Source of the DNA: Nanobdellota archaeon
GTDB taxonomy: Archaea > Nanobdellota > Nanobdellia > SCGC-AAA011-G17 > JACPNG01
DNA: 32,604 nucleotides
Direction: 5' to 3'
Assembly (NCBI GenBank): GCA_038046345.1
Contig: JBBSWJ010000035.1
Span: 1 to 32,604 of the forward strand
Position numbers and translations under genes: made by a program. How positions within the stretch are numbered: position 1 is the stretch's first letter; each line of letters opens with the position of its first letter. Shown here piece after piece: positions 1-32,604 of the stretch. The notes below the pieces were generated by a model. The model was not told where the DNA came from, did no database searches, and saw only the letters and a program-made list of their open reading frames with translations.

Positions 1-99
1 GCATTATGTGCAATTTTGAAATTTGGAATGCTGGAAAGCCTTTTTTTATTCAGTAGCTTAATGAAAGAATATTTAAATACGTAAGTAGGACTATGAAAT

Positions 100-942
100 A
101 TGAGAAAAAATATTGAAGAAATTTTATCTTTTATTTCTGGCTATTTTGAAAAGAACGTAATTTGTGATGGACTCGTTCATTTTGGTTCTTCGGTTAAATC
201 AAATAAATTTAGGGATATTGATTTATTGTGCTATTTTAAGGAGCTTCAACTAATATCTCATTTTAATATTTTAAAGTCACTTTATTTTTTTAAAGAGAAA
301 TATCCGAATATTAATTTTTCTTATAATGAAATGGTTATAGGTAAATTAGTTAAAAATAAAGTAAACTTTTCATTTATATCATTTGGGAAAGGGATTAAAA
401 AATATTCTTCCTTGAGGTATAGTATTTCAAAGTCGTACCGTTGTTTATTTGGGGTCAACCCAATTAAAAATGCGAAAATGCCATCGAAAAAAGAATGTTT
501 AAAATACTCTGTAATGATATACAACATAAAGAGAAAATTTCCAAGGTTACAACTAAAATCATTTTTGAGTAATGCTCTGCTTGCGAGGAAAAAATATGTT
601 ACTAAAAAAGAATTAATTCAAAAATTTGAGAAAGAGTATAAAACAAAATTATCCAAAACTTTAAAAGATCTTTTTTATAAAGATAAGATAAAAAACTCAG
701 AGAAAATTTCTTTAGAATTAAAAAACTTACACCAATTTATATTAATGAAAAATAATTTTATAGATAACATAAATAAAAGAATTGAACTTTTAAACGATTC
801 TCCTATCGTTAAATTTAGAATTAAAGTTTTTAATAAAATGAACCAAATGATATCAAAAGACCCTAAAGAAAAAGTATTGAGTTATTTAGAGAAAAAACAA
901 AAAGAATATGAAAGACTTCAAGGTAAAGAAAAAAGGCTTTAA
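100..942 (+). CDS. Nucleotidyltransferase-domain (MNT/Pol-beta-like) protein, Lys-rich
   Basis: 280-aa ORF with N-terminal HFGSS...RDIDLL (GS...DxD) motif; the C-terminal helical part is unrecognised. Confidence 0.6.
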   Translation: MRKNIEEILSFISGYFEKNVICDGLVHFGSSVKSNKFRDIDLLCYFKELQLISHFNILKSLYFFKEKYPNINFSYNEMVIGKLVKNKVNFSFISFGKGIKKYSSLRYSISKSYRCLFGVNPIKNAKMPSKKECLKYSVMIYNIKRKFPRLQLKSFLSNALLARKKYVTKKELIQKFEKEYKTKLSKTLKDLFYKDKIKNSEKISLELKNLHQFILMKNNFIDNINKRIELLNDSPIVKFRIKVFNKMNQMISKDPKEKVLSYLEKKQKEYERLQGKEKRL

Positions 943-963
943 TTTATCTTATGAATTTCAAAA

Positions 964-1070
964 CTGTCGGTCGCTTCGCTCTCTCGTTCGCCTTGCAGAC
1001 TCACCATTTAACAGCGATTAAATCCAATAGCGATTGTAATTAATAGCCCACTCAGTCCGAGTCTTTACAA
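964..1070. other. GC-rich intergenic structured element (imperfect inverted repeat plus CGA-periodic tract)
   Basis: TTGCAGACTC (993-1002) is an imperfect inverted repeat of GAGTCTTTACAA (1059-1070); the minus strand carries GGCGAACGAGAGAGCGAAGCGACCGAC, which includes GCGAAGC. Confidence 0.35.
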
Positions 1071-1106
1071 TAAACTTTTAAACTTGCTTTAATCTCTCTT
1101 TTTATT

Positions 1107-1330
1107 ATGGATACTGGAAACAGTATGAAACAGCTCAAATAAAAAATTTTCGTAAAGTATGGGACACTGCGATGACATTCATCGTAGAAGAAGAAATACC
1201 TTTCAAACTCTCAAACACGGGAAGAACACCCAATCTCTCGCGCAATAAAATAATATCAATACTATTTAGTTTCGCACCAACCACAGCCCAACACAAACCT
1301 TTAAAAAGGTACCATACAAAATTTTGTTAA
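1107..1330 (+). pseudogene. Truncated, frameshifted gene remnant, possibly a transposase N-terminus
   Basis: ATG at 1107 follows a TATA-like AAACTTTTAAA; restoring one T at ~1112 gives MDYWKQYETAQIKNFRKVWDTAMTFIVEEEIPFKLSNTGRTPNLSRNKIISIL..., stop at 1328-1330; the transposase resemblance is from memory only. Confidence 0.35.
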
Positions 1331-1353
1331 ACCAATGATCAAATTGGGAGGTT
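1295..1353 (+). promoter_or_regulatory. BRE/TATA box and Shine-Dalgarno site of the rpl7ae operon
   Basis: AAACCTTTAAAAAG at 1295-1308; GGAGGT at 1347-1352, 8 nt before ATG 1361. Confidence 0.7.
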
Positions 1354-1360
1354 AATAACA

Positions 1361-1699
1361 ATGGAAACATCAAAAGAATTTATAGATAAAGCATTTGAAG
1401 TAATAGAAATAGCAAAAAATTCCGGAAAGATAAAAAAAGGGGTTAATGAAGTAACAAAGGTAATGGAAAAAGGTCTTGCAAAACTTGTTGTAATTGCAAA
1501 GGATGTAAATCCACCAGAAGTTACAATGCACATCGACCCGCTTGGTAAAGAAAAAGGTATCCCGGTAGTTACAGTACCAAGCAAGGAAGAACTTGGCAAC
1601 ACTGCAGGTCTTCAAAGACCAACAGCAGCAGTAGCAGTTATACAAGAAAGTACAGCAAAAGATCTAATCAAAGAGATAATAAAAGGTCTTAATAAATGA
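1361..1699 (+). CDS. rpl7ae: 50S ribosomal protein L7Ae
   Basis: GKIKKGVNEVTK, LVVIAKDVNPPEV and VPSKEELG motifs; first gene of the conserved archaeal L7Ae-S28e-L24e-ndk operon. Confidence 0.97.
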   Translation: METSKEFIDKAFEVIEIAKNSGKIKKGVNEVTKVMEKGLAKLVVIAKDVNPPEVTMHIDPLGKEKGIPVVTVPSKEELGNTAGLQRPTAAVAVIQESTAKDLIKEIIKGLNK

Positions 1700-1965
1700 C
1701 AAAACAAAACAAACAGTCTGATAAAAAAGAGCAAAAGGTTAGTAGTTTATTTACATACGCCACACCTGCGGTTGTAGAAGAGATTATAGGTAGAACTGGT
1801 ACAAGAGGTGAAATAATCCAAGTAAGATGCAGATTGCTAGACGGAAGAGATAAAAATAAAATACTAAGAAGAAACATAAAAGGCGCAGTAAGATTAAAAG
1901 ATATAATTATGTTACGGGAAACTGAAATAGAAGCAAGGAAACTAACACTAACAAGAAAAGGATAA
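1696..1965 (+). CDS. rps28e: 30S ribosomal protein S28e
   Basis: PAVVEEIIGRTGTRGEIIQVRCRLL...RRNIKGAVRLKDII; ATGA-type overlap with rpl7ae. Confidence 0.96.
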   Translation: MTKQNKQSDKKEQKVSSLFTYATPAVVEEIIGRTGTRGEIIQVRCRLLDGRDKNKILRRNIKGAVRLKDIIMLRETEIEARKLTLTRKG

Positions 1966-1968
1966 ACA

Positions 1969-2181
1969 ATGGCTAAATGCACATTCTGCGGAGAAACATT
2001 AACAACTGGCACTGGGAAAATGTATGTAAAAAAAGATGGAAAGGTCTTATATTTTGATAAGAGCAAATGCCAAAAGAATATGTTAAACCTAAACAGAAAA
2101 CCAAGAGAAGTGAGATGGACTGAAGAGGGGCGTATTGCTAAAAAATTAATATTAGCCTCCATTAAAACAAAAAAACAATGA
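1969..2181 (+). CDS. rpl24e: 50S ribosomal protein L24e
   Basis: CTFCG...GTGKMYVKKDGKVLYF..SKC.KN...RKPREVRWT. Confidence 0.96.
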   Translation: MAKCTFCGETLTTGTGKMYVKKDGKVLYFDKSKCQKNMLNLNRKPREVRWTEEGRIAKKLILASIKTKKQ

Positions 2182-2735
2182 TTGAGCAAACACTTGTTTT
2201 GATAAAACCGGACGGAGTTCAGCGTTCATTAGTAGGGCGTATAATAACAAAGTTTGAAGATACTGGTCTAAAACTGATTGGAATAAAGATGGTTTTGTTA
2301 AGTAAAGAAGACGCTGCCAAACATTATACTAATGATTTAATTCCTGTACTTGGTGGAAAAACAAAAAAGGATTGGGACAAAGCAAAAATAAAATATTCTG
2401 AAACAGAAGAAGAAATAGGAAGAATGGTAATATCTGGTTTAAGGGATTTTATTAGCTCAGCTCCAGTTATTGCAATAGCGGTCGAGGGGGTTCACGCAGT
2501 AGAAAACGTAAGAAAGATTATCGGAGCAACTGGTCCTCGCGATGCCGCCCCTGGAACAATAAGGGGAGATTTTGCTCATTTAGGATTAGGATATGCAAGC
2601 ACTAAAAAAGTTGCTGCAAGAAATATAATCCACGCATCTGGGAGTAATGAAGAAGCAAGAAGGGAGATGAAGTTATACTTCAAAGAAAAAGAGTTGTATG
2701 CCTATAAAACAGTGCATGATGAACACGTGCTATAA
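2178..2735 (+). CDS. ndk: Nucleoside diphosphate kinase with an insertion in the head region
   Basis: TLVLIKPDGVQR, GATGP..A.PGTIRGDF and NIIHAS (catalytic His) motifs. Confidence 0.95.
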   Translation: MIEQTLVLIKPDGVQRSLVGRIITKFEDTGLKLIGIKMVLLSKEDAAKHYTNDLIPVLGGKTKKDWDKAKIKYSETEEEIGRMVISGLRDFISSAPVIAIAVEGVHAVENVRKIIGATGPRDAAPGTIRGDFAHLGLGYASTKKVAARNIIHASGSNEEARREMKLYFKEKELYAYKTVHDEHVL

Positions 2736-3183
2736 TGTTAAAAATAAAATTATACCATCCATACTAGCTAGAGCAGTAGTTATTGGGTTGCTTACATTAC
2801 CTGCTCAAGCATCTGATATAAGTGTAACAGGGCATGATGGATATTTTGAAGTAAATATAACTAAAGATAGCTCAAAACCAGAGATTAGAAAATTTACTAT
2901 GCTCAGTGATTCATCACTTTATCTTGAAGCAGTTGATGTAGATGGTGATATCAGTCATTTTTTTGTTGAACAATATGATAGTGAAGATTGTGACTCCATT
3001 GAAAGAAGGGTTGGATTTAAACAATACCAGGGTCTTATCAAAAAAATTGAAGAAAGAATACCAGTACCCACCAACAAACTTAATCCTGGTACCACAAAAA
3101 AAAGTTTTAGGGCAATTGTTTATGATACTAATAGCTCATCAAAGTCTGAATGTATGAATGTTACATATGAAATATCAGATTAA
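2698..3183 (+). CDS. Hypothetical secreted/surface protein (start uncertain)
   Basis: Signal-peptide-like KNKIIPSILARAVVIGLLTLPAQA followed by a beta-rich polar domain; the in-frame ATGs lie inside ndk. Confidence 0.6.
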   Translation: MPIKQCMMNTCYNVKNKIIPSILARAVVIGLLTLPAQASDISVTGHDGYFEVNITKDSSKPEIRKFTMLSDSSLYLEAVDVDGDISHFFVEQYDSEDCDSIERRVGFKQYQGLIKKIEERIPVPTNKLNPGTTKKSFRAIVYDTNSSSKSECMNVTYEISD

Positions 3184-3184
3184 A

Positions 3185-3892
3185 TTAATACTTCAATGTT
3201 ATAACTGCCTTCTGAACAATTTTAGCTTCGTCCACAACTAAATGTCCAGCAAATTGTGATTCTATTTCTTTATGAGAGGATATAATTTCAAGTTCTTTAT
3301 TATTAAAGCATGGGCTGCCTATAACTAAAGTATCAAAGTAACCACCTTCGCCTAATAGATTAAACCCGTATTTTTCGGATAACCATTTAAGTTTTTCAAA
3401 ATTCTCAAAAGTAATCTCCCTGCCTAACCATTCCGATGTTAAACCCTCAGTAGCATATTGAGTGATAACAATTTTAAAACCAGCTTCCAACATTTTTTTC
3501 ATGGATTCTTCCTCAGAAAGCCCCGCATGTGAAGCAAAAACTTCTATGTTTAAATCTTTTAATGCCTCGCGAATACTTCTGATTTGAGTTTCTTGTAGCC
3601 CAATACCGCCAAGAATTAAAGCATTTATATCTTCTTCTCTTTCCACAACTTTTCTAACTATCTCTGCTTCAAGCTTTGGGTCAGCAACAGTGCAGTGAGT
3701 AAGCACATGTCTAACATTAATCATCTTTGCAAGCTTTTGTGTGTGCTCGACAGTTGCAAAATGAAATAAGAAACAATCAGTTCTATTTGGCTTAACAGAT
3801 AATAAATAACGTATATCCCATCCTTTTTGTTGTGCATCATACAGTGCAAAGTTTGAGTCCTTACCACCTGAATATAAAATAGCTACTTTCAT
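3185..3892 (-). CDS. Diphthine--ammonia ligase (Dph6)/PP-loop ATP pyrophosphatase family protein
   Basis: MKVAILYSGGKDS PP-loop and GEGGYFDT motif; alternative upstream start at 3910. Confidence 0.88.
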   Translation of the reverse strand: MKVAILYSGGKDSNFALYDAQQKGWDIRYLLSVKPNRTDCFLFHFATVEHTQKLAKMINVRHVLTHCTVADPKLEAEIVRKVVEREEDINALILGGIGLQETQIRSIREALKDLNIEVFASHAGLSEEESMKKMLEAGFKIVITQYATEGLTSEWLGREITFENFEKLKWLSEKYGFNLLGEGGYFDTLVIGSPCFNNKELEIISSHKEIESQFAGHLVVDEAKIVQKAVITLKY

Positions 3893-4022
3893 GGTAATCG
3901 CTATAAACATGATAATTTATAAATCTTTTTGAAAATCTTCAGGACTTAAGATCATAGCAGAAAAGTTATAGTCTCTTTTATCCTTTGGAGAAACAGATTC
4001 AATTCTAGCTGCATAACCAATT

Positions 4023-4301
4023 TTATCTTCCGTAAATGTTATCGTGATGATTGTAGTCTAAAAAGGATATAAAATCACTTGCTTTGTCATAGCTAAACAC
4101 AAGAACAAAATGAGAAGCAATATGAACACGTTTCTCAAATTTAAGGTCATATTTCAAATTCTTATAATGCTCTATCTCGGCGGAAGATGCTTTAATTATC
4201 TCCTCAACTTTATTCATAACGGCTTCATAAGCAACCTTGTCTTTCTTAGAGAGCTTATTAAGAATCTTCAGGAGATGAGGCTTAATCTCATAATTACGCA
4301 T
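4023..4301 (-). CDS. Type II toxin, RelE/ParE superfamily (YafQ-like)
   Basis: 92 aa; YKNLKYDLK..KRVHI.SHFVLVF...DYNHHDNIY; overlaps the upstream antitoxin by 8 nt. Confidence 0.85.
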   Translation of the reverse strand: MRNYEIKPHLLKILNKLSKKDKVAYEAVMNKVEEIIKASSAEIEHYKNLKYDLKFEKRVHIASHFVLVFSYDKASDFISFLDYNHHDNIYGR

Positions 4302-4536
4302 TCTCTATATGTTTCCTAAATTCAGCCATACTCTTGAATTGTACACCTTTTTGCTTCTTGATTTTGTCCAATTTCTCAGCATATTCGGGTCTCAAAGCAG
4401 GTTCAAGCATTTCCATTTCGAACTTATCTATGACAAATTTAACAGCATCGGATTTGTTCTTAAGACCGTATTTTCCTTTTACAATAGTCAATACTCTGTC
4501 TTCGTGTTCTTCAAGCTTGACTAACATTTGTGTCAT
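4294..4536 (-). CDS. Antitoxin, DUF2683-like (ribbon-helix-helix type)
   Basis: 80 aa; LTIVKGKYGLKNKSDAV...EPALRPEYAEKL; lies directly upstream of the toxin. Confidence 0.8.
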   Translation of the reverse strand: MTQMLVKLEEHEDRVLTIVKGKYGLKNKSDAVKFVIDKFEMEMLEPALRPEYAEKLDKIKKQKGVQFKSMAEFRKHIENA

Positions 4537-4832
4537 TTTTAGCCCCCGTATTATATTTTATAATATAATATAACATATTACTATATAAACCTTCCGCCCA
4601 AAAAATTACTTAAATATCTCTGATTGAAGCCTTGTCCATTTAATCTGATACATGTCCATTTTAACTAACACGTCTCCATTCTACTTTATAATCCTCCTAT
4701 GCCCTTAACTTGTTTTCCATGCCATGAATTCCTTTTTGAACACTAACTCGTCATTAAACAAAGGAAGATACCACATAAACTTAGATGAATCTTATAAAAA
4801 CACTTTTAAGATAAAAGAGTATTCTATAAATT

Positions 4833-6530
4833 ATGAAAAACAAGGAATTTGCTGAACTATTAGAAGAAGCTGCAGATTTACTTGAGATTAAGAACATTCC
4901 ATGGAAGCCTCAAGCATATAGAAAAGCAGCAAGGACCATACAGGGCTTATCGGAGGACATTGAAAAAATATACAAAGAAAAAGGTAAAAATGGTTTGGAT
5001 GATATCCCATCAATAGGCCCGGGGATAACAGCGCACATAATAGAGTTCTTACAAAAAGGTAAAGTACAGAAATTCTTAGAGTTAAAACAATCAGTACCAA
5101 AAGATCTGCGTAAAATGATTAGCATACCATCTTTAGGTCCGAAAAGAGTAGCAAAACTTTACAAGAATCTTCATATACGAACAATAAAGCAGCTAGAAAC
5201 TGCAGCAAAAAATGGGCAAATAGCAAAGTTAGAAGGTTTCGGAAAAAAATTGCAAGAAGAAATTAAAGATGGCATACAAATAGTTAGTCAAGAGATAAAT
5301 CAAACGCCAATCGGTATTGCATTACCAATAGCTGAAAGATTAAAAGAATTATTAGTACCATATGCTAAAAAAATTGAGATTGCAGGATCAATACGGAGGA
5401 TGAATGAAACAGTGAAGGACATAGATCTTCTTATTACCTCAAAAAAACCAAATAAAGTTATAGAAGTTTTTACAAATTTACCAGAAGTAACTAAGGTAGT
5501 CAACGCTGGTAATACCAAAGCATCGGTAAGATTAAAGCAAGGAATAAACTGTGATGTAAGAATTGTGCCTTCAAAGAGTTTTGGAGCAGCATTAGTTTAT
5601 TTTACCGGAAGTAAAGATCATAATATTAAACTAAGGCAGATTGCTATAAAGCAGGGAAAGAAACTGTCAGAGTATGGATTATTTAAGAACAACAAATATA
5701 TCGTGGGTAAAACTGAAAAAGAAGTTTATACACATCTAAGTTTACCTTATTTCCCGCCAGAGATCAGAGAGGATAACGGTGAGTTTAATCTTAAAATACC
5801 AAGCTTAGTAGAACTACGAGACATAAAAGGCGACTGCCATATGCATACAACATGGAGTGATGGATTAAGCTCAAGTGAAGATATGATAAAAGCAGCCACT
5901 AAGCATAATTATGAGTACATTGCAATAACAGATCATTCAAGATCGTTAAAGATCGCAAATGGTTTGAGTATAGATAGATTAAGAAACAGAAACAAAGAAT
6001 TATGCAGATTACAGAAGAAATATTCGATAAAGATACTAAATGGAGCAGAAGTAGACATACTATCAAATGGAAAATTAGACTATCCAAATAGCCTGTTAAA
6101 AGAATTAGATTTCGTGATTGGTTCGATACATTCATCGTTTAAAGATTCAAAGAAAGTTATGACCGATAGAATAGTCAAAGCTATTGATTCTGGTGGTATA
6201 CATTGCGTAGGTCACTTAACTGGCAGATTAATAAATATAAGAAAACCATACGATCTTGATTTTAATGATATACTTGATCATGCAAAGAAAAATAATGTAG
6301 CATTAGAAATTAATAGTCAACCATCAAGGCTGGATCTACGGGCAGAGTACATAAGAGAAGCCATAAAGAATAATGTAAAATTAATAATAAACTCAGACTC
6401 ACATAATATTAATCAATTAGAATCTATAAAATATGGTATTGGGCAAGCAAGGAAAGGATGGGCAAAAAAAATAGACGTGTTAAACACATTACCTTTAAAA
6501 AAGTTTGATCACTTTCTAAAGCATAATTAG
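4833..6530 (+). CDS. polX: DNA polymerase X / PHP-domain 3'-5' exonuclease
   Basis: AYRKAA, HhH repeats, AGSIRR..ETVKDIDLL, CDVR and YFTGSKDHN; PHP motifs DCHMHT.WSDG, TDHS, E, H and NSDSH. Confidence 0.95.
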   Translation: MKNKEFAELLEEAADLLEIKNIPWKPQAYRKAARTIQGLSEDIEKIYKEKGKNGLDDIPSIGPGITAHIIEFLQKGKVQKFLELKQSVPKDLRKMISIPSLGPKRVAKLYKNLHIRTIKQLETAAKNGQIAKLEGFGKKLQEEIKDGIQIVSQEINQTPIGIALPIAERLKELLVPYAKKIEIAGSIRRMNETVKDIDLLITSKKPNKVIEVFTNLPEVTKVVNAGNTKASVRLKQGINCDVRIVPSKSFGAALVYFTGSKDHNIKLRQIAIKQGKKLSEYGLFKNNKYIVGKTEKEVYTHLSLPYFPPEIREDNGEFNLKIPSLVELRDIKGDCHMHTTWSDGLSSSEDMIKAATKHNYEYIAITDHSRSLKIANGLSIDRLRNRNKELCRLQKKYSIKILNGAEVDILSNGKLDYPNSLLKELDFVIGSIHSSFKDSKKVMTDRIVKAIDSGGIHCVGHLTGRLINIRKPYDLDFNDILDHAKKNNVALEINSQPSRLDLRAEYIREAIKNNVKLIINSDSHNINQLESIKYGIGQARKGWAKKIDVLNTLPLKKFDHFLKHN

Positions 6531-7051
6531 TGTTTTATGTATAAGTTGTCTATACTTTGTATTGGTTTTCCACAACTATCTATCCCCGTGGTGGTAGTTT
6601 TTTGAATGAAATCAAAACCAGCTTCGCGAATCATTTGGTCTAGTCCACAAGGATTATAATGTGCAGTAAACAATAAACCATCTGAGTGATACGGAGCTAA
6701 TTGTGAACTACTACCAAGCCCCATGGGCAAATTTATTCCTAAAACTCCTTCCTTATCCAGAATATCATAAACTCGCTTTAATACTTTTGATAAATCACCC
6801 CGGGTTAGGTGGGATAAATATTCAGCCCACACACCGGATACACTTTCACTTTTAATCCACGCTAATTGTGATAAATCATGTTTAGCAGGGTTACATAAAT
6901 CAATCTGGATAGATCGATCTCTCAGGAGTAAATTACTTGAAGAAACACATATTAGCTCCAAAATAATTCCATCTTTAACATGTTCAAGGAAATTATCTGT
7001 AAAGAAATTCATTATCCTTCTATTTGTATATCTTTGTAATGTTGTAGTCAT
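6527..7051 (-). CDS. Class I SAM-dependent methyltransferase-like protein with degenerate motif I
   Basis: ILELICVSS in place of LDLGCGxG; SESVSGVW...SHL...LSKVLKRVYDILDKEGVL matches downstream MTase motifs. Confidence 0.55.
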   Translation of the reverse strand: MTTTLQRYTNRRIMNFFTDNFLEHVKDGIILELICVSSSNLLLRDRSIQIDLCNPAKHDLSQLAWIKSESVSGVWAEYLSHLTRGDLSKVLKRVYDILDKEGVLGINLPMGLGSSSQLAPYHSDGLLFTAHYNPCGLDQMIREAGFDFIQKTTTTGIDSCGKPIQSIDNLYIKH

Positions 7052-7110
7052 GTATAATCAAAAAAATATTTCGTCTCTTTATAAAAATAACCACAGAATT
7101 ACTAAAGTTA

Positions 7111-7920
7111 TCACTTTATTTTTTTTATTGCTAAACAACCATTAAAATAAAATATTTGAGCAAATGTCATAAATACTGGTAATGTTACTACACTAAAAAC
7201 GGAAGACAAAACAGTTATAACAATGTTAGGTTGATAACCTTTCAAGATTAATAGCTCAACCCCCATTACAGGTACTAGCCCAACAACAGCTATAATTAAA
7301 AGAATCATTCCAATTAATAAAATATCGACTACGTGACCTTTAGATTTGGAACAGCTATCTTTTAATGAATCAATTGCTTTTCTATCGTCTAAAAACATAA
7401 TTGGTATCGCAAGAGAGAATTTCAAGTATAATAATAAAAACATAGGTATAACAACAACAGGGAATATCACTAGCCAATAAACAAGTATAGACGAATAATC
7501 ATTGATTGTTAGAGAACCAGCACCACTAACAGATATAATCATAATCATTAATAATGTTAATATCAATGCAGTAATCATCATTAATACCATTACCGCTATG
7601 CCTATAAGCACACTCAAACCTAAATATCTCCAAAAAAAATGGTTTGTTTGCTTTAATATCATTGACTTATTTTTTAGTTTCCTTTGTATTGCCATTGAAA
7701 TAACTGTAAACATCATTACCACGAGGTATAGACTGACAAAAATAACTAATAGGTTAAGTAAAAAAAATTCAATATTTTTATCCCGTATCAACAGATTTTG
7801 TGCTGGTAATAAATCTGGGATTAAGCTAACAAGACCAATAACAAAAGCAATAATCCAAATAAGTTTTTCTTTTCTTAGAATATTATAGCTATCCTTAATC
7901 AACTCGCTTACATTGATCAC
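7111..7920 (-). CDS. Multi-pass integral membrane protein
   Basis: About 6 hydrophobic segments; FWRYLG and DSLKDS..KSKGH pattern; GTG start. Confidence 0.8.
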   Translation of the reverse strand: MINVSELIKDSYNILRKEKLIWIIAFVIGLVSLIPDLLPAQNLLIRDKNIEFFLLNLLVIFVSLYLVVMMFTVISMAIQRKLKNKSMILKQTNHFFWRYLGLSVLIGIAVMVLMMITALILTLLMIMIISVSGAGSLTINDYSSILVYWLVIFPVVVIPMFLLLYLKFSLAIPIMFLDDRKAIDSLKDSCSKSKGHVVDILLIGMILLIIAVVGLVPVMGVELLILKGYQPNIVITVLSSVFSVVTLPVFMTFAQIFYFNGCLAIKKIK

Positions 7921-8028
7921 ACAGTCAATAACACAAGCTAATATTTAAGTTTATTGTTATAAAACTACTGTTAGGATAACAAAATACTTAAAAAATAAAA
8001 TAAACACTCAATAAACTAAGGTACTACA

Positions 8029-17149: not shown

Positions 17150-17559
17150 AGTTATTTAGAGTTTTCTCAACAGCAGTAAGCGTAGTAGTAATTGACCAGA
17201 TAGTTAAGTTTTTAGTAAGATACTACAGGCCGGATTACCCGCTGATAACAATAACCAGCAATACCGGTGCAGCATTCGGTCTTTTTAAGAATAATTCTAA
17301 TTTATTGATGATCATTGGTATTGCAGCGTCAATAGTATTGATTATACTTGCATTTAAACTCCCAAAAAAAGAAAAACTAGCCCATTATAGCTTAGGGCTA
17401 TTTTTAGGCGGTGCAATTGGAAATGTAATTGACAGGCTATTATTTGGCGGGGTATTAGACTTTATTGATCTGCATTTCTGGCCAATATTTAATATAGCTG
17501 ACGCTGCAAATATGATCGGGGCAATAGGTTTGGTATACTATCTTCACAAGAAAAAGTGA
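17146..17559 (+). CDS. lspA: Lipoprotein signal peptidase (signal peptidase II)
   Basis: DQIVK, NTGAAFG, GGAIGNVIDR, VLDFI and FNIADA, including both catalytic Asp; hydrophobic segments. Confidence 0.93.
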   Translation: MKLFRVFSTAVSVVVIDQIVKFLVRYYRPDYPLITITSNTGAAFGLFKNNSNLLMIIGIAASIVLIILAFKLPKKEKLAHYSLGLFLGGAIGNVIDRLLFGGVLDFIDLHFWPIFNIADAANMIGAIGLVYYLHKKK

Positions 17560-17610
17560 TTTAGTTTAACAAACGCATTATTAGGCTTAACCACAATAAA
17601 AAAACAGTGA

Positions 17611-17624
17611 GAAAGTTTTATAAA
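17611..17624 (+). promoter_or_regulatory. BRE/TATA promoter of rpl11 (probably leaderless)
   Basis: GAAAGTTTTATAAA ending 22 nt before ATG 17647. Confidence 0.7.
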
Positions 17625-17646
17625 CAGATTTTAGAAAGTTTAACCC

Positions 17647-18327
17647 ATGCCAAAAGAAAAAATAGAAGTATTAGTAGATGGTGGAAAGGCCTCAGCTGCG
17701 CCCCCGCTTGGAAGTTCGTTAGGCCCAATGGGGGTAAACATCGGGCAGGTAGTCGCAGAGATCAATAAAAAAACTGAGTCTTTCAAAGGTATGAAGGTAC
17801 CTGTAAAAATACTTGTTGATAGAGAAACAAAAGAGTTTACAATAACAATTGGTACACCCCCAGTTTCGCAGTTAATCATGAAGGAGTTAAACCTCCAAAA
17901 AGGAGCAGGGATACCAAATAAAGATAAAATAGCAAACATTGCTGTAGAGCAGATGATAAAAATAGCAAAGATGAAGCAGGGAGCAATGTTTGTAAACAGT
18001 CTAAAATCTGCTGTTAAAAATGTAGCAGGCAGCTGTAATGCAATGGGCGTGCTGATTGAAGGTAAAACCTCCATAGAGATAACACAAGACATAAACAATG
18101 GTATTTATGATGATCTGATAAATAATGAAAAAACAGAGGTATCCCCAGAAAAAATAATAATCTTAAGTGAACAGCTGAACAAAGTTCAACTAGAATTCAA
18201 AAAGGAATTAGAAAGATTAAAATCTGAAAAAGAAGCTGAAAAACCAGCTGAAGAAGTAAAAGAAGCGGAAGTTACCAAGGAAACCACAGTTAAGCCTGAA
18301 CCAAAGAAAGAAGAAAAGAAAAAGTAA
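17647..18327 (+). CDS. rpl11: 50S ribosomal protein L11 with an E/K-rich C-terminal extension
   Basis: GGKASAAPPLGSSLGPMGVN and GTPPVSQL motifs; archaeal-type MGV.IEG. Confidence 0.95.
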   Translation: MPKEKIEVLVDGGKASAAPPLGSSLGPMGVNIGQVVAEINKKTESFKGMKVPVKILVDRETKEFTITIGTPPVSQLIMKELNLQKGAGIPNKDKIANIAVEQMIKIAKMKQGAMFVNSLKSAVKNVAGSCNAMGVLIEGKTSIEITQDINNGIYDDLINNEKTEVSPEKIIILSEQLNKVQLEFKKELERLKSEKEAEKPAEEVKEAEVTKETTVKPEPKKEEKKK

Positions 18328-18329
18328 TA

Positions 18330-18932
18330 TCACTCGGGGGTAAAATCTTCAATGGTTTCTTTCATGTCTTCATCTTTTTTTATTAAACCACGACTTTTCA
18401 TATATTCTTTTGTAAGTATATAAAAAAATAGGGCAAGACTCTTCTTACCTTTATTATTGCCTGGCACAACTAAATCAATATTATTTGCCTCATTGTTAGT
18501 ATCACATAAAGCAATTATTGGTATACCTACTTTGACAGCATCATTGACAGCATTTTTATCAGGCCACGGATCAACAACAAATATTAGTTTAGCTTCAGTA
18601 AAAGTATCAAGCGCAGGATTTGTTAAAGTTCCTGGTGGGTATCTCCCGCTTACGACACGTATTCCTGTCAGCTTAGAAAACAAGTTAACAGATTTATGTC
18701 CATTTTCTCTTCTGCATACAACAATTATATCATTAGGTTCATATCTGGAAATAAACTTTGTAGCAATTTCAAGGCGATCATTAATTTTTTGAACATTTAA
18801 CACAGATAGACCATCTGGGCGGACTTTGTAGATAAAGTCTTTCATATATGCTGTGCGGAACTTTGTGCCTATATGCACTCCGCTCTTCAAATAACTGTCC
18901 AATGGCACTAATAACTTTTCTTCATCACTCAT
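18330..18932 (-). CDS. rps2: 30S ribosomal protein S2
   Basis: GVHIGTK, RYPPGTLTNP, DP..D.NAV.DA and ALCDTNN..NNIDLVVPGNNKG. Confidence 0.97.
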   Translation of the reverse strand: MSDEEKLLVPLDSYLKSGVHIGTKFRTAYMKDFIYKVRPDGLSVLNVQKINDRLEIATKFISRYEPNDIIVVCRRENGHKSVNLFSKLTGIRVVSGRYPPGTLTNPALDTFTEAKLIFVVDPWPDKNAVNDAVKVGIPIIALCDTNNEANNIDLVVPGNNKGKKSLALFFYILTKEYMKSRGLIKKDEDMKETIEDFTPE

Positions 18933-18982
18933 GCTGGAAATCAGGACATGACCTTTATAAATCTTGTGGGTATGTTTAGCTT

Positions 18983-20074
18983 ATGCTTACAGATATAGCA
19001 AAAAAAGAACTTGAAAAACAACAATACAGGATAATTGGAAGTCACAGCGCAGTAAAAACTTGTGGTTGGACAAAGAGTATGATTCGAGGGAACGGTGGAT
19101 GTTATAAATTAAAATTTTACGGGATAATGAGCAATCAGTGTATGCAAATGACTACGAGTATTAGTTGCGCAAATAGATGTACATTCTGTTGGAGGGGATT
19201 CAAAGCTCCAGTATCCAAAGAATGGAAATGGGATATTGACAATCCAAATTTTATATTTGAAAAAAGTTTAGATGCACATCATAAATTATTGGTTGGATTT
19301 AAGGGCGGTAAGCATACAAATCAAGCAGCATATAAAAAATCACAGAACATAAAACATGTGGCTTTATCATTAACCGGTGAACCGATTACTTATCCCAGGA
19401 TAAACGAGTTAATAACTAGATTTAACAAAGAAGGAATATCAACTTTTATGGTTACAAACGCCCAATACCCGGAACAGATTAAAAGTTTACAAATGGTAAC
19501 CCAGCTTTACTTAAGCTTGGATGCTCCAATAAAAAGCTTATTGCAAAAAGTAGACTTACCACTTTTTTCTGATTATTGGAGTAGATTGCTAAAAAGTCTT
19601 GATTATTTAAAAAATAGAAAGGAAAGAACATGTATTAGGCTAACTTTGATAAAAGGATTAAACATGATCGCTCACAAAGAATATGCAGAATTAATAACAC
19701 GTGGATCACCAGATTTTATTGAAGCAAAGGCATACATGCATGTTGGGGAATCAAAAGAACGTTTAATGATTGAGAATATGCCACTCCATCAGGATGTTGT
19801 AGATTTTAGTAAAGAGCTTGTAACATTTCTGCCTAGCTATGAAATTGTGTCAGAGCATATACCATCAAGAGTTGTATTGATTGCTAAAAAAACATTTAAA
19901 AAAAATGGTAAGTGGACTACATGGATTGACTTCAAAAAATATCACGAATTAGTAAACTCAGGAAAAGAATTTAAAGCAGAAGACTACCTTAAAACTACTC
20001 CAAGCACCGGGCTAAGTGGTGAGAACACTATAGTCAATGAAAAAACAGAGGAGTTGGCATTTTATGGAAGTTGA
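18983..20074 (+). CDS. taw1: 4-demethylwyosine synthase (TYW1/Taw1), radical SAM
   Basis: HSAVKTCGWT, GGCYKLKFYGI.S.QC, CANRCTFCWR (CX3CX2C), ALSLTGEP and EAKAY. Confidence 0.93.
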   Translation: MLTDIAKKELEKQQYRIIGSHSAVKTCGWTKSMIRGNGGCYKLKFYGIMSNQCMQMTTSISCANRCTFCWRGFKAPVSKEWKWDIDNPNFIFEKSLDAHHKLLVGFKGGKHTNQAAYKKSQNIKHVALSLTGEPITYPRINELITRFNKEGISTFMVTNAQYPEQIKSLQMVTQLYLSLDAPIKSLLQKVDLPLFSDYWSRLLKSLDYLKNRKERTCIRLTLIKGLNMIAHKEYAELITRGSPDFIEAKAYMHVGESKERLMIENMPLHQDVVDFSKELVTFLPSYEIVSEHIPSRVVLIAKKTFKKNGKWTTWIDFKKYHELVNSGKEFKAEDYLKTTPSTGLSGENTIVNEKTEELAFYGS

Positions 20075-20291
20075 AGATTTAAAGAAAAAAATAGAAAAAG
20101 CAATACCCGGAGCAAGAGTTGAAATAAAAGACCCAAGACATGATGGGGTTCATTTGAAAGCAATTGTAATCTCTGAAAGATTTAAAGGAAAAACGCTTCT
20201 TGAACAACATAGAATGGTATTAAACGCACTGAAAGGAGACTTCAAAACTGATATTTTACATGCTCTTGGACTTGAAACAAAAACTGAATGA
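20064..20291 (+). CDS. BolA/IbaG family protein
   Basis: DGVHLKAIVISERFKGK..LEQHRMV..AL......LHAL; start reassigned to ATG 20064. Confidence 0.92.
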   Translation: MEVEDLKKKIEKAIPGARVEIKDPRHDGVHLKAIVISERFKGKTLLEQHRMVLNALKGDFKTDILHALGLETKTE

Positions 20292-20439
20292 AACATCTTA
20301 TCAATTATGGAGGCAAGATGAATGCGGAAACAGGTTTTTAATAGAATCAGGGTTAGAAGAAAGTGATGCAGAGATGCTTCAAAATTATTATCGATCAATA
20401 TTGCATGACCAATACTATTGGATTAAATGTGAAGGTTAA
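20260..20439 (+). CDS. Small hypothetical protein (59 aa) missed by the ORF track
   Basis: My translation is MLLDLKQKLNETSYQLWRQDECGNRFLIESGLEESDAEMLQNYYRSILHDQYYWIKCEG*; it fills the bolA-grx gap. Confidence 0.6.
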   Translation: MLLDLKQKLNETSYQLWRQDECGNRFLIESGLEESDAEMLQNYYRSILHDQYYWIKCEG

Positions 20440-20469
20440 ACTTAAAAATGGATATAATCAGTGGGTTTT

Positions 20470-20778
20470 ATGGAGAACTCAATTAAACAAAAAATAGAGA
20501 AATTAATACACTCAAAGAAAGTATTTTTATTTATGAAGGGGACGCCTGATTACCCAGAGTGTGGATTCTCAGCAAAAACAGTTGAAACATTAAGAGATTT
20601 AGGGATAAACTTTGGATTCTTCAACGTATTTGATGATGAAGCAGTAAGGCAGGGAATAAAAGAATTTACAAACTGGCCTACAATACCTCAATTATACATT
20701 GGCGGGCAATTCATCGGTGGTTGTGATATTGTTGTGCAAATGGCTGAATCTGGAGAATTACAGAAGATAACAACATGA
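20470..20778 (+). CDS. grxD: Monothiol glutaredoxin (Grx4/GrxD, CGFS type)
   Basis: FMKGTPDYPECGFS and WPTIPQLYI.GQFIGGCDI; alternative GTG start at 20461. Confidence 0.95.
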   Translation: MENSIKQKIEKLIHSKKVFLFMKGTPDYPECGFSAKTVETLRDLGINFGFFNVFDDEAVRQGIKEFTNWPTIPQLYIGGQFIGGCDIVVQMAESGELQKITT

Positions 20779-21077
20779 AAGAAGTTGGTTATAGACCAGA
20801 GATCCATATATTTGTTTGCACTAATGATAGGGCTAATGATCCTGAATTAAAAAATAGCTGCGGCCCTGAGATTACACATGATACAGTAAAACGGGTTAAA
20901 AAATGGATTTTGGATTCTGGGTTTAAAGGAAGAGTGCAGTGCACAAGAACTGGCTGTTTAGGTATGTGCCCTGAAGATGGAGGTACTGCAATGATCTATC
21001 CTTCAAATAAAACTTTTATTGGGGTGCATGGAGCAGAAGATATTATAGATTTATTAAAAACAGAGTTAAAAAAATGA
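20775..21077 (+). CDS. Thioredoxin-like [2Fe-2S] ferredoxin
   Basis: HIFVCTN.R...SCG...TGCLGMC..G Cys pattern; ATGA overlap with grxD. Confidence 0.88.
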
Positions 21078-21817
21078 AGTTATTGTCTTGGAACATAAAT
21101 GGATTGAGAGCGGCATTGAAGAAGGGATTTCTTGAGTTTATTGATAATGAAAACCCGGACATAATATGTTTGCAAGAAACAAAAGCTCAGCAGGTTGATA
21201 TGCATCTAGCCGGATACAATTATTACTGGAACTCAGCAGAAAAGAAAGGTTATTCTGGTACTGCAATATTTACTAAAATAAAACCATTATCAGTAAAAAA
21301 AGGAATAAATCAAGAAAAGCATGACAAAGAAGGACGGGTGATAACCTTAGAATTTGACAAGTTCTTCTTAGTAAATGTGTACACTCCAAACTCTCAGCGA
21401 GGGTTAGCAAGGCTGGATTACAGGATGCAATGGGATAAAGACTTTCACACATTTTTAAAAATTTTAGACGAGAAAAAACCGGTAATATTTTGCGGAGACT
21501 TAAATGTAGCTCACAAAGAAATAGACATAGCAAGGCCTAAAGACAATAGAAAAAACGCAGGTTTCACAGATGAAGAAAGAAATAATTTTAGTATAATAAT
21601 AGATTCAGGGTTTATAGATACTTTTAGACATTTTAACTCTAAAGGAGAAAACTACACATGGTGGAGTTATATGTTTAATTCTCGTGCTAAAAATATTGGT
21701 TGGAGGATAGATTATTTCTGTGTGTCTGAAAAATTAAAAAAATCATTAAAAGATGCGTTCATACTAAAAGATATTACTGGATCAGATCATTGTCCTGTTG
21801 GGATTATTATTGAATAA
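21074..21817 (+). CDS. xth: Exodeoxyribonuclease III / AP endonuclease (ExoA/Xth family)
   Basis: [41 protein letters not shown] and GSDHCP. Confidence 0.96.
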
Positions 21818-22394
21818 GCTCTTTTAGTTTTAAAAAATCATTCTCTAAATCTGTATACAACTGTCTTCTGTAAATAACTGCAGCTGGATGGTACATTGGA
21901 AAAACTTTAAATTCCATGCCTTCGATGTTCTTGCTAATTGGCACGCCATGTAGTTGGGTGATTCCGGATACTTTTTTCATATCATCTACTTTAAAATTAG
22001 CAATAATAAATTTAGTGGAGAAATTGCCAAGAGTAACGACTATTTTAGGTTTAATTATTTTAATTTGGTCAATTAGGTATGGTGTATGAGTTTTTATTTC
22101 TTCTATGGATGGATTGCGATTATCAGGCGGCCTGTACTTTAGTATATTGGCAATGTAAACATCATCAATTGTTAAACCGATGGTTCTAAGCAATTTGTCT
22201 AATTCTTTACCAGCTGCACCAACAAAGGGTATGCCTTGAAGGTCTTCATTGGCACCACTTGCTTCACCTATTAACATAATTTTTGCATCTGGATTACCCT
22301 TGCCAAATACTAAATTTTTTGCAGATTCTTTAAGAGGTAAGTCTGCGTTACGGGTTTTTTCTTCTAATATCTTTAATTTATCCGTATTACTCAT
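21807..22394 (-). CDS. udg: Uracil-DNA glycosylase family 4, lacking Fe-S cysteines
   Basis: VFGKGN...[28 protein letters not shown] and YHPAA; alternative start at 22403. Confidence 0.92.
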
Positions 22395-22418
22395 ATACTT
22401 CATTTTATTGTAGGATAT

Positions 22419-23335
22419 TTATGTTTTTCTGTGTTCTATTTTTCTGATTCCAGTTTTGTCTAAAAATGTATAGATTCTTGAAAGACTAACTTTAAGCTCT
22501 TTAGCAATCTGAGGAGGACTTAAATTTTTTTGTTTGTACAACATATGAAGGATTTCTATAAGAAGTTTATTATATCGTTTTTCTAAATTTAGCCATATAG
22601 TTCCTTTCTGTTTTCTTTCCTCAAATTCTTTGTAAAACTCTCTAGCTTTGAGTTGATTTTTATACTTCCTTAGTAAATATAGATCTTTATTACTTAAGCC
22701 ATCATAAAGAACCTAATAACCTGGAAAGCGTTCTCAGAATAGTATTCTACTTGATAACAATAAGAATAAACACCTTGTTTAGATAATTTTTCTCTCTTCC
22801 TAAGATTTGAATTCTTTATATTAGCATATTTCTCAAGGAGATATACTAAAAAATCCATAAAACGTTTGCTACCGTTAGAAAATCCTACTACAATCTCTTT
22901 TTTTGGTTCAAGAAACCTATTCATTTTGTTTTTTTTAATTATCGGGCATATCCACCCATCACCATCTAAGAATCCTCTAATAAAATGCTTAATTAACTCT
23001 TCTGGCATGTTAGGAAAATTTAATATATATTTTTTATTGGGTACAATACCCAAAGCAACGACATCTTTAGTAATAATAGGATTTGATATACTTAGAGAAT
23101 AAGAACTAGATCTTGATATTTTTATTGGGTATGTAGCTCTCATCGCTGTTTTGAAATCTTTAAGTAGCTTGAAATTAGAAGGATCTTTTTTTAGGTCCCA
23201 TTTTAGAGTTGTTTTGTAGACATTTCCATCGGCGCATGTAAACCCAAGAATGTAAGCCATTTGGGGTGTCCATTTTTTAAAGAATTCTATATTTATGTCG
23301 TAGTAATACCTGTTCCAATTAATCTCTTCTTCCAT
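22419..23335 (-). pseudogene. LAGLIDADG endonuclease with C-terminal HTH, split by a single-base frameshift (~22710)
   Basis: Two motifs, YILGFTCADG and FIRGFLDGDG; the -1 frame continues LYDGLSNKDLYLLRKY...LSPPQIAKELKVSLSRIYTFLDK to a stop at 22419-22421. Confidence 0.8.
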
Positions 23336-23472
23336 GACTCTAAGTTGTTTTTATAGTTAATATCTACTACATGTATAATCTTGGAAACCTTTTAAGAATC
23401 TTATAACAAATCTAAAAATTATTCAGAAAATACCTAAATATTTAAAAAAATCAACAAGTTACTAATTACTAT

Positions 23473-23712
23473 ATGCCAGAGCCAATACTTTATCAATATG
23501 AGTTTTGCCCATACTGTATGAGGGTGCGTGATAGACTTGCAGAAAAAAAAATATCTTATAAAAAAGTAAATGTTTCAACAGACTTAAATGATCCAATAAG
23601 AAAAAAACTGCTAAAAGAAAGTGGGGTGAACACAGTTCCAGTATTGCAGATTGGAGACAAATACATTGGTGGATCACAGAAGATTATTGATTACCTGGAA
23701 GAAAGTTATTGA
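23473..23712 (+). CDS. Dithiol glutaredoxin
   Basis: CPYC active site; TVPVL and IGGS motifs; 79 aa. Confidence 0.92.
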   Translation: MPEPILYQYEFCPYCMRVRDRLAEKKISYKKVNVSTDLNDPIRKKLLKESGVNTVPVLQIGDKYIGGSQKIIDYLEESY

Positions 23713-24580
23713 GTTCTGTTTGATCAAAGCAGTATAGTAAATCTGATGGCAGTTTAAATTCAGCGTCTAACTCCTTTAATTTATTAATCATAGAATCAAA
23801 ACTCTTGTATTTTGTAGGATCTATATTGCCTTCTCCATCTAAATAATCTTGTGGGTGTACTGTTATAACACAAATATTTCTAAGTTCTAAACTTTGCTTA
23901 CATCTGTTTATTATAGTATTTACTGAAACTAATACTTGTTCATCTGAGCTAAATGTTTCTGCATTTTCACCTAGATAGAATAATCCACCATCAAACTTAA
24001 GCTCATCTTTTGCTGCTGAGATTACTTTGAATCCTAATCTTCTTAATGCAAAAGTAGTTCCTTTTGAATAAACATTATAAGGGGGGACAAAGGTAACTGG
24101 ATAAATCCCAAGTTCAGAAAATATAATACTCTGTCCTTCCTTTAAGCGATTATACGCATCATTCTCACTTAAATCTTTAAATTCTTCCACTAAGTGTAAT
24201 ACTCCATGTTGAGCAACCTCGAATCGAGGGTTATCTATATTATTTTTAACAAATTCTTTAAGTTCATCATCATTCTCTATCCCTTCAGGTATAACCCCTA
24301 TAAAGATTGCTAAGCCATTATTCAAAACTTTATTGATTAAATCAAATCTTATCTTTCTATAAATATTAGCTCCTATATCATCTAGCCGAATTAATATGGT
24401 AGGATCATCAGGTAATAATGGGATGCAACTAAACTTTTCATGAATGTTATCTTTTGGTGATATTATCACTATGTCTTTTTTTGGTAGGTCTATTACGAAA
24501 TTGAAAGCTAAAGTAAAAAACACTAAAGCAAACAAGAAGAACATTATTAGCATACTAAACAAAATCTTTTTTTTAATCAT
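23684..24580 (-). CDS. Membrane-anchored polysaccharide deacetylase (CE4/NodB-like, DUF2334-like)
   Basis: N-terminal TM helix; IRLDD, QHG..H, FVPPYN and VHPQD motifs; ATGA overlap with the GT2 gene. Confidence 0.85.
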   Translation of the reverse strand: MIKKKILFSMLIMFFLFALVFFTLAFNFVIDLPKKDIVIISPKDNIHEKFSCIPLLPDDPTILIRLDDIGANIYRKIRFDLINKVLNNGLAIFIGVIPEGIENDDELKEFVKNNIDNPRFEVAQHGVLHLVEEFKDLSENDAYNRLKEGQSIIFSELGIYPVTFVPPYNVYSKGTTFALRRLGFKVISAAKDELKFDGGLFYLGENAETFSSDEQVLVSVNTIINRCKQSLELRNICVITVHPQDYLDGEGNIDPTKYKSFDSMINKLKELDAEFKLPSDLLYCFDQTELNNFLPGNQ

Positions 24581-25851
24581 CTTGTACCCCACGCCATATT
24601 TTTTAGGTCATAAAGTGCATAAATTAAGATATAGGAGAATATTGTCATATTAAGTACAGACCACAAAAACATGTACTTACCATACTTGCGGTCTTCTTCT
24701 TTTACATATATGTTAAAATGAATGAATAATAATAATGATACTAACATAATCCCCCCCACATAAGCAATTGGCATTATCCCTAATATCAGCGGGGATATTA
24801 TCAGTGCTTTAAACGCAATAAACGGGGTTAATAATGTAAGTACAATCAATGGTACAAAATAAGTAATTGCAACAAATGGTTCTTTCATAACAATAAATTT
24901 TAGTATGCCCATGGAATTTAGGAACCAACCTTTCTTCCAACGTATTTGTTGTTTAACAAAAGTTTTAATATCATCAGGAACAACAGTATAAGCTTCTGCA
25001 TCATCAACATAAATAGTCTTAAATCTTTGTCTTAACATATGATTAGTTAAACCACGGTCATCCCCGAAGGTAATATGTTTTCCCATAAACTTTTCATCTA
25101 ACCAGTCATCTAAGATTGGCAACACATAAGATTTTCTATAAGCAGAAAAACATCCAGAACAACAAAATACCATATCAAATATACTTTCTGTAGCTTTTAA
25201 TGCTCTAAACGACATAAAGTAATAAGCTGTTTGCATCTTTGTCAGAATATTCTTATCCTTATTAGCCGGTAAAGTATGCCCCACACTTGCCCCCACACTT
25301 TTATCTTTTAACGGGCTAATTATTTTTTTAAGAGCACTACGTTCTAAATAGCTGTCACTATCTAACTGTATGATAATTTCTCCTTTTGCTTTCCTAAACC
25401 CCTCAGCCATACCATGACGCTTGCCTCTATTTTTTTCCCAATTAACTATCGTAACATCATGACCTTTTAATGCAGACTTAGCCCTCAACATTTCTTTTAA
25501 AGTATTATCTGTTGATCCATCATTAATTGCTATTACTTCAATCTTATTCTTATCATAATCAACATCAAAACAAGTAGTTATTGTTTTGTATATAACTGCT
25601 TCTTCATTCTTGCATGGAATCACAAACGTAACTGCTGGAGCGTAAGAATTTGTTTTTTGATGATCAGGTAATGAATAAAAAAATGAACCTATAACCCTGC
25701 TAAACATAAATGTAGTGATTACAATTGTGTAAATAAATAATACACTCTTATAACTTGAGAATGAAACAGCCTTAAGCAAAATTATACCAAAAATAACAGC
25801 AGCTACTAAAACAGAATAAATTATTATTTTTATGGAGTTATGATTTTCCAT
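24577..25851 (-). CDS. Processive GT2 polysaccharide synthase (hyaluronan synthase/NodC-like)
   Basis: INDGSTD, GKRHG, DSD, CCSGCFSAYR, GDDRGLTN and QQIRW motifs; N- and C-terminal TM helices. Confidence 0.9.
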   Translation of the reverse strand: MENHNSIKIIIYSVLVAAVIFGIILLKAVSFSSYKSVLFIYTIVITTFMFSRVIGSFFYSLPDHQKTNSYAPAVTFVIPCKNEEAVIYKTITTCFDVDYDKNKIEVIAINDGSTDNTLKEMLRAKSALKGHDVTIVNWEKNRGKRHGMAEGFRKAKGEIIIQLDSDSYLERSALKKIISPLKDKSVGASVGHTLPANKDKNILTKMQTAYYFMSFRALKATESIFDMVFCCSGCFSAYRKSYVLPILDDWLDEKFMGKHITFGDDRGLTNHMLRQRFKTIYVDDAEAYTVVPDDIKTFVKQQIRWKKGWFLNSMGILKFIVMKEPFVAITYFVPLIVLTLLTPFIAFKALIISPLILGIMPIAYVGGIMLVSLLLFIHFNIYVKEEDRKYGKYMFLWSVLNMTIFSYILIYALYDLKNMAWGTR

Positions 25852-25852
25852 T

Positions 25853-27121
25853 TCATCTTCTTCCAACGCCCAGATAAACTATGCCCTCTGCTTTAATACC
25901 TTTTTTATCAAATTTATTTTCTCCGTCTACAAATACTTTCACTTTATGACTGGTTAATAATTTAGGTGTCACTTGTTCGACTAATTGTTTATGCGCAGTT
26001 CCTACTAAAACAGCTGATGCTCCATTGATTGCATCTTCAAGAGTTTCTTTATTAGACATCTTCGGTACATGAGGGTCAAAGGTCCTTATTCTGCCACCTT
26101 TTCTTTTTAAAATTTTTATAATTTCTAATACAGGACTCTCTCTAACATCACTAACCTCTGGTTTATATGCCAAACCAAGCACTGCAATTTCTGTGTTTTT
26201 CACCGGTAAGTTAATTTGATTTAATCCATCTTGGACAAGCTCAGCTGTATATTCAGGCATGCCATTATTTATTTTTCTTGCAGCCATTAACAAATGATGT
26301 TCGAATCCATTTCTTTCTAAAGCACGTTTTATTAAATATTCAGGATCAACAGCAATACAATGACCACCTACACCCCTGCCTGGATTAACTTTAACGAAAC
26401 CAAACGGTTTTGTTCCAGCAGCATCAAGCACCTCAGAAGCATCTAACCCCCACCTAACAATGGACATAGCAATTTCGTTAGCCCACGCAATTAAAGTATC
26501 TCTTTGAGCGTTTTCTATAACTTTTGAGGCTTCTGCCGCCATTAATGAACTAATTTGTATAATTTTAGCATTGATTATTGAACTATAAAATTTTACTGCT
26601 TTATCTAAACTTTCAGGATTTAAAGCACCTACAACTCTTGAGATATTACCTACATAATAAACTGCATTTCCTGGGTCTATACGTTCTGGGCAATATGCTA
26701 AGAAGAAGGTATTTCTATTCTTTCGCAAAGCTGGCAAAACAATTTCTTCTGATACTCCAGGATATACTGTTGATTCCAAACATACAAGCGCTCCTGATTT
26801 TAGGTTTGCTGACACTTGCTCAGCAGCAGACTTCACAAATCTTAGATCTGGTTTTCTATTCTCGTCTAGTGGGGTTGGTACACATATGGTTACAATATCA
26901 GCATTTGACACCATCCTAAAATCTGTAGTAAATCCTACATTTGAAACACGAAGCTTTTCTCCGAGCCCATCATCTAAGAAAGGTAAAACTTTTCTGTTTA
27001 ATAGTGTAATCTTATCAGAATCTGTGTCAACTCCAATAACATTATATCCTTTTTGTTCAGCTAGCAAAGCAAGAGGCAACCCTACATACCCTGTTCCTAC
27101 AACTGCTAAAGTTTGTATCAT
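25853..27121 (-). CDS. Nucleotide-sugar dehydrogenase (UDP-GlcNAc/ManNAc dehydrogenase, WecC/WbpA-like)
   Basis: VGTGYVGLP, CVPTP, LESTVYPG, PERIDPGN, GVGGHCI (catalytic Cys) and LGLAYKP..D.RESP; alternative start at 27151. Confidence 0.93.
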   Translation of the reverse strand: MIQTLAVVGTGYVGLPLALLAEQKGYNVIGVDTDSDKITLLNRKVLPFLDDGLGEKLRVSNVGFTTDFRMVSNADIVTICVPTPLDENRKPDLRFVKSAAEQVSANLKSGALVCLESTVYPGVSEEIVLPALRKNRNTFFLAYCPERIDPGNAVYYVGNISRVVGALNPESLDKAVKFYSSIINAKIIQISSLMAAEASKVIENAQRDTLIAWANEIAMSIVRWGLDASEVLDAAGTKPFGFVKVNPGRGVGGHCIAVDPEYLIKRALERNGFEHHLLMAARKINNGMPEYTAELVQDGLNQINLPVKNTEIAVLGLAYKPEVSDVRESPVLEIIKILKRKGGRIRTFDPHVPKMSNKETLEDAINGASAVLVGTAHKQLVEQVTPKLLTSHKVKVFVDGENKFDKKGIKAEGIVYLGVGRR

Positions 27122-27282
27122 GTTATCCCTATAATTGTTTAGCTGATTCACTTTTTGGGGTATATAAACCTTACTACTGACACTACTTTCAAGAGGTCAC
27201 ATAGGCACTTTACAAACCTAATTCATCAAAAATACCACTCCCCCCAAACAACTTAAAAACAATCAAAAAAAGTAAGTGATAC

Positions 27283-27648
27283 ATGGCAGACAAAACTATT
27301 TCATCTGAAGAATTAGAGCGTTTAATAGACCTAAACAAAAGTTACATCTTAATTGATGTACGCGAGCCATATGAAGTAGAATCATACGGAGCAATCCCAA
27401 CCTCGCATAACATCCCGCTAGACGAGATTAAAGAAGCTTTAAATCTTCAACCAATAGAATTTGAAATTAAATACCATTTTAAAAAACCAACAAATAATAG
27501 TTTGCTAATCTTTCATTGCCGCAGTGGCTCAAGAAGCCAAGTAGCTACTGAACTAGCGCTATCCCTTGGTTTTAATGCTAAAAATTATCAAGGTAGCATT
27601 CTTGAATGGGCAGATATGCACCCAGATGGAGATGTCATAAAATATTAA
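27283..27648 (+). CDS. Rhodanese-like domain protein
   Basis: LIDVREP.E, FHCRSGSRS active loop and YQGSILEW. Confidence 0.92.
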   Translation: MADKTISSEELERLIDLNKSYILIDVREPYEVESYGAIPTSHNIPLDEIKEALNLQPIEFEIKYHFKKPTNNSLLIFHCRSGSRSQVATELALSLGFNAKNYQGSILEWADMHPDGDVIKY

Positions 27649-29282
27649 CCATGCGAATACCAAAACAATAACTTATTTTTTTCTTTTTTATCAAGTCTGC
27701 AAAATCCAAACCGATAAAACTGTACAACTATTCCTTCCTTTAGGTTAGTTAGTGATTTTTCCCCTAAACCTTCTACTTTTTTCCCGTTAGGCATCAAAAC
27801 TTCTACTTTTACATTCTTATCATTTGCTGGTAACCAATGTATTAACTGAGCATGTAAAGATGGATCATGTTCCTCGCTAACAAATATTTTATTTTTAAAA
27901 TTAAATAAGTGCATTAATCTATAGACTTTATTATTAATTAATTTATCATTGATATAAAAATCTCCTTTTGTATTGAATATCTTTCCGCCACGCCTCTTAT
28001 ACTCTGGATGTAATGGCACGGTCACTCTCATTGCTGGAGCATTTTTTATTGTTATCTTTTTAGGATCTTCCACAAAGAAATATCGATTAGCTTTTTTATC
28101 CAGCAACTGCCTATTAAACGCTGCAATCTTCTCTACGGACACATTAATCTCATTCTTGTTTAATCCAGCATCTTTCATAAAATTCACTATTGTTTCGGCT
28201 AATATCCCCCTTCTTCTTAATGCCATTAAAGTTCCTAACTGTATATCATCCCATCCGCTTATCTTTTTAGTTCGTATTAACTCTGCAGCTTCGCTTGTGC
28301 TCTTTACTCCATCAAAATTCAGCTTTCCAGTGTATATAGTTTCTGGATAGTCTAAACTATAATTTTTAAAAATATACTCTTGCCGCTCACTGCTCACTTT
28401 CAAATCAATACCCCGTATTATGTGAGTTACACCAAACTCCATGTCGTCTATTGCAGATGCAAAATTTAAAAGTGGCCAAATTCTTTTATTTTTTATTAGT
28501 GCATGCTTTGGATGATCTATTATTCTCAATGCAGGCCAGTCTCTCACAGCAGGATTTTTTTCATTTAAGTCTGTTTTTATTCTAACTACTGCATGACCTT
28601 CCTTATATTTATTTAGAAATTTATTCCATTCTAATACTTGTCTTTCTGCTGACTCTTCTCTGCATGCACAGCTTAATCCTTTTATTAGAAGTTTTCTCTT
28701 TTGCTCTGTTTCACATCGGCATACATAAGCCTTACCAAGTGTAATTAATTCTTTGGCATACTTGTAATATGTTACAAGTCTTTTTGATTGGATTACTATC
28801 TTATCTGGTTTTATGCCCAGCCATTTTAAATCTTTCTTAATCCATTCATATGCCTCTTTCAATGGGGGTTTTACTTTTGGATCAGTATCATCAAATCTTA
28901 AAATAAACTCTCCTTTGTACTTTTCCTTAAACAGCCAGTTCAATACAGCCTGTCTTGCATGCCCGAAATGCAACGGGCCATTTGGGTTTGGTGCAAATCT
29001 TACTATCACTTTTTTTTTAGGATTTTTAAGTTCAGGAAGCACAAAAACATCAGACTTCTTTTTAACCTCTTCGACTACCCCATATTTATCTAATTCTTCT
29101 TTTTGCTTTTCAAAAGGTATCTTATTTATTTCATTGCATACCTGATTTACAAGTTTTATAATTTCTTGTCCCTTTTTTTCTGGATGTTCAGCAAATAATC
29201 TTCCTATAACCGCTCCAGCATTTACTTTACCACCATATTTTACAGCGTTTTGCAATGCTAGTTTACGGATTATATCATGCAT
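27645..29282 (-). CDS. gltX: Glutamate--tRNA ligase (archaeal type)
   Basis: ALQNAVKYGG N-terminal domain; RFAPNPNGPLHFGH, LRFDDTDP, THIIRG.D and QFYRFGF. Confidence 0.96.
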   Translation of the reverse strand: MHDIIRKLALQNAVKYGGKVNAGAVIGRLFAEHPEKKGQEIIKLVNQVCNEINKIPFEKQKEELDKYGVVEEVKKKSDVFVLPELKNPKKKVIVRFAPNPNGPLHFGHARQAVLNWLFKEKYKGEFILRFDDTDPKVKPPLKEAYEWIKKDLKWLGIKPDKIVIQSKRLVTYYKYAKELITLGKAYVCRCETEQKRKLLIKGLSCACREESAERQVLEWNKFLNKYKEGHAVVRIKTDLNEKNPAVRDWPALRIIDHPKHALIKNKRIWPLLNFASAIDDMEFGVTHIIRGIDLKVSSERQEYIFKNYSLDYPETIYTGKLNFDGVKSTSEAAELIRTKKISGWDDIQLGTLMALRRRGILAETIVNFMKDAGLNKNEINVSVEKIAAFNRQLLDKKANRYFFVEDPKKITIKNAPAMRVTVPLHPEYKRRGGKIFNTKGDFYINDKLINNKVYRLMHLFNFKNKIFVSEEHDPSLHAQLIHWLPANDKNVKVEVLMPNGKKVEGLGEKSLTNLKEGIVVQFYRFGFCRLDKKEKNKLLFWYSHG

Positions 29283-29402
29283 ATCTTAATAAATAACCAG
29301 CTGTATTTAAGTTTTTGCTCATACCTTTAATATTGCAGCTACACGCTTTTTTAAAATATACCACCAACAAATTTTAATAAAGACTAAACTTTCAATAACC
29401 AC

Positions 29403-30362
29403 ATGTTAATCAAAGACAAGGTGTATGGAAACGAGGAAATAAAAGATCCGGTTATTATAGACCTAATAAACTCAAAAACTTTACAAAGACTAAAACTTAT
29501 TTCACAACAAGGTATGCCTAGAGAATATTACCATAGAGATGTTTTTTCCAGATTTGACCATTCATGTGGTGTGTTAATCCTACTAAGAAGACTTGGTGCA
29601 AGCACGGAAGAACAAATAGCAGGATTATTGCATGATGCATCTCATACCGCATTTTCTCATGTAATAGACTGGGTGATTGGAGATCCTTCAAAAGAAGATT
29701 ATCAAGACAACATGTTATTGGACTTTTTAAAAAAATCAGACATTCCACCCATATTAAAAAAATATAATATAAAAATTGAATCCATTGCTAATTTAACACA
29801 GTTTACATTATTAGAAAAAGAAATACCAAGCTTATGCGCAGATAGAGTAGACTACACCTTAAGAGAGCTAGCAGGTCTAGGCTATAACCCAAAGTTTCTG
29901 GTTAATAGCATTATTTCTGTTAATGGACAGATAGCTTTTAAGACAAAAGAAGCAGCTAAACAGTTTGGTTTAAATTATTCTAAGTTACAAAAAGAACATT
30001 GGTCAGGCAATGAAGCAAAAGCAAGATACCATATTCTTGCAGAAACTTTAAAATACGCATTGCATAAAAAACATATCTCACTCCAAGAGCTACACACCAC
30101 TGATTACGAAGTATTAAACAAATTAATAAAAACTAATGATACTAAAATTCTACAATCGCTAAACAAACTAAAAGGTAGTCTCATTATTAATGAATCAAAA
30201 ACTGGTGGAATATTATTAAAGAAAAAATTTAGGTATATTGACCCGGAAGTTTTTATCAAAGGAAAATTAATAAATCTAAGCCACATTTCAGCAGAATACA
30301 AAAATATGATTGAAGAAGAAAAACAATCATCAAATCACCTAGCCAGAGTAGAAATATCATAA
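29403..30362 (+). CDS. HD-domain phosphohydrolase (dNTP triphosphohydrolase-like)
   Basis: QRLK.ISQ.G, SRFDHS.GV, GLLHD.SH..FSH and ADRVDY. Confidence 0.9.
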   Translation: MLIKDKVYGNEEIKDPVIIDLINSKTLQRLKLISQQGMPREYYHRDVFSRFDHSCGVLILLRRLGASTEEQIAGLLHDASHTAFSHVIDWVIGDPSKEDYQDNMLLDFLKKSDIPPILKKYNIKIESIANLTQFTLLEKEIPSLCADRVDYTLRELAGLGYNPKFLVNSIISVNGQIAFKTKEAAKQFGLNYSKLQKEHWSGNEAKARYHILAETLKYALHKKHISLQELHTTDYEVLNKLIKTNDTKILQSLNKLKGSLIINESKTGGILLKKKFRYIDPEVFIKGKLINLSHISAEYKNMIEEEKQSSNHLARVEIS

Positions 30363-30409
30363 TTAGTCTCAGTTATAATTTTTTAAGTGTCGGTTATATT
30401 TAACATAAC

Positions 30410-30784
30410 CTACATTAGACTAGGGCGTAAAGTACTTAACTCGTTAAAAATATCTGAACAATGAGGAAGAGCATCAAAATTATTCTCTGGATCAAATCCA
30501 CACCTAAAATTAGAACCAGAAACAAACTGCCTTAGCCTTCGAAATACTACTTCACCTAAAACGCCCTCTAAACGATCTAAACTAGGTTTTTTACCTTCTA
30601 AAAGCAATTCTTCGATGCTAACTGAGTAATTACTAATAAGCCTTTTTTCATATAAAATTTCATCGATCTCGGCGCCATACCAGCCCACATTTTTCTTACC
30701 TAAAGACCTTGAATAACGCTCTATTCGATACTTCGCATATTCTTCAGCTAAAGACTTGTTATTGCGTGCAACCGTTATTACCAT
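30410..30784 (-). CDS. Hypothetical protein
   Basis: 124-aa ORF filling the gap between two genes; no motif. Confidence 0.5.
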   Translation of the reverse strand: MVITVARNNKSLAEEYAKYRIERYSRSLGKKNVGWYGAEIDEILYEKRLISNYSVSIEELLLEGKKPSLDRLEGVLGEVVFRRLRQFVSGSNFRCGFDPENNFDALPHCSDIFNELSTLRPSLM

Positions 30785-30834
30785 GTTATACCAGTTTTAA
30801 CAACGTTTATAACATTTTCTATGCTTATTTCAGT

Positions 30835-31314
30835 GTGGAACATTTAAAGCGTATTAAGTCTAGCGAAGTAAAAAAGATTATCAACAGCCTTAAAGAGCAA
30901 TATGGCATAAAAAAATTAAAGTTACCATTTATTTTTTTTAAAAACTCTAAGGATTATATCTTTATAGTTTCAAAGGCGTGGGATACGGTTAATATTAAAG
31001 ATATTAGAGTTAATAACATAGGTCTTTACTTTGCTAACGTAAAAACCAATGCTATAAGATTAACCATTGAAGGTTCACAACTTCTAGGTCCTATGATAAA
31101 GAAAAATATTGTTGATGTGTCAAAGGATGAAATTTCTGATTGGATACGTGGAGAATCATTAAATAAAAAAATTTCTTCTAATTGTTTTGTAGTTATTCGT
31201 AATAATAATGATTACTTTGGATGCGGAAGAAAACACGATGACATGATTGCTAATTTCATCCCAAAAAGCAGAAAAATTAAAAGTTATAACCTACCAAAGA
31301 TTAGTCCCTCATAA
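30835..31314 (+). CDS. NIP7/RsmF-C-terminal-like PUA-domain RNA-binding protein
   Basis: GLYFA...RLTIEGSQLLG...W..GE.L...GCG...NFIPK.R; GTG 30835 preferred over 30709, which overlaps the opposite ORF. Confidence 0.75.
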   Translation: MEHLKRIKSSEVKKIINSLKEQYGIKKLKLPFIFFKNSKDYIFIVSKAWDTVNIKDIRVNNIGLYFANVKTNAIRLTIEGSQLLGPMIKKNIVDVSKDEISDWIRGESLNKKISSNCFVVIRNNNDYFGCGRKHDDMIANFIPKSRKIKSYNLPKISPS

Positions 31315-32083
31315 GCAATTCTTTTCTTCTAAGGCGGTAAACCATTAATAAGCCTATTATCCCCATTGGGATAACTAATAATTGGCCCATTGTAAGCTGC
31401 CATATCACGAATCCTAACTGGGGGTCTGGTTGTCTCACAAACTCTATAAAGAATCTTAATATTCCGTATAATGCTATAAACACCCAGAATAAATAACCGT
31501 TCCTATGCTTTTTATTCTTTAGCTGCCACAATATCCCGAATATAAAAAAATTTTTAGCGGCTTCATATAACTGCGATGGGTGTCTTAATCCATCGACCCC
31601 ATTAAATTGCACAGCCCATGAAACATCAGTTATTCTGCCGTATAATTCTCCGTTTGTAAAGTTTCCAATTCTACCAAGCCCTAATCCTATTGCAGCAGGG
31701 ATCACTACTATATCAGCCAGTTGCCCAAATGATATGCCTTTTTTCTTAGCAAAAAAATAACCGCATATAATAAATCCTACAAGCCCACCATGGAAGCTTA
31801 AACCTCCGTTCCAAATATATAATATCTCTACTGGCTTGTTTAAGTAATAACTTAAATTATAAAATAATACATAAAAGATTCTTGCGCCTATAAGCATAGC
31901 AATTATTTCATAAAAAAGAAATGAACTAACATCGTCTTTTGTAAGCGGTATGTTTCTTTCTTTTGCCAGCTTATTAATTAAAAAGTAACCTATAACAAAA
32001 GCAATAACATAGAACAATCCATAATACCTTACTTCAAATGGACCATAAGAGAATAATATTGGGTCTATGTTATGCGTAAACAT
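31301..32083 (-). CDS. lgt: Prolipoprotein diacylglyceryl transferase
   Basis: RYYGL, GARIFYV, GGLSFHGG, GRIGNFTNGELYGR, HPSQLYE and RFFIEFVR. Confidence 0.96.
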   Translation of the reverse strand: MFTHNIDPILFSYGPFEVRYYGLFYVIAFVIGYFLINKLAKERNIPLTKDDVSSFLFYEIIAMLIGARIFYVLFYNLSYYLNKPVEILYIWNGGLSFHGGLVGFIICGYFFAKKKGISFGQLADIVVIPAAIGLGLGRIGNFTNGELYGRITDVSWAVQFNGVDGLRHPSQLYEAAKNFFIFGILWQLKNKKHRNGYLFWVFIALYGILRFFIEFVRQPDPQLGFVIWQLTMGQLLVIPMGIIGLLMVYRLRRKELLMRD

Positions 32084-32232
32084 AGGTTCTAACCTGATAA
32101 AATTGTTTATTAGTTTTTCGGCATTATTGGGTTTGTTTGATTGTACCTTTTTGGGGTTTGGTTGACGTTTTTAGTATTAATTTATCGGTAGTAACTATAG
32201 AGCTTTATAAGTAACATAATTATCTTTAAACT

Positions 32233-32604
32233 ATGGAAAATGAAGATCTAGATTATAAGGGTTGTTTACGCTATCTAGAAACCGGCGAAATTACAGCTGA
32301 GGAAGAAGAAAAACTGAGAGATATACATAAAACTATTGTGCAGCTAATTGGAGACAAAGAATTGCTAGAGGCCGTAATCGCACATGGGGAGCCTATAACT
32401 TTTGCAGCATCTGATCGCAATACGGTGAATAATCGTTTCATTCTCAATGGATACAGGCACTTGGTGATTGATCCAAGGACTGGTCTAAACATTGTTATGA
32501 GAAGATTAAATTTCTTTAAAACCGATATTACTGAAACTCACAATTCCCATTACCCTTTATACGTAAAAGATAAAAAAGTATATTTTGATGGTGATGAGCA
32601 TAAA
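32233..32604 (+). CDS. Hypothetical protein, truncated by the window end
   Basis: ATG 32233 opens a frame (MENEDLDYKGCLRYLETGE...) with no stop before the window edge. Confidence 0.6.
   Translation, partial: MENEDLDYKGCLRYLETGEITAEEEEKLRDIHKTIVQLIGDKELLEAVIAHGEPITFAASDRNTVNNRFILNGYRHLVIDPRTGLNIVMRRLNFFKTDITETHNSHYPLYVKDKKVYFDGDEHK

What the first reader, a model, noticed from the sequence alone, without database searches (positions are those of the whole stretch)
31301..32083. Intact Lgt: bacterial lipoprotein lipidation in an archaeon, and a possible clue to lipid source or host
All Lgt signature motifs are present (GGLSFHGG, GRIGNFTNGELYGR, HPSQLYE). Bacterial Lgt transfers diacylglyceryl from phosphatidylglycerol to lipobox Cys, and with lspA (17146-17559) the first two steps of the bacterial pathway are in this window. 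Archaeal membranes use isoprenoid ether lipids, and many DPANN take lipids from hosts. So either this Lgt accepts archaeol phospholipids or the cell uses bacterial-type lipids, which could point to a bacterial host or prey (inference). I saw no lipobox substrate in this window.
Basis: partly seen in the sequence, partly recalled or inferred. Interest (0 to 1): 0.8.

Follow-up and report, generated by a model that had tools for sequence, protein, structure and literature searches.

The report
Bacterial lipoprotein pathway in DPANN archaeon
A tiny uncultured archaeon that has no genes for making membrane lipids carries intact bacterial enzymes (Lgt, LspA, Lit) for lipid-anchoring surface proteins, which papers up to 2026 say archaea lack, and its lineage has them in place of the archaeal enzyme AliA.

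Summary
Window 31301-32083 (minus strand) encodes a full-length canonical Lgt of 260 aa. It scores 254.7 bits on PF01790 and 220.5 bits on TIGR00544. It keeps all 18 E. coli residues I checked that Mao et al. 2016 name in the catalytic centre or found essential by mutagenesis. Its AlphaFold2 model has one significant PDB match, E. coli Lgt 5AZB. lspA at 17146-17559 is real and keeps both catalytic Asp.

The contig is archaeal and not chimeric. It carries euk/arch-type uS2, archaeal L11, TYW1 and archaeal GluRS, and lgt GC equals genome GC.

Genome-wide I found:
- about 14 lipobox proteins, against 1-3 in controls;
- a third bacterial enzyme, Lit, with its catalytic residues intact;
- none of seven key phospholipid-synthesis families.

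In one sample of 121 genomes of the class, 50 have Lgt, 40 have the archaeal AliA family (DUF63), none has both, and 31 have neither. Lit occurs in 35 Lgt genomes and 2 AliA genomes.

The best reading is a working Lgt-LspA-Lit pathway that runs on scavenged lipid. That lipid is probably ester-linked and bacterial in type, but this part is inference.

This scan has found the same thing before on other DNA: one word look-up returned 19 earlier notes from other genomes. I found no paper that reports it.

The parts
31301..32083 (-). lgt: prolipoprotein diacylglyceryl transferase, 260 aa. E. coli equivalents: Y21=Y26, H98=H103, R138=R143, N141=N146, E146=E151, G149=G154, H168=H196, E174=E202, Y207=Y235, R211=R239, E215=E243, R218=R246.
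   Evidence: PF01790 254.7 bits. TIGR00544 220.5 bits. phmmer against 5AZB 161 bits with residue mapping. Catalytic residues invariant in 13 sequences. AF2 model pLDDT 87.8; the only significant PDB match is 5AZB, TM 0.78/0.72.
17146..17559 (+). lspA: lipoprotein signal peptidase II, 137 aa. Catalytic Asp dyad at D96 (GNVIDR) and D119 (FNIADA).
   Evidence: PF01252 106.2 bits. TIGR00077 88.8 bits. Alignment to P. aeruginosa LspA 5DIR. Residue positions.
32084..32232 (-). 149-nt A+T-rich intergenic region upstream of lgt, divergent from ORF 32233..32604. Presumed promoter region; not analysed further.
   Evidence: Sequence read. Inference only.
17647..20074 (.). Archaeal housekeeping genes immediately downstream of lspA: L11 (17647-18327 +), uS2 euk/arch type (18330-18932 -) and TYW1 (18983-20074 +). 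They show that the locus is native archaeal DNA.
   Evidence: NF002232 198 bits, TIGR01012 253.9 bits, TIGR03972 347 bits.
27645..29282 (-). Archaeal-type glutamyl-tRNA synthetase, 2 kb from lgt. Serves as an archaeal context marker.
   Evidence: TIGR00463 gltX_arch 530 bits, NF003169 631 bits.

Best explanation
The gene is a working bacterial-type Lgt that this Woesearchaeales-like DPANN lineage acquired long ago and now inherits vertically. It forms a three-step lipoprotein maturation pathway with LspA (same contig) and a Lit homologue (G000:C21:28162-28779). About 14 Sec-exported proteins end their signal peptide in a lipobox such as L-x-G-C. Lgt attaches a glyceryl-lipid from a phosphatidylglycerol-type donor to that Cys by a thioether bond. 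LspA then cuts off the signal peptide. Lit then moves the sn-2 acyl chain to the new alpha-amino group, giving a lyso-form lipoprotein. The genome has none of the seven phospholipid-synthesis families I tested, so the donor lipid must be scavenged. The donor is most likely an ester-linked diacyl phosphatidylglycerol of bacterial type. Shown here: the genes, the intact catalytic residues, the candidate substrates, the absence of lipid-synthesis genes, and the lineage-wide distribution that excludes AliA. Inferred: enzyme activity, the order of the steps, and above all the chemical nature and source of the lipid. I give about 0.85 to a working pathway and about 0.55 to an ester-type donor.
For: 1. 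Family membership and active site. PF01790 and TIGR00544 scores lie far above their cut-offs. I checked 18 E. coli residues that Mao et al. 2016 (PMC4728403) name in the catalytic centre or found essential by mutagenesis: Y26, G27, Y30, S101, F102, H103, G138, G142, R143, G145, N146, N149, E151, E202, Y235, R239, E243, R246. All are conserved. The model matches 5AZB with TM 0.78.
2. Partners. LspA keeps both catalytic Asp. The Lit homologue scores 78 bits on PF07314 and keeps the equivalents of B. cereus H85, D88, V89, H153, F157 and W162.
3. Substrates. There are 14 lipobox N-termini at first start codons. Controls gave 3 in reversed sequences, 1 of 540 internal pseudo-N-termini, and a shuffled mean of 1.2 (maximum 6). 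Cys is enriched about 5-fold at +1 relative to other polar residues. The candidates include typical surface proteins: a cupredoxin, a MopE-like Cu-binding protein, and GH53-like and GxGYxYP glycosidases.
4. Native and old. Archaeal markers lie on the same contig. lgt GC is 0.341 against 0.34 for the genome. Lgt was found in 54/61 relatives, LspA in 58/61 (35/35 high-quality genomes) and Lit in 38/61, including single-contig genomes. The 36 archaeal Lgt are separated from the 42 nearest bacterial Lgt by one branch (SH-aLRT 93). An AU test does not reject a single archaeal clade (p 0.384).
5. Functional coupling. LspA was not found in 5 near-complete genomes of the same class that lack Lgt. Lit lies within about 50 nt of Lgt or LspA on the same strand in G023, G021 and G041, about 90 nt from Lgt in G150, and divergently next to Lgt in G001 and G011.
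6. Lipid source. PcrB/GGGPS, UbiA, CarS, CDP-alcohol phosphatidyltransferase, PlsC-type acyltransferase, CdsA and polyprenyl synthase were all not found in a 97%-complete genome.
7. Ester-type donor.
   - Lit's reaction transfers an ester-linked sn-2 acyl chain (PMC8275575).
   - In E. coli Lgt, Y26 and R143 hydrogen-bond ester oxygens of PG (PMC4728403), and both are invariant here.
   - In one 121-genome sample, Lgt (50) and AliA/DUF63 (40) never co-occur.
   - In that sample Lit is in 35 Lgt+ genomes, 2 AliA+ genomes and 0 with neither.
   - GGGPS hits are in 0 Lgt+ genomes against 7 AliA+ genomes.
Against: No biochemical data exist for any archaeal Lgt, LspA or Lit. Every cultivated DPANN archaeon so far has an archaeal host (stated in PMC11291902, seen), which would supply ether lipids. 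Lit also occurs in two AliA-bearing genomes of family f112, so Lit is not strictly tied to Lgt and might act on other substrates. R143 and Y26 are needed for catalysis in any case, so their conservation does not prove that the enzyme recognises esters. PlsC-type acyltransferases are spread over Lgt+, AliA+ and neither-type genomes and do not discriminate. The genome is a 35-contig MAG, so absence of lipid genes means 'not found at 97% completeness'. My lipobox scan is a PROSITE-like regular expression on my own ORF calls, not SignalP. Related genomes are not statistically independent, so the exclusive Lgt/AliA pattern may reflect only a few evolutionary events.
Confidence: 0.8

Rival explanations
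1. The same working Lgt/LspA pathway, but the donor is host-derived archaeal ether phospholipid (archaetidylglycerol). The anchor would then be thioether-linked archaeol, as in haloarchaea, and the Lit homologue would do something other than sn-2 to N transacylation.
For: The organism is an archaeon, and all cultivated DPANN have archaeal hosts (PMC11291902 abstract). Halobacterial lipoproteins carry archaeol on the lipobox Cys (PMC12462473). Lit also occurs in two AliA-bearing genomes, so a Lit homologue need not imply ester lipids. Two contigs labelled Methanosarcinales carry DPANN-type Lgt. This could reflect physical association, or only mis-binning.
Against: The Lgt active site is unchanged from bacterial enzymes: 45-50% identity to Desulfobacterota and Nitrospirota Lgt, with all checked catalytic-centre and PG-contacting residues kept. 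Archaeal lipids have the opposite glycerol stereochemistry and no ester oxygens. Lineages that keep the archaeal enzyme AliA never have Lgt (0 of 90 carriers), and GGGPS was found in no Lgt+ genome. Lit, with an intact His dyad, follows Lgt (35 of 37 Lit+ genomes).
Confidence: 0.3
2. The Lgt homologue is a relic, or has been recruited to a function other than lipoprotein lipidation, such as another lipid-transfer reaction.
For: No experiment exists on an archaeal Lgt. Some relatives carry extra, divergent Lgt paralogues (G034 has 4 matches and G239 has 6), so the family does diversify in this group.
Against: All catalytic-centre and essential residues checked are intact, and most are invariant across 13 sequences that share 34-61% identity. 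Lgt co-occurs with LspA and both are missing together. Lipobox N-termini are enriched 5- to 11-fold over controls. The gene is kept in a genome reduced to 0.82 Mb.
Confidence: 0.06
3. Artefact: bacterial contamination or a chimeric contig in the MAG.
For: The genome is a 35-contig MAG, and lgt lies 521 nt from a contig end.
Against: lspA abuts archaeal L11, uS2 and TYW1, and lgt lies 2 kb from archaeal GluRS. GC is uniform along the contig, and lgt GC equals genome GC. The ORF downstream of lgt (30709-31314) is syntenic with lgt in a same-family genome. Lgt is present in 264/301 genomes of the phylum sample, including closed single-contig genomes. Estimated contamination is 0.03%.
Confidence: 0.02

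Closest known systems
Escherichia coli Lgt (phosphatidylglycerol:prolipoprotein diacylglyceryl transferase; PDB 5AZB/5AZC; PF01790; TIGR00544)
   Same: Full-length homologue: 161 bits by phmmer and 34% identity over the structural alignment. The same predicted 7-TM fold (TM 0.78). The signature motif GRxGNFxNGExxG, the HGGL motif, Y26, and the R239/E243/R246 network are all kept.
   Different: The host is an archaeon with no phospholipid-synthesis genes found. The periplasmic head domain is about 20 aa shorter (E. coli 166-183 has no counterpart). W256 and Y259 of the poorly conserved L6-7/TM7 region are not kept in register. The donor lipid is unknown.
Lgt of Desulfobacterota (Syntrophaceae, Geobacter) and Nitrospirota
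   Same: These are the nearest bacterial sequences found, at 45-50% identity over the full length. That is as close as distant archaeal members of the same order (41-61%).
   Different: They fall on the other side of one branch (SH-aLRT 93) from all 36 archaeal sequences. The bacterial sample was picked by similarity to the query, so no donor lineage can be named.
AliA/AliB of Haloferax volcanii (arCOG02177; DUF63, PF01889), the archaeal lipoprotein lipidation enzymes
   Same: The same presumed role: lipidating the lipobox Cys of exported proteins (PMC12462473).
   Different: AliA is an unrelated or only marginally similar family. PF01889 was not found in this genome or in any Lgt-bearing genome. 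In 121 genomes of the class, 50 have Lgt, 40 have DUF63 and none has both.
Bacillus cereus Lit (lipoprotein intramolecular transacylase; PDB 7B0O; PF07314) and P. aeruginosa LspA (PDB 5DIR; PF01252)
   Same: The genome's Lit homologue keeps H85, H153, F157 and W162. Its LspA keeps both catalytic Asp. Lit sits next to Lgt or LspA in several relatives.
   Different: Both are short forms (205 and 137 aa) in an archaeon. Lit is otherwise known from Firmicutes; of the 14 control genomes only Lactococcus lactis matches.

Membership tests
Lgt (PF01790 / TIGR00544) | Full-length match to the family profiles above the curated cut-offs | tested here: met
   PF01790 254.7 bits against 24.9, profile positions 1-239 of 240. 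TIGR00544 220.5 bits against 118.9.
Lgt (PF01790 / TIGR00544) | Signature motif G142-R-L-G-N-F-I-N-G-E-L-W-G154, with the essential R143, N146, E151 and G154 | tested here: met
   GRIGNFTNGELYG at residues 137-149. R138, N141, E146 and G149 are invariant in 13 sequences.
Lgt (PF01790 / TIGR00544) | HGGL motif with the essential H103; Y26; the R239/E243/R246 network; H196 and E202 | tested here: met
   H98 in SFHGGL, Y21, R211, E215, R218, H168 and E174. The residue roles come from PMC4728403.
Lgt (PF01790 / TIGR00544) | Seven-TM Lgt fold | tested here: met
   AF2 model with pLDDT 87.8 and pTM 0.86. By Foldseek the only PDB hit with E<=0.001 is 5AZB, TM 0.78/0.72.
Lgt (PF01790 / TIGR00544) | Lipobox-bearing substrates encoded in the same genome | tested here: met
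   14 hits at first start codons, against 3 reversed, 1/540 internal, and a shuffled mean of 1.2. Several are typical extracytoplasmic proteins.
Lgt (PF01790 / TIGR00544) | Catalytic activity: transfer of diacylglyceryl from phosphatidylglycerol to the lipobox Cys | not testable with these tools
   This needs a complementation or in vitro assay. The donor lipid is unknown because the genome shows no phospholipid synthesis.
LspA / signal peptidase II (PF01252 / TIGR00077) | Profile match above the cut-offs, plus the catalytic Asp dyad | tested here: met
   106.2 and 88.8 bits. D96 and D119 align with the two Asp in GNLYDR and FNLADS of 5DIR. That these are the catalytic D124 and D143 is from my own knowledge of the 5DIR structure paper.
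Lit (PF07314) | Profile match above the cut-off, plus the catalytic His dyad (H85, H153) and F157 and W162 | tested here: met
   G000:C21:28162-28779, 78 bits against 24. H74, H146, F150 and W155 align to 7B0O. The residue roles come from PMC8275575.
AliA (arCOG02177 = DUF63, PF01889), the archaeal lipoprotein lipidation enzyme | Presence of a DUF63 homologue | tested here: not met
   No PF01889 match in G000 or in any of the 50 Lgt+ genomes of the 121-genome sample, while 40 other genomes and 3 euryarchaeal controls match. HVO_2859, which is AliA, is annotated as DUF63 (PMC9426492; PMC12462473).

The most novel reading that the evidence does not exclude
Woesearchaeales-type DPANN archaea build their membranes at least partly from bacterial-type ester phospholipids taken from bacterial partners. 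For that reason they replaced the archaeal lipidation enzyme AliA with the bacterial Lgt-LspA-Lit pathway. The choice between Lgt and AliA would then be a genomic marker of membrane lipid type, and so of host domain, across DPANN lineages.
Probability: 0.4. Interest if true: 0.85.

Novelty: new member of a known kind. Interest (0 to 1): 0.65.

Why it matters
Specialist papers state that archaea have no homologues of Lgt, Lsp or Lnt (FEMS Microbiol Rev 2018, PMC6098224; Nat Commun 2025, PMC12462473; J Biol Chem Aug 2026, PMC13631571). They explain this by the domain-specific membrane lipids. Here a large archaeal lineage carries all of Lgt, LspA and often Lit, intact, and carries them instead of AliA. 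That corrects the record.

It also gives a concrete handle on two open questions about DPANN archaea, which cannot make lipids: what their membranes are made of, and whether some have bacterial hosts. The lipid attached to a handful of predicted lipoproteins can be read directly by mass spectrometry. The enzymes can be assayed with diacyl-PG against archaetidylglycerol.

Tried and rejected
- Chimeric or contaminant contig: rejected. Archaeal markers flank both genes, GC is uniform, and the gene is found lineage-wide.
- Cyclopropane-fatty-acid synthase (PF02353) as an independent sign of bacterial lipids: uninformative. The hits are only about 30 bits, partial, of generic methyltransferase type, and the archaeal controls match too.
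- PlsC-type acyltransferase across the class: present in 17/121 genomes but spread over Lgt+, AliA+ and neither-type genomes, so it does not discriminate.
- Naming the bacterial donor: not possible. The bacterial sample was the 80 sequences most similar to the query. The only distant outgroup (Clostridia, L016) is a long branch that joined another long branch (L123). The root is unknown.
- My first tree labelling wrongly counted eight bacterial rows as archaeal. I corrected this.
- The supplementary tables of PMC12462473, which list which DPANN genomes were screened, are not held.
- Searches of the paper library for Lgt or signal peptidase II in DPANN or Woesearchaeota found no report.
- Rfam found nothing in the window.
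- dN/dS was not attempted, because the closest relative is only 61% identical in protein and synonymous sites would be saturated.

Full report
**What is there.** The window is the whole of contig C35 of an 821-kb, 35-contig genome rated 97% complete and 0.03% contaminated. The ORF at 31301..32083 on the minus strand encodes 260 aa. It matches Pfam LGT end to end (254.7 bits against a cut-off of 24.9) and the NCBIfam equivalog TIGR00544 (220.5 against 118.9). lspA at 17146..17559 (+) matches Peptidase_A8 (106.2 bits) and TIGR00077 (88.8 against 73.95).

**Is it archaeal and native?** Yes.
- lspA is followed directly by archaeal-type L11, the euk/arch-type uS2 and TYW1. Archaeal GluRS lies 2 kb from lgt.
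- GC is flat along the contig. lgt GC is 0.341 against 0.34 for the genome.
- The ORF convergent with lgt (30709-31314) is also next to lgt in a genome of the same family.
- The closest named records are Candidatus Woesearchaeota and Nanoarchaeota MAGs.
- Of the 14 control genomes, all 10 bacteria match Lgt and LspA. The four archaea (M. jannaschii, H. volcanii, S. acidocaldarius, M. acetivorans) do not.

**Is the enzyme intact?** The alignment to E. coli Lgt (5AZB, 161 bits) maps these residues:

| This Lgt | E. coli Lgt |
|---|---|
| Y21, G22, Y25 | Y26, G27, Y30 |
| S96, F97, H98 | S101, F102, H103 |
| G133, G137, R138, G140, N141, N144, E146, G149 | G138, G142, R143, G145, N146, N149, E151, G154 |
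| H168, E174 | H196, E202 |
| Y207, R211, E215, R218 | Y235, R239, E243, R246 |

- The E. coli residues are those that Mao et al. 2016 place in the catalytic centre or hydrogen-bond network, or found intolerant to mutation (PMC4728403). H196 and G154 are additional conserved positions that I mapped.
- Most are invariant in an alignment of 13 sequences that share only 34-61% identity.
- The head domain is about 20 residues shorter than in E. coli. W256 and Y259 of the variable L6-7/TM7 region are not kept in register.
- An AlphaFold2 model (pLDDT 87.8) has a single significant PDB match, 5AZB, with TM 0.78.
- LspA keeps both catalytic aspartates, D96 and D119.

**Substrates.** I called 948 non-overlapping ORFs, giving 91% coding density. 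I scanned them with a PROSITE PS51257-like rule.
- Fourteen proteins match at their first start codon. Controls gave 3 in reversed sequences, 1 of 540 internal pseudo-N-termini, and a mean of 1.2 (maximum 6) after shuffling the N-termini.
- Relative to its 1.33% abundance, Cys is about five-fold enriched at +1 compared with other polar residues.
- Typical examples are MKRGLVIVLFVLFLLGC and MKKIFILLVGILMLATAC.
- The candidates include a cupredoxin, a MopE-like copper-binding protein, and GH53-like and GxGYxYP glycosidases, which are plausible surface proteins.

**A third enzyme.** The genome also encodes a Lit homologue (PF07314, 78 bits) at G000:C21:28162-28779.
- It aligns to B. cereus Lit (7B0O). 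It keeps the catalytic histidines (H74 = H85, H146 = H153) and also D88, V89, F157 and W162 (residue roles from PMC8275575).
- Lit lies about 40-50 nt from Lgt (G023) or from LspA (G021, G041) on the same strand, and about 90 nt from Lgt in G150.
- It lies divergently beside Lgt in G001 and G011, and within 1.4-3.4 kb of Lgt in nine more genomes.

**Distribution.**
- Among 61 relatives (own family and order, including this genome), Lgt was found in 54, LspA in 58 (35 of 35 high-quality genomes) and Lit in 38.
- In a phylum-level sample, 264 of 301 genomes have Lgt. Two of these positives, G283 and G284, are unpublished genomes. Only that tally rests on them.
- A class-level sample, drawn differently and holding more genomes from other orders, gave Lgt in 50 of 121.
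- HVO_2859 is AliA (PMC12462473) and is annotated as a DUF63 protein (PMC9426492). PF01889 therefore marks the archaeal lipidation enzyme.
- In the same 121 genomes, PF01889 is in 40, in none of the 50 Lgt+ genomes, and not in this genome. Thirty-one genomes have neither.
- Lit is in 37 of the 121: 35 Lgt+, 2 AliA+ (one family, f112) and 0 with neither.
- LspA was not found in five near-complete Lgt-less genomes, two of which carry AliA.
- Related genomes are not independent, so these counts describe a pattern and are not a statistical test.

**Origin.**
- The nearest bacterial Lgt sequences are 45-50% identical and come from Desulfobacterota, Nitrospirota and Gammaproteobacteria.
- In a 79-row tree, the 36 archaeal rows and the 42 nearest bacterial rows are split by one branch (SH-aLRT 93). 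An AU test does not reject a single archaeal clade (p 0.384).
- The bacterial sample is biased towards sequences most similar to the query, and the root is unknown. I therefore claim only that the archaeal genes are not interleaved with their nearest bacterial relatives. That fits an old acquisition followed by vertical descent.

**Lipid source.**
- In this genome I found none of PcrB/GGGPS, UbiA, CarS, CDP-alcohol phosphatidyltransferase, PlsC-type acyltransferase, CdsA or polyprenyl synthase. Every control behaved as expected. The cell must take up its phospholipids.
- Four points favour ester-linked, bacterial-type lipid:
  - Lit's known chemistry moves an ester-linked sn-2 acyl chain.
  - The Lgt active site is unchanged, including Y26 and R143, which contact ester oxygens of PG in the crystal structure.
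  - Lgt lineages lack AliA.
  - GGGPS hits (8 of 121) fall in 7 AliA+ genomes and 1 genome with neither, never in an Lgt+ genome.
- Three points argue against it:
  - All cultivated DPANN have archaeal hosts.
  - Lit also occurs with AliA in one family.
  - PlsC-type acyltransferases do not discriminate.
- Others have proposed that Woesearchaeia modify lipids taken from bacterial hosts (PMC11868695; PMC8204110). Neither paper mentions lipoprotein enzymes.

**Novelty.**
- Three specialist papers state that no archaeal homologues of these enzymes are known. My searches of the paper library found no report of them in DPANN.
- The enzyme itself is a canonical Lgt, so I class it as a new member of a known kind. 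The interest lies in its host, its lineage-wide pairing with LspA and Lit, and its exclusion of AliA.
- This scan has already noted the same thing in other genomes: one word look-up returned 19 notes (more). The Lit lead, the DUF63 lead and the phrase 'in place of AliA' came from those notes, and I tested each here.

Noticed in passing
window 15675-17149 (+): Three tandem small ORFs (158, about 161-179, and 163 aa) with no Pfam match lie directly upstream of lspA. The first and third are weak paralogues (25% identity, E 9e-8). The third overlaps the lspA start by 4 nt, which suggests co-transcription. They have no signal peptide and their function is unknown.
   Followed up: partly
window 14070-15602 (-): A 510-aa ORF with no Pfam family at E<=0.001. 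It is charged and probably cytoplasmic, and it is divergent from the small-ORF/lspA cluster.
   Followed up: no
window 23684-27151 (-): A possible surface-polysaccharide cluster: a UDP-glucose/GDP-mannose dehydrogenase (25853-27151), a chitin-synthase-like family 2 glycosyltransferase (24577-25866) and a DUF2334 protein (23684-24592).
   Followed up: no
window 17647-18327 (+): The ribosomal protein L11 ORF is 226 aa, but the archaeal L11 model covers only residues 1-162. That leaves a C-terminal extension of about 64 aa.
   Followed up: no
L014 (CAYXHN010000031.1) and L027 (CAZNFZ010000191.1): Two contigs from MAGs labelled 'uncultured Methanosarcinales archaeon' carry Lgt genes that nest inside the DPANN Lgt group in the tree (GC 0.39-0.42). 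This is probably mis-binning or mislabelling. Physical association of a DPANN cell with a methanogen is a possibility worth checking.
   Followed up: partly
G034 (C7, C14, C36, C47), G239, G062:C11, G065:C5: Some relatives carry extra, much more divergent Lgt paralogues (73-134 bits) besides the canonical copy. G034 has four matches and G239 has six.
   Followed up: no
G062:C1:31973-32386 (-): A PlsC-type acyltransferase domain in an 821-aa open frame lies about 2.7 kb from Lgt (G062:C1:28591-29307). It may be a lysophospholipid re-acylation enzyme of the Aas type, which would fit remodelling of ester lipids.
   Followed up: no
G338:C13:9830-10354 and G345:C2:42452-42976 (family f112): Lit homologues occur in two genomes that have AliA/DUF63 but no Lgt. 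They are the only exceptions to the Lit-with-Lgt pattern in the 121-genome sample.
   Followed up: partly
L017:2122-2355 (G000:C21, downstream of Lit): A 77-aa glutaredoxin-like ORF with a CPWC motif lies directly downstream of the Lit homologue.
   Followed up: no
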